Shown here in pieces: positions 1 to 64,000 of a stretch of DNA of 64,000 bases. This DNA comes from Convolutriloba macropyga (Eukaryota). The first letter of the stretch is position 1. Each line of letters opens with the position of its first letter. Position numbers and translations under genes: made by a program. The notes beneath the pieces are model-generated. The model was not told the DNA's origin and ran no database searches. It saw only the letters and a program-made list of their open reading frames with translations. Location: assembly GCF_964194025.1 (NCBI RefSeq), contig NC_134468.1:12028001-12092000 (forward strand), in the 5' to 3' direction.

Positions 1-1582
1 CATAAGTTTGATGACAAAAAAAGAGCATTTCAGACAAGCAGCTTGATGTCGGTGTGTCTAAGGACTATCCGGGAAGATTTCAATCTGGTGGACAGTGAGA
101 TGGTTGAACGGCACATGGCAGAAGTATCGTCAGCATCTTCATTTAGTGACCCTATGCCAGCTCAGTTATTCAAAAGTTTCTGCAGATCTAACATCGTCGA
201 TATTGTTGATATGATAAACAGTGCGCTCACGAGTGGGATATTTCCGAGTATCTTGAAGGAAGGTATTACTAAGCCTCTCCTGAAGCCAGGTGAAGACAAA
301 GAGACTCCTGTTAGCTATCGCCCTGTAACGAATCTGAAATGGTAAGGAAAACTGCCAGAACGTATTGCACACAATTAACGACACATCTTGACGCAATTGA
401 CAAATGGCCCGTCATGCAATCAGCATACCGTCAAAAGTCACTCTACAGAAACTAGCCTGATTTGGTTCTCAAACGTGATATGCAAAATGACATCCAGAAA
501 CAAATCCTTGTTGATGGTGTCGCTTAACCTCAGCAGCGCTTTTGATACAGTTCAGCACCACCTCATGACTGACATCTTGAAGCCTTTTGGTCTCCGCGGC
601 GCTGTTGCAAACTTTTTTGATACGTATCTTCGAGACAGAACAGTGAAAGTCCTAGTTGCAAATGTTCTAGCAGATTCTATCGAGCAACCAACCGGTGTTC
701 CGCAAGGGAGTATTCTAGGGCCTTTGCTCTTCCTACTTAATCTTAATTCTCTATTTCAAGTACTTGACGCGATTGCGTGCCTCTATCATTTTTGCGCTGA
801 CGATTCTCAATTGTTATTTGAAATACATGAAGGACGATTATAATCGAAATGTAAAGAATTAGTTAAACGAGTTGAAGTGTTTTGACTCGTTGAAGTTGAA
901 AATCAACAAAGACAAAACTGAGCTAATAGTTTTCAAGCCCAACACTTTTGACAGGAACATCCCAAAAAAAGCATTGTTCGGAGAACTTGTCATCGAATAA
1001 CCTTCAATCAGAATACTGGGTTTTCTTTTCGACAATTCCTTGATCAAGATCAACGTCATTTATTTGTCAGATGCTACATTTCATCGCGACTTGACTATTG
1101 TAATGCATTATATTATTACTGCCTACCTGAAAAAAGACTGAAAAAGCTTCAGAAAGTCCAGAATGCCGCAGTACGCTTTATTTTTGGAAAACCTCGTTCA
1201 ACAAGAACAACACAGCTGATGAAAGAGCTGCATTAAATACCAATTTAACAACGAATTCAGTCTAAAGTAGGCTGTCTTATGCACAAGGTGAAGAACAAAA
1301 ATGCTCCCGCGTATCTGTAAAGTCTGTTCCGACTTAATGTTAACTCTGCTAAGCCAAATAGGCGTGAAATGTTTCGGGTGCCTACTGGTAGAACAAATTT
1401 CCAGAAAGCTGCTTTCAAGAACAGTGGATGCCGCTTCAGGAATGACCTGCTTAGAAAAGAAGTAAATTACAAAGTGTTCAAGCAGATGCTAAAAACGATG
1501 TTTTGTGCCAAGCCTACTGATTCTTATTGATGCACTTTTGAGATCAGAAAAAGTGCTAAAGCCTCCATCATCATCATCATCT
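1..1582 (+). mobile_element. Decayed L2/CR1-group non-LTR retrotransposon (RT and C-terminal part of ORF2, 3' UTR, tail); runs off the left edge
   Basis: Broken ORFs carry RT motifs SYRPVTNL, SAFDTVQH, GVPQGSILGPLLFLL and FCADD (YADD-like), followed by the L2-type C-terminus RLDYCNAL..LP..LKKLQKVQNAAVRFI. Several in-frame stops. 3' stem-loop GCACTTTT/AAAAGTGC (1532-1556) and (CAT)5 tail (1566-1580). Confidence 0.92.
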
Positions 1583-2499
1583 AACGATTCGGGTGCTCAA
1601 TTCTACCACTTTTGCCTGCTTCAGTGGCAGGGTCACTGTACAGGTTTTGCTACCCGACATTATTGAAGTAAAATAAATCAAACCAAACCAGACAAATTTT
1701 CATCAAACTAGAGTCGTAAACTCATGCCAATTGAGTAGAAAATTGTCAGATAAGAGCGCCGTTTACATCAGGCAAAACTCAACAAGTCAAGCAGAAATCT
1801 GTCTAGCAAAAACTTGCTTCAAACTTGGTTCGAGAGCTATTAGATATTGCTCGAGAATAATTAGCAACAGCTGGTAAAACAAACTCAAAAAAGCCTTTGA
1901 CAATAAAACAAGAACTGATTACGTTCCATTTTTTTTCTTAAAAATGAACTAAGCAAAAATATATAACTAGAAGATTGAGGAAGCGCAGAATTTCCATGGT
2001 TCACTTCTTTTAGCATCGTTGGCATTGAAATAGTCCTTGAAAAACGAATTGAGTTGTAAAATGACAGCCCGCTTTTCTTACGAAAAGCAAAATTTTGACG
2101 TATAGAAATCTAATAAATTTTGGTAACGTTAATCATTCTTCGTTTTCAGACTTTCATGAAGTTATTACAAATTGTGTAAAGTAATGGGGCTAAACAGCTG
2201 ATCATCAATTGTTTTCTCTGATCATAAATTAGTTGGCTGTGGTCAATTGATTTTCAATCGAATAGATTATGCTCAATTTAACAGCAAATAGCATCAAATT
2301 TGAGCATCAGACAAGGCGTGTATACGCAAAAATTAAATGCTGTTAAACGACCGCCCAATAAAATCGGTTTAATTTAGTTAAAGAGCAGTTTGAATGTAAA
2401 ACGACAACCATGAAACAAGATAGCGTAAAAACGTAAACTTGATGCAGCATATGATAACAATCAGGATATTACTGCTAATGCTCTGCGGCTCATACAAAG

Positions 2500-2860
2500 A
2501 ACTTCACCGACTAACGTCGGAAAAATTGCCCTCAAACGCCTATTGGGAGCTCTAATCTATAGAAGCCTGCTTCAATGGGGAGTAACTAAAATCGCTAAAG
2601 AGGCTTCAAATGACGTCATAGGATATTATATACCATTATAACCACTCGAAAAAATTAAAGTGTAAAAATGACACCAATTTTGGCACTTTGAGCTCAGCTG
2701 CTTAAATTTGCGAATGAGAGAGAAACTTAGATCACGCAAAACGAAAAAGTCAAGGGCGCAAAAGTCACTCGAAAAGTCAACTCGGTCAAGCAAAAATTTT
2801 GCAATAAAAAACCAGCACGTTTACAATAATTGCTTCTCAAACTTCGTTGGAGAGCAATTA
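2500..2860 (-). mobile_element. Helentron-like non-autonomous element (HINE), family A
   Basis: Plus strand: hairpin CCGAC-TAAC-GTCGG, subterminal inverted repeat (SIR) AATTGCCCTCAAACG, and far-end palindrome plus SIR AATTGCTTCTCAAACTTCGTTGGAGAGCAATT. Confidence 0.8.
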
Positions 2861-5800
2861 AAAACAGTTGGAAAAATGGATCTGTTCCGTTTGCCCCCCC
2901 CCCGCCCCCGTTTCGTATGCTCCCCCAGTTACAGAGCACGTGTCATTACATGGTAACTCGCTATGTAAAAAAGGCACGTGGGTCTGGGGGTTACAAATAA
3001 TATGCACCCACTAAGCTGGGGGCAGAAAAGTAAAAGATCCCAAAAAATTTCCTTGAAAACATTCAGTAAAAAACGAATGTACTTCAGGCTGAACTTAGTA
3101 CACTTCTTGCTTCATGAAAACTGATGAATTAGGAAGCTTACCAGCCTATTGTATTTCAGATAGGAAAGAAACAGAAAAGTATTTCAGATAAAACAGATAA
3201 AAGAAACAGAAAAAAGTCGAGATCTCTTAGCAAAAAATGACCCAAATCAATCAAAATCATCATTATAATTAGAAATTTAGTCTAGCAGTCATTCAATCGG
3301 GTACAACAAGAACTTTTTTCGTTTTTGAAGAAACAACTGACGTCCGTCCCTAGTCGACTCAAATGGTTATCTTGCATGATTACCATTAACCTCGCAATAC
3401 AGCATCACCTTTCTCTTAGCAATACAGCATCACCTTTTTAAAAACTTTCTGCGCAAAATGAGAACAGGCTTCTATATATATGGACGGAACAGTCAGCCCC
3501 CCCCCCCCCCCCCCCCCCCATGAAACATCACAGCGGTGTAATTAAATTTACCGTAAGAACGCACTGTATTTTAAACTTACATCAATATGCTAGGCTCTTG
3601 GAGCAAAGCGTTGAATCAATGCTATACTAACTAAAATGCAAATTAACAAGACAGCCATTTGGTCTCGAGTCGTGGTAACAATTAGGTTAACTCAAAAATA
3701 GGGGAAAAACGATTGCTCCATAACTAAAAATGGTTCAAGAAAAAAACGAATTACTCATTTTTATTCCACTTCTTCAGCTAATAATTACAGCTTTCTAGCT
3801 ATTAAGTAAGTCATATGGAATATAACGAGAATCAATTCGATAAATATATCCTTCTATTCACGAATTCAGCAAAAACCAATATTTCGCAAAAGTCTTAAGA
3901 ATTTACAATCAATCGATAGAAAACAAATAAAGTTTAAACGGTTAGAAACGATAAGAGATCAAGTTTGCATAAAAATACGTTGAAGGTAAATGTTAAACTA
4001 GACCCAAATTGGGCAATTTATAGCCCAGTACATAATAGCCGGTCGACAAACGTCGTTCTGTTGTTCGCTAGCTAATAAAAATAAAGCGTGAAAGGGGTGG
4101 AACAATAAATTAAATGAATTTGACCCATTTCTGACAAGTAAGTGACGCTTTTGTCGGTCAGGGTTAATCTCAAAATGTTTGCTGATGACTTCTAAACAAA
4201 GATTAGGTTCATGATTCCTTTGGAAGATAACGCAAAATTTGCAATCTAAACAACAGCCGAAACAAATTTAGCAAGTTTTTGTTTGTTTCTTGTCTTTGGG
4301 TGATTCTCTCTTTGCGTATGTACATTGCCCGTAAACAGACTTAGAGTTGTTATAGCGGCGGTGAACAATTAACCCGTTTCGAGTTCACTCTAAAAATAGG
4401 TCATCTAACTCGCCCCCTGAAAAGTTCCTTGGCCGACAACAAAGAAACGTGAATGTCCTACAATACCACTTTCAACATACAGACGCGATCATGTAGTCAC
4501 TATACAATTTTGTAAGTCAGTCGGTCACCCTAATTACATACAGTCTAAAATAGCCTAACAGTCGAAAATAAAACACTCGACCTTGGAACATAATCGCTCA
4601 ATAATTTTACCAAAATTGTGAAACTATCTGAAATGTGGTAATTTTGCATACATAAACTGAATTTAGCTTATGGATAAGGTAAGAAAGGATGGATACAAAA
4701 AACCCAAAAAATAAAGAGTTGGGGGGTGGGGGTTCGGTTTCAAAGACTGAATGGAAACAGTTACGAACAGCTACGATAGCAAAGTTGTTTGGTCAATATA
4801 GGCAACAAAGTTGGATTATCTGGCAATAACAGAAGCAAGTTAGAAAAGATAAGAATTTGAACTGAATTCACAGTTTGTTTAAACAACTCAATTTAGAATC
4901 AGAAGCGACACGCGTTTGCAATAGCAGAGCTTGTCTTAGATGTCAGTTCAATTTCACACTCGAGCTGTTCCAACCAAAATATGCCTCACTTCTCTCCTCT
5001 TACAGAACTAGGAAAAATAAGACACACTCACTTGGGAAAAGCTTCCGCTTTCTGCGGCGGCGACACTAAACTCAGTCCCTACCACGAAGGAAGTATGGAT
5101 TTATGCAAAAAGAGAAAGATAGAATAGCTCTATGGCAGATAGCAGGGCTTAAAGTTCATCCTAATTAGGCGTAACAATTAGTGTCGGTTGTTGTCTGTCG
5201 AAAGCATTGACGTCAACAAAACACGCAAACGCCACTGACTAATTTACAGTTTACAGATAGACAACGAGATGTTGGTTAGATATCATTGACTAAATTAAGT
5301 CGTGAATTTCATCGACAAAACAGGACTTCAGAGCCTACAATTACTTACTGAATTTTTAAAAACCAGAATTATCATTTTCCCTTTACCAACGCAAACAGAC
5401 TTTCCTTCCGATAATTACGATAAAAAATTATAAATAATAATTATGACAAATAAATCAAAAAAATGCATAACAATGCGAATTACGCGGATAACCCCCTCCA
5501 CCTAAACACAGAATTTTTAATCATAATTTAACTCATTTAAATTTTTCTCAAATATTGCAGCTATTCTAATAAATGTCACTAAATTACCAGACCTATTAAA
5601 ATTCAAACAAAAACTTAACAGGACAAATTCTGAAATAACAACCAAAACTTTCGAGAATGAAGGATTGACTAACTACACAAAATTAGCGACAATATATTAC
5701 ACTGACAAAGTATTACACACACAAAAATTCAGACAAAGTTTTACATAAAAACTACTAGATAACTACCATCAAATCGTTAGAACGATCAACAAATAGAAAA

Positions 5801-6096
5801 AAAACGGCTTACCTTGGCTATTTGATGGACCGTGCAAAATTTAAAAAAAAACAAATAATGAGACAAGCGGGCAAAACTCAAATCGTTTGAGTACTAATTT
5901 CTATTTAGAAAGTCAAGTGGTGCATAAGTAGTTCAAAACCGAAAAATCACATTGGAACAAAATAGAACTAAATGTCAGAATGTCCAATTCATCAAAATCA
6001 ATGACTTCATTTTGGAACCCTTAAAACGACGAACATAGTCTACAGAAGGCCAAAATAGCTGGTAAACAGACTAGCGCACCGTAAAATTAACATAGA

Positions 6097-7194
6097 AACA
6101 TACCCGGCAGATTGCCGGAAAATCGCCGCCGTTGATTCCAATAAGCATGATTGGGATTGAAAGAATAGAAGATATTGAAAAAAAAAGATTTTTGTACAAA
6201 AACATTTTTTAAGTCCGATTTATTTTGATGGCATTTCGTAGTTGAACATAACGTACTTCTGTTTCTTAGAGAGAAGCTACAGGGGCTACTATCAATACCA
6301 ATAAGCATTAGAGATGGTAACTAAGACTTATAGGAACGACGTTCAAATAGCGGGCATATAAAATTGGGCTTTATGGGTTTATCCCGTTTCTACTTCTGAC
6401 TTCAATTTTTTATACTGACTCTGTTCATTTTTAATTGCTTTGCTGAGCAACTGATGTTCAAAATCACTTTTAGCAGAAAGAGAGAAGAGAGAAACTAGCC
6501 TAGAGAAGTCAAAAAGATATCACGCAAAATGTTGAAAAAGCGGCAAAATGAGGTAAAGCGAAACATTTTTTTATTCGACGAAGTAAAAAAACATAGCAGG
6601 ACAAGTCCTGACGTACAATTCAAAGAATTTTCATTGACTTTACAAACAATTAGACCTAGAACGGACAATGAGTGAATTGGGAAAGCCATTTCTAAAAAAA
6701 AATCATATGAAAAGAAACAAAAAAAAAACAGAAAATCAATGTCAAAATGCTGCTAGGGAGAACACAAAACCACTAGTGAAATATGTAATTTTGATTCTAA
6801 CAAAAAACTAAGTCCAGAATGAGCTGTGAATGGAATGGGAAAACTATTTAGAAAATCCGATCCAAAAAAATCGAAAAAACAGTAAAAATCAGAGTGAAAT
6901 TGCCGCATGTGAACAAGAAAACCACTACCGAGAAACCGAATTTTTGTTCAAACACCGTTTTCTCACTCTACTTTAAAATTAGAGCAAAAAATTCACGCCG
7001 CAAAACCACTCGCTTTTTCGCTCCATTTCCTGTTTCAGCGTGACCAAAATCACCACTCCAATTTGACTTCAAAAATCATGAAAATGTGTGAACAGATCTT
7101 AAAAAAAAGACAGCGCCCCAATACAATTCAAAATCTTTGAATTGTAAAAAAGGAGCGCTATAATAGCCGGCTGAGAAGATGAGGGCGGCTATTA
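6097..7194 (-). mobile_element. HINE family B, with a nested family C element
   Basis: AACATAC + hairpin CCGGCA-GAT-TGCCGG + SIR AAT(C/A)GCCGC; far end AATAGCCG...GCGGCTATT. 6097-6590 is nearly identical to 15119-15600. Confidence 0.85.
6590..7146 (-). mobile_element. HINE family C nested in family B
   Basis: AACATAG + hairpin CAGGAC-AA-GTCCTG + SIR TACAATTCAAAGA; far-end palindrome TACAATTCAAAATCTTTGAATTGTA. Absent from the sister B copy at ~15600. Confidence 0.85.
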
Positions 7195-7694
7195 AACAGA
7201 TACAGACATGAGTTGGAACAAAGTTATTGCGGCCACGTTAATTCAAAGGCGATGAATATTCGAAAACATTTTTTTGACAACATTCGAACCCCAATCACCG
7301 GAGAAAGATTCGGAAGCATTAACCACTCCGCTATCCGTCCCTTGTCACAGTTAATCCTACTACCAATTTTGTTTTAGCAACAGTATTAATTTCTTTGAGT
7401 ATTTGTTTCTATTTTGAAAGTTCTTCGAGTATTAATTTCTATTTTTAAAGTCAAGCGACACAAAAGTAGTTAAAAACCTATGGCAATTTGATGCACAAAT
7501 AACTCCAAGCTTTGGAACAATGCAATAATAATAACACTGCAAAATCAAATTGGAAAAAAATAGAACTAAATGTGAGATTATCCAATTCATCAAGGTCAAA
7601 GAATTTATTTTCGAACATTTAAAACGACAAACAAGTCCTACAGACGGCCTGAACAGCTCCTAAATAGACTTGCGCGCCGTAAAATAAACATAGA

Positions 7695-8075
7695 AACAGA
7701 TACAGACATGAGTTGGAAGAAACTTATAGCGGCCACCTTAATTCAAAGGGGTTGCATAATCGAAAACAATTTTGACAACGGAGATGTTCTAACCCCAATC
7801 ACCGGAGAAAGATTCGGAAGCATTAGCCACTCCACTATCCGTCCCCTGTCACAGTTAATCTTACAACCAACTTTGTTTAAGCAACAGAAATAATTTCTGA
7901 ATGCGAGCAATTTAGGTCACGCTAAAAGCAAGGAATCACGCGTGAAAAAGCCACTGAAAAAGTTTAGCGAAAGCGTGTTCTAGAACAAACGTAAAACGAA
8001 AAAGAGCATTAGAAGACCAAATACCCTAGAGCACCGCAATTTCGCTACGGTCCGCTTACACGTTCGGTGCTATGA
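7695..8075 (-). mobile_element. Degenerate HINE with a tRNA-derived segment (7776-7845; duplicated at 7281-7341)
   Basis: Minus strand GGGACGGA-TAG(C/T)GGAGTGG (A box)...GGGGTT(C/A)GAA (B box); adjacent body resembles 29200-29340. Confidence 0.55.
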
Positions 8076-8629
8076 AAAAACAGAGCAGACACCTCAAAAT
8101 TGCAGAACTTTTTTAATGAATAGCGCACCAAATGAAGAGCCCAAATATGATCATAGTCTACTGGATTACAAAAATGCTATGAATCAAACAACAGCAATAT
8201 GAAAGCTTTTAGAATAAATAAATTCATTGTCGAACGAAAAATCCCAAACTTATTTCCATTAATTCATTGGAATTAAAATCAGGGGACGCTGTGTTTACCA
8301 CTAATTCAATATCGTTTTTCAAAATAAATTGATTTTAGTTTTTATGCTGATCTACAATAGCTCTGTAGCGAATCGTGATACTAATTTTTTGACGAGATGC
8401 TACAATTTTATCCTGAAAATCAAAACAAGGCTTGACAGTTTGAATAGATTGAGAGAATAATGCAGCAAAAAATTGTTAGTTCGAAAAATGTAGAACAAGT
8501 ACAGTATCAGAAAAAAATTAGACCAAAACGACTCGAAAAAAGAGTCTGACTCTCATAAAAAAACATTAGACCGCAAATTGGTTTTTGCTTACCAAAGAAT
8601 GCTCAAGGTTATTAATTGAAGTGATCAAG

Positions 8630-9435
8630 CTAAACTGACTAACGTTGGGCAAATTGCTCAAGAACGACCGGCTGCATCCGTCATAGCTAGCCACGGTTCT
8701 GTGAGGCAAGCTTCGGCTTAAATAAAGGGGCGAGAGGTGAGAGCAGCGGGGAAGGGGGTTGCAACGCAGCGGGGGGCAACGGCGGATCAATTTCTGAGAA
8801 TCGCCCTTCACACCATAAGTATAAGTCTCCAAAACAGTTTCTGTGAACCTAATACTTGGAGACAAAACAATTCCATTACCATTAAAAATTATGCACTATC
8901 ATATTGTCGAACAATAAAGGAGGCTCGTTAACAAATAGGGCTGAAAAAACTCAGCACCTCATAAAAACTTTAAAAACTTGAAAAAAATTACGAAAGTTAG
9001 TATAGATATGCGTGTTTTTGTTTGGAGTAACAAAATATATAGCTCTTAAAATGGTTAAAGAAAGTACTTATGTCTTGCAAAAAACTTTTATTAACCTTAA
9101 GCAGCATCAATTTTAGGCAAAACCGGTCAAACAAAAAAAATCGAAAAAAGTCAAAGAAAAATTTCAACATTTTGGGCCAAAAACTCCTAAGAATGACCTT
9201 TTAACTTTGAACTACGGCCTTCCCAGTAGCTTCACCAAACTAAGCACTTGAAGGATTACTGAACGGGCCAACGGCCTCTAATTAAACTTAATGCCCGCTG
9301 GGCGCTACCTGTATATCCCCTTTTTAAGGACGAAAAGTCAAATGGGTCAGACAAAAAATCGGTCAAGCGAAAAATCGCATGAAAAAGACCAACAGGACTA
9401 ATATAGTTGCTACAAACTTCGCTTGAGAGCAATTA
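8630..9435 (-). mobile_element. HINE family A with G-rich core and 1-2 AT-rich ~170-bp units
   Basis: Degenerate hairpin/SIR at 8633-8670; end ...TTGCTACAAACTTCGCTTGAGAGCAATT; body shared with 36215-36608 and 44620-44950. Confidence 0.8.
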
Positions 9436-9874
9436 ATAAAATTACAAGATAACTATAACAACTCAAATAAAATACTAATTAATTATCTAACAAATATAGC
9501 TGATATTTTGTAACAGATTAACGCTGATAACCTTGATCAAGACATTTAAAAAAATCGCATTTCAAACCAAAGCAAGCGCAAAAACAAAGAAAAAAACCAG
9601 CTCACCATCACAACCGGATAAACCTTTGTCCATCTCCAGAATAAAACAGCCTTACAGTGGACTTGAAAACAATAGTGAACCAAATGATCATTTAGATTGG
9701 TTTGCTGATCAAATTAAATTGGTTGTTGAGAAAATTTGAATTCAGCAGAAAAAATTATTTCAGCTTTGAAAAATTGTCCCAAAAAGTATCTGAAAAAATT
9801 GTAGAAATCAGGCGCTGCCATAAAAAACACCTCTAAATTTTAAATATCCTGAACAAAAAGCCATTAAAATCAAA

Positions 9875-11730
9875 AACATAACCGACTAACGTCGAGCGAA
9901 TTGCTCTCAAGCGAACTGCGAGCGGTTGCCTTTGTCAGTAGCAAGCCACGGTTTATTGAGGCTAGCTTTCGCTTGACTCGACTCTCCAACTTTTAGTTTT
10001 CTAGCCTTGTTAGATAAATCAAATAAAAAACTGATATTTAAAAAACTTGCAAAATATTGCAAAATTTAAACGAAAAGCTTCCAGATTTTGCAGTGAAAAT
10101 GTTCAAAATTAATTTTTGTCTCTTGAGTTATGTCAAGTAACCCATCTGGAAGACTTGAAAAGCTTCGTTGGCCAGTAATAATTGTTAAATTCCGAAAAGG
10201 ACAAAAATTATCAAAAATTTTGAAAACAATCGCAAATTTAACCTAATCTTGCTAAAATTGAAGATATTAGAATCTTCAAAACCATTTCATTGTCTCAGGA
10301 GACAATCCAGTATCCCTATTTCAAGCTTTAAACAGATTCAAATCCTTTAAAGATCCATAAACTTGGAACAAGATAAAAACTTTCCGAAAATTAAAAAAAA
10401 AATAAAATCAAAATTTACCAAAAAAAAAATGCCAAAACTGGAGTCACTAAAAAATTGATAACCATTCCATTAACTCTAAAAATTGTGCGACAGTTCATCA
10501 TCAAACCTTGGAGGAGGTCCCGAAGACCCTGGTGCCGGAAAAAAACCATGAAAACTTCAAAAAGATTAAAAACTTGAAAATATTGCAAAATTTTTTAAAA
10601 AATTGCTGACATCAAAATTTTGAAAAAATTCCCTTACATATAGAAGTCATGCAGTAACCTACAATCAAACCCTAGAGGAGATTATAAATCTCTTGAGGCT
10701 GGTGAAACCTAAAAAAATGACAAAAAATTTCAAAAAAACTTTAAAAATGTGCTAGAATGACAAAAAAATAAAAACTGCAAAAATTTGTGATTAAAGTTGA
10801 AAAGTAATCCAGGGCCATAAAACATTTTCCAGTAACTTAATATCAAACCCTAACAGATTTTCTGTTGGGCTCAAAAACCGTAATATTGAAAATGTCAAAT
10901 TTAAAAAACAGTGCAAAATTTGTAAACAAAAATTGCTAAAATTAGTGGTGTTCAAATCCTGAAAAACATTCCATTACATTGAGAAACTATACAGAAACCT
11001 AGTTCCAAACACTAGAGGAAGTTCATCGACTCTTCAGGCTGGAGAAACCTCAAAACAGAAAAAAAATTCGAAAAACTTAAAAAAGTACAAGTTTTAAAAA
11101 AATTGCTAAAATTTGTCATATTAAAAAATTGAAAGCTATTTCATGGCATATAGAATATTTTCAGTAACTTGTTATCGAACCCATAAGGAAATTTTCTGGC
11201 CCCTGCGTCTGGAAAGGCGTGAATAATGAAAAATAATGAAAAATAATTGTCAAAAAAATTGAAAGAATTTGCACTTTCTGTTAAACAATGCTAAAATTCT
11301 TGATGTTAAAATATTGAAACCATTCCACTACCACTAGAAACTATGCAGTAACCTATTATAAAACCCTTAAACCCTAGAGGAGGTTCCTTGATACCTAGGG
11401 CTGAAAGAACTCAAAAAAAACTTGGGCAACAGTGGGGTGGGGAGACAACAAATCGGTGGGGGTAATAGTGGGGGGTTCAACAGTGGGGGTATCTTCAACC
11501 TCTAAGAACCGCCCTTCACGCCATAAGTATAAGTCTCCAAAACAGTTTGAGCTGAAACAGAGCTGAAAGGCTCTAAGAGCACTTTACGGCCGCCGTGCGC
11601 TACCTGTTTATCCCATTTTTGAGGACGAATAGTCAAAAGCGTCAGACGAAAATTCGGTCAAGCGAAAAATCGCATAAAAAAGACCGACAGGACTAATATA
11701 ATTGCTACAAACTTCGTTTGAGAGCAAGTA
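9875..11730 (-). mobile_element. Long HINE family A with internal ~170-bp tandem array
   Basis: AACATAACCGACTAACGTCGAGCGAATTGCTCTCAAGCG at left, ATTGCTACAAACTTCGTTTGAGAGCAA at right; motif TCAAACCCT recurs at ~10501, 10665, 10842, 11005, 11175, 11370. Confidence 0.85.
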
Positions 11731-12316
11731 ACAAATAAAAGCTCCCACAAGCAGCAAGACATTGAAAAATGTTCAACAGCGTCAAAACACTTCAGCTACA
11801 CAAAATCATCACGTTACCGAGAACAAAAGCACGTCACGGAAACATAACTTACCATGCCGGTAACAAAAAAGAACATTTGAGAAAAAACGTCAAATCAGAA
11901 AACTAACAAAAAGCTAGAATTTTTCTCATATTTATGTTCATTTTATGAACATAAAATTGACAAAACTGACACAAATGTGGGATAAAGAAACAAAGTGTGC
12001 CTATCAACCCAAATTCAGATGAAACACTCAAATTGGCTAGAAACAATGGAAAACTTGATAACCATCAATACAGTTAGTAACGACAAGTAAATTCGGAAAA
12101 CTAAAAAAATCTTTTAAATTATATTTAAAAAATCATTATTAAACTTGGCACTATATCCCAAAGGACAATTTCTACAAATGCAAACTACCAAAATCTGTTT
12201 TAAAAAGGATTTAAATAATTTCTACGAAGGCAACAAAATTAAAACCAAAAAACTGTTTTGAAAATGATTTTAAATAATTTACCTAAAAAAGTACTGCGCT
12301 TTGACACAAAATATGA

Positions 12317-12700
12317 AACATATCCGACTAACATCGGAGAATTGCTCTCGAACGACAAGTGGAAGCTCAAATGTATTAGTCCACTCCAATCGGAGGAGGT
12401 GTAACTAAATTCACTAATGGGGACTTCAAATGACGTCATTAGAGGTTCTTAGATTAAGTTTTATTGGTCAAGTGAAAAAAAACTACACCAATAAAGGCGC
12501 CCTTTTCGTTTGACTAGTAGTGAACTGCGGCCACTTGAGTTCATCTGCTGATACTTGTGAATGAGAGAAAGTAATATCACGCAACACGGAAAGTCAAGTA
12601 CGCAAAAGTCACTCTTGAAGTCAAAACGGAATCAAAAATCGTGCTTAAAAAGACGCACACGTTTACAATAATTGCTTCAAGCTTCGTTCGAGAGCAATTG
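12317..12700 (-). mobile_element. HINE family A
   Basis: CCGACTAACATCGG + AATTGCTCTCGAACG ... CTTCGTTCGAGAGCAATT; both SIRs carry the matching A>G change. Body like 2500-2860. Confidence 0.82.
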
Positions 12701-13601
12701 ATCACATTTAAACCAGTAACGAATCTGTTCACTTTTCATCAGAAGGACCAATTAACATTTCACTTAGCACCAAAAATCTAGAGATTCTATCCTCAGAAGC
12801 CCGAGCGTCATTTTAGGGTTAACAAATTTGAGGTCACAGTTGAAAGTGGAACTTAAAATCGAGTAATCGAACTTCTGACTCATCTGATTTGCTTTTTGGT
12901 AGTTGATGAAAGCAGCCGCAATTGAGTTAAGCGACTCAAACGCTTTCATAAAGTTACCACTCATCACACAAACATCATGAAGCCATGCGTGAAAAAATAT
13001 ATCAGACAAAAAAAATTACATCAAAAACAGCAGCATGGTCCTAAGAACTTCAACTTTTGTCTGAGAGCATTTAAGAACAAATTTCTACAACACTACAAGT
13101 GGGGTGGGGGCGTCTCAAAGTTATAAATTTTGAGAACAAAAGTAAGCTCAAAAGCTATCATGCTACGACAGCGGATGCAGTAAGTCGCACACTAGGTTGT
13201 TAATGACTTGCCATTGACTTCCGCATAGAAAAAATCTGGTAATCAATAATGGCTTGTTCACAATATTGATATGAGTTCAGATTGCTTTCACAACGAAACA
13301 TGATAACAAATGGCACTGAGTAAACTGAACGTGTTACTTTATCAAGGCAACAAAGCTTGCAAGTTTTCAGCACGTGTTTGACATTAGGAGGTTCTGACTG
13401 GTAATAATTTGAAAACCTGATACAAATTGTACAAAATGCAAGTAATTAGAACACAAAAACGCTATGATAAGCTATGGATAATTCACACGACTGAAAAAGC
13501 AAACGACGCAATACATGTTGAACGAAACAGTGCTGTAATTAAAGAGGAGTCAAAAGTAATTGCCCCAGCAAGTGTGAAAAGGATAGATGCCAAATACGAA
13601 C

Positions 13602-14106
13602 CAATTTTTCACGGTGGCCGACTTTTCCTTGATGGGTGGCGAGGTCAGATTAGTGTGTTGTTGCTGCTGCAAATGGGTTGCCAAACCGGCAGCGGGCGAA
13701 ATGCTGTGCAACGAAGACCTCTCCACATTGTGATGAGATGGCTTCAATCCTTGCCCAGAAGAGGCGTTACTGTTCTGAAGAAGTGCTAGATTCGAATTCT
13801 GTTGTTGCTGTAGAATGAATTGATGATGCTGTTGTTGCGTATACAGGTCTCGCTCGCTATGACTACCGCCAATTGTTGAGCTTAGAGCCCCGGCAGCGGT
13901 CGGGTAACTTGCCCCGCTGGTTGAGGCAGGTGTAATAATTGGTGACCCCGTTGATGCTGAGATATTACTATTAATCTTGTTATTACTAGCAGAGTTAACT
14001 GAGGTGTTGCTGTTAATTTGGAGTACAGCGCTTCCAACGCAGCTGTTTGATCCAATTCCTAATTGGGCTGCTTTCTGGTGTGCATCATCGCTGCCTGCTG
14101 ACGAGC
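13602..14106 (-). CDS. NCOR: NCoR/SMRT exon 11 of those found (low-complexity S/N/Q linker ending KSATVKNW, possibly the first Trp of SANT2)
   Basis: Acceptor TTTTGTTTAG at 14107; phase 1 matches the upstream donor; 505 nt open (GSSAGSDDAHQK...QQQQHTNLTSPPIKEKSATVKNW). Donor TG|GTTCGT is inferred and less certain. Confidence 0.72.
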
Positions 14107-15118
14107 CTAAACAAAAAAGATCAATTGAAATCCCATCTTAAACTTTTCTCTATTTTATTCATTATTGAAAAGGATAAAATATTCGATGGCTAAATAGTCC
14201 CATTAAAATTAAGGTAATTGTCTGACCCACTAACACAGAAACTCAGACATTCTAGCCAGGAACCACAATGGCTTTCGCTTTTTGATTTTGGTAGAATAAG
14301 CAAAAGAAACTCCGTAGGCAATTTTACTTTTAGCTCAATAACGTTCTATCTTTTTGATCTTAAAGCAGATCGAACCGTTTTTTCAGTCAGATGTACATGA
14401 ATTTAGTATGTCCCCAAGTTAGTCACACAGCATGGAAAATTGGAGTATTGCCACTTTCGTTTCATTAAAGGGAACCTTTAGCGAAAACAATCTCTCCCTG
14501 AATCGAAAACAAGCAAAAATACCTCAGAGCAAAAGTCTAAGTGCAATCTCTCCAATCACTGACGGAAAACATAACCGAATAAGAACGGAAAAATTGCTTG
14601 CCGATGACAGGAGGGGGGATGGGATTGTTTGATTGTAGCTCCAAACTGAGTTAAGGATTTAACATCAACGGATATTAGTTTTAATTGTTTGGATCACTAA
14701 AATTGAAATTTAAAAAATCTTGACTCAATTTTGAGTCAACTTTAAGAAATTAACAGTCGCCAATTGACTTCAACATCGGGAAATCGACAAGCATTTTTTC
14801 TAAGTGTCAAAAAGTGTTCTAATTTGGTGTGCAGTTTCAGTTAGATTCTAAAACTATGCTTAATTCAACTTTTGAACTGAAAGCTATTAAGCTTAAAACT
14901 AATTTCAGCTAGCAATGGCTCTAATGAACTTTAATAACTCAATGCACTCTGAGTGCTTTTTTGTTTTATCCAGTTTTTGATTTTGCTCTAATGACATTGA
15001 ACGGATTCACTACATTGCCGAAACAGTGAGTGAAGTAAGTCACGATTCAAACGTGAAAATGGTTACTTCGGTAAAGCAAAAAACGTGATCAAAAGGCAAA
15101 AAACGCGCCAAGTACAAA

Positions 15119-15652
15119 AACATACCCGGCAGATTGCCGGAAAATAGCCGCCGTTGATTCCAATAAGCATGATTGGGATTGAACGAATAGAATATATTGA
15201 AAAAAAAAAAGATTTTTGTACAAAAATATTTTTTAAGTCCGATTTATTTTGATGGCATTTCGTAGTTGAACATACTTCTGTTTCTTAGAGAGAGGCTACA
15301 GGGGCTACTATCAACACCAATAAGCATTAGAGGTGGTAACTAAGACTTATAGGAACGACGTTCAAATAGCGGGCATCTAAAATTGGGCTTTATGGGTTTA
15401 TCCCGTTTCTATTTCTGACTTCAATTTTTTATACCGACTCTGTTCATTTTGAATTGCTTTGCTTAGCAACTGATGTTCAAATTCACTTTTAACAGAATGA
15501 GAGAAGAGAGAAACTAGCCTAGAGAAGTCAAAAAGATTTCACGCACAATGTCGAAAAAGCGGCAAAATGGTAAAGCGAAAAAAAGTTTGACGAAGTAAAA
15601 AAAAAAATACGAGCGCAATAATAGCCGGCTGAGAAGATGAGGGCGGCTATTA
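15119..15652 (-). mobile_element. HINE family B, uninterrupted; a second B-type end follows at 15670-15704 (probable host element)
   Basis: CCGGCAGATTGCCGG hairpin + AATAGCCGC SIR ... AATAGCCGGCTGAGAAGATGAGGGCGGCTATT. Confidence 0.85.
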
Positions 15653-15968
15653 AACAATAAGAGCGTACCAATTATAGCCGTTAAGAGGCTGACGGCGGCT
15701 ATTAAAAACTGCACATCAAAACCAGTACGACTGAAATAATTCTCTCAAACATTGTTTAAAAGTAATTAAACAATTGATGTTTGTACAGCTCATGTAAAGA
15801 ACACAGACGTACAGGAACCTATGAAATGACCTAACTGCAATTCTGCTTTAAAAATTGAAACAATTAAATAGAAGCTTTGCAAATTGAAGCAGTTAAAAGT
15901 TGCCAAAATCATCTACAAACTTTTGAACTTAACCGTTTGACATAAAACTCTTTTTCTCTCTCTCTTAA

Positions 15969-16438
15969 AGATATAACCCACTAAAGTCGGAAGAACTGCT
16001 CTGAAACGGCTGGCGGGGGCTCGATTCTATTGTAGCCTGAATCAGTCGGTAGACGAGTGGTAAGAGCAGGTTGCTTGTATGGAGGGACAATACGATCAAC
16101 AAAGGCAACGTCTTAAACTGAGTTCAACTGCTTCAAATTGTGAATGAGAAGGGAGAAGCAAAAAATTTAAATCATACGCATACTTAGAGACTAATGAGCT
16201 ACAAGGCTCTCATAGAATCTAATGCCCTCCGGGCTTTAGCTGTTTTGTTATCAGGTTTTTGAGGACGAAAAGTTATATGGTCAGACGTAAAACAAACAGT
16301 CAGACAAAAAATGGTAGTACGAAAAATCGCATTGAATAAAGACCAGCAGGACTAATACAATTGCTACAAACTTGATTTCAGCGCGTTTAAAAAAGAAACA
16401 CATGACTACCATAGAATTTTGCGCGTGAGAGCAATTAA
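15969..16438 (-). mobile_element. HINE family A, degenerate
   Basis: CCCACTAAAGTCGG + ACTGCTCTGAAACG ... GAGGACGAAAAG ... GGACTAATACAATTGCTACAAAC ... GAGAGCAATT. Confidence 0.7.
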
Positions 16439-16691
16439 ATAGCTAAAAATATTGATAGATTTGAAATATAATTGAAATAAATTTTTTTAAGAGAAATTAA
16501 TTACGAATAATTCCATTTTTAGTTCCGAACCAGCAGTATCAAGTTCTATAGTTTACGCAAATTTAAACTTTCTGTTTAATTTTGGTAATGTGAAATAATA
16601 CCAACACTACTCAGCTTTAACAAAAAAAAACTCAGTCCCACTGCCTTGTGAACTGATTTGATAGTCCGTTTGAGTGGTTCAATTAATTCAC

Positions 16692-17739
16692 CTGTTCTCA
16701 GCATGTTTGTAGAATGTGCCGTCAATCCTCCGCCCACAATTCTGTTGAAAATATTGGACGCCATGTCATCAGGTTTACAATTCTGTTTGTTAGCAGAACT
16801 CAACAACAGATTCTTATTCCCTTCTGAGTGGAGGCTTGGCGCCACAGACGTGAACACGATCGCATTCCTTGCCAGGTCACTTTGGGCCGAGTTGACGACC
16901 CGGGTGAAAACGTCCTCGTTTAGTGAGCCCGGATTCGCTGATCCGCCAATCATAGCGCTGGCTCTGTTATGCAATAGTGTATACGGCTGATGCCTCGTGT
17001 TACTCTCGACCTCCGAACCCGGATGTTGTGGGTTCTGTTGATTCGCTGAAATATAAGTCCTAGAAGCAGATGAAAGATTCGCAATTCTTGCTTCCTGGTC
17101 ATGGACATTTGAAGTCTGTAGTTGCTGCGGCTGTTGTTGGTTTTGAGAAAGGGTACTACTGGAGGTAGAAATGGCAGTGTTGTTCAGCTCAGTAGCGTTC
17201 CCGGGAGAAGTCAAATTATGTGAGTTAAGAACAGCTGCGGAATTACTGCTGCTGTTAATATTGTTATTTGAACTCGAACCAACCCCAGTTGCAGAACCGC
17301 TGTTCGTTGTGGTTAAGGTAGACTTATGTGTGCTGCTTGAAGATGCCGTTTCTGCGTTTGACGCAGCCGCCGCATTCACTGACTGTTGTTCAGAAGATGT
17401 CTGTTGTTGCAATCTTTTCTCGTCACTTCCATGCTGAATATTCGACGTTTGTCCTGGCACCGAATTCGTGTCACTAGACGAGGATGCTTCAACGCCAGTT
17501 GTCAAACTCATAGTAGTGATGCCACTATTGATAGAAGTGGCTGTAGTGGTTGTGGTGTTGTTCGCAACTGATGTGAGAGGGTGAGTGGTTGCGGCAATTG
17601 ACAGAGTCGTGTTGGCTGACGATGCTGTCGTTACCATAAGAGACGAAGAGGAGGATGAGGAGGAAGTTGGGTACTGTGTTGTGCTGGTTGCAGTTGGGGG
17701 TGATATGGACCTGGGAACCTCGGAGGGCTGCGGTGTAAT
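16692..17739 (-). CDS. NCOR: NCoR/SMRT exon 10 (1048 nt, Ser/Thr/Asn/Gln-rich disordered region)
   Basis: Lies within the 390-aa ORF; acceptor TTACAG|ATT (phase 0); donor ACAG|GTGAAT (phase 1), compatible with the next exon. Confidence 0.82.
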
Positions 17740-17836
17740 CTGTAACATTTATCTTACTTCATTTATCCCTAGATCATTGGTATATTAGAATTTGTACAAT
17801 ACCAATAGAACTTTTTTTAAAAGAAATTCAAAGTCA

Positions 17837-20587
17837 AACATAGCTGTCAGATTGCCAGAAAATAGCCGCAATAGCTTCGTAGATCTGCAGTCTCAAAAAA
17901 AACAGTAAAAAAGACAGACCAAAAAAATTCTTTTCATTGAAAGCTCATATGTTATATCTTGATTAAAAATCTGTATAAGTTTTTGCTGCCTGTATTAGCT
18001 GCTCTCAAATAACCTTCATTTGGAGAGACACACACCCGTTTGACCTTATCTCTTTGAATTAAAGTAAATAAAAAGTCAATTTCAAAATAAGGAAGTAATT
18101 TTTGAGAGTGAGGTAAGTCAAATTAATCAAAAATTTACTCACGCGAATGAACAAAACAACTCGCTCCGCTAAGAGCAAAAAATTACGTCACGCACGCACT
18201 TCAGTTGAAATTGCATGAACGAATGAACAAAGAGCAGATTTGAAGTGATTGTGAAGTCATATGGTCGTAACAAAAATCTTGACGAAGAAATAAAATACAT
18301 GGCCGGAAGAGTTCTGGAAATGACTCGAAGTAGAAAACTGACCACTCTCACTCACCTAATGCATATTCCACAAAATTATACTAAGCATTTTGAAACAACA
18401 GGAAAAATATAAGAGAAGTATCTGACAAAAACAGATACACAACCTGATATATTGAACTTTAGTGGCAACTCCAGAAAAAACTATTGGTAAAGGAACCTGT
18501 TATACAGATAGTTTGCAACAAAAACTCACCATTGACAGACAACCCAATAAAAAAGGATAAAAAATGGGAAGGGAAAGATGACGGATAACACCGTAAAGCA
18601 GAATTCTTTAAAAAAGAACTCTCTGCAAACGCTAAAAGCTATTCTGAACCATTAAACTGGAAAAATGTGAATTAAATTCTCCCGTAATCAGTCAGCCAAG
18701 CAAAGTTTGCTCGAGAAACAATAAACAAATTGAAATACAAGAGCAAAAACGAAAAATAATTATAAATATTATTTTATTTAATAAAGTGATATGTGCCATG
18801 TTTAGCTTTCAGAATTCTTCCCAACAACTATTCCGCAAACAATTTTCACAACCTTTGTTGCCAGATCAGTCACTCAACCAAAACGAAGGAGAGAAAGATC
18901 AATTGACTGTTGGAAACTGCTAAGACCAAAAAACTAAAAAAAAAAATAAAAAGTTGTAATTTCTGTTAGAGAAAATTGCCATGCCTATATTTGAAGTGTC
19001 ATAGCAGCAATATCAGAAAAGTAACTCTCAACTTAGATGTGAATGAGACAAATAGGAGGAGGAAACGCTAGGCCAGAAGAAAGTCAAAAAACCAAAAGAA
19101 GAAACAAATGGTGAAAAATTTGCTGGAATTTAGCCAATTTTCCTTAAAATTTGAAAAAACAATTAATCATAACGAACGACCACCAAAACTGCTACAACAA
19201 CTAGTTGCAACAACACAAGTCCGCAGAGGTTATTAAAAAATTCAAGAAAAATACAAAAAGACTAGAAAAGCTTAAAATAGGCAAAATGGTAAAAATAGAT
19301 GAAGATTGAATCTAAATGTGCAATATTTGCGTCAGATGATCAAAAGTGCTTCCAAACACACATCCAAAGATCCAAACACGAACAAACATCCAAACTACTA
19401 GATAAGATAACTGTGAGAACCTTTGATTGGAAAGTTGGACTAAAAACTAGAAAAAATTTTAAAAAGCCGCACGATCAAAAATTTCATTCTATTAGCGGAA
19501 TACTACTTTTCAAAACTACTTTTCTCGCTTTAAATATAAATAGGAAGGTTTTCAACGATACAATCAAATAATCACTCTATCTTCTCTGCTTTTCAATTAG
19601 TTTAGCCGTTTGACCAAAACAGTTTTCACATGAATTATTGATCCAAAATTAGGTACATATATTTATTCAGCAATCATGGCTCAAAAACATTACACAGCCA
19701 TGCTTCCGCCTAAAAAATTGAGAAAACGTTAGAGATTCGCTAAACTAAAATAAGTTGCCAAAAAAATAGTCAAAATATTAAAATTATATAAAATATTAAA
19801 ATTGTAATTAAGAAACATATTTCCCTTGAACTTCAAAGGTTAGACATCATAAAACAAATCATTCATTGATAACACAAAATTAAACTACTGACTTTCCACA
19901 GAAAAACTTTTTCTTCGGAATAAATTCAAAAAAAAATTAACAAAAAAACGGACAAAAAGTGCAAAACACGGATTAGTATGTGTACAATTTGATAAAACAA
20001 AAAAGAAGTCACGTTCAAAAGAGTTGTTCAAAGCATGATTTGCCAATCGAACATTGCCATATACATTGATTTTTCGGAAAAAGTCTGCTCGAAGATCGAA
20101 ACAGGACGAAACTAATGAAAAAATACAAATATTTACTTTAAATTGAGAAATACGAGCCCAATTTACACTGGAAAGATTCTATTAGGCTCTGGAAAACTTT
20201 GTGGTATCCATTTAATGCAGTTATATATTAATAAAGCATCGATCAAAATCAATTTCTAGAAAAACCAAATTACAGGTAAAAAAAACATTGAGCCAAATGG
20301 AAGAAACCCAACTAAAAAGGGTTATCTATATGCGCCGTTCTGTCAAGAACATTTTTAAAGTCAAAAAGTCATTCACTGAACACAGCGCATGATCAAAAAA
20401 CTTCTCTCGCTTGGCAAAAATCTGTTCACCATGAAAGCTTTTCTCACTTTCGCTTTTAGATTAAAATGCCGCGTGAAAAAAATTACTTCCTATAAAAAAA
20501 GACAGAAAAAACCAATACTCCTCTTCGAGACGTAAAAAAACCAAGAGAAGGCCAATAATAGCCCCAGCTATCGCTGTGCGGCTATTA
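17837..20587 (-). mobile_element. HINE family B split by a ~2.2-kb nested family D element
   Basis: 17837-18290 aligns with 29376-29820; the remaining B end (AAGAGAAGGCCAATAATAGCCCCAGCTATCGCTGTGCGGCTATT) reappears at 20543-20587. Confidence 0.75.
18296..20534 (-). mobile_element. Putative HINE family D nested in B
   Basis: ACATGG + imperfect hairpin CCGGAAGAGTTCTGG + ATGACTCGAAG; matching inverted CTTCGAGACGT at ~20523-20533. Interior not recognisable. Confidence 0.5.
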
Positions 20588-20913
20588 ATAAAATAGTGGC
20601 ATTGCTGCATCTTAATTGAAAATACACTGAAAGCAGCCAAAGCAATTTAACTGGATTCTTTTTTACTTTTTTTACGCTAGAGGAACTTTTTTGATGCAGA
20701 CGTTTACGTTCTTAATTTCTCAATGCTCGCGATTGAAATCACTCAGAAAGTCAAAGCGTGAAAAATTCACCCGAGAAGTGAAATCGAGAGAATGTTCTAG
20801 AAGAAAACGGTCAAGTGAAATTTTTGCATAAGAAACACACACACCTTTACTGTAATTGCTTCAAACGTTCGAGAGCAATTAACTGCAAATGTAATTGAGA
20901 ATATAAGTATTAC

Positions 20914-21033
20914 CGTTCGATTGGGTTTAATCTTTGGATCTCTTTTCCTCTTGATTGAGTTACTGCGAACTTGCTTCTTGTAGTTCTCTGTAGGTTTCTT
21001 CAAGTAGTAAAACTTGACACATTCTTCAATCGG
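20914..21033 (-). CDS. NCOR: NCoR/SMRT exon 9 (SANT1 helix 3 plus basic segment)
   Basis: PIEECVKFYYLKKPTENYKKQVRSNSIKRKRDPKIKPNRT resembles NCoR CVLYYYLTKKNENYK; TTTTAG acceptor, GTAATA donor, phase 0/0. Confidence 0.93.
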
Positions 21034-21376
21034 CTAAAAAACAAACATGCAACTCTAAAGGCAAGCCTTAACATTAAAATTGGAGCCAAAAATTTTTCAT
21101 TCCCCTAAAAATAGATGGAAACTAACAAAGGTAACTTCAAACTTCATTTTCACAACAATTTTCTACTTTCATTGAAATTGAAACCAATATCAAAGCATAT
21201 AATTAATAGCTTAATTAGAAAAGTGTCATGCACGTTCAGAACAAAAACTTTTAAAAATTGCTTTTTTTGGTGCCATTTTTGGCCATGAGAAAATTTAACC
21301 CTAGGTTATGTGTTTTAACTCACTAAATTCCTTTCAAAAACGAAAACTTGAGAACTTGAGTCAAAGTTAGACTTAC

Positions 21377-21428
21377 CTTTCCAACAGCATTCGACACTGC
21401 TGCAAAGTTCTTTGGATGGACCAAATAC
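21377..21428 (-). CDS. NCOR: NCoR/SMRT exon 8 (SANT1 core)
   Basis: (K)YLVHPKNFAAVSNAVGK resembles NCoR FIQHPKNFGLIASYLERK; TTTCAG / GTAAGT; phase 2/0. Confidence 0.95.
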
Positions 21429-22074
21429 CTGAAACGGATGATATTTGCGAATCACAAACAATAATAAACAAAGTCAATTTGAACTACACAAAGTCGAACG
21501 ATTAACACGGAATAGCCCAAATATTGCAAAAATACCTTGATTGTCAAATTTACAAATCCACCATATTCAAACGTCAAAATGAGGCTGACAAATGTCTCGT
21601 GATTGTGAACTTGAACGGAAAATGGCAACTAATCTCAAAATAGTCCACGCAATTACAGCTCAAATGAAAGCGTCCGAAGTTTGATTAAGAAGCAAGCTTA
21701 CCAACGAGTGGGCGAGCATTAATTACTCGTCATCACTATCAAAATTTTCAATATCCATTTCAATCTTCGTATTATCGCCCATCACCAACTGAGATATAGA
21801 TGGAAATCTAAAAAGACGGCAAACCTCGCATAATATGACGCAACTTGTTGACTATTACGTAAGAATACTGTATTCACGTTCTCAAACAGCAATTTTCATC
21901 AATAAACAGCGTTTCAGTCAGCCCGGTCCATTAATACCCTTGACAAAATTTCATAACAATGATTTTAAATATCTTATGCGGTAATCATAAGCTGTAGGAT
22001 TAAAATACAATTTGACGTCTGCAAGGCAATTGAAACTAAAGATTCCATGTAATTTTTATTCTCGTTCAACTTAC

Positions 22075-22341
22075 TTGTCTCTGAACACCTTCTGTTGCTG
22101 TTCAGTCCATGCGGATATGTTTTGTGTCTGTTTGTAGAGAGCCAGCGGGTCTTCTATGTACCTGTTTGAGTCCATGTACTTAACCGGGGGCTTGCTCTTG
22201 TTAGTACCCAATCTGTTCACGCAAAGGGGAGGTATCACAGCATTGCGATGCATTTCTGATTCGTTCAGCTCCTGTTGTCTCAAACTAGAAGCGATCTCCT
22301 CAATTTCAAATTCACTTTTCCCACTTCCGCGGGTTCCCATC
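22075..22341 (-). CDS. NCOR: NCoR/SMRT exon 7 (deacetylase activation domain and start of SANT1)
   Basis: MGTRGSGKSEFEIEEIASSLRQQE...AVIPP...YMDSNRYIEDPLALYK...WTEQQQKVFRDK resembles RSEHEISEII..VIPP..FINMNGLMEDPMKVYK..WTDHEKEIFKDK; TTCCAG / GTAAGT; phase 2/2. Confidence 0.95.
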
Positions 22342-22726
22342 CTGGAAAAAATACCAAAAATATTACTACACATTTTCATGAACTCAAAACACATTTTGGA
22401 TCTTTCATTCCAACCGAACGTAAATGCTTTTTAATAAATATTTTCGTTTTCAGAACCTGAATTTCTCACCCCCACAGAAAAAATTCTGTTTCTCTACATG
22501 ATAGACAAATACTAATAGAAACTACTAGAAAAATAACAACGCCACTTAATATTCATAATAGGTGTCGTCAATAATTTTTTTTTCTTTAGAATATTGGTAT
22601 GAACAAAAGCGCCAATATTTCTCTCTGTTCTTCAATTTTTTTCAACAAAACAGTATTTTCAGGTGAGGCATTTGACATCGATTTTCAGACTGATTAAAAA
22701 TAGATCACTATAACCTCCAAAGAAGA

Positions 22727-22810
22727 CAGCGCCCAAAAAATCAAATTCATTGAATTGTAAAAAAAACACGATGGGAACAATAGCAGCTTCGCCATCGCTT
22801 CGCAGCTATG
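22727..22810 (-). mobile_element. Adjacent HINE-C end and HINE-B end (relic of a C-in-B nesting)
   Basis: CAGCGCCC...AAATTCATTGAATTGTAAAAAAA followed by CACGATG...AATAGCAGC...GCAGCTAT; same layout as 44995-45079. Confidence 0.6.
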
Positions 22811-23276
22811 AAAAAACATTCCATGCGCCAGGGATATGAAAAACCTGCCAATTTTTCTGCTGCTCAGTTTGTATTTCATGAATTGCTTTGCACTTTGTAA
22901 TTTTCTTCATTTAGAGCACTCGAAAAGCACTAACTCTTTTCTACAAAACATTTTTGCTTAGTTGATGCTGAGAGCTGGTTGTACACTAATATCAACTTTT
23001 TTTAGCTCCAACAACTTTATACGTTGTAAACCTTTTGTTTTTTAAAAAAAAAATGAGCAACCATTTTTGCAAACAAACTAGATTCAAAGGTTGTGACAAA
23101 TCTAATTAATCCTACGTTTAGATAAAGTATGTTTACTTAACCATTTAATCTGATTACATCTGTCGAGACAAGCTGACACCAGTTACGTAACAAGCAAACA
23201 GTTACGTAATCGAACTAAATTACTCATCACTGATACAGAAAAGTTATAAACTATTCAAAAAAATCAAAGAACGTAC

Positions 23277-23363
23277 CGTGCAATGCGTTCGTCCTGTTCT
23301 CTGCGCTTTTTCAAGTCTGGAAAGATCTTCTCGAAGAATTCTCTGTTCTTTGCGTCTTTGGCT
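23277..23363 (-). CDS. NCOR: NCoR/SMRT exon 6
   Basis: (R)AKDAKNREFFEKIFPDLKKRREQDERIA(R) resembles AKESKTREYYEKQFPEIRKQREQQERFQR; TTTCAG / GTACGT; phase 2/2. Confidence 0.95.
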
Positions 23364-24507
23364 CTGAAACCACAAAGCACACACGTTAACACAACACTAC
23401 CAATTTCCCATTATTTCCTTCTTGTTTATAATTTCTCTTTGTTCTTAACCGTGCAAGGATACGGTTAATACTTTACATATTTGCACTCGAGGTTAACATT
23501 GGCTCGCAATCAAACATACCAAAAGAAACGGTGCCAAAATTAAACTTAAACTCACTGAACTGAATCAAGTCATGTTATATTTGCATGTTATTTGTGTCAA
23601 ACCACTTAGTCACTTTAGCTCAAACTATTTTCTGAAATCTCCCCTATATATGCTGCAACCAATTTCAAACTATTCTAACTAAGTGTGACAAATTCTCACG
23701 AAAATCGTGACATAAAAGGAAGTTAGTGGTCACATATGCTACATTTATCATGGGCAATTAAGCACTACGGATCTCAAATGCAAACTTTCATAGAGAACTG
23801 AAGAAATGAATGAGAGATTTGGAAAGAACCCTTTGACTTATTATAAACAACAAGCTAACCTATTCCAGGAAAAATAACGTGTTTATAGACAAATTACATA
23901 AACAGTGCAGTTAAAGTACTAAATTGGCTCTTGAATTCCTCTTTTGAACTTTCCCAAATATTCGGGCTCTCATTTCATTACAGCCCACTACTCCCCTTTT
24001 ATCGCTAAAGTTGCCCAGTTATGCAACTTGAATTTGCAGTGCCTTCAGTAACATGTCCAATAAATTTTCGCTCAACTCGTGATTATGTTTAAAACAATTT
24101 CTTAATCCCTCAATGCCAATAATGCAAAATCTCAAGGCACTGAAATCAATATCAGTCTTAAGCAGCCGTCAAAAACCCAAAAATTTTGAGGAATCAACGT
24201 CAAATGAGGTTATGTTGTTTTTCCCTCTGCTTCCCCGAGTGGCCTGAACAAAAATGCTAGTTTTCATGCATATGTGAACCAAATAATTCGTTATTTTTTA
24301 ATTAGTAAACTTCTTCACAGGCTAATGGGAGGAAACACTAGCTGTGACCACAATTACAGGTCATTAAAAGCTTATAGAACTGTCAATTTAGTATGATCCG
24401 ATTTTGATAGTCTGGATCCGTAGACGGGTAGAGAGAGGAGGGTGGGGGGGGGGGGGGTGGTTACTTTCAAGTGTTCACAGGAGCGGTAAAAAGTTGACAT
24501 TTGTTAC

Positions 24508-24593
24508 CTCCTCTTGGCGCTGTTCTTTTGAGACTGAACTTTGCTTATCCACTGTGAATAACTGCTGTCATACTGCTCCGCACACCTCTCGTC
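24508..24593 (-). CDS. NCOR: NCoR/SMRT exon 5
   Basis: DERCAEQYDSSYSQWISKVQSQKNSAKR(R) resembles EQKICQRYDQLMEAWEKKVDRIENNPRRK; AATTAG / GTAACA; phase 0/2. Confidence 0.92.
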
Positions 24594-24875
24594 CTAATTA
24601 AAATTCAGCAAACGTCAAATAGTTCCAAATATAGCTCGAAATTTCGATTAGCTTTTTAAGCTTTTTTAGCCGAATAATATTTAATTTAATAATTTTTAGA
24701 CAAATTTTGTTATAAAAACCCACACTGATCTGAATGTTGACCATTTTTAAGAACTAACTCACACTGCATTCGTATAGCTGAGATCAAATTATGATTTGCA
24801 GCGTGTCTGACAATTTGTAATATTATGTTCAAAAAGATTTCATTATATTCATAACACAAAATCTGATCAACTCAC

Positions 24876-24942
24876 CGCTTCGTGGAGAGTTTTCTTTTGC
24901 CTGCTGATACTTTCAACCAGTTTGCTCTTGAATTCCACAAAT
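24876..24942 (-). CDS. NCOR: NCoR/SMRT exon 4
   Basis: (K)FVEFKSKLVESISRQKKTLHEA; T10-GTCTTTAG acceptor, GTGAGT donor; phase 2/0 fits both neighbours. Confidence 0.9.
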
Positions 24943-25197
24943 CTAAAGACAAAAAAAAAACATTTTTAAAATGGTAGCCAATGAATCAAAATATAGTAGA
25001 CGACGAGAAACTAATACTATGCTTAATAATAATTGAAAAGAACAGCTGAGAACAGGCTACTGTTAATACACTGCAGACTGAAAGCCTAATGCTGATCTGC
25101 TGCGATTACGCAGAAACACATTTATTTATTTATTTTATATGCTATCAAACAGAACAATTGCTGAAAATTTTTGGCGATTATCAAAATTGGCTCTTAC

Positions 25198-25307
25198 TTT
25201 TTCCTGTTGGCGTGATATGCTGGTGTTTCACAAGGTTGTGCATATTTTGGGATTTCAGCGAGGTTCGGATTTGCACCCATCATCCGATGCAAGAAGTCCA
25301 CATTTTT
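25198..25307 (-). CDS. NCOR: NCoR/SMRT exon 3 (TBL1-binding region)
   Basis: KNVDFLHRMMGANPNLAEIPKYAQPCETPAYHANRK resembles KKAEEAHKIFEGLGPKVELPLYNQPSDTKVYHENIK; CTTCAG / GTAAGA; phase 0/2. Confidence 0.92.
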
Positions 25308-25829
25308 CTGAAGCACAATAACACATTACTTATTGAACTTGAATTTTAAGATTTCAATAAAATTGGCCCATAAAAACAATCGAGTTTTGTAGAAAAAAAG
25401 TACCAGACCGCTAATAAGCTTTGAAAAAATCACAGCGATAAGAACAATATTTAATAAACAGAAAAAGGATATGCTAGCTTTGATGGATATGCCAGAAAAT
25501 TTGAATTTATCATTTTCAAAAAAAAATCAAACAATGAAATTTGATTGACAACACAGCTGATCAAAATAACGAGAGTCATGAGCATAGCTGAGGTCCTAGC
25601 GAATGCAGTAATTTGCATGACAATCATTCAATAAATGACTTGTTTGGATAATAATTGCACTATAGCATCATACACAAACCTTTTCAAAAGACGCAAACTT
25701 CAACATCAATTCAAAGAGTTGGGTCATTTTTATGTTAACCTGATTGAAGCAATTTTATGGCTAACTATTGCAATCTACCAACATATAGAAAGCTTAAAAA
25801 GAACGAACACAAACGAGAGCACATTTAAA

Positions 25830-26150
25830 GCATAACCGACTAACTCCGAACTAATTGATCTCAACGACTGACGTGGCTTGATTCTACTATTGTGGTCACT
25901 ATTATGGTGAGATAAGCTCTATAAGGGGCTTCAAATGACGTTATCATAGTCCATTAAAATTTATAGTCGTATATTATCACTGATTGAGTACAGTTGCTAC
26001 CAAATGAGAATAAGAGAGCAATTTAGATCATGCAAACCTAAAAAGTTACATACAAGTGTTTTCAAAAAATTGAAAAATTGTCATGAGAAAATTTTCAATC
26101 AAGAAGCACGATTACAATAATAGCTTCACACTTTTGTTCAAGATCAAATA
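25830..26150 (-). mobile_element. HINE family A, degenerate
   Basis: GCATAACCGACTAAC..AATTGATCTCAACG..GGGGCTTCAAATGACG..ACAATAATAGCTTCACAC. Confidence 0.6.
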
Positions 26151-29124
26151 ACTTAAATTGTTTTAGTTTTGTCGAGGAAACCTCAATCTGGCACCTTACA
26201 CTGATACAACGGCGCTTTCTGGTGACCAAGCATTTTCTGCCAGGCCCGAAATCTCCCATTACCATTATTTTAAAACTGCAATTCCGTAAGATAACAAAAA
26301 AATGCTCTCGAAAATGGCGAGGCTCGATTTTTTTGTCACTTGCTTCAGGCGAATGCCTCACGTGCTTCGAGTGGCTGCAGCTTCCTTTAGCAGTAATAGT
26401 AGTTCCCGCATGTTTCTTTACATGATGTTATTAGCGCTTATAGACCAAATGACTTTAAATTGAAAAGTGACACCACCTTTGGCGCATTTTTAAAAATATT
26501 TTAAGTACCAAACTGCCGTCAATTAAATTCAGCTGCTTAAAACTCCCAAAGGCTTGCAATTTAGATCATGAAAAGTCTTTAAAAAAGTCGAGGGCAAAAA
26601 GGTGAATGGAAAGGTCGAATTTTGCTCAATATTCATATATTTATTGTATCTGTACTATGACTCTCGTTATCTGGGCTGTTTATTGGATAGACTCCGAGTG
26701 GATCGCTCCTCAAAAGCAGCATCTTTACTTATGATACAAGTTTTTTCCGATACTGCGAAGAGAATTTAAGTCTCTTCTCTTTTCTCTTTCACTTCAGAAG
26801 GCTGTTTTATATTTTCATCGATCATAAATAAAAACATAAGAAATTAGCTGACCAACCACAAAATACCGAAAATCGATTTCTAACACCGCATGAGTAATCA
26901 CACAACCATTTTTAGAACCACTAGTTCATATTTTCACTCGCTGGCTTCAATTTGTAATCTCACCTAATTGATTACTGTCACAACTTCATACTCAAACCAC
27001 AGCTATGTGGCAAAAAGCATGAAAATCACGAAAACAGCCAAATTGCTAACGCATATCAAGACGCTTTGACCTGAAACTATAAAAGCTTTAGTTTAAATTA
27101 GTCAAGCATGTTTGAGCTTAGCTCTGAGGACCATAAATGCTACTTAACTGTTCTCGAATTCAATCAAGCATAGATTGCAACTCTTGAAACTCGACTCAGT
27201 TTGTTTAAAAAGCCTCGAAGCGCGCCGAGATAAGACGCCAGAAACTAAAGTTGCAAACACGAAACATGTCTTAAACTTTACTACAAGACGACAGTAAGTA
27301 GTAATAGTAAAGCTCCCTCAATACATAGTAATAGTATACCACCACCACCAACCGACCAACTTTCGATCTTTGACAACACAGGTTTAATTCGTGCGTAAGT
27401 AAACTAAAACGTGAAGCTCATAGATTAGTTTGCAAGTTTTCTGTCAACCAAATACCTTTCTCGCTTCGAACACGAAGCTCGCTAAACTTAGCTCAACGAT
27501 TGACTTTAACTTAATTTGTAAGAACGACCTTTGCTAACTTGGTCTTCAATGAACCTCAAAAATAATAAACCGAACAGTTAAACTAAAAAATCTGCACAAC
27601 TTAGAAAAGCAATAGAACATGTCCCAGGCCAAGTAAATGAAAACAACACTTTTCAGCCTGATTAAACTTTGCAACCTGTTGAGAAATTACTATCACAAAA
27701 ACTCTAGGCGAAATGCTTTGAAAGATGTTATACTTTCTCTTCAAAACTGATATTAGTTACTGCTAAAAGCAAACCCGCGAAGTTCAACACTTTGAAAATT
27801 GAAAAGTAGGCAATTAACATTTTCATGGAAGTATTTCATCCTCAGCTATTACCAGGGATTAAAACTTGAAAAAGGAGGCTAAAAATTAATGCATGATATT
27901 CTGATGGTAAAGATTCGTCGCCCACCATTATGACGCGGTGACGCACAAATAAAAATGCTCAACACATTTCTGAAGCAGCCGAAGACTAACATTCCACAAG
28001 CAACGTCTAGTACTTATTGGATCGCAAAAACAGTTAAATCTAACTCATGCGACAGCAAAATTAAAAACCATAGCAGGACACGTCCTGAATAACAAACCAA
28101 AGAATTAATAAAACTATTGATCTTAGAATTACTATTTTACAACATCAATCTAAGACAGTCAACAAAGCCCTGACCCTATATGCGCAAAAATGAACAAAAT
28201 ATTCAAAAACAATTAGAAAAATTCTTTTTCACAAATGTTGTGCTTTAAGAATCCCTAAAAATGACATGAATTTTTGAAAATATTGACTCTATGCGTCCTT
28301 AAAATGAGTAGGAAAACAACAACCTTGTGGGAATCAATAGCAGACAATGTGGGAAAAAAAGCAAAAAAGATGCTAAAATCGAAGAAAATTGACAAAAATC
28401 AGAAACTTAAAATGCAAAATCAGCGTTGCGAAGGCTACCCGAGGCTCCACACTATGAGATTGTCTCTTCAAAACAGTTTTGGTGAATCTCATTCTTAGAA
28501 TATAGTAAGGCTCAGGGATCTAAGCGCACTAGTCAAATGGGTCGGACGAAAAACAGGTCAAGCATAAAATCGCATACAAAAGAAATCAGGACAAATATAA
28601 TTGCTACAAAGTTTGTATGATAGCAATTAGACGACTAAAAACTTAAAAACATTTTTAAAATGTTTCATATATAGAAGACGGAGATAAGGACAAAACCAAC
28701 AAGAAAGGACAAAATCAGCAAAAAAACAACATGCTCTACAAAGATTCAACAAAATATAGCTATAAATTATGCAGAAACTGGTTAACTGCTACTCCTGATC
28801 AATTATTCAAAAAAAATAGCAAATTTGCCATAGTTTATTTCATTGAGGGCTCCCTGTTGAGCTTCCAATGGCTTCCATTGACACCTCCAGATTAGCTCTA
28901 AAAATTGACCAGGAAAAGTGACGAAAAACACAAAATCAAAATAAATTAGCAAAAATAAACAAAAAACAGACGAAAATTGGCCAACAGTTGCTTAAAATTA
29001 CTCATTATCTTTTTCAAACTGAAGCCGACTAATGTTCTTGAACGACAGTCGAGGTAATTTAATTCATTAAATTCAGGGGCTATAGCCTAGATAAATTTTC
29101 CTTTAAGGGTGCAAAAATAGGTTA

Positions 29125-29193
29125 CCACGGCGCATTCGAACCACTGACCTCCCGCTTCCTGACCAGAAGCACTGCCCACTCGGCTATCACGCC
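29125..29193 (-). pseudogene. tRNA-derived segment (Pol III A/B boxes) inside a HINE
   Basis: Minus strand GGCGTGA-TAGCCGAGTGG...AGGTC-AGTGGTTCGAATGC; box spacing is tRNA-like but the acceptor stem does not pair. Confidence 0.7.
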
Positions 29194-29375
29194 CTTCTCA
29201 CTCTTCTGCAATCAATTTTATTTTAGCAAAAAGCTTTAATTTGGAGCGAGAGCAATACAAATCATTCAAATATGAAGAACGAAAGAGTGAAAAGTCACTT
29301 GAGAAGTCAAAGAATGTTCTAGAAAGCGCAAAATGGTGAAGCAAAAAATTTGCAAAAAAGACCAACACCTTTATA

Positions 29376-29875
29376 AACATAGCTGGCAGATTGCCAGAAA
29401 ATAGCCGCAATAGATTCGTAGATCGGCAGTCTAAAAACAGTAAAAAAGACAGACCAAAAAATTCGTCTTTTCATTGAAGGCTGATATGTTATATTTTGAT
29501 TAAAAATCTGTATAAAGTTTTTGCTGCCTCTATCAGCTGATCTCAAATAACCTTCATTTAGAGTGACGCACACCCATTTGACCTTATCTCATTGAATTAA
29601 AGTAAATAAGTCAATTTCAAAGTGAGGAAGTTATTGTTGAGAGTGAGGTAAGTCAAGTGTGACCAAAAATTTAATCACGCTCGCTCCACTAAAATTTAAT
29701 CACAAAAAAACTAAGAGCGAAAAATGACGTCACACATGCAATTCAGTTAAAATTGCATGAACGAATGAACAAAAAGTGGCTGTGACGTCATATGGGTCGT
29801 AACAAAAATTATGACAACGGAGAAAAAAACAAGAGAAGACCAATAATAGCCCCAGCTATCGCTGTGCGGCTATTA
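29376..29875 (-). mobile_element. HINE family B, complete
   Basis: AACATAG + CTGGCA-GAT-TGCCAG hairpin + AATAGCCGCA SIR ... AATAGCCCCAGCTATCGCTGTGCGGCTATT. Confidence 0.88.
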
Positions 29876-30655
29876 ATAATATCTATGAACATCGTTCAAG
29901 AATAATTAAAAGCAACTCAAACTTGAGATCAATTCAATAAAAAGTCTGCCAAAAACTAGAACAACTAATGTGAACCACAGACCTAACCTCACGAGTTGCC
30001 ATAAAATTACGAAGAATACAATTTGAAGACAACTTGAACTAAAAAGACTAGAATAAATGAATTTTTAATAATACAAGCACACAGAGTACAGTGATGCAAA
30101 TAGAGTACTGCTCGCAAAAGAAAACGCCAACTACAATTTGCTAAGAACCTTGTCTAGCAATAAAAAACGAAAAAGCAAAAAGTATTATTAAAAAATCCTC
30201 AAGTTTTTGATACTTAATACCATCAGAACTGTTACCAATTGGTACTTTAGAACACCTGTACTGATAAACGTCCATTCAAAACACACTTTTAGCATTAAAA
30301 CAAAACAATGTGCGAAAAATCGCTCAAATTCACCTAAAAAGTAAAACAGATGAAAAACCTTAAATTTACTAAGAACTCATATAATTCCCATAAAACTTCA
30401 AACCACCAACGAAACAAGCCCAAAATTTAAAAAATATCATAATCAAGTCTCCAAAAAATTTGAGGAAAAAACTACTATAAGTGAACAATTAAAAATTCGC
30501 TCTTAGAATTTTATTGTCACACCTCAATTTCTCGCTCTCTCTCCAAAACCACTCTCTTTTCCCTCCAGTCTTCATTTTTGTTCAGCAAACAAACCACTCC
30601 AATTTTTCACGCGTTTGATTCACTGCTTCAAAATTCACTCCAATAAAATTGGTTA

Positions 30656-31161
30656 AAACAACCGATTAATGTCGGGCGAATTGCTCTCAAACGACGGGCG
30701 AGCGGTTGGCTTGGGTAATAAGTCAGCTGGGGCTTAGGGATGCCAGCATTGGGAGGGGTGAGCGAAGTGGGGGATTAAACAATGGGGGGGGGGGGGGGTC
30801 AAGCGATGAGGGGTAGGGTTGTGCAAGAGAGGGGTTTCAAATCGCCAGGTTGGAGGAGGCTGGATGGGGGTGTCTGGAATACAGGAAGTTAAACTCACTA
30901 CAAGGGGCTTCAAATGGCGGGGGATTCAACAAAACCAATTTCGCACAAATTTTCAATTGATTTTTACTGATAAACTGCAGGCAATTGAGATCAGCTGCGC
31001 AAATTGTGAATGATGAAGCACTTCAACATGTGAGAATCAAGAAACAGCGTGAAAGAGTTACTTGAAAAGTGGTTAGACGAAAAAAGATTTGACAAAAAAT
31101 AGGTCATACGAAAAGCCAACAGCTTTAAATAATTGCGACAATCTTCGTTTGAGAGCAATTA
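30656..31161 (-). mobile_element. HINE family A with G-rich core
   Basis: CCGATTAATGTCGG + AATTGCTCTCAAACGA ... TCGTTTGAGAGCAATT (perfect 16-bp SIR pair). Confidence 0.88.
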
Positions 31162-31252
31162 ATAAAAGATTGAGATAGGATTCAAATAATCGTTTGACAC
31201 CATTAAAACCCGAAAATACGTTCAAAAAGCTTGGTTTTTCTAAATTTTTCTT

Positions 31253-31340
31253 AAAATTACTTTTCTTATTGAAAGAAAAATTACTTTTCTTATTGAAAGA
31301 AAAGGAATTAGGAAAATTACTTTTCTTATTGAAAGAAAAA
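31253..31340. repeat. 24-bp unit AAAATTACTTTTCTTATTGAAAGA, three copies
   Basis: Two adjacent copies and a third after a short spacer. Confidence 0.9.
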
Positions 31341-31373
31341 GCTTCGGTTGCCGTAAATGAACTATGAAATAAT

Positions 31374-31508
31374 TGGACCTGTCCCATTAACCCCCCCCCC
31401 CCCCCCAGCTCTGTGGTCAGATAACCTATAGCCCCCCTCCCAATCATGGTAAATATACAATAATGGGGGGCTATAATTTCATGGGATGGCTATAATGGGA
31501 AAGACCCA
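31374..31508. mobile_element. Small MITE-like foldback next to an exon donor
   Basis: Ends TGGACCTGTCCCATTA / TAATGGGAAAGACCCA (13/16 inverted match) plus internal TATAGCCCCC / GGGGGCTATA; no clear target-site duplication. Confidence 0.5.
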
Positions 31509-31540
31509 AATAGTTGACAACTAGTAATCATTAAACTTAC

Positions 31541-31990
31541 CCTATTGTGACTGTAGATCTTATAAATTAAGTCTTGTTCCTCCACTTTGCGTGTACTGTC
31601 TACGAGGTGCTTCACGTTAGAATTCCTCGTACATGCTTCCCTGTGTGGACACGGGTCTGCACTGTGAGATCTTGCAAAACAAGAACACGAATACTGATTT
31701 GTATCAATTTCAGAATTGGGTAATTGATGTAATCGTGACGATGGGTCATTCGGACCAGAAGTTACTGCTCCCATCTGCTCTGCTAACTGCTGTTGTTTAA
31801 TATCCGTAAAACTTCCGTCTAGGGAGGAGACTTCGGACGATGCTGAAGATTTGAGAGATCCCAGGGATTCCGACGTTAGGACTCCGGCGCCCATTGATAG
31901 TACTGAGCCCGGTTTGTTTATGCTGTTGTTGTTATTGTTGTAGGTTAGAAGAGCGCTATTAGCAGACGACTGTCTGGTTCTTTCATCGCG
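31541..31990 (-). CDS. NCOR: NCoR/SMRT exon 2 (end of coiled coil, expanded spacer, IYxxNR motif)
   Basis: RDERTRQ...DLIYKIYSHNR resembles SIVQIIYDENR; TTATAG / GTAAGT; 450 nt, phase 0/0. Confidence 0.9.
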
Positions 31991-33116
31991 CTATAACAAA
32001 GTAAAATCATAAAATAAGGAGACATGAAGAGAATGTTGACTTAAGAGTTTCAGAATACCAATTTGTCCGTTTTTAGACAAAAATATTGCCGCATTTTTCA
32101 ACGAATAATTTAGAGTAAACCTGATTAAGCTGTGAATTGTGCTGGTATCAACTCTACCTTTAAAATCAGCATGAAATCGTCACTTTGACTAAGAAAGAAG
32201 ACGATTCGTAATATAACTATTTTTAAAAAAGAAATATCAACATCGAAAAGAAAAGGAATTTCAAAAAGATAGTTAACGAGTTGTAGAAGATAAATTGTAA
32301 ATCTTTAATTTATAAATAGCATGTTGGCTAAGGTTATCTAAATAAACTGCCATAATCCACAATTCAGTACTGATCGATTGTTTTACGTACACCTCTCACA
32401 GCATATTTGTTCAGTAAGCTTCGGTTCAAATTCATGCCGAATATTTCACTAATCGATAATATTTGCAAACTCCACATCAAACTATATGCTTAAAATAACA
32501 AAAACACGGTGCTAAAATCAGCTCAAAATAATGCACAACAAACGTGCAATTTTAATTGCAAATGCTTACTTAGGCAACACATTTTTTAAATATTTAATCT
32601 GGCTGAAATAAAATGTGACAAAAATTTGAACGACAGTAAAATGGCTATAAAGGCTAACTGAACGATGGATGTGCAGGAAAAAAGTTGCTGGAAAATATTT
32701 ACCACTGCGTGAACAAAACAGCGGAAAAATGTCCCAGAAATGATCAACAAAAATGTAAATTATGTGACTGATTGAATGATTACTTCGATCTAATTTATCA
32801 GTAAGAAACTAACAGCGAAAATTAAACAATACAAAATTCATTAAAACGATTTACCGCAACCACACCATTGTTGCCAGTTTCTCAGACACCTTATAATTTA
32901 TTTTTTTAAATTTAAAGGATGCGATAAAAAATGATTTTTATAAAGCAATTTTCGTCCGACAACATCCTCCCAAACAACAATAGATGATATCAAACAACAA
33001 GAAAGACAAGCAGCCAAGCAAGCAAGTGGCAATGCAGATTACAAATTATGGTTAACTTCATCAAAACGTGAAGGAATTCCTGCCACAAACAAAAAAATTA
33101 ACTCAAAAATAACGTA

Positions 33117-33550
33117 AACATAACAATTTATCGTCGAGCAACTGCTCTCTAACGACTGGCGAGCGGTTGACTTCGTTATTGCTTAGCTATTGTTTAGAGA
33201 ACTATATTCAGCTAAAAACAAGAAGCGTGAGGTGGGTAGAAAAATCTTTATTGAAGAGGGAAGAGGCGTGCGGTGAGGTGAGCACGTTTGGGGGTGGTAA
33301 TTGAGTACGGGGGGTCAAACTTTTAAGACTAAGAACCACCCTTCACACCAGGAAATTATGCAGTCTTAGTGACTGATTAAGCGTAAGGCTCTGAGAGAAC
33401 TTAATGCCCTCCGAGCGTTAACTGTCTCACTTTTGAGGACAAAAAGTCAAATGGGTCAGATCAAAAATCAGTCAAGAGCATGAAGCACAAGAATCGCATG
33501 AAACCACATGACTGATACAATCGCTACAAAGTTTGTTTGCAAGCAATTGA
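33117..33550 (-). mobile_element. HINE family A, degenerate
   Basis: AACATAAC..GTCGAGC-AACTGCTCTCTAACGA..GAGCGGTTG..GCTACAAAGTTTGTTTGCAAGCAATT. Confidence 0.75.
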
Positions 33551-34375
33551 AAACATTGTTTGGAAAACAAATCTACAGCTTCTAAAAAACTTTGGCCACC
33601 CAAAATTAAACGAAGCGATCTTCAGCAAGAGTTGGAACGTCTAAAATCAAGCGAGCTTTATTAACACAAAGGTCATTTTATTCTTAACGAAAGTAAAAAA
33701 ACAAATTGAGACCAAGAACTTAACAGTCTTACTAAGGGAACTCCGATTTGTTCAAAAACAAAGACAAGTGTGCGGCATTCTATGTATGCCAGCAAAAGCA
33801 TATATCGGTAATGAATTAAAATAAAATCGATTAGAGCAATTTAAAAAAAAACTTTCTATAAGCTGATACAGTAGAAAGAAAAAGTGGCAGAAATAAACAA
33901 GAGGATATTGCAAACTTCAAAAAAATTGTCCATAGTTTTTGAGTCATATGGGTCAGATGAGAAATCAGTCAAGTGCATAAAGCACAAGAATCGCATAAAA
34001 CCACATGTCTAATACAATCGCTACGAATTTCGTTTGCGAGCAATTGAAAACATTGTTCGAAAAATAAACAAAAAGCTTCTAAAAAAATTTTGGCCATTCA
34101 AAATTGAACTAATTTTAACGCAAATGTCACTTTATTCTTAACGAAACTTTCCAACAAATAAACTGAGACCAACAATGAAACAATCTTACCAAGAGAATTC
34201 CGCTCTGTATTCTATGTATGGCAGTGAAAGCAAATATCGGTAATAAAGTTAATTGAAAGCGATCAGAGCAACATTTTTTGTAAAAAAAAAACCTTCTATA
34301 AGCTGATATAGTACTAGAAAGAAGTGGCAGAAATAAACTAGAGGATATTGCAAACTTCAAAAAACTGTCCATAAT
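33445..34375. repeat. ~495-bp tandem duplication (HINE end plus ~385 bp of flank)
   Basis: ATGGGTCAGAT...GAGGATATTGCAAACTTCAAAAAA(T/C)TGTCCATA occurs at 33451-33934 and 33948-34374. Confidence 0.9.
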
Positions 34376-35049
34376 TTTAAGATCTAAAACGTATCGTCTA
34401 TCTACGTATAGAGATTGTTGGTTTTCGTGAAATGTAAGCGAACGTTAGTATGTGAATTGAGAAAGCACTGAAAAATTAAAATGTATTCCAACTAGTTATT
34501 GCGTTTCAGCTCAGAGACCTTTAATCATGCGAGCTCCTTGGGACAACTTGCATATGAAGACTCGCGGGGCACAGATTATTGGTTTAGTCAGCCTAGTATA
34601 AGAGAGGCCGCCTAAAATGCCAAGGGGTGGGGGCATTACTACCGAAATTGCCAGAAATTACGCATTCTCCAGCTTTGTACACTGAAAAAAAAAATTCTGA
34701 AAAAGCTACACAAGGAAAAAGCTCTAAGAACCCAAATATTCGCTCTCAATTACTCTTGAGGTTAATTAATCGACCGTTAAGAAGAAACAAATACCATTTT
34801 GAAAAGCAATTAATTACCTGTTTGTTTCAGGTCATTTTTGAATGGTTAACGTGATGAATAATTGAAGTTCACAGCCTGTTTAAACATTGACGCTTAAACA
34901 TGCATTTTTGGCTCTCGCTAAACATGGTCCCTTATCATGTCTTACGTTTAATATATACAGGGTCAAAATTACGTGCCTTCGGAAAACTTTAAAACACCAT
35001 TTACAAGCATTACAATTAGAAATTTTAGCTCTTCTCAAAATCTAGACCC

Positions 35050-36000
35050 TTAAAGAAAACGCTATAACAAAATAAGTAGTTCTGCTTTCAAAAACATTGG
35101 AAAAGTGCACACTATTCATTATAATTAAAATACTCACTTCCCTTACTGCATTTTTCATATTTTCCAGACAAATATCCAGGAGTATATTCAACACCAAGGG
35201 TTCTACATTAAAATACAAATTATTTGCAATATGCATTAGCCTGGTATGAAACAATGAAAATTTAGGCTTAGCTCGGTGGTAACGCTTCCCTTGGCAAAAA
35301 CATGCAAATACGAATTTTTAGTTCTACTCGCCAGATACAACGCGTATTCTAATTCGTTTTGAAAAAAATGAGAGCTTTATTTTATACGTACCGTATGCAC
35401 ATTTGGCATTTTGTGTTTTTATTGAACTTTGAATAATACATTTTTATGGATCAATAAAAAATAAGTAGAACGCATACGCGCATACAACCATATAGTGTAT
35501 AGAAAAAAGCGAGCCGAGCTAGTGCATTTTTATTATTTTTAATAATTTCGTCACGTGCTCCCTTTCTTTTTCTCTCTCCAAATGCATTGTTGGTTTGCAC
35601 AGTTGAAAGCACACCACACATAATAGCAGCACAGCACTGGCTCAATACAATAATGTCATTATTGAGCACTACTTAAAACGGAGCTTAAAAATAAGCTTCA
35701 CCTCAAACCATAATGCATCATTGTATGTGTTTGCATTCATTGCATTCAAGTTGCAATTCAAATAGCACTTGTTTGGGGGGTAAGCAAAGCAAAAAATAAG
35801 CTTGGGCCTAATACATAAAAAGTGAACAATTAGCTTTTCCTGTGGTAGCTTTAGAACACAGCTGAATTCGTGACCGCAATTCAGTGAACTCAAACAAAAA
35901 CCAAATCTATCAATAGATGTATTATTGACTTAACAATATTTTGCGTTAAAATATGGCATGACAATGACATAAGGGCAAATATTGAACTAATAAAACATTT
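35050..36000 (-). mobile_element. Possible very old LINE RT relic
   Basis: Minus-strand peptides CIRPKLIF (VLGPLLF-like), YNDA (YADD-like) and LGV...LS(W) occur in RT order; highly degenerate. Confidence 0.3.
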
Positions 36001-36214
36001 TTTGCCACAAATGTCCTATTTTTAATCAGTCTTTGGCAATAAGAATTCCAATTGAGCATTAATAAATTGTTAACTTATCAAGACATGATAATCGCTAAAT
36101 TTTTTGATAAAACACTAGCAATAGCAATCAATTCAAAAGAAAGGCAATGAAATCAGCCTAATCAGCCTTTAAGAAATTGAACAAAATCACTTATGCAACA
36201 AAATAACAACAATA

Positions 36215-36608
36215 AACATAACCGACTTACGTCGGGCGAATTGCTCTCAAACGTCCGGCGAGCGGTTGGCTTCGTCACTAGCTAGCCACGGGGGGGGGGG
36301 GGGTGCACCGGGGGCTGATGGGGGGCAACACTGGGGTTGGGGGGCTACAGCGCGGTGGGGGGTGGAGGTAATAGGGGGGGGGGGCTCAACCTCTAAGAAC
36401 CGCCCTTCACACCGTAAGTATAAGTCTCCAAAACAGTTTGAGCTGTGAAAAAGAGCTGAAAGGCTATAAGAGCACTTAATGCCCGCTTGGCGCTACCTGT
36501 TTATGCCGTTTTTGAGGACGAAAAGTCAAAAGCGTCAGGCGAAAAATCGCATAAAAAAAGACCGACAGGACTAAAATAATTGCTACAAACTTCGTTTGAG
36601 AGCAATTA
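36215..36608 (-). mobile_element. HINE family A, near-consensus, G-rich core
   Basis: AACATAACCGACTTACGTCGGGCGAATTGCTCTCAAACG ... AATTGCTACAAACTTCGTTTGAGAGCAATT. Confidence 0.9.
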
Positions 36609-36613
36609 ACAAT

Positions 36614-37094
36614 AAATCTAGCCGGCAAATTGCCGGAAAATAGCCGCGATAGACGATTGTGGCCTTCCATCAATTGAAACAACTAAAGAAACAAGATAGG
36701 TAGATTGGCCAAAAGTCATTTAGACTACTAAATTTTTTGGGTTAGATACGTACTGTCAATTTTATGACACATACTGTCTATAAAGAAAAAGCCCTAAAAG
36801 AGCTTTCCCAAAATTGATATGCAAAATCAAAATCTCAAGATTAATACTCAAGAATTAGGGCATAAAAGTTTGGCACCACTTAGATGCGAACTATTGATCT
36901 TTAACTAGTAAATGTTCACATAAAAATTAAAGTTCCATAAGTGAGTTCAGAAATCATTTTTTAGTGAGGTGAGTCACGCAACTGACCTTAAAGCAGAAAT
37001 GACGTCACGGTAAGACAAAACAAAAATTTGTTAGACGAAGTAAAAAAAATTAGGAGCGCAATAATGGCCGCCTGGAATTGCTGACGCGTCTATT
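36614..37094 (-). mobile_element. HINE family B abutting the family A copy
   Basis: CCGGCA-AAT-TGCCGG hairpin + AATAGCCGCG SIR ... AATGGCCGCC...ACGCGTCTATT; body like 43020-43290. Confidence 0.8.
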
Positions 37095-37563
37095 AAAAAA
37101 CGTAACAACAGAAATCAATGCGTCTAGCCAAGGAAAAATTTTCAATTAGCCAAGATTGATGAAACAAACTACCCGCCAACACACAAAAAATAGAGAAAAT
37201 TTAAACATAACCAGCTGCCTGCGAATGACTTGAGATATTCTCAGGTCACCTCAACTTTTCTGCAGAAGACATACGCAGAAGTCATTGTAAAAGTAATGGA
37301 TGAATAGAACCGACTCTAATGAAGTCAAAATTATGAAGTCACGCACTTTACACCGCAAAAATAAAAATTTGACGAATGAACAAAAAATTGATTTGAACCG
37401 TTCAAAACAACGCTTGACAACGAAATGTAACGCAAAGAAGGCCAACAATAGCCCCCCCCCCAAAAAAAATCGTTATCACGCCCGTTGCGAAACAACCCAA
37501 CTTCAATTTTTGAAAAGATTTTATTGTAACCCGCTGAATAAAAAATTTATGATTTGAGAAACG

Positions 37564-37850
37564 AAACATTAACCTAACTTCGGATGAATTTCTCTCAAAC
37601 GACAGACCGGGCAATTTAATTTAGTGGGGGTAAGTTAGAAACATTTTAGTGGCGCAAAACACAGACCGGTTAAGGGTTCGATCACCGCAGGGGTTCGAGC
37701 AACTTTGATCACTCAAAATAGGAAAAACTCAAACGTGAAAACGTCACTAAAGACTACGAAGAATAATCTAGAACACAAGTGCAATAACAGTCAAGCCAAA
37801 AATTTGCAAAAAAAGACCAACACGTTTACAATAATTGCCTCAACCTTTAT
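37564..37850 (-). mobile_element. tRNA-type HINE-A variant with truncated tRNA segment
   Basis: AATTTCTCTCAAACGACAGACCGGGCAATTTAA..TTAGAAA..CACCGCAGGGGTTCGAGC..AAAGACCAACACGTTTACAATAATTGC. Confidence 0.65.
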
Positions 37851-39024
37851 TTTGTTATCCGAGTAGGCAGTTCGCTCTTTTTACTCTCAGGGACGCAATT
37901 TAAATATACTTTAATTGAGAATTTCTGCCGCTTGTTTAATGTAACAATAGAAACTAATTAACTAATTTAACAAAATTCATTTCATTTACTAATCAGGGAA
38001 CGCCCAGAAGCTACCACCTAAATTTATTTTACAAAAAGGCTGCGAAGATTCGGAAAATAATTACTCTTATGTACTACTCTACGTTCTACTAATCAAAAAG
38101 ATTCAGGAGATTATGACAAAAAATGTTTGTTGGGGCGTTTTTGCTATTTTTGGAACAAAAATGAGAAAAGGCCCAAAGATCAGCCATTTTTTCCGAATTT
38201 TCCAAATGATGAACTAAAAGCGAGTTTTGATGTAATACGGCTAGAAACTAACATCGTCTTCAGGGTCTTAAAATTTGAGACAAATTGATTTAAAAAATCC
38301 GGAAGTTCAAAAATTCTGCATAAGTTTTAAGCAGTGTAAACGATAAAAGCAAGATTCCAGCTCATTGCCTTGAAAATGTACTGAATTAAAATTCAACTTG
38401 AAAAAAATTCTGCATTTTATTCGCCAATCGCATGTATTGGGTACTCCATGCCTTGTTTATTTTTCCACATCTAACTTGCAGTTGAAAGGACACGTAGCGT
38501 GTTCAATAAACACAGCTGCAACCTCTATTTATTATTCATTATTTTGATGAAAGCAAAGAAGTATAAGCATCCAATTCGAGCTGCACTGCACGGCTATGAT
38601 TAAGAAACAAGAAAGGCTTTCAACTGCGGTGAATTAATTTTTAAAACGATTTTAATCAGCTTGGCCGTATTTTTCAAATCAACCTTTTCATAACGACCTC
38701 AGCTTATACTATACCATTTATGAGCATAAATACATGGGCCGTGACTTCTCAAAATGTAGTTTACTTAGCAAACAGAAACGTCATTACTATCTATCAAACA
38801 ATCACGATACTTGGCCTCGGTTCAACTCACTTGCCATCAATGAAGCAAAAAAGTAACAAAGTCAACAGAAGAAAAAGTTTAATAAAAGCGACTTAGCAGA
38901 CCATCATGCATCAGAATAAAATACATGAACCATCATTTCTATAACGACAAACTTTTTTAGCTTGTTTTTTTGTTATTTCCTATTTATTATACGGCAACAC
39001 AAAATTATAGTGCCGAAATTATTT

Positions 39025-39055
<31 letters not shown>

Positions 39056-41554
39056 GGGGTAGGGACTACGTAGAGCTTCCAGCTTCCTATATTCATAGGG
39101 GGCTAAACGTTGTGTGACTACATAGTTGGGGGGGGGGGGGGGGGGGGTATATGCACAATTTTTTTTTGTTTTATTCTGCTAAGAAAGATATTTCACGATA
39201 ATTCCAGGGCTTATATGTCAGCGACTGCCTGAATAAATGAGTTTAATCAGTCCGTGATTCCTACAAAATATCTACACTCTTTTGTTAAACACAAAACGCT
39301 CGCGTTTAAACTGACTTGATTTAATCCGCATTTGCTTTAGCAAACTGAAAAGCAGCTGTTTTGTTTATCCTTTTATATTAAAAAGCAGAGAGCATGAAAA
39401 GTCACTTTCGCATTTCAATCAAGCGACGCCTTGCCTCGCCTTGTGTAAATTCCAACGCACGCACATTGCAGCCTTAATACCAGGCAGGCAAAATAGGGCT
39501 ACCAACAACAAAATTCAGTTATTTAGCAGCTTTATCAGAATCAAATATATCCCATATAAAGCATGGATAACATGCAAAATGGGGGGAGGGGATGCAACAA
39601 GAAAAAACGGACAAAAATAGATAGATTTCTATCCAATTCGTGTCACATTTTCTAATTTGAACTCGGTAACCAATTCCTCAAGGGGAGCATAAAAACGCCA
39701 GGCCCCCATATAGTCAAGGAACTAAATGTATATAGCTGCATTAGAGCGCAACAACACAGCGCCTTAGAGGAAGCGAAAAAGAGATATTTCTCAACATTGA
39801 CAGAAAAAAATTGCAAAATCAGTTGACGTCATAATGAGACACCGTTCCATTCTATCATCACACAAATGAACAAATCAACAGTAAAGCCAAAACAACAATA
39901 CACCATTCATCCAACTTTAACTAGCCGAGGAAGAGAAAAGATCATTAAAACCAACATCAAATAGCAATTATATTTAGACATTTGTTTGCTTCTCTGACCC
40001 TTATACATTCGAGTTTGCACAATAAATATTACAATTTATAAAATTGTTCACGTTGAGCTAACTTACGGATAGAAACCAAAAGTTCTTTCATTTTTTTGAA
40101 AAAAAAACATTCTAGATGGGCGAAAACAATGAAAGCGTGTTGCAATTAGCTTTAATCATAACAATACCAAAAGGAAAGCTGAAAGCTGCATTAAAATAAT
40201 GAGCCCTTGAAATGTTTCCTCTAAAAAACCATAGCGATACAAACTGAAACCATAATGCATTCACACAAGCATCATTGCATTAGACGCACTTTTATCTAGC
40301 CTCGTCCATTGACGTCACAAACAAAATTTGATCTTTCTAATCACATGCAACCTCGACCTTCCATAATCGAATGACAACTGGACACAAAAAACATGTTTGT
40401 TCAGCATTATTATCAGTTCTAACAAACGCTTAGAATAATTTCAATTGTATCTATTTTTGAACGAAGCGATTAATTGATCGGATTATATTTGAAAAGACAA
40501 TCAATGTAGTCAATTGACAAAAAAATTGAAAAGACAATCAAAACAATCAATTGAGAAAAAAATCTGACAAATTTTGTATAATGTGACAAAATTCGATGAA
40601 TCTGCTTAATAACAATCTTCAAAATATGTCTGCAGAAAGAAAAAATTTCTACAGCGATCCTATATTTATCAATCGAAAAAGAATATGTAACTCATGCTCA
40701 TACATTGACGAAACAAATAAAAAGAAATGAAAAGCTTCTAGTGTTAAATTGACATAAACAGCACATTTTTGCCAAAAATAAAAAAAATAGAGAACCTAAT
40801 TTCAACTTGAATATGTATGAAATGATAAATCTAGCAAAATGTCGGGAAATAGAAAATCTCAAATAGTAAAAATACAAATGCTGCAATCTGAAACCTTTTC
40901 AGTCAAATTTTATTGCAAATCTAAGACAGCACAAAGTGCAACACGTGGACTGTTTTCCTTTTGGGCTTTAAATTTTATCAAGATTCCTCTGACGAAAAGT
41001 CAAACCTCTCAGACCAAAAAAACTGACGAATAATCGCCTGAACAATGCCAATAAATAGCAGCCAACAACAAATTAAATATCACTAAAAAGCGATTTAAAC
41101 TTTCATTGAGCGAGATAAAAAAACAGATGAACTTTTTTATTCAACTCCAGCTTTCAATAAAAATAAGGATAATCGGGGCATGAAAAACAAACTCATTACA
41201 TCCAAAATAGTGACAACAGTTGAATTATGTTTTCGCAATTGGTTTTGAATTTTGAGACCATATCCACTAGCTAGCACTAAAAAATCATTTGATAAACTTA
41301 AAATTTGAAAATCTGCCTAAAGAAAATAATTTAGACGAAGAAGTAAACAAAAATTATCTTGAGTTTTGATTTAAATTAGTTCACCAACACAATGGTATAG
41401 CAATAACTGAATAATCAAGTGCACAACTCAAAGACCCAAATCAAAGTCCTAATTAATAACTTTTGACAGCAATGAACAAAAAACAAAAACCGACAATGGT
41501 ACGACTCATGCCCCACAACTACTTTAGCCCCGGTCTCAAGTGAATGGATTAAAA

Positions 41555-42040
41555 TAAAACCAGACAATGTCATGCAAATCGCTCTCCAATAAACGGGTTA
41601 ATTAGAGTAACTAAGGGTTTCAAACGCTTTTATTAGATATAATTTTACAACAGTAGTTAAATTCTTAAATGAATTCAATTTGGGCACATTTTCCATTAGA
41701 CATTTTGGAGTAAACTTCAACCAATTAATTGCGTCTGCTTTCTAAATGAGAGCATTTTGCGTCTTAATTCTAAATGAGAGCATTTTATCAGCCACAAGTG
41801 AATAAGTCAAGCGTGAAAAAGACAAAAATTGGTAGCGCAAAAATTACATGAAAAACCAACAAAACTAAGACTAAACCGATTAACATCGTATGAATTGCTC
41901 TCAAACAAACAGGAGGCAATTTAATTTAGGGGCCAGCTTCAAAATTTTCCAGAAAAAAGACCTACAATTTTATAATATTTGCTTCAAACTTCGTTCTAGA
42001 GCAATTAATAATTGCTAAACTTTGTTTGAGAACAATTAAT
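41555..42040 (-). mobile_element. Degenerate HINE-A containing a nested minimal (~135 bp) HINE-A at 41872-42008
   Basis: Inner: CCGATTAACATCG..AATTGCTCTCAAAC..CTTCGTTCTAGAGCAATT; immediately followed by a second end TAATTGCTAAACTTTGTTTGAGAACAATT. Confidence 0.65.
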
Positions 42041-42124
42041 TATTCAATCGATATAATCATGTGAGAAAAACTCTCAAACAAGCAGGAGGCAATTCAATTT
42101 AGGCTTGCAAAACAAACATAGTGC

Positions 42125-42635
42125 CGAATAGAGAAATAATTTGGACCAGCTACAGTGTTCCACCTTGCAAAACAGCAAATCACAAAAAAAATATTAACTT
42201 GAACAATGAAGCCTCTGGAAGCAAAATTTAAAATTCGCTTTTTAAATCAGTCAAAACCCTGATTCAATTTCAGCAAAAAAGGAACCAATAAAAATAGGGA
42301 ACTTGAGAGCTGCGACTAGAGAAATAAATTGGGAGCTGCGACTAGAGAAATAATTTGGACCAGCTGCAGTGTTCCATCTTGCAAAACATCAAATCAAAAA
42401 AAAAATATTAACTTGAACAATGAAGCCTCTGGAAGCAAAAAATAAAATTAGCGACTAGCAAAATAAATTGGATCGGCTGCAGTGTTCCACCTTGCAAAAC
42501 AGCAAATCACAAAAAAAACATTAACTTGAACAATGAAGCCTCTGGAAGCAAAATTTAAAATCCGCTTTTCAAATCAGTCAAAGCCCTGATTCAAATTCAG
42601 CAAAAATGGAACAATTAAAAATAGGGAACTTGAGA
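42125..42635. repeat. Complex tandem duplication (three copies of a ~110-185-bp unit)
   Basis: CAGTGTTCCA(C/T)CTTGCAAAACA...TTAACTTGAACAATGAAGCCTCTGGAAGCAAAA at ~42153, 42367 and 42480. Confidence 0.92.
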
Positions 42636-43009
42636 ATAACTCCTATTCGAGGTCTTCGCCTGATCTCGTTAATAAACGCACATATGAATTCTTTTGATCT
42701 TAAACTAATTCAAATTAAACTTAAGTTTTAAAGTGCAAAAGTCATTTTATTGAGTGAGGTAAGTCACGGATGATCAAAACCTAATCACGCAAATGATTTT
42801 AAAACCTTTGCTAGAGAGAGAGAGAGAGAAATGACGTCACGCGCACAAACGCCGTTAGTGAGAGGAAGAAGTCATTCAGAAAATTTGACTTCAGCTTTGC
42901 TGTATGAACAAATGTAAAACGAAAAAGAGCGTCAGACGACGAAACAAAAAAACAAAGAGCACCGTAATATAGCTCCGCTCAGCTTACAGCGTCGCAACTA
43001 TAGTAAGAT

Positions 43010-45079
43010 AGACAGATTGACCACCAGTCCTTTAATAGACCACATACGCTCTATAAGGAAAAAAGCCCTAATGGAGCTTTTTGAAAATTAATATTCAAAA
43101 TCAAAACTCAAGAATCTAATACTCGGGAATTAGGGTATATACGTTTGGTACTACTTAGATGCACACTATTGACCTTTAACTGTTAAAGATTCATAAAATT
43201 TAAAGTTCATTAAGCGAGTTCAGAGGTCTTTTTTTGGTGAGGTGAGCCACGCAATTGACCTAAAAGCAGAACAAATGACGTCACGCACATTAATTTAAAC
43301 TGCAAAGCAGTAGAAATCACTGAAATTGAAGAAGTCAATTCCAAGGAGTCAGGTCGCAAGAATCGTCGATGGAGACGACGAATTAAAAAACATAGCAGGA
43401 CAAGTCCTGAAGTACAATTCAAAGAATTGAATGAAAAACTCAGACGTACTCTACCTGACCAGCAGATCAATTGAACAATTCCAGCCAGAACATGAACAAA
43501 ATAATCTCAAAAAAATGAAAACTTAAAAGAATCAAAACTAAACAAAATATACTCCTTGCTAAAACTGGAAGCTTTCAAACCCTAGTCAACATTTTTTCCC
43601 TTTAAAAATACCTATTTCAAAAATATGTTCAAAATCATTTTTTGTTTCTGAAATCGGTCCAGTACTATATCTGCAAGACCTGAAAAATTTTCATTGGCCT
43701 TTGAAGATCGATGATTAACTCGAAAATAACCAAAAAATTTAAGGAAATCAATTGCAAATTATCAGAAAATATTGCTAAAAATTGTGATATAAATATCTTC
43801 AGAATCGTTTTTATGTCTCTAGAGGCTATTCAGTAACCCAATTCCAAGCTTTAAAAAACTCATTGGCTCATAGATCGATAGGCAATAATTTTAACAAAAA
43901 GTTTCAAACTTCAAAAAATAGAAATTCGTTCTATTAAAATGTTGAAAGCCATTCAATTGCCCCCTAGCACTTAAAAATTATTTTTGCACTTATAACATAC
44001 TATCAAACACTGGATGAGGTTACCTGTCTACTGAGACAAGAAAAATGAATAAAATACAAATGTTTTTAAAGAAACCTTAAAAAAATTGCAGATTTTATCA
44101 AAAAAATGCTAAAATTCGAAACATTAAAAAATTGAAAACCGTTCCATTGTTACTAGAAACTAAGAAGTGCCCTATTAACAAACCAAAAAGGAGATTGCCT
44201 GGTCCTTGAAGCTGGAAAAACTGAAAAAATGAAAATTTTCAAAAACCTGAAAATGCGAATTTTGTCAAAAAAATTGCTAAAATTTGTGATATTCAAAAGT
44301 TGAAACCTATTCCATGGCAATTAAAAATTTTTCAGTAACTTATCATCCAACCGCTCATGATGCTTTCTGTCCCCTGGGACTCAAACAAATTGAATAATGA
44401 CAATAAATGTCATAAAAATATGAAAAAATTGCAAGCTTTGTCAAAAAATGCTAAAATTCATGACGGCAAAAAGTTGAAAATCATCTCATTACCACAAAAA
44501 ACTATACAGTAATCTATCATCAAACCCTCTATCAAACTCTAGAGGAGGTTTCTTGACACCTAGGGCTAAAAAAACTCAAAAAATGACAAAAATTTTCAAA
44601 AAACCTGAAAAAAATAGCTAAAATTAGTATCCTTTCGCGCGTTTGTGTTTGTAGTACCAAAACATATAGCTCATAAAATGGTCATAGCAAGCAATTTTGT
44701 GTCTCAAACAACCTTCATCAACTTTTAAAAACTTCAAGCCAAGACTAATCAAACAAAGAAACTCAAAAAACTCACAAAAAAATGAAAAATTGCACCATTT
44801 TGAGCCCAAAAACTCCTAAAAATGGCCTAATTAATGCCATCCCAGCAGCTGCGTTACTATTAGAACTTGAAGGACAACTAAAGCCCACTTTGGGCCTCTA
44901 ATGAAAATTAATGCCCGCTGGGCTTTACCTGTTTATCCCGTTTTGAACGATCAAAGTCATTGAAAAATGTGTGAACACATCTTAAAAAAAAACACAGCGC
45001 ACCAATACAATTCAAATTCTTTGAATTGTAAAAAACCACGATGTCCCCAATAATAGCCTCTAACGCTTCGCGGCTATTA
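43010..45079 (-). mobile_element. Triple nest: HINE-B containing HINE-C (43389-45030), which contains family A body and ~170-bp array (~43600-44950)
   Basis: B body 43010-43388 matches 36690-37020; C hairpin CAGGACAAGTCCTG at 43396; C palindrome at 45005-45030; B end at 45049-45079; array and body match 10050-11420 and 8990-9330. Confidence 0.78.
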
Positions 45080-45194
45080 AAAAATATGATTTATAAACGA
45101 TTGGAATTTAAAATGGGCTCGGTTCATCTTTCAGCATTAACTATGTGGTTGGCAGGAAGTTTTTGGAGTGTCAATCAGCAATATTTAAAACACG

Positions 45195-45691
45195 TACGTG
45201 CACGTTATAAAATTCCCAAAGTTGGCAGTGCCAGAAGTCAAAATGTTGGAAGATGCCTGAATTTGCTATATACAAAGCCAGAAGGTGATTTCATTGACTT
45301 GCATGTGTCGTGGTTTAAGTAATGGTTACGTGACTCTGCTTGAAGTCACTGAGAACTTCTGGCGTTTATTGAGAACCGAGAAGCAGTTCGAGATATTAAG
45401 TCAGAATTTCGAAGCGACTTCTGCAGAGTCACATAACCATGCTTAAACGCGCACGTTTTAAAATGACGAAAGTCAACTTCTGGCAAAGTAGGAACTTCTG
45501 GCATTTTAACTTCTGGCACTGCAGACATTCGGCAATTTAAAATGTGCACGTGAGTTGTAAGATTACATGACTCATGAGTTGTAAGACTACATGTGCACGT
45601 GAGTTATAAGATTACATGAGTTTTAAGATTCATGACTCCGGTTCTCGATAAACGCCAGAAGCTCTCAGTGACTTCAAGCAGAGTCACGTAA
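45195..45691. repeat. Compound foldback: two overlapping inverted-repeat pairs plus a minisatellite
   Basis: 45196-45340 is an imperfect inverse of 45423-45552; 45326-45378 is a near-perfect inverse of 45638-45691; GAGTT(G/A/T)TAAGA(T/C)TACATG x4 at 45551-45635. Confidence 0.88.
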
Positions 45692-45840
45692 TCTATTCTT
45701 ATAATACATAAAACAATAAAAACTACCTATAACATGCCACTAGGTAACTAACTGGTTGAGATCGTCTCAACAATTTCTCGCCAAGAGCAAACACCCAACG
45801 CAGATCTGTCAAAAAGCAACAAAAACAACAATTTGTTAAC

Positions 45841-46083
45841 CTTTTTCATGAGTCGGGCAATCTTGCTCTCAAATTGGTTGATTTCTGTCTCCAAAGTGGC
45901 CAATTTTGTTGAAATCTCTTTAGTCTTCGACCCATGACTGGTACCTGTGTTACCAACAGAACTATTGCCGATTAAAGACGCTGAATGAGGGTGGTGGTGA
46001 TTGTGGTGATGGTGGTGTGTTTGACTTTGTTGAGTTGAATTTGCTGTCATTGAGTTAGGGCCAACCGTACCGCCGCTATTTTC
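45841..46083 (-). CDS. NCOR: NCoR/SMRT most 5' exon identified (His-rich segment plus GPS2-binding coiled coil)
   Basis: ENSGG...HHHHHNHHH...SKTKEISTKLATLETEINQFESKIARLMKK resembles SKEELIQSMDRVDREIAKVEQQILKLKKK; TTTCAG / GTTAAC; 243 nt, phase 0/0. Confidence 0.87.
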
Positions 46084-47199
46084 CTGAAAAACAGAACTAA
46101 CTTTCTATAAGGTCATTAAAATTAAGCAATGTTTCGCGTAACTTTGTAATTCTTAAGTACATAGGTCTAGAAGCTGTCAAAAATGGCAGTTTTAAGAACA
46201 GCTGGAAACTTTGAATATTTTGTGATCAAATCGTGAACAGATAAGACAGATCATTTCCACTAATTTAAAAATTATGATTTAAACAGACGTTTAATCAAAA
46301 GGACTAAACCAAGTTTAACCACGGCACAACTCAAATATTGCATATTCAAAAAAATAGGGACTAAACCGAGACCAACGGTAACATTTAAACACCAAGTCAA
46401 ACAAAAAATTCAAGTTACCCGAGCAATTAATACTTCTAGTCAACAATTTTTTTTTATTTTTCGCTGCTTTCCGTTTTTAATTCAAAGCATAGTAGTGATC
46501 TTCGCCATTTTACAATGCAGATTTTCGATCTAGTCTTAATTCCCTGCGGGATTCATCTCAAATTTATTAGTTTCAAAATCAAGCGTTTATTTTCCCCAAA
46601 ATGTTACTAACTACATGCTATACACATGTAAATTTAAGGAAAATTTAATGGAATAGTTTAGTTACCTAAAGTTCAAAAGAAAAGGAGCCGCGCCGCATTT
46701 ATTGAAGTATTTCTGGTTATCGATAGCGAACATCACAGCTTCCTTTATTATTCTCAAAACTACATAAATTATGAACTCTTATTACATCAATATCTGCAGC
46801 TCTGTTATTGCTTCCCTCATTTTTGCATGTAAAAAATAATGTTGATAAAGTTAACGCATTTTAATAATTCAGCAGCATTTGTTATTTGCCGTTTGCTCAG
46901 CCTGGCACATTTCCTGTATTTTATCAGCAGAAAAAGAATTCATAAAGCAAACACAATCATCGGCTGCGTTTGCTTTGAAGTCCCCCCCCCCCCACCCCAC
47001 CCTCCCGAGGCGCAGCACATTTTGCAATTGGCAATAGAACACGAGAATTATGCGCGGCCGGCACGGAACGAATAAAAATAAATGATTGCTTTGTTTTTGA
47101 AACATTCCTGCGGCGAATTAAATTGGTCAGTTTGCTTACAAATGACGTGGAACAAATTTTATGTCCCCTCTAGCGATAATTCTGTCCCGAATTTGCATG

Positions 47200-48750
47200 A
47201 ATTTCAAATCTTAAACAGATAGGCCGGGAAAAGGCAAAGGCAGTTAAGGAACGGCACAAAAAATGAAATTCAAAAACGGAGGAGTGGGGGGGGGGGGGGT
47301 TGACATAGCCAATACAGAGATTGGAAAATATACCAGGTAAAGAGAAACAAAAATGAGAGAGAGAGAGAAAAAGGGAAAGAAAGAGAGAGTAAAGTAGCGG
47401 AACTCAGCTGGTAATCAGAAACGAAGCATAGGACATACAAACATACCTACGGTCGCACAGCAAATATATATTCAATAGATAGTTACACTGAGTCTTATTT
47501 ACAAGCGTATAAAGGTGTCCGCTCATCGACGCATACGTGGCACTATTGTAAGACGGAAAATGGAAGGACGCTGGGGGTAGGAAGAGAAAGAATAGAAAGA
47601 CAAAATCAACGGGGGATTACAAGCGCATGTATGGGGATAAAAACACAAAGAGAACAAGAAAAAGAAATCGCTTGCTTAAGAAGCTGGAAACGTTTGACCG
47701 AAATATTAAATTGTTGACATGGCAGCAAAACGTCCTTAAATTAAAACCAGGCCTATATTCCAACTTCCACGGACGTTCTAACCAGCTTAACCTGCTTGAC
47801 CAGCTTTTTCTTCACAAAAATGAGCGGAATTTTCAGTCTGGGTCAACAGCATTTACACGTATTTTAAAAAGGAGCTCGACCCAGATTTTAATTTAATGCT
47901 TAAGCATAATAATTTTCTCTATAGCCATGCGGCAAAATACCAGAAGAAATTGTGAAGCAAATTTGGTTCTTGTAAGAATAAAACATTGAAAAAAATCAAT
48001 TCCAATCCATTATAACCTGAGCAAATTAAAAATGAACGAGGTCATCTAGCATCAAATCCTTGCTAAGAAATACTCCATTGAGACCAGTAAATTTCGGAAA
48101 TAGAAGCAGGAAAAGATTTCCAGGAGTCAAAAATAGAACAAATTCCCAATCGCCAAGAGCGTGCTTCGAAATCGACTGCGAACACTTGAACGCATGAGTG
48201 GCCTTACACTGGGAATAGGCAATTTGGGAATGGGGAATTTAAATTTACAATAACCACCGTTCTCTGTTCTGTGTGCTATAATTGCGAGGAATAGAGCGAA
48301 TTCAAAAGAGCCTTCTTTTTATAGTATTTGCTCTACACCCCCCCCCCCCCCCCCCCCCCCCCCTAGACTCCTCAACTCACTTCTTCCCCTGTGCTAGTAA
48401 AATTTTGAGCAGAGACCATTTGAGACATTCCATTCGATTTCTTTCGCTCCCCTTTTTCTGATCAGATGGATTAAAGCAAGGCCAGGCAAGTGAGGGCGGC
48501 CTGAACAAACATGCCAAACAATTCCCCAACCCAGTGCGAACACGCACACATGCCTACATATTATATATACGCACACATTGTAGCCAGATATTTTGAATGA
48601 GATTTGGGGGACCGGGAGCAAGGTCTAAAATAGAGGAAAACTCCAGGGAATTAAATTGAATTGCAAACAGAGGGGGAGCTAGCCTTCAAGGATAAGAGAC
48701 AAGCGCAGGAAGATCAGACAACAACACACCACTACCCAATCGGCACCAGT
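47200..48750. promoter_or_regulatory. TE-free purine/GAGA-rich island, candidate NCoR regulatory region
   Basis: GA runs (47355-47390), poly-G and poly-C tracts, CA/TA repeats, higher GC, no HINE ends seen. Compositional evidence only. Confidence 0.3.
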
Positions 48751-49505
48751 TCATGTATTTCAAATTGCTTTTCAAAGCGCAAATTTTGAAAGAAAAACGA
48801 CACTCTCAAATGCAGGAACCCGAACGCCCAACTTTATGGCCCTCTCAATGATAAAAAGGTCTACGCAGAACTAATCTTATTTTTTAAAAATACTAAAATA
48901 CAAACCGCATATTAGTCTGTAGTTCTAAAGAATCCCAGCTGATGACAAAATATTAGGAGATAAAAAGATTTATTTGTCAACAAGTACTCAAAATGCGGGG
49001 GAAATGTCGTTTACAATCTTTGCTTATTAAAACATCAAGGGGAAGGTAAATATATCCACGTCTTAGATAATAGACAAGATGAGAAATAGTTCTCAATCGT
49101 AATTATGACAACTTACCATGACTTTATGCTAGCTAATTATTTAAAACTCAACTTACAAGAAAAGATCATGAAAAACTGAGCAGAAAACTCAATTGCTAGA
49201 AATGTACTTTCTAATGCCCATTATAGTATTCTCAAATGACAATGTAAAATTTTTATATTGTCACGAATAACTCATTTTTCGGCACGAATAACTCTCACTT
49301 GGTCTTGAAAATGATTAAACACATTTCAGTAAAATGGATCAGTTATTGAACAAGAATAGTTTCTTAAACTTATAACTCTTATACGAAGGAATATTTCTTC
49401 CGTGACAATTCAATTCCTTTTGAATTCTAAAATAGCTACTCAAAAGAAAGGTAAAACTTGAAAAAAAAAAACAAGGTGCAATCATAATTGAGCCCTCGGA
49501 TTAAA

Positions 49506-49931
49506 AACATAATTGACTAACATCGGCCGAATGGCTCTCAAAAGAATGGCCAGCAGTTGCCTTCGTCAGTAGCTAGCTACGGGAGGTTAGCTTTAGCTTA
49601 ATTGAATGGGCGGCGCACACCAGCGCGCTGTGTTCAGGTGGAAAGATTGGCAGTGGTGTGATTGAAGTTGGGGAAGGGGTCAAACTCTCAGACTGTCCTT
49701 CACACCATGAATTTATGTCTCACCAACACAGTTTCGATGAATAGCATACTTATAGCCTAGTGAGCCAAAATGCTCTAACAGAAATCAGTGCCCTCCAGGA
49801 GTTACCTATTTATACCGTTTTGAGGACGAAAAGTCAAAAGGCTCAAACGAAAAATCGGCCAAGCGACAAATCGCACACAAGAAGACCACGGGACTAATAC
49901 ATTTGCTATAAACTTTGTTTGAGAGCAATTA
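49506..49931 (-). mobile_element. HINE family A
   Basis: AACATAATTGACTAACATCGG..AATGGCTCTCAAAAG ... TTGCTATAAACTTTGTTTGAGAGCAATT. Confidence 0.82.
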
Positions 49932-50798
49932 AAAACAACCTCATGGAATTAAAGATCAAATGTAATTTAAGATTTTAGTCCCGTGCGCTCCTCAATATAT
50001 GTTTACCTTAAGCAAAAAGACTGTCACAGTTATTCAGCTTCAAAAAGTTAACTGCATTGGTTTTGCTTTGAGGCATCTCTACGTTCCATAGAAAACTAGG
50101 AAAAGATTAGCTTTGTGTTGTGTCTACTCAATGTCAATAAAATTGACATTATTACTGAAACTATAAAGCGATAATATTGATGGACTTTGTAGTATTTAAC
50201 TCAAAAACAAATTCCATGTGACCTCTAAATGCCTCGCACTTTGTTACATTCGCCAATTAAGTAATAAAAATAACATATGCTACGGGTTTGAAGCAAGTAA
50301 AAAGGGGTATTCCAGAGCAACTAAACCATTATGGCATTTGATCAAAAATTCATAAATCTTGAGCTGAATAATTTAATTTTTTAATGTTAAATTTGACAGT
50401 ATTTATGAAACTCTTTCAAGTTCGAATGGTTTGCTTACACAAACCATGTCAGAAAACATATTTTTTTCAAAAAGATCTTCCAATATAACCAATCTTATAA
50501 ACACCTAAATTCAGTGAACACATTCGAGCAGAGCCAGGCATTCAACAAAAGCGATTATTGCCGACATTGGGTTCAAAATTCTAGCAATTTTAGAAAATAT
50601 AAGACAGACAAATTTTGCAAAAAGCCGATTAATGAAAAGTGCAAATCTGCAGATCTTAAATATAATAAAACGCTCTTATTAGTATAGAGGTTCCTTATTA
50701 GAGTGTTTCCTTAAAGAATGAAAGCTAGTTTTTTTCTTAAAAACCAAACTGGTTTTCCTTCCTGAAAATTAGTTTTTTTAAATTGAAATCTTTTAAAA

Positions 50799-51110
50799 GA
50801 ACATATACTGATGAACTGCCCTCCAGCGAAAGACGGGGGCAATTTAACTAAGAGGGGTCGGAGGTTAGAAATGTTTCATTAGTGCAAAAACTTTTTCCCA
50901 CTAGGGCATAAACCCGGGCCTCCAGATTCGCAGCCTGACATCTTCACCTCGCAGCTACATACGCTTTGATTTCCTTGCGATCACAATCACCTTAACCAAG
51001 AAACCTTATTTCAGAACGAGAGCATCTTAGATCACTCAAAAATGAAGAACTCAAGTCACTCAAGAATTCAAAGAATATTCTAGAACAAAAGCGCAAAATC
51101 GAGTTTTAGA
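50799..51110 (-). mobile_element. tRNA-bearing HINE-A variant (tRNA-like segment 50898-50963)
   Basis: GGGGCAATTTAAC..TTAGAAATGTTTC, then minus-strand TAGCTGCGAGG..TCAGG-CTGCGAA-TCTGG-AGGCC-CGGGTTT; body like 29240-29340 and 63880-63950. Confidence 0.65.
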
Positions 51111-51299
51111 GCACACGCAAATTTATAACGCCAGAAAGAGCCGATGAGAGCAGAGTTCCATAGGAACGAACCTGCAAGAAAACAATCCATCTTGCAATTA
51201 TCTTACAGTAGATAACTACAAAGGTATGTTTTGGCTTTTCCAAAGTGTAACCCCCCCCCCATAAAAATCTATCATGTTATATTTACGTGGGCTTTGGAC

Positions 51300-52400
51300 T
51301 TCAGCTGCACTAAACTTGTGTGTGTGCGTTGAGGGGTGGAGTGGGGGGTCAGAGAAAAAACCAATTTTTTTTTACTAACGTGATGATCAAACCGAATTGT
51401 ATTATTCTTGGATATTTTCATCAAAGCTATTATCACGAACCACCGAGTCAGGAATGGCAAGCAAAAACAAGAAATAATAACTCACAAATCTCACAGCTAA
51501 GCATGAAATCAACGCGAGAGAGAGAATGATATACATAAGTAGAGGAGTTTTTAAAAATAGTTAGCCCAGTGAGGCTACAGGGAAAAGGTAGAGGGAGGGG
51601 AGGAAGATATTTGAACTAAATGAGGGAAAATCTCCATTTGAGCATGGATTAGGAAGGGAGATAGTGTAAGGAAGAAGGCTTTGAGGAGCTAGATATAAAG
51701 GGAGGCAGGAAACAAAGCGGCACAAATGGAATTACTTTTCCTTTCAATTCCCCTTTCCTCTTTCCCCCCTACTCTTCACGCTTACGTGCCCTAACCCCAA
51801 CCTAATATATCTGCCCCGTCACATACACACACGCATACTACAATATAGACGACAATATAGTGCTGCGAGGACTTACACAGATATATACACATACTTATAG
51901 GATTGTGTTTTCCACGGAGCAAAAGGTAGAGGGAGCATTGAAATTGGAGTTTACTCGTTGTATAATCAACACGGCAGGCAGGCAAAGAGAACGCGAAATA
52001 GAGAGAGGGGTAGAAGGGGGGCTAGGGAGGGAACAGGGAGGAAGCAACAAGCTACACGTATTAGTGCTATTAACGCTAAGACTGCCATAATAAGCCATGG
52101 TGCATTTATAATTGGCTTCCTCCACTCTTCCTCTCTCTCGCCACATTAAGCGTAAACGTACCACTAAAAGCCCCTGGGTAGAAAATTGGAAAACTACTGC
52201 ACCTCTGTTCACTTTTCGGGAGCCACCAGGAGCGACTTAGGTAATGTGTAAGGAACACACACGTACCAGGCAATACGCATGTGAAATTTCCCAGTTCATA
52301 CGCTTTTGCTTTTTGCCTTGACACAACGCTGTTTATAGCCCCAATACTTGGCTCAGTATTTTGCTACTTGTAGCCGTATTCCCTTGAAATTCTAGTATTA
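51300..52400. promoter_or_regulatory. Second TE-free GA/CA-rich island, candidate promoter or enhancer
   Basis: Long purine tracts (51580-51710, 51985-52045), GAGAG and CACAC repeats, GC above background. Confidence 0.3.
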
Positions 52401-52999
52401 TGCTAAGCAGTAGTAAAAACGACACTTTCGCTTTCCTAGCATGAATATATGGAAAGCAAATTATAGTTTTTACGCATCGCAGTTCAACGCTCTAGTCTAA
52501 TTTGGTCCCACTTTGACGCATAGTAAGTAAATTTGCAACAACTGTTGTCTTGCCAATTTCTGCTATTTTCCTCAATGTAACATACCACCCCAGTAAAAAT
52601 GCATGACTATTTAAAAAACCAACAAAACATACTCTTCGTTTTACGAAGAGGAGCAAATTTACGTTACCTCAAAAAAATATCCTCAGTTTCCTGTTGCTAA
52701 TATTTGATTTCATTTCACTTTTGAGTTTTCTATGATTGAGGAAACTAATTAGTCATCACAAGGCAGAGAGCGATTATCTGCATCCACTAATGACGAAAAT
52801 TCAAATTGGGCAATCACTTCAACTTGACAAGATCCCAATTTAGCTCCATAAACAATTATCACAAGTCCTAAGAATTAGTAGGAAAAGTAGGCAACTTTCT
52901 TCAACTCCCAAGTTTTATATTGGCTTAATAATTTCCCGGTTTCACTTCTAAATAATTGACTAGATTCATAGGATGATATTCGGTTTCATTCGGCAATCT

Positions 53000-54600
53000 G
53001 AGCGTTCAGGTGTTAAACTAACATATTTTATAGCCCTTACTCGGCAACATAAGTGTGTTGAGATTTTCAAATGCGAAATAAAAATGTGCCTCGCAGAAAT
53101 AAGATCAGGTTGTTAGCAACTGTCTTTGGATATCTTGGTTCCCTCGCTAATGAGGTTCACAAACCTACTATGCCCTCCTATTGAAGTATTAAATCAAGTA
53201 ATTTAGGCAAATATTTTTCAGTAATCAATTTTGAATGATTTACGCATCTTTTAGCAGAATGCTAATGATAACGACGCATTTTCTGTTTAAATGTCATCTC
53301 TGATTTTTACTAATTCTGTTATGCAGAAATGAATCATCATCGTGTCTGTTAAAGACGAGATTGGCAATAAATTGGAGAAAAAGCAATGCAATTATATAAC
53401 GGCGCCTATTGCACATTTGAAAGCGACTCATAATTACTATTATAAAAACACATTTTGAACTGGTGGGGACAATTCTAATTTTTTGATAAAACTTATCAAA
53501 GAAAAAAATCAAAATACAATATATGTACCCCGGTATTCATTGCGTTAGTATTTAGTTGCGGTACCTCGATTCCAGCTGCAGCTCATGTTCTCAGAAACAT
53601 TTTCCATAAAGTATTAGCAGAATTATTCCTATTGTCACCCAATAGGAAGGGATAGCTTTTATTATACGATTGTAATGAGTAGAGAAATATCGAATTGGTT
53701 GTCGTACGCGAATACCAAAGGAGCTGCAGTGATTGGATACCCGAATGATTCAATGAAAAACTCCAACATTAACTCCTTTTTGTACGCTGTTTAACCAAGT
53801 TTAATTTATTAGTTACTATTTTAAATAGTTCCCAAAAATGACAAACTTAAAGCAAGAATTAATTTCAAAGAAAAACCTGGTCAACCAAAAAAGAAGCGAA
53901 AAACAACAATTCGACTACACTACAAACATCAATGTTCCATCGACACAGTCTTCTTAAAACCGAAATATACCGAAAAGCCCCACTATGCCCCAAAAACAGT
54001 TCTTAACCCATTACTTGTCAGTTTATTTATAAACGATTTACGTAAACAAAAACCAGGTATTTTTTATTCCAATTGAAAACTGAATTATGAAAACTGGAAA
54101 AAATCTGCTGCGAAAATGGCATATGGAATTCGAGCAATCAGTGCAATTGAAAGCTCTTTCCGGATCATAAACTACTAATACTAATAAAAGCAATGGCACT
54201 AAGTACAGTACTACGTCCTTTTAAATGGTATTAACCGGTCAGTTGTAAAATGCATTTGCAAGTTTTTTGAAGTTAAAATGTCTTACAATTCTTTTCAAAT
54301 ACGTCTTGGGCATCAAGCAAATAACTTATTTATATAAAAATCTATTCATTTATATAAATTAGAATTCATTTATATCATTAGAATTCCTGTTTTTCCAAAC
54401 AGAGTGCCGGCCCTGCGATATCAAACGAAGACATCCGCCGTCAACATCTCGACTTCATTATATTCAAAATCTCTTTTTTGCAACCACTGCAGAATCTAGG
54501 AATGACTGCACGATCTTATAGAATCCAATCTTATTGTCGTCAGTGTTCAAACTTACGAAGTTAAGCGAAAAATAATAGGCCACTACTAAAAAATAACTTC
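53000..54600 (+). mobile_element. Highly decayed CR1/L2-group LINE relic
   Basis: Plus-strand peptides IPKELQ/GAAVIG (GVPQG-region-like, ~53710) and KMAYGIRAI..LLILIKAMALS (post-RT-like, ~54115-54205); many frameshifts. Confidence 0.4.
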
Positions 54601-54898
54601 AAGCATCTTTTTAAGGCGCATCCTTTTTAAGAAGTTAAGCATATCTGATTTATGAAAAAGTGATTTTAAAAGAACTAATGCCTCTAAACTTTCAGCTTTT
54701 AAACTATCAAATACCAAGCAGAATGCCTAAACGAAGTCAGATTGTGGTACAGATTGTTTAGTGTTACAACGATATCTAAGGAAAAAAGTTAAGAGGAAAT
54801 TCGTATAAATATTTCTGAGAGCGATTGAAAATTTCACTGTAGAGACCTGTAGGATCTAAGAAACTGCTTCGAAATGAGCCTGAACAAAATAAGTCAAA

Positions 54899-55488
54899 AA
54901 CATAACCGAATAACGTCGGGCAAATTGCTCTCAAATAACTAGCGAGCGCTTGGCTTCATCAGTAGCTAGCCACGGTTTAGTGAGGCTACCTTTAGCTTAA
55001 TTGACGGGGGGTGAGGCGAGCGCAGCGGGTGAGGTGGGGGTGCACGGGGAGGGGCTGATGGGGGCAGTAGGGGTGGGGTCAACGATGGGGATGGCTGGTC
55101 TTCTTCGGTAGGGAAGGGGATTGGAGAGGGGGGGTGGGGTGAATTGAGGGGGGGGGGGCTGATGTGTTTGGGGGGTCAACCTCTAAGAACCACCCGTCAC
55201 ACCATAAGTTCAAATAACTACATTCAGGTTAATATATACCACTATTAAGATTTAAAGTGAAAAATGGCACCAGTTTCGGCGCACTTTTCATTTGACTTTT
55301 GAGTAATAAAATGCCGCCAATTGAGTTCAGCTGCTTGAAATTGCGATTGAGAGGGAATTTTAGATCACGAAAAACTCAAGAAGTCAAGGGCGTAAAAGTC
55401 ACTCGAAAAGTGAGAAAGGTCAAGCAAAAATTTTGCATAAAAAAAGCCATACACGTTTACAATAATTGCTTCTCTACGAGAGCAATTA
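54899..55488 (-). mobile_element. HINE family A with the longest G-rich core
   Basis: AACATAACCGAATAACGTCGGGCAAATTGCTCTCAAA ... AATAATTGCTTCTCTACGAGAGCAATT; left half like 36215, right half like 2620-2860 (mosaic). Confidence 0.85.
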
Positions 55489-55744
55489 AAAAATGACAAA
55501 GAATAACGTGGGTTATAAAATCTAGCGTCATCGTTTACCACTGGCAGTTTACTTTGAAGAAGCGAGAAACGGTATCAGAGCTTATTAACGACAACTTGAG
55601 TGATGTAAATTGTAAAATAAAGTCGAAATGTAGAAAAGCAAAGGCAATTCTATGCGCCAAGAGTGCACATAAAATCGTCCCTTAAATAACAGTTAGAAAT
55701 TTACTGTTTAATTCTGAGCTTAGTGACACCTATCAAATGCTCAG

Positions 55745-55750
55745 TTTATT
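55745..55750 (-). terminator. Probable HSCB polyadenylation signal AATAAA
   Basis: TTTATT on the plus strand, 40 nt past the HSCB stop codon. Confidence 0.55.
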
Positions 55751-55790
55751 AACAGAAAACTGAAGAGCATAAAAATCAATCAGCCTTTCT

Positions 55791-56078
55791 TTAGTCAATT
55801 TTATATTTCAATTTTTCCAACAAATTATCCATGTATTTCAGTTTAGCAATATTTTCAGTAACTCCATCCTTGTCTCTCTCCTGAAAAGCGACACTCAAAC
55901 TCTTCAACACTTCAATTCTTCTGTCGGTTATATCCGACCTCAGCACTTCCAATGTTCGACCTTCTTCGGTATCCACAATTTCGTTCCATTCCATTATGGT
56001 CATTAGGAAATCTTCAGATTGTGCAATTTGATCTTCTGCAGAACCCGTTTCATCATCTCCCAAAGCCGAATCATGAAA
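55791..56078 (-). CDS. HSCB: HSCB/Hsc20 exon 2 (C-terminal ISCU-binding domain)
   Basis: FHDSALG...EDFLMTIMEWNE...LSVAFQERDKDGVTENIAKLKYMDNLLEKLK resembles FLIEIMEINE..AF..D...A....KMRYFSNIEEKIK; CTCAG acceptor with a CTAAC branch-like site ~25 nt upstream. Confidence 0.9.
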   Translation of the reverse strand, partial: FHDSALGDDETGSAEDQIAQSEDFLMTIMEWNEIVDTEEGRTLEVLRSDITDRRIEVLKSLSVAFQERDKDGVTENIAKLKYMDNLLEKLKYKID

Positions 56079-56330
56079 CTGAGCCGATATTAAAACATTA
56101 AAGTGTTAGTTTTCCTTGCAAAAAAACAAATTTGGATATTGGTTAGAATAGCTTCTTTAAAACCATAGCACGCATTGCCTCGTTTTTTTTCTATTCCTTA
56201 AGTCAAAGTTCATTTTAGAAATTAAAATTTTCACAATCTTGCAAGGCAAGTTTCTTTTTTGCAAGACTGGGTCTTTTATTAATTGGTCAGAATTAATTTG
56301 TCCAGATTAAAAATCGGCTCAATTTCTAAC

Positions 56331-56789
56331 AGTGATGTCGTTGAAAACTATCCTCGAAAGATATTTAGCTCGTAAGTAAGGGGAAAGCAGGACCGTCAAA
56401 GCGTCATTAACCATGCTTGAAATTTCTTGCGAAAACTCCTGCTCCTCTTGGCTTGAATTTGAGAATTTGTCCGGGTGCAAACTTGCTTGAAGCTTGCGAT
56501 AGTTTTTCTTGCCCAGCTCAAGGTCTGTTTCAAATTCAGCATCAATTCCCAGAATTTCAAAATAGGTTAGCTGAGGAATATTCCCACATCTTAATTTGGG
56601 CGAGTTCAGGGTTAAAACTGTGGGAGGTTTCAAAACTTTTCCACTCACAGAGCAGAAAAATAAATCTTTGATGGCCACTGAACTTGCAGCACGGGGCAAG
56701 ATTTTGCTAACAGGTACGTTAAAGGCACTGCGATTCAATTTTGCAACATGTGAGGTAAACTTCATCGGTGTTAGCACGTTTGTTTTCAT
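56331..56789 (-). CDS. HSCB: HSCB/Hsc20 exon 1 (mitochondrial presequence plus J-domain); start could alternatively be 56765 or 56969
   Basis: YFEILGI..YRKLQASLHPDKF..EQEFSQEISSMVNDAL.VLLSPYLRAKYL is the HscB-type J-domain with HPD; basic, acid-free N-terminus from MKTNVL; best phase-0 donor ACT|GTTAGA. Confidence 0.9.
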
Positions 56790-59700
56790 TTTTTGTTTCG
56801 CAAGAAAGTTATTAGCTGGCTTCGTAGTCTCAAACCTCAGTTTTCTGTTCTCAGCTTGACATGCAAATTTAGCCACTAATTGAAATCGCGGAACATGATA
56901 GAAAAGGTCTTCTTTTGCCGTACACAAAATTGATTTTAAGCAATTCCGTGTATTACATGCAAAGCCCATAGCACTGAAATACTCATTTTTCTCCCGACAT
57001 AGATCTCGTCCAAATCAATATCATAAACGTTCCAGTTCAACAATATTTCTATCGCAGCACTGTTTTCGAGACTTAATTAAAAATTACTGCAAAATTTATT
57101 GTTAAAAAATTGTTTCTGCATGTTTCTGACTAGCTTTATAAGCGCCAATTCAACTATCGCAGGTTTTAATAATTTAGGACGAATTTTCTCAGCCGGATAC
57201 ATCGCAGCTGCTATCATCTACGCCCAAGCTCGGAAACGAACCCCCGCAAGTGTAAGCACCACCTCGCCTCTCAAATGTTGGCAGAGTTTAGTTGTACAAA
57301 CTGCGCCATTGCCCATATTTTACGCCTTATAATTACGTTTCTAATAATCGTGACAAAACTTGCACAAGCTCAGTTCTCTATGGAATATCACAAAATTTGT
57401 TTCCACAAGAATGTGTAAAAAACAAATCAGTAAATTTGCACTAATAGTTTATGTCAGCCCGGACTCGCCAGTACAGTTTATATTTGCCATTTAAAAGGTA
57501 ATTCTGCACTGCGCGGCGGTGGGTGGGGTGGGGGGTCAGGTCAGCTTTTGGTTAAAAGAAATAGTAATGGGAAAATCAAGTCCTTGGGAAAATATCCACT
57601 GCATGTCGGCATACCAGGTTAACATACGTAGGTACTTCTTCGACAGTTGAATTATCTTGGGACAACGATCCTACTCTAAGTATTCTTAGAGATTACGTAT
57701 CCCTTGCAAGCCTCGAACTCCTGTTCTCATCACAGCAACTTAAATAGTACACACCTAAGCTTTTAGCAACTGCGCCAAGTTCGCGGCAAGCAACAATTTT
57801 CTATTACAACTACAATAAGTTTGCTGAATAGACTTTGCGCATGTCTAAAAATTTACATTAGATAATTTTACCGTAGCCTATTGGCCGACATACCATTTAG
57901 TCGATAAAATTAAATTTTTATGACAACTTAACCACATACACTAATTACCCTCGCATAAAGAGGGTTAAGAAGCGTCTCTTCAGTTTAAAGTAAACACTTA
58001 TTGTTTCAAAATATTTCAAGGCGAAATCAACATTTTTCAAATTATGCAATATATTGTTCACTTTTTTGGTTTATCATTTAAACGTCAACTGGAAATTTGT
58101 CGGCTCGGTCGAGTCTTCTAATTGTCGATTCTTCTAATTTGTATGTCGGCTAATATCCAGAGCCCCAAAATTTACGTACCTATTACACACCTATTTTACA
58201 AGAACAAAGCAAACCTCAAACAATGCAACCCTTTACTTTTTATTATTAGTTGTTTTCGTTTTCTACCCCAAACTGAATTTCTTTCACCAGCCTGCGTGAA
58301 CAATTAATGCGTTTTCTCATTGATAGCGGTTTGTAGAGCCTAATATGAAGTTTGACTAGCCATTATAAATTAAACAAAATACCAACAAGGCCGTAAAAAT
58401 AGAGATAAATCCGATTCACTTGAGGAAAATTTGAGCTACCTCGCCGCATCAGATAAAGAAATTTATCTCGTAGAAATAATTCTTGAAAACTGTTTTGCAT
58501 AAAAAATTTTGAATATCTTCGTCAAATTCTTTCCATATAATACATGCATACATCAATAATAAAAAACGCATCGAAGCATGTAACATATCGTCATATGAAG
58601 CTTGTGTGCAATTTGATATCTAAGACAGGCTATTATGCAGTTGAGGAAACAGGTGAAAAATTCAGGAGAATTCAATCAATGCAGAGGCACCGATCAAAGC
58701 AACTATTAATTTTGAAGGGGAAGCAAAAAAGAAATCGGATTTTATACGCAGCCGTTCAGGCATTTAATATTCGATATGTACTTTGACTATTAGTCGCAAA
58801 TCCGTCTATTGTATCTATTGCATATTGCATTGTTCTCTGAATAATTGAGCAGAGGTTTAGAATAATTTAGACAAAGGAACACAAATCCTCTTAAGAGGGC
58901 ATAAACAGCACTCCCGATAGGACTATCTTACGTCAGTAACCTCATTTCCACAAGCACACTTGAATTGTCGCAACAGCAGAAGCAACTTTCACTTGATATT
59001 CTGCATTATAAATCAGAGATAAAAGAATTTTCTAAGCCTGATCACTAAACAAACGTCCAATATTGAAACATCGACCTGAAGAACGCTTTCACACCTGACA
59101 AAGACCAAATCTTGACCTCAGTTAAACTCAAAACCATATATCAAATATATTACTGCACCCTTCACCCAATCAAGAAACTGTTTTTTTTTCACGTGTTCTA
59201 AAAAGGTTGCAACAAAAGAGTCACCATCAAGGACAAAGCTCACTAAAATCCGGGGCCAACAAGTTATCAAGAGCAAGTTATCAAATTGACAATTTTTTTC
59301 AGAGTTTTGAAGAGCGGCTATAGAGCCGCAACAGAAAAAAAATTAAAATACGCCATTGAATTTTGCCATAAGTTACAATTTCCAAAATTTGCATCAGTTT
59401 ATTTCTGGACACTTAATTATAACATCGACGGCAAATTTCCTGAAAATAGCTGACATTGAGCCAAATCGGCAAGTACATGCCAAAATCCTCAACCATATTA
59501 TATCATAAAATTTTTGAAGTCATAAAATATATTTAGCAGTTTTAATGGCTAAAAAAGACAATAGAACAAAAAATGAAGGCAAGATTTTCAAATTCACAGA
59601 AACATTTCAAAAACAAAAGGCCAAAAAATGATATTTTTCAGACTAAGCCATAAATCACGGCAAAAACAAAAACAAAAATGCAATACAAAATCAACTATTA

Positions 59701-60299
59701 TTTTTTGAAAATCTGTCGAAATTGTAAAAAAATATACTGCTATGAACTCAATAGACTAACAGCTTCAACTATTCCGCTTTAGCAACCCATGAAATCTGTC
59801 ATTAATGAGATTAAGTGGTAAGACAGCAATAAACAAACTAGCGAAACTCAAAAAATCACTTACTATTTTTGTAAACCAACAGCGTATAAGTCTTAGAAAT
59901 CAAAATCTATGAAGAAAGCTGGATTTAGTTAATTTCAGTATCCTTAGCAACATATGAGGCCAGCCATTAAAGATATTATGAAATCAGCAAATTGAACAAT
60001 GAAAACTTTGATAATATTTCTTGAAAACAAAGATTGTCAAAGTCAAATAAAACATTAGCTTTATAATCCCTATTAGCAACCTATGGGACCTACCAAATGA
60101 TAAGACAACAGAAATAATTTTTAAAAGGGCAAAATGGAAATATTTACTATTTTACGACAGCAAATACTGTCAAATTTAAAAAAAAGCATTGCCTGACCTC
60201 TGATGAGTTCAAGCAACTGCAAATAGGCGCAATTAAAACACATATGTATTATTATTATAAATCGTTCAAGAGAAGAAACGCTGAAAACAAGTCAAATGC

Positions 60300-60575
60300 A
60301 CGTTAAAAATAGCTTTCAAAAACCGAAAATTTGTTCAAACACCTATGTCTCACTCAACTTTACAGGTAATTTGAAACAGTCACGCTTCAAACCTTTTCGC
60401 TTTTTGCTCTCATTACTAATCCAGCGTGATTAAAATAATCACTATAATTTGACTTCTCACTGACGTGAAAAAGCCGAACAAAGTGCGAGCAGATCTTAAA
60501 AAAAGGAACAGATCCAAATACTTTGGCTTGTAAAAAGGAGAGCAGACTAAATAATAATGTAACGTGGCCACTAAC
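60300..60575 (-). mobile_element. Degenerate HINE-C end followed by a B-like end
   Basis: AAACCGAAAATTTGTTCAAACACC..CAGATCTTAAAAAAAG..TTGTAAAAAGGAG matches 6933-7160. Confidence 0.6.
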
Positions 60576-62099
60576 TTTGAAATGATTCACCTATGGCTCA
60601 AATTGGGAAAACACCCAAAAACGCATATCGGTCAACTTTTGAGTGCATATTGATGTTGTTTATAAGCGTGAGAGTTGGCAAACTAACGCAGTACTTTAAG
60701 GTATATTAACTTTGGCTGCAGCTAGACTAAGCTTGTGGAGGCTAGCATCAATTTGATTGGGGTTCCAAACCTACACTTCGAAATTCCCATTTAACTCAAG
60801 ACATTATGCCTCCTCAATAATATTCACAAACCGTAGACAGAGCTGACTAAGGCTCTAAGACTTTTGACACTTTGAGAGACCCTTTGAGACGTTTAAATGA
60901 TGTTTTAACGTTCACGAAAATTATTCCGAGGTAATTTGAAAGCAAAACTGAAGCAGTATTGTTCATATGCATGCGGCGCAAAAATGCTTCAGTTAATTTA
61001 AAAACTTGCAGTATTTATTAACATACAGAAAGAGGAAAACAAAACAAAAGATCCCTCATTTTAATCATCCCTTTGTATACGGTTTTGTGACTGCATCAAT
61101 TCTCTTTTCCTTTTCCTTATCTTGACCACCTTCGCTTAAGCTGATCAATTCTTTTCAAATACTTACTGCTGCAACTAGTAATCTCAAGCAACATTAGCAT
61201 AAATTTTTGATTTTCGTTACCAAATGAGAAACTCGGCTGGAATACAATTCTACCAAGAAGAAGCAAAGCGAATTGAATTGAAGTCTTACAGAAAAAGCAA
61301 TAAAACCTCAAAACTTAAGCAAAATTAAGGGCAAAAATATCAAGAGAAAAACCGCTGCTTATAACGAATAGCAACAAATCCATGCATCAATGAATAGCTC
61401 GGGAAAATTGAAAACGGCTTAATGAGAGAGGTTGAAAAAGGTTAAGAGGAAATCATTGAAAGGCGGCAGCAAGCAGATTTAGCAAAAAAGGCGATAATGG
61501 AAAATATGGATTAGAGGATGGGAAAAAGGAAAGGATAAAAAATCTGATACCGAGTGAAGAAAAATTATTTCACGCTGCTGCGATTTAGGGAAGAAGAAAA
61601 GAGAGGTCAAATTGACAAGAAAAAGCAACAAAGCACAGTATAGCTTCTCTGCGTTTCCTTTTCTGTTACTGCTTTTCGATGCCATTAAAAGTCCCATTTG
61701 TCATAATCTATCATCTATCAACTATAATTCCAACAAAAAAAGGACATAAATGTTCCTTTTAAATGACAAAACAAGCTAATGGAGCGAGTAGAGTTATCTT
61801 TTTTCACATTCGATATTGCAATATTGGGCCAGTCGAAATGAGAATATTATTACCTAACTATAAAAATGTAATATTCTCGCCCTGATAAATTCAAAACGGT
61901 AACATTGGAAAAACGACATATAAAATAGTCAAATAATTAAGTAAAGAAACGCAACTTTTAAATTAATTTAGATATCACCTACATTGAAAAGTTGCTTTTT
62001 TTTCTATTTTCTCCCAGATTAAGTGAATCATTAATTTTGTTAATATCATCTTAGGTAAAGCGACTCATTGCATGTTATGTCTGTTGCAGAATTATGCCC

Positions 62100-62598
62100 A
62101 CCCAATGCAGAACCTTGATTTAGTTAACAGTTTCGATGATTTTCAAGCAAGAGAGGTTTCAAGCAGGAAAAAACGGGTGGGGGGTGAGTGCGGGGGTGAC
62201 AGGAAGGGGTGGTCAAAGGGGGGGGGGGGCCCTCCCTTCACACCATGAAATTGTCTCCTCAAAACAGTTTCGGTGAATCGCATACTTCATATAAAAAACG
62301 GGCGGGGTGACTGCGGGGGTGACAGGAAGGGGTGGTCAAAGGGGGGGGTCCCATTCCTTCACACCATGAAATTATCTCCTCGAAGCAGTTTCGGTGCGTC
62401 GCATACTTCGAGACTACTAAGGCGTAAGGTACTAAGAGAGCTGCTCAGCCACTCAATGCCCTCTGGGTGCTACCGTGTGTAACCAGTTTTTGACGACGAA
62501 GAGTCCAAAAGGGTCAGACGAGAACTCGGTCAAGCAAAAATCGCATAAAAAGACCACATCATTAATATAAATACTGCAAACTTCGTTTGAGAGACATT
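62100..62598 (-). mobile_element. HINE family A with an internal ~123-bp tandem duplication (62168-62290 / 62291-62410)
   Basis: TGCGGGGGTGACAGGAAGGGGTGGTCAAAGGG..CTTCACACCATGAAATT twice; end CAAACTTCGTTTGAGAG. Confidence 0.8.
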
Positions 62599-63675
62599 GG
62601 AAAATGAAATATAAAAGAAACCTCAATCAAAGACCAAATGATACCATGAGACAATTTATGTTATGGTTAGAAAAACTGTTCTATACAACTCAACACATCT
62701 CTTGACATGTTGAAATTAGCATAGGGGACATTTAGCAAACCAATTTAGTACTGAAATGATATACTGCAATGTCATGCTGAGAAAGTCGGCCAGTATGTGC
62801 AACAAAGAAACTAATTGACACGGCGTTTGTCTGTAAGGCGACCATTTAATCAAGGCACACTACATTATGATACTGTATTCTCAGTAAATCAATAGCTACA
62901 TGTTTGAACAAGCAAAACAGTATTTCACCTGAAGTCTCTACACCAGTCAGGTAGGGGCAAAAATTCATCTTGCTAGCAAAAAAGTCTACTTTCAATCCCA
63001 AACAGTTCTATAATAGGCAGCTAGTAGTAGCGGGAGAATTAGGGCACTTGGGATTGTTTTACGACCTGACCCAACTAACAGTACAACTTGGCTGCAAACT
63101 CAGAAAACAATTTAGTTCAAAAAGGAACAAACCATGCAATCAAATGATAGATAGATATTTCAGCTAGTCATTATATTGCCCTGCCGTACACTGTGATTTA
63201 ATCACTTAGCCAGAAAAACTGTTATTTTTCTTAATAAAAACTGTTCACATTCTTCTCGGTTAAAAATTTTAGCAGAAACCAAAAATTAGAGCGCATCCGT
63301 TTTCCTCTCTTTGCTAAAAAGGAATAAACGTCGGTCGAAATTGCTTGAAAAAATAAAACTCACAGTCACAAACAAATATTCCGTATTTGAATTTCATTGG
63401 GCCCGATCTTTGGTCTCGATGAGAAACTAAGAAACAAATTTTATGGCAAATAAGAGAAAAAGATTCTACAAGCATATAACTTCCAGCATTTCAGAAATGT
63501 TTTCTGAAAAAATCGAAGTAAAGATGAAACAAACAAAACCTACAGTGCAGGACACATTGCTCGGGTTTGACGACTTTGGATATCAGTCGCGTTAGGCAAT
63601 AGCGTCTGGTACTAGTAATATAAGTGAAAGCAGTAGCGTTGCCAAATTAATGCATTAATTAACATTGAACAATGA

Positions 63676-63950
63676 AACTTAAACGGAGCGACGCGGATAA
63701 AATGCTCTCAAACAACAGCGGGGCAATGAAATTAGAGGTGGTGTAGCTTAGAAGTGTTTCACCGACCCCACAGGGGGTTTGAACCAAGGCCTCCAGAACA
63801 TCATCTGAACCACTAAACTACAATAGCTTTGATTCCTATTCGCTCACAACCGCTTTTATATTAACAACAATCTTTATGGAACGAGAGCTCTTATATCACT
63901 GAAAAATGAAGAACGGAAGCGTAAAAAATCACTTTAAAAAGTCAAAGAAC
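63676..63950 (-). mobile_element. tRNA-bearing HINE-A variant (tRNA-like segment 63766-63827)
   Basis: AATGCTCTCAAACAAC..GGGGCAATG..TTAGAAGTGTTTC; minus strand TAGTTTAGTGG (A box)..AGGCC-TTGGTTCAAACCC (B box). Confidence 0.7.
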
Positions 63951-64000
63951 GAACTGGGGGCTCACCACTGTAAAATAAAGAATTGGGGGCTCACCACTGT
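63951..64000. repeat. Start of a 29-bp tandem repeat, cut by the window edge
   Basis: GAA(C/T)TGGGGGCTCACCACTGT twice with a period of 29. Confidence 0.7.

What the first reader, a model, noticed from the sequence alone, without database searches (positions are those of the whole stretch)
56075..56330. HSCB intron is bracketed by a 14-bp inverted repeat with a frame-neutral offset: candidate introner or splice-controlling stem
Seen (sense strand): ACT|GTTA[GAAATTGAGCCGAT ... ATCGGCTCAG|TTTC]ATGAT. The arms (56326-56313 and 56088-56075) form 14 contiguous RNA pairs whose single G-U wobble is the acceptor G. A second internal inverted pair, CTTGCAAAAAA / TTTTTTGCAAG (56115-56125, 56255-56265), adds MITE-like symmetry. 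The repeat begins 4 nt inside the donor and ends 4 nt into exon 2, so precise excision gives in-frame ACT GTT AAT GAT (TVND), the same length as the spliced ACT TTT CAT GAT (TFHD). Known: introners are TIR elements that become introns using one host and one element splice site. Inference: intron gain from a transposon, or a stem that hides the 3' splice site. No TSD is evident and the donor is predicted, not observed.
Basis: partly seen in the sequence, partly recalled or inferred. Interest (0 to 1): 0.75.

Follow-up and report, generated by a model that had tools for sequence, protein, structure and literature searches.

The report
New hairpin-ended intron in acoel HSCB
The only intron of this acoel worm's iron-sulfur co-chaperone gene HSCB was gained in its own lineage and really has matching inverted ends, but nothing else in the genome resembles it, so it cannot be shown to be a transposon-born intron.

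Summary
A 252-nt GT-AG, phase-0 intron (56330..56079, minus strand) splits the DnaJ and HSCB_C halves of the genome's only HSCB gene. Intron +5..+18 pairs with -10..+4 in 14 contiguous RNA pairs, about -21 kcal/mol, and the G of the acceptor AG is the single G-U.

New evidence:
- The intron is lineage-specific. Symsagittifera roscoffensis and two other acoel-type genomes have an uninterrupted HSCB ORF.
- Starfish and fish share an old phase-0 intron, but it lies 9 codons upstream. All old animal intron positions are empty here.

Against an introner:
- The intron is single-copy in the 1.18 Gb genome.
- The 14-mer occurs about as often as chance predicts, never with an inverted partner, and always with unrelated flanks.
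- There is no target-site duplication.
- The inner "MITE-like" inverted pair is a polymorphic palindrome and is deleted in another haplotype.

A helix this long arises in about 7 of 10,000 random end pairs, so tens are expected genome-wide. No RNA run was available, so the junction rests on homology and frame. The scan has already reported transposon-born and hairpin-ended introns elsewhere in this genome; this is a weaker, orphan case.

Verdict: a real, newly gained intron. The origin of its inverted ends is unresolved, and a splicing role for the stem is untested.

The parts
56331..56789 (-). HSCB exon 1 coding part (J domain). The ORF stays open upstream to an ATG at 56969, so the true start may lie there.
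   Evidence: Translation. Pfam DnaJ PF00226 at residues 75-143, E 8.8e-8. ORF 56319..56969. 52% identity to residues 91-210 of orthologue P0003.
56079..56330 (-). 252-nt phase-0 GT-AG intron, the only intron of the gene. Donor ACT|GTTAGA, acceptor GGCTCAG|TTT, in-frame TGA 10 nt inside.
   Evidence: It is carried by four DNA runs and a second assembly of the same species. It is absent from orthologues in L034, L035 and L036.
56313..56326 (-). 5' arm of the terminal inverted repeat (GAAATTGAGCCGAT), intron positions +5 to +18.
56075..56088 (-). 3' arm (ATCGGCTCAGTTTC). It covers the last 10 intron bases, including the acceptor AG, plus the first 4 bases of exon 2.
56105..56110 (-). ACTAAC branch-site-like motif. 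The branch A at 56106 lies 27 nt upstream of the acceptor G.
   Evidence: Read from the sequence. Its role as a branch site is inferred from the U2 branch consensus.
56115..56125 (-). 3' member of the inner inverted pair (TTTTTTGCAAG in sense). It is polymorphic and I judge it not to be part of any functional unit.
   Evidence: I2. Deletions at 56114-56122 in runs X1-X4. Replaced by TTTCC-----AA in L032.
56255..56265 (-). 5' member of the inner inverted pair (CTTGCAAAAAA in sense). It is also part of a local hairpin of CTTGCAAG motifs.
   Evidence: I2, I6, I7.
55791..56078 (-). HSCB exon 2 coding part (C-terminal domain), with the stop TAA at 55793-55791.
   Evidence: Translation. Pfam HSCB_C PF07743, E 1.1e-13. 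55% identity to residues 205-297 of P0003.

Best explanation
This is an ordinary U2-type GT-AG, phase-0 intron that was gained in this acoel's own lineage. It lies in the linker between the J domain and the C-terminal domain of the single-copy HSCB gene. That gene had lost all ancestral animal introns and is still intronless in related acoels.

The 14-nt inverted repeat at its ends is real but belongs to this locus alone. It is not the terminus of any detectable transposon family, and it has no target-site duplication. I take it to be an incidental feature, arising by chance or by a local inverted copying event in the young intron, rather than the signature of an introner.

In the pre-mRNA the two arms can form a stem of about -21 kcal/mol. 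The stem would bring donor and acceptor within a few nucleotides of each other and bury donor positions +5/+6, the end of the pyrimidine tract and the acceptor AG.

Shown here: the sequence, the stem's predicted stability, its uniqueness in the genome, and the absence of the intron from relatives. Inferred: the splice junction (from frame and homology, not from RNA). Not shown: any effect of the stem on splicing.
For: Gene and junction:
- DnaJ lies on one side and HSCB_C on the other.
- A stop codon lies 3 codons past the donor.
- With the acceptor at 56079, only two GT donors keep the J domain intact: 56330 (GTTAGA) and 56348 (GTTTTC).
- Orthologue cDNA P0003 has FNNAT where this gene has FNDIT, so exon 1 runs to 56331.
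- An ACTAAC motif lies 27 nt before the AG.
- There is one HSCB gene in the genome.

Gain:
- S. roscoffensis HscB (P0012, named by NCBI) is one uninterrupted 283-aa ORF on a 520-kb contig.
- P0006 and P0007 are likewise uninterrupted on 430-490 kb contigs.
- In the tree these five sequences form one clade (99/98). The window groups with P0003 and S. roscoffensis (88/88), and P0006+P0007 are sister to that group.
- Starfish and fish share a phase-0 intron at GLY[LM]|LEL, 9 codons upstream. Starfish and spider share one after HPDKF... None of these positions is occupied here.

Not a repeat family:
- The whole-genome DNA search finds only the intron itself.
- The 14-mer has 11 exact hits, 2 of them here. 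A uniform model predicts about 17.
- None of 29 inspected sites has an inverted partner within 1.5 kb, and their flanks are unrelated.
- The paired 9-mer cores at this spacing occur only here.
- Read depth over the intron equals that over the exons, whereas a true high-copy repeat at 55300-55495 is about 10,000-fold deeper.
- The inverted ends of a transposon-type intron noted elsewhere on this chromosome (L044, GGAATC...) are unrelated in sequence.

Chance rate: 2e-4 to 7e-4 per intron.
Against: - A chance rate of 7e-4 per intron is low, and the repeat ends sharply and symmetrically 4 nt from each splice site. That is how a transposon end or a selected stem would look.
- Earlier notes of this scan, which I did not verify, report many transposon-born and hairpin-ended new introns in this genome. 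This raises the prior that a new intron with paired ends belongs to that class.
- No RNA data were available, so neither the junction nor any effect of the stem has been observed.
- The linker is variable in length. This gene has 6-7 more residues there than other acoels, so homology of positions is less certain there than inside the domains.
Confidence: 0.5

Rival explanations
1. Orphan transposon-born intron. A small DNA element with inverted-repeat ends (56326..56075) inserted into the intronless HSCB coding sequence. It is spliced using a host-side GT 4 nt outside its left end and an AG inside its right arm. Its family has since died out or was never numerous, and the target-site duplication has decayed or was never made.
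For: - The 14-nt inverted repeat is sharp-edged and 13/14 identical.
- The size (252 nt) and AT-richness are typical of MITEs.
- The intron is a lineage-specific gain in an otherwise intronless gene.
- Published introner families use one host and one element splice site, and some lack a TSD (PMC9860276).
- The scan's earlier notes report transposon-born introns in this genome (unverified here).
Against: - No second copy of the element, of its ends, or of the paired ends exists anywhere in 1.18 Gb.
- There is no TSD of any length from 2 to 8.
- The interior is not palindromic, and overall folding is only mildly better than shuffles (z = -2.06).
- If the element were old enough to have lost its family and its TSD, a neutral 14-nt repeat should have decayed as well.
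- Introner families are defined by sequence similarity, with at least 5 copies per genome.
Confidence: 0.2
2. Selected splice-site-pairing stem. Whatever the origin of the repeat, it is maintained because the RNA helix helps to define or regulate removal of a young intron with a mediocre donor (GTTAGA). It could do so by holding the two splice sites together, or by hiding the AG so that splicing is slowed or made conditional.
For: - The stem is predicted to be stable and dominant (-20.8 kcal/mol, pair probabilities 0.82-1.00).
- It covers donor +5/+6 and the acceptor AG.
- All six within-species intron variants lie outside the arms.
- End-pairing stems are a known feature of euglenid nonconventional introns and of MITE-derived introns (PMC11282704).
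- The scan's notes describe stem-closed introns in this genome (unverified here).
Against: - The polymorphism test has no power. About 0.7 variants are expected in 28 of 252 nt, so finding none has a probability of about 0.5.
- No orthologous intron exists in another species with which to test covariation.
- The stem-closed introns noted elsewhere in this genome are mostly non-GT introns. Earlier follow-ups judged end pairing of ordinary GT-AG introns to be at chance level.
- U1 can bind the donor during transcription, long before the 3' arm is made (general knowledge).
Confidence: 0.2
3. Old intron that slid. This would be the ancient deuterostome phase-0 intron at GLY[LM]|LEL, retained here, shifted by 27 nt, and lost independently in the other acoels.
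For: The phase is the same (0) and the position is only 9 codons away, in a linker of variable length.
Against: - It needs at least two independent losses among the acoel relatives plus a 27-nt slide.
- The 9 residues between the two positions (SRIVFNDIT) align with residues encoded after the intron in starfish and fish (LELNGLTIE) and are present in the intronless acoel genes (AKITFNNAT, LKVLYDEDV).
- Every other ancestral intron of the gene is gone.
Confidence: 0.05
4. Different excision. The RNA would be cut at the edges of the inverted repeat (56326..56075, GA...TC) or at other non-canonical sites, giving ...TVND... instead of ...TFHD....
For: The product has the same length and stays in frame. 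The scan's notes report non-GT introns with paired ends in this genome (unverified here).
Against: A canonical GT, an AG and an ACTAAC branch motif are all in place at the right distances. A GA...TC intron has no AG acceptor. A GA(56326)-AG(56079) intron would shift the frame into a stop (read from the sequence).
Confidence: 0.05

Closest known systems
Introners (intron-generating transposons; Gozashti et al. 2022, PMC9860276, and 2025, PMC12130899)
   Same: A lineage-specific intron at a new position. It has inverted-repeat ends, one splice site outside and one inside the repeat-delimited segment, and causes no net change in mRNA length.
   Different: Introners are families of sequence-similar introns (5 to over 2,000 copies per genome), often with TSDs. 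This sequence is unique in the genome, has no TSD, and has an interior unlike any repeat.
MITE-derived and stem-closed non-canonical introns (Fritillaria borealis; euglenid nonconventional introns; reviewed in PMC11282704)
   Same: Base pairing close to both intron ends would bring the ends together. As in euglenids, where pairing typically starts at +4, this stem starts a few bases inside the 5' end (+5).
   Different: Those introns have non-GT/AG borders and occur in large numbers. This one has canonical GT-AG borders and a normal branch motif, and it is a single case.
Conserved animal HSCB intron at GLY[LM]|LEL (seen here in Asterias amurensis and Centropristis striata)
   Same: Phase 0, at the end of the J domain and the start of the linker.
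   Different: It lies 9 codons upstream. The residues in between are homologous coding sequence in all species compared, and acoel relatives have no intron at either place.
Splice-site-sequestering or splice-site-bridging stems in yeast and metazoan pre-mRNAs
   Same: A helix links the donor-proximal and acceptor-proximal sequence.
   Different: Those cases rest on mutational or covariation evidence. None is available here.

Membership tests
U2-type GT-AG spliceosomal intron | GT donor, AG acceptor and a branch-site motif 18-40 nt upstream of the AG | tested here: met
   ACT|GTTAGA ... ACTAAC (27 nt) ... CAG|TTT.
U2-type GT-AG spliceosomal intron | Removal restores an open frame that is colinear with orthologous proteins | tested here: met
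   The 248-aa product carries DnaJ plus HSCB_C and is colinear with P0003 and P0012. The intron contains a stop 10 nt in.
U2-type GT-AG spliceosomal intron | Spliced junction observed in RNA | not testable with these tools
   The run search returned only four DNA runs. Their contigs carry the intron.
Introner | Several sequence-similar copies in the same genome (families of 5 or more copies; PMC9860276) | tested here: not met
   Only the locus itself is found. The 14-mer occurs at chance frequency, unpaired and with unrelated flanks. Read depth is single-copy.
Introner | Intron at a lineage-specific position, absent from orthologues | tested here: met
   Absent from three related genomes and from starfish, fish, spider and crinoid at this position.
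Introner / MITE (DNA-transposon type) | Terminal inverted repeats | tested here: met
   14 nt, 13/14 identical.
Introner / MITE (DNA-transposon type) | Target-site duplication flanking the inverted repeats | tested here: not met
   The flanks ...CACTGTTA and ATGATTCG... share no direct repeat of 2-8 nt.
Stem-closed (structure-defined) introns | Stable helix joining the two intron ends | tested here: met
   -20.8 kcal/mol, present in both the MFE and centroid structures.
Stem-closed (structure-defined) introns | Pairing conserved or compensated in homologous introns | not testable with these tools
   No other species or paralogue carries this intron. Haplotypes of the same species are identical in the arms.
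HSCB / Hsc20 co-chaperone | N-terminal J domain with an HPD motif plus the HSCB C-terminal helical domain | tested here: met
   PF00226 and PF07743. LHPDKF is present. The protein falls in a clade with S. roscoffensis HscB.

The most novel reading that the evidence does not exclude
The intron may be the canonical GT-AG member of a genome-wide class of recently gained, hairpin-ended introns in this acoel. In that class end-to-end pairing, not membership of any one transposon family, would be the shared feature. Pairing would be part of how new introns are created or first recognised: inserted DNA with self-complementary ends would be tolerated in coding sequence because the stem presents nearby cryptic splice sites to the spliceosome.
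Probability: 0.2. Interest if true: 0.7.

Novelty: new member of a known kind. Interest (0 to 1): 0.35.

Why it matters
Dated, lineage-specific intron gains in animals are rare, and their mechanism is usually unknown. Here an essential single-copy gene that is intronless in related acoels carries one new intron. That makes a clean before-and-after comparison.

If the inverted ends prove to be the footprint of the inserted DNA, or a stem needed for splicing, this case would tie intron birth in a bilaterian to hairpin-ended insertions. If they are incidental, the case calibrates how often such stems arise by chance (about 7 in 10,000 introns). That would caution against calling an introner from inverted ends alone.

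Tried and rejected
- **RNA evidence:** the single run search gave four DNA runs of one study and no RNA. Laying them showed only that the intron is present in all of them, plus polymorphisms. No transcript-derived full-length protein of this species appeared in the protein searches.
- **Repeat family:** I tried a whole-genome DNA search, the 14-mer with up to 1 mismatch (729 hits against 419 for the reversed control, a mild excess with unrelated flanks), and the paired 9-mer cores at this spacing. All found only this locus.
- **TSD of 2-8 nt:** none found.
- **Tandem-duplication origin:** I compared the intron start with the exon 2 start, and the exon 1 end with the intron end, by eye. There is no convincing direct repeat. 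A weak TCGGCT recurrence 17-18 nt apart at the start of exon 2 matches only about 11 of 18 positions.
- **Inner inverted pair as evidence of MITE symmetry:** rejected. It is a repeated palindromic octamer, sits asymmetrically (66 nt from the 5' end against 37 nt from the 3' end), and is deleted in other haplotypes.
- **Intronic snoRNA, miRNA or other known RNA:** Rfam gives nothing inside the intron.
- **Alternative splice sites:** every other in-frame pair cuts into the J domain or into exon 2, or uses a poor GTTTTC donor that would drop residues conserved in orthologues.
- **Same ends as a transposon-type intron noted elsewhere on this chromosome:** the L044 inverted repeat (GGAATC...) is unrelated.
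- **Findings look-ups:** one was malformed and one found nothing.

Full report
**What is there**

On the minus strand the window carries a two-exon gene for the iron-sulfur cluster co-chaperone HSCB.
- Exon 1 (coding to 56331) holds the J domain: Pfam DnaJ, E 8.8e-8.
- Exon 2 (56078 to the stop at 55793-55791) holds the HSCB C-terminal domain: PF07743, E 1.1e-13.
- Between them lie 252 nt that begin GTTAGA, contain an in-frame TGA 10 nt in, carry ACTAAC 27 nt before the end, and end CAG.

I listed every GT/GC-AG pair around the site that keeps the frame open. With the acceptor at 56079, only two GT donors leave the J domain intact: 56330 (GTTAGA) and 56348 (GTTTTC). The closest orthologue is P0003, a 297-aa ORF on a 944-nt marine metatranscriptome contig. 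It reads ...YLAKITFNNAT... where this gene reads ...YLSRIVFNDIT|. It is still a prediction.

**The inverted repeat**

The repeat finder reports arms 56075-56094 and 56307-56326. The core is 14 nt, 13/14 identical as DNA. As RNA it forms 14 contiguous pairs with one U-G, and the G is base 56079, the acceptor G.
- Duplex energy is -20.8 kcal/mol.
- Pair probabilities are 0.82-1.00 in a pre-mRNA with 60-nt exon flanks.
- The centroid fold keeps the stem.

The stem spans intron +5..+18 and -10..+4. It would cover donor positions +5/+6, the end of the pyrimidine tract, the AG and four exon bases.

The second, inner pair also exists (I2). It is made of the self-complementary octamer CTTGCAAG, which occurs three times, plus A/T runs. 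It sits asymmetrically in the intron. It is hit by deletions in all four DNA runs and is replaced in a second assembly of the same species (L032, 98% identical overall). I do not count it as evidence for anything.

**Is it more than chance?**

A helix of 14 or more pairs (G-U allowed) between two 30-nt end windows arose in 4 of 20,000 shuffles of these ends. It arose in 6.7e-4 of 300,000 random pairs of 30-mers from this window. That is improbable for one intron. But an animal genome with about 10^5 introns should hold tens of such cases, and this scan reads many windows.

**Is it a transposon copy?**

- A DNA search of the whole 1.18 Gb assembly with the intron plus flanks, at E up to 10, found only the intron itself.
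- GAAAYTGAGCCGAT has 11 exact hits, two of them here. A uniform model predicts about 17. With one mismatch there are 729 hits against 419 for the reversed control.
- None of the 29 other sites fetched has an inverted partner within 1.5 kb, even allowing two mismatches. Their flanks share nothing with the intron or with each other.
- The paired cores TGAGCCGAT ... ATCGGCTCA at 205-235 nt spacing occur only here.
- Read depth over the intron equals that of the exons. A genuine high-copy repeat just downstream (55300-55495) is about four orders of magnitude deeper.
- The 8-nt flanks of the repeat (CACTGTTA / ATGATTCG) are not a duplication.
- Introner families are defined by sequence similarity, with 5 to over 2,000 copies (PMC9860276). 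That criterion is not met.
- A transposon-type intron noted earlier on this chromosome has unrelated ends (GGAATC...).
- Rfam finds no known RNA in the intron.

**Is the intron old or new?**

A full HMMER search with exon 2 and a profile search gave the relatives.
- P0012 is named by NCBI as HscB of the acoel Symsagittifera roscoffensis. It is a single uninterrupted 283-aa ORF on a 520-kb contig.
- P0006 and P0007 are likewise uninterrupted on 430-490 kb contigs of two other assemblies.
- In a maximum-likelihood tree the five sequences form one clade (99/98). The window groups with P0003 and S. roscoffensis (88/88), and P0006+P0007 are sister to that group.
- Outside the clade, starfish and fish share a phase-0 intron at GLY[LM]|LEL. 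Starfish and spider share one after HPDKF.... A crinoid gene is intronless.

The window's gene has none of these old introns. Its single intron lies 9 codons downstream of the GLYL position, and those 9 residues are homologous coding sequence in every species compared. The genome has only this one HSCB gene. The simplest history is complete intron loss before the acoel-type clade diversified, followed by one gain in this lineage. The alternative is retention with a 27-nt slide and at least two losses, which I rate at about 5%.

**Reading**

The introner label fails its defining test. What produced the 252 nt is unknown. I put about 0.5 on an incidental inverted repeat in a young, ordinary intron, arising by chance or by a local inverted copying event. 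I put about 0.2 on an orphan inverted-repeat element and about 0.2 on a stem kept for splicing. The last two can overlap.

Earlier notes of this scan name the genome Convolutriloba macropyga. They report transposon-born introns and hairpin-ended, mostly non-GT, new introns elsewhere in it. They also report that end pairing of ordinary GT-AG introns was judged to be at chance level. I verified none of this beyond fetching one locus. The notes raise the prior for a class effect but do not decide this case.

All six within-species variants in the intron lie outside the arms. With 28 of 252 nt in the arms, that outcome has a probability of about 0.5 and carries no weight.

**Limits**

- There is no RNA evidence.
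- No sister species carries the intron.
- The whole-genome DNA search skips very common words. The single-copy read depth argues against that loophole here.
- The linker is variable in length: this gene has 32 residues between YL and FLMT, against 25-26 in other acoels.

Noticed in passing
window 55300-55495: A short interspersed repeat lies just downstream of the HSCB 3' end. In four DNA runs thousands of contigs pile up there, with summed depth about 3e5-6e5 against about 42 for the neighbouring single-copy sequence. Many contigs end at 55489-55493, followed by A-rich tails, which looks SINE-like.
   Followed up: no
window 56600-56700 (minus strand; HSCB residues about 35-55): This HSCB has lost three of the four cysteines of the N-terminal CxxC...CxxC motif kept by its relatives: RAASSVAIKDLFFCSVSGKV here against CWNCSAQITDLFFCSQCGKV in P0003, and similar in S. 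roscoffensis and P0006. It is the only HSCB gene in the genome.
   Followed up: partly
L034:3351-4880 (S. roscoffensis contig): The last 77 codons of HSCB and a downstream segment are repeated about 1.37 kb further on. There are identical ORFs at 3351-3512 and 4719-4880, and P0004 equals the C-terminus of P0012. This is either a local tandem duplication or an assembly artefact.
   Followed up: no
L036:3001-3678 and 6074-6678: Two HSCB-type ORFs lie in tandem about 3 kb apart in this related genome. The first begins at the second CxxC (MFICSQC) and may be truncated.
   Followed up: no
window 388-843 (+): An ORF fragment matches reverse transcriptase (RVT_1, E 1.3e-12), so it is a retroelement remnant.
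   Followed up: no
window 1-64000: The plus strand is markedly A-rich over T (23,236 A against 17,767 T) at 36% G+C.
   Followed up: no
window 56319-56969 (-): The exon 1 ORF stays open 60 codons upstream of the ATG at 56789, to an ATG at 56969 (MGFACNTRNC...). A prokaryote-style gene call in ENA (P0001) uses that start and reads through the donor to ...ITVRN*. The true start codon is unresolved.
   Followed up: no
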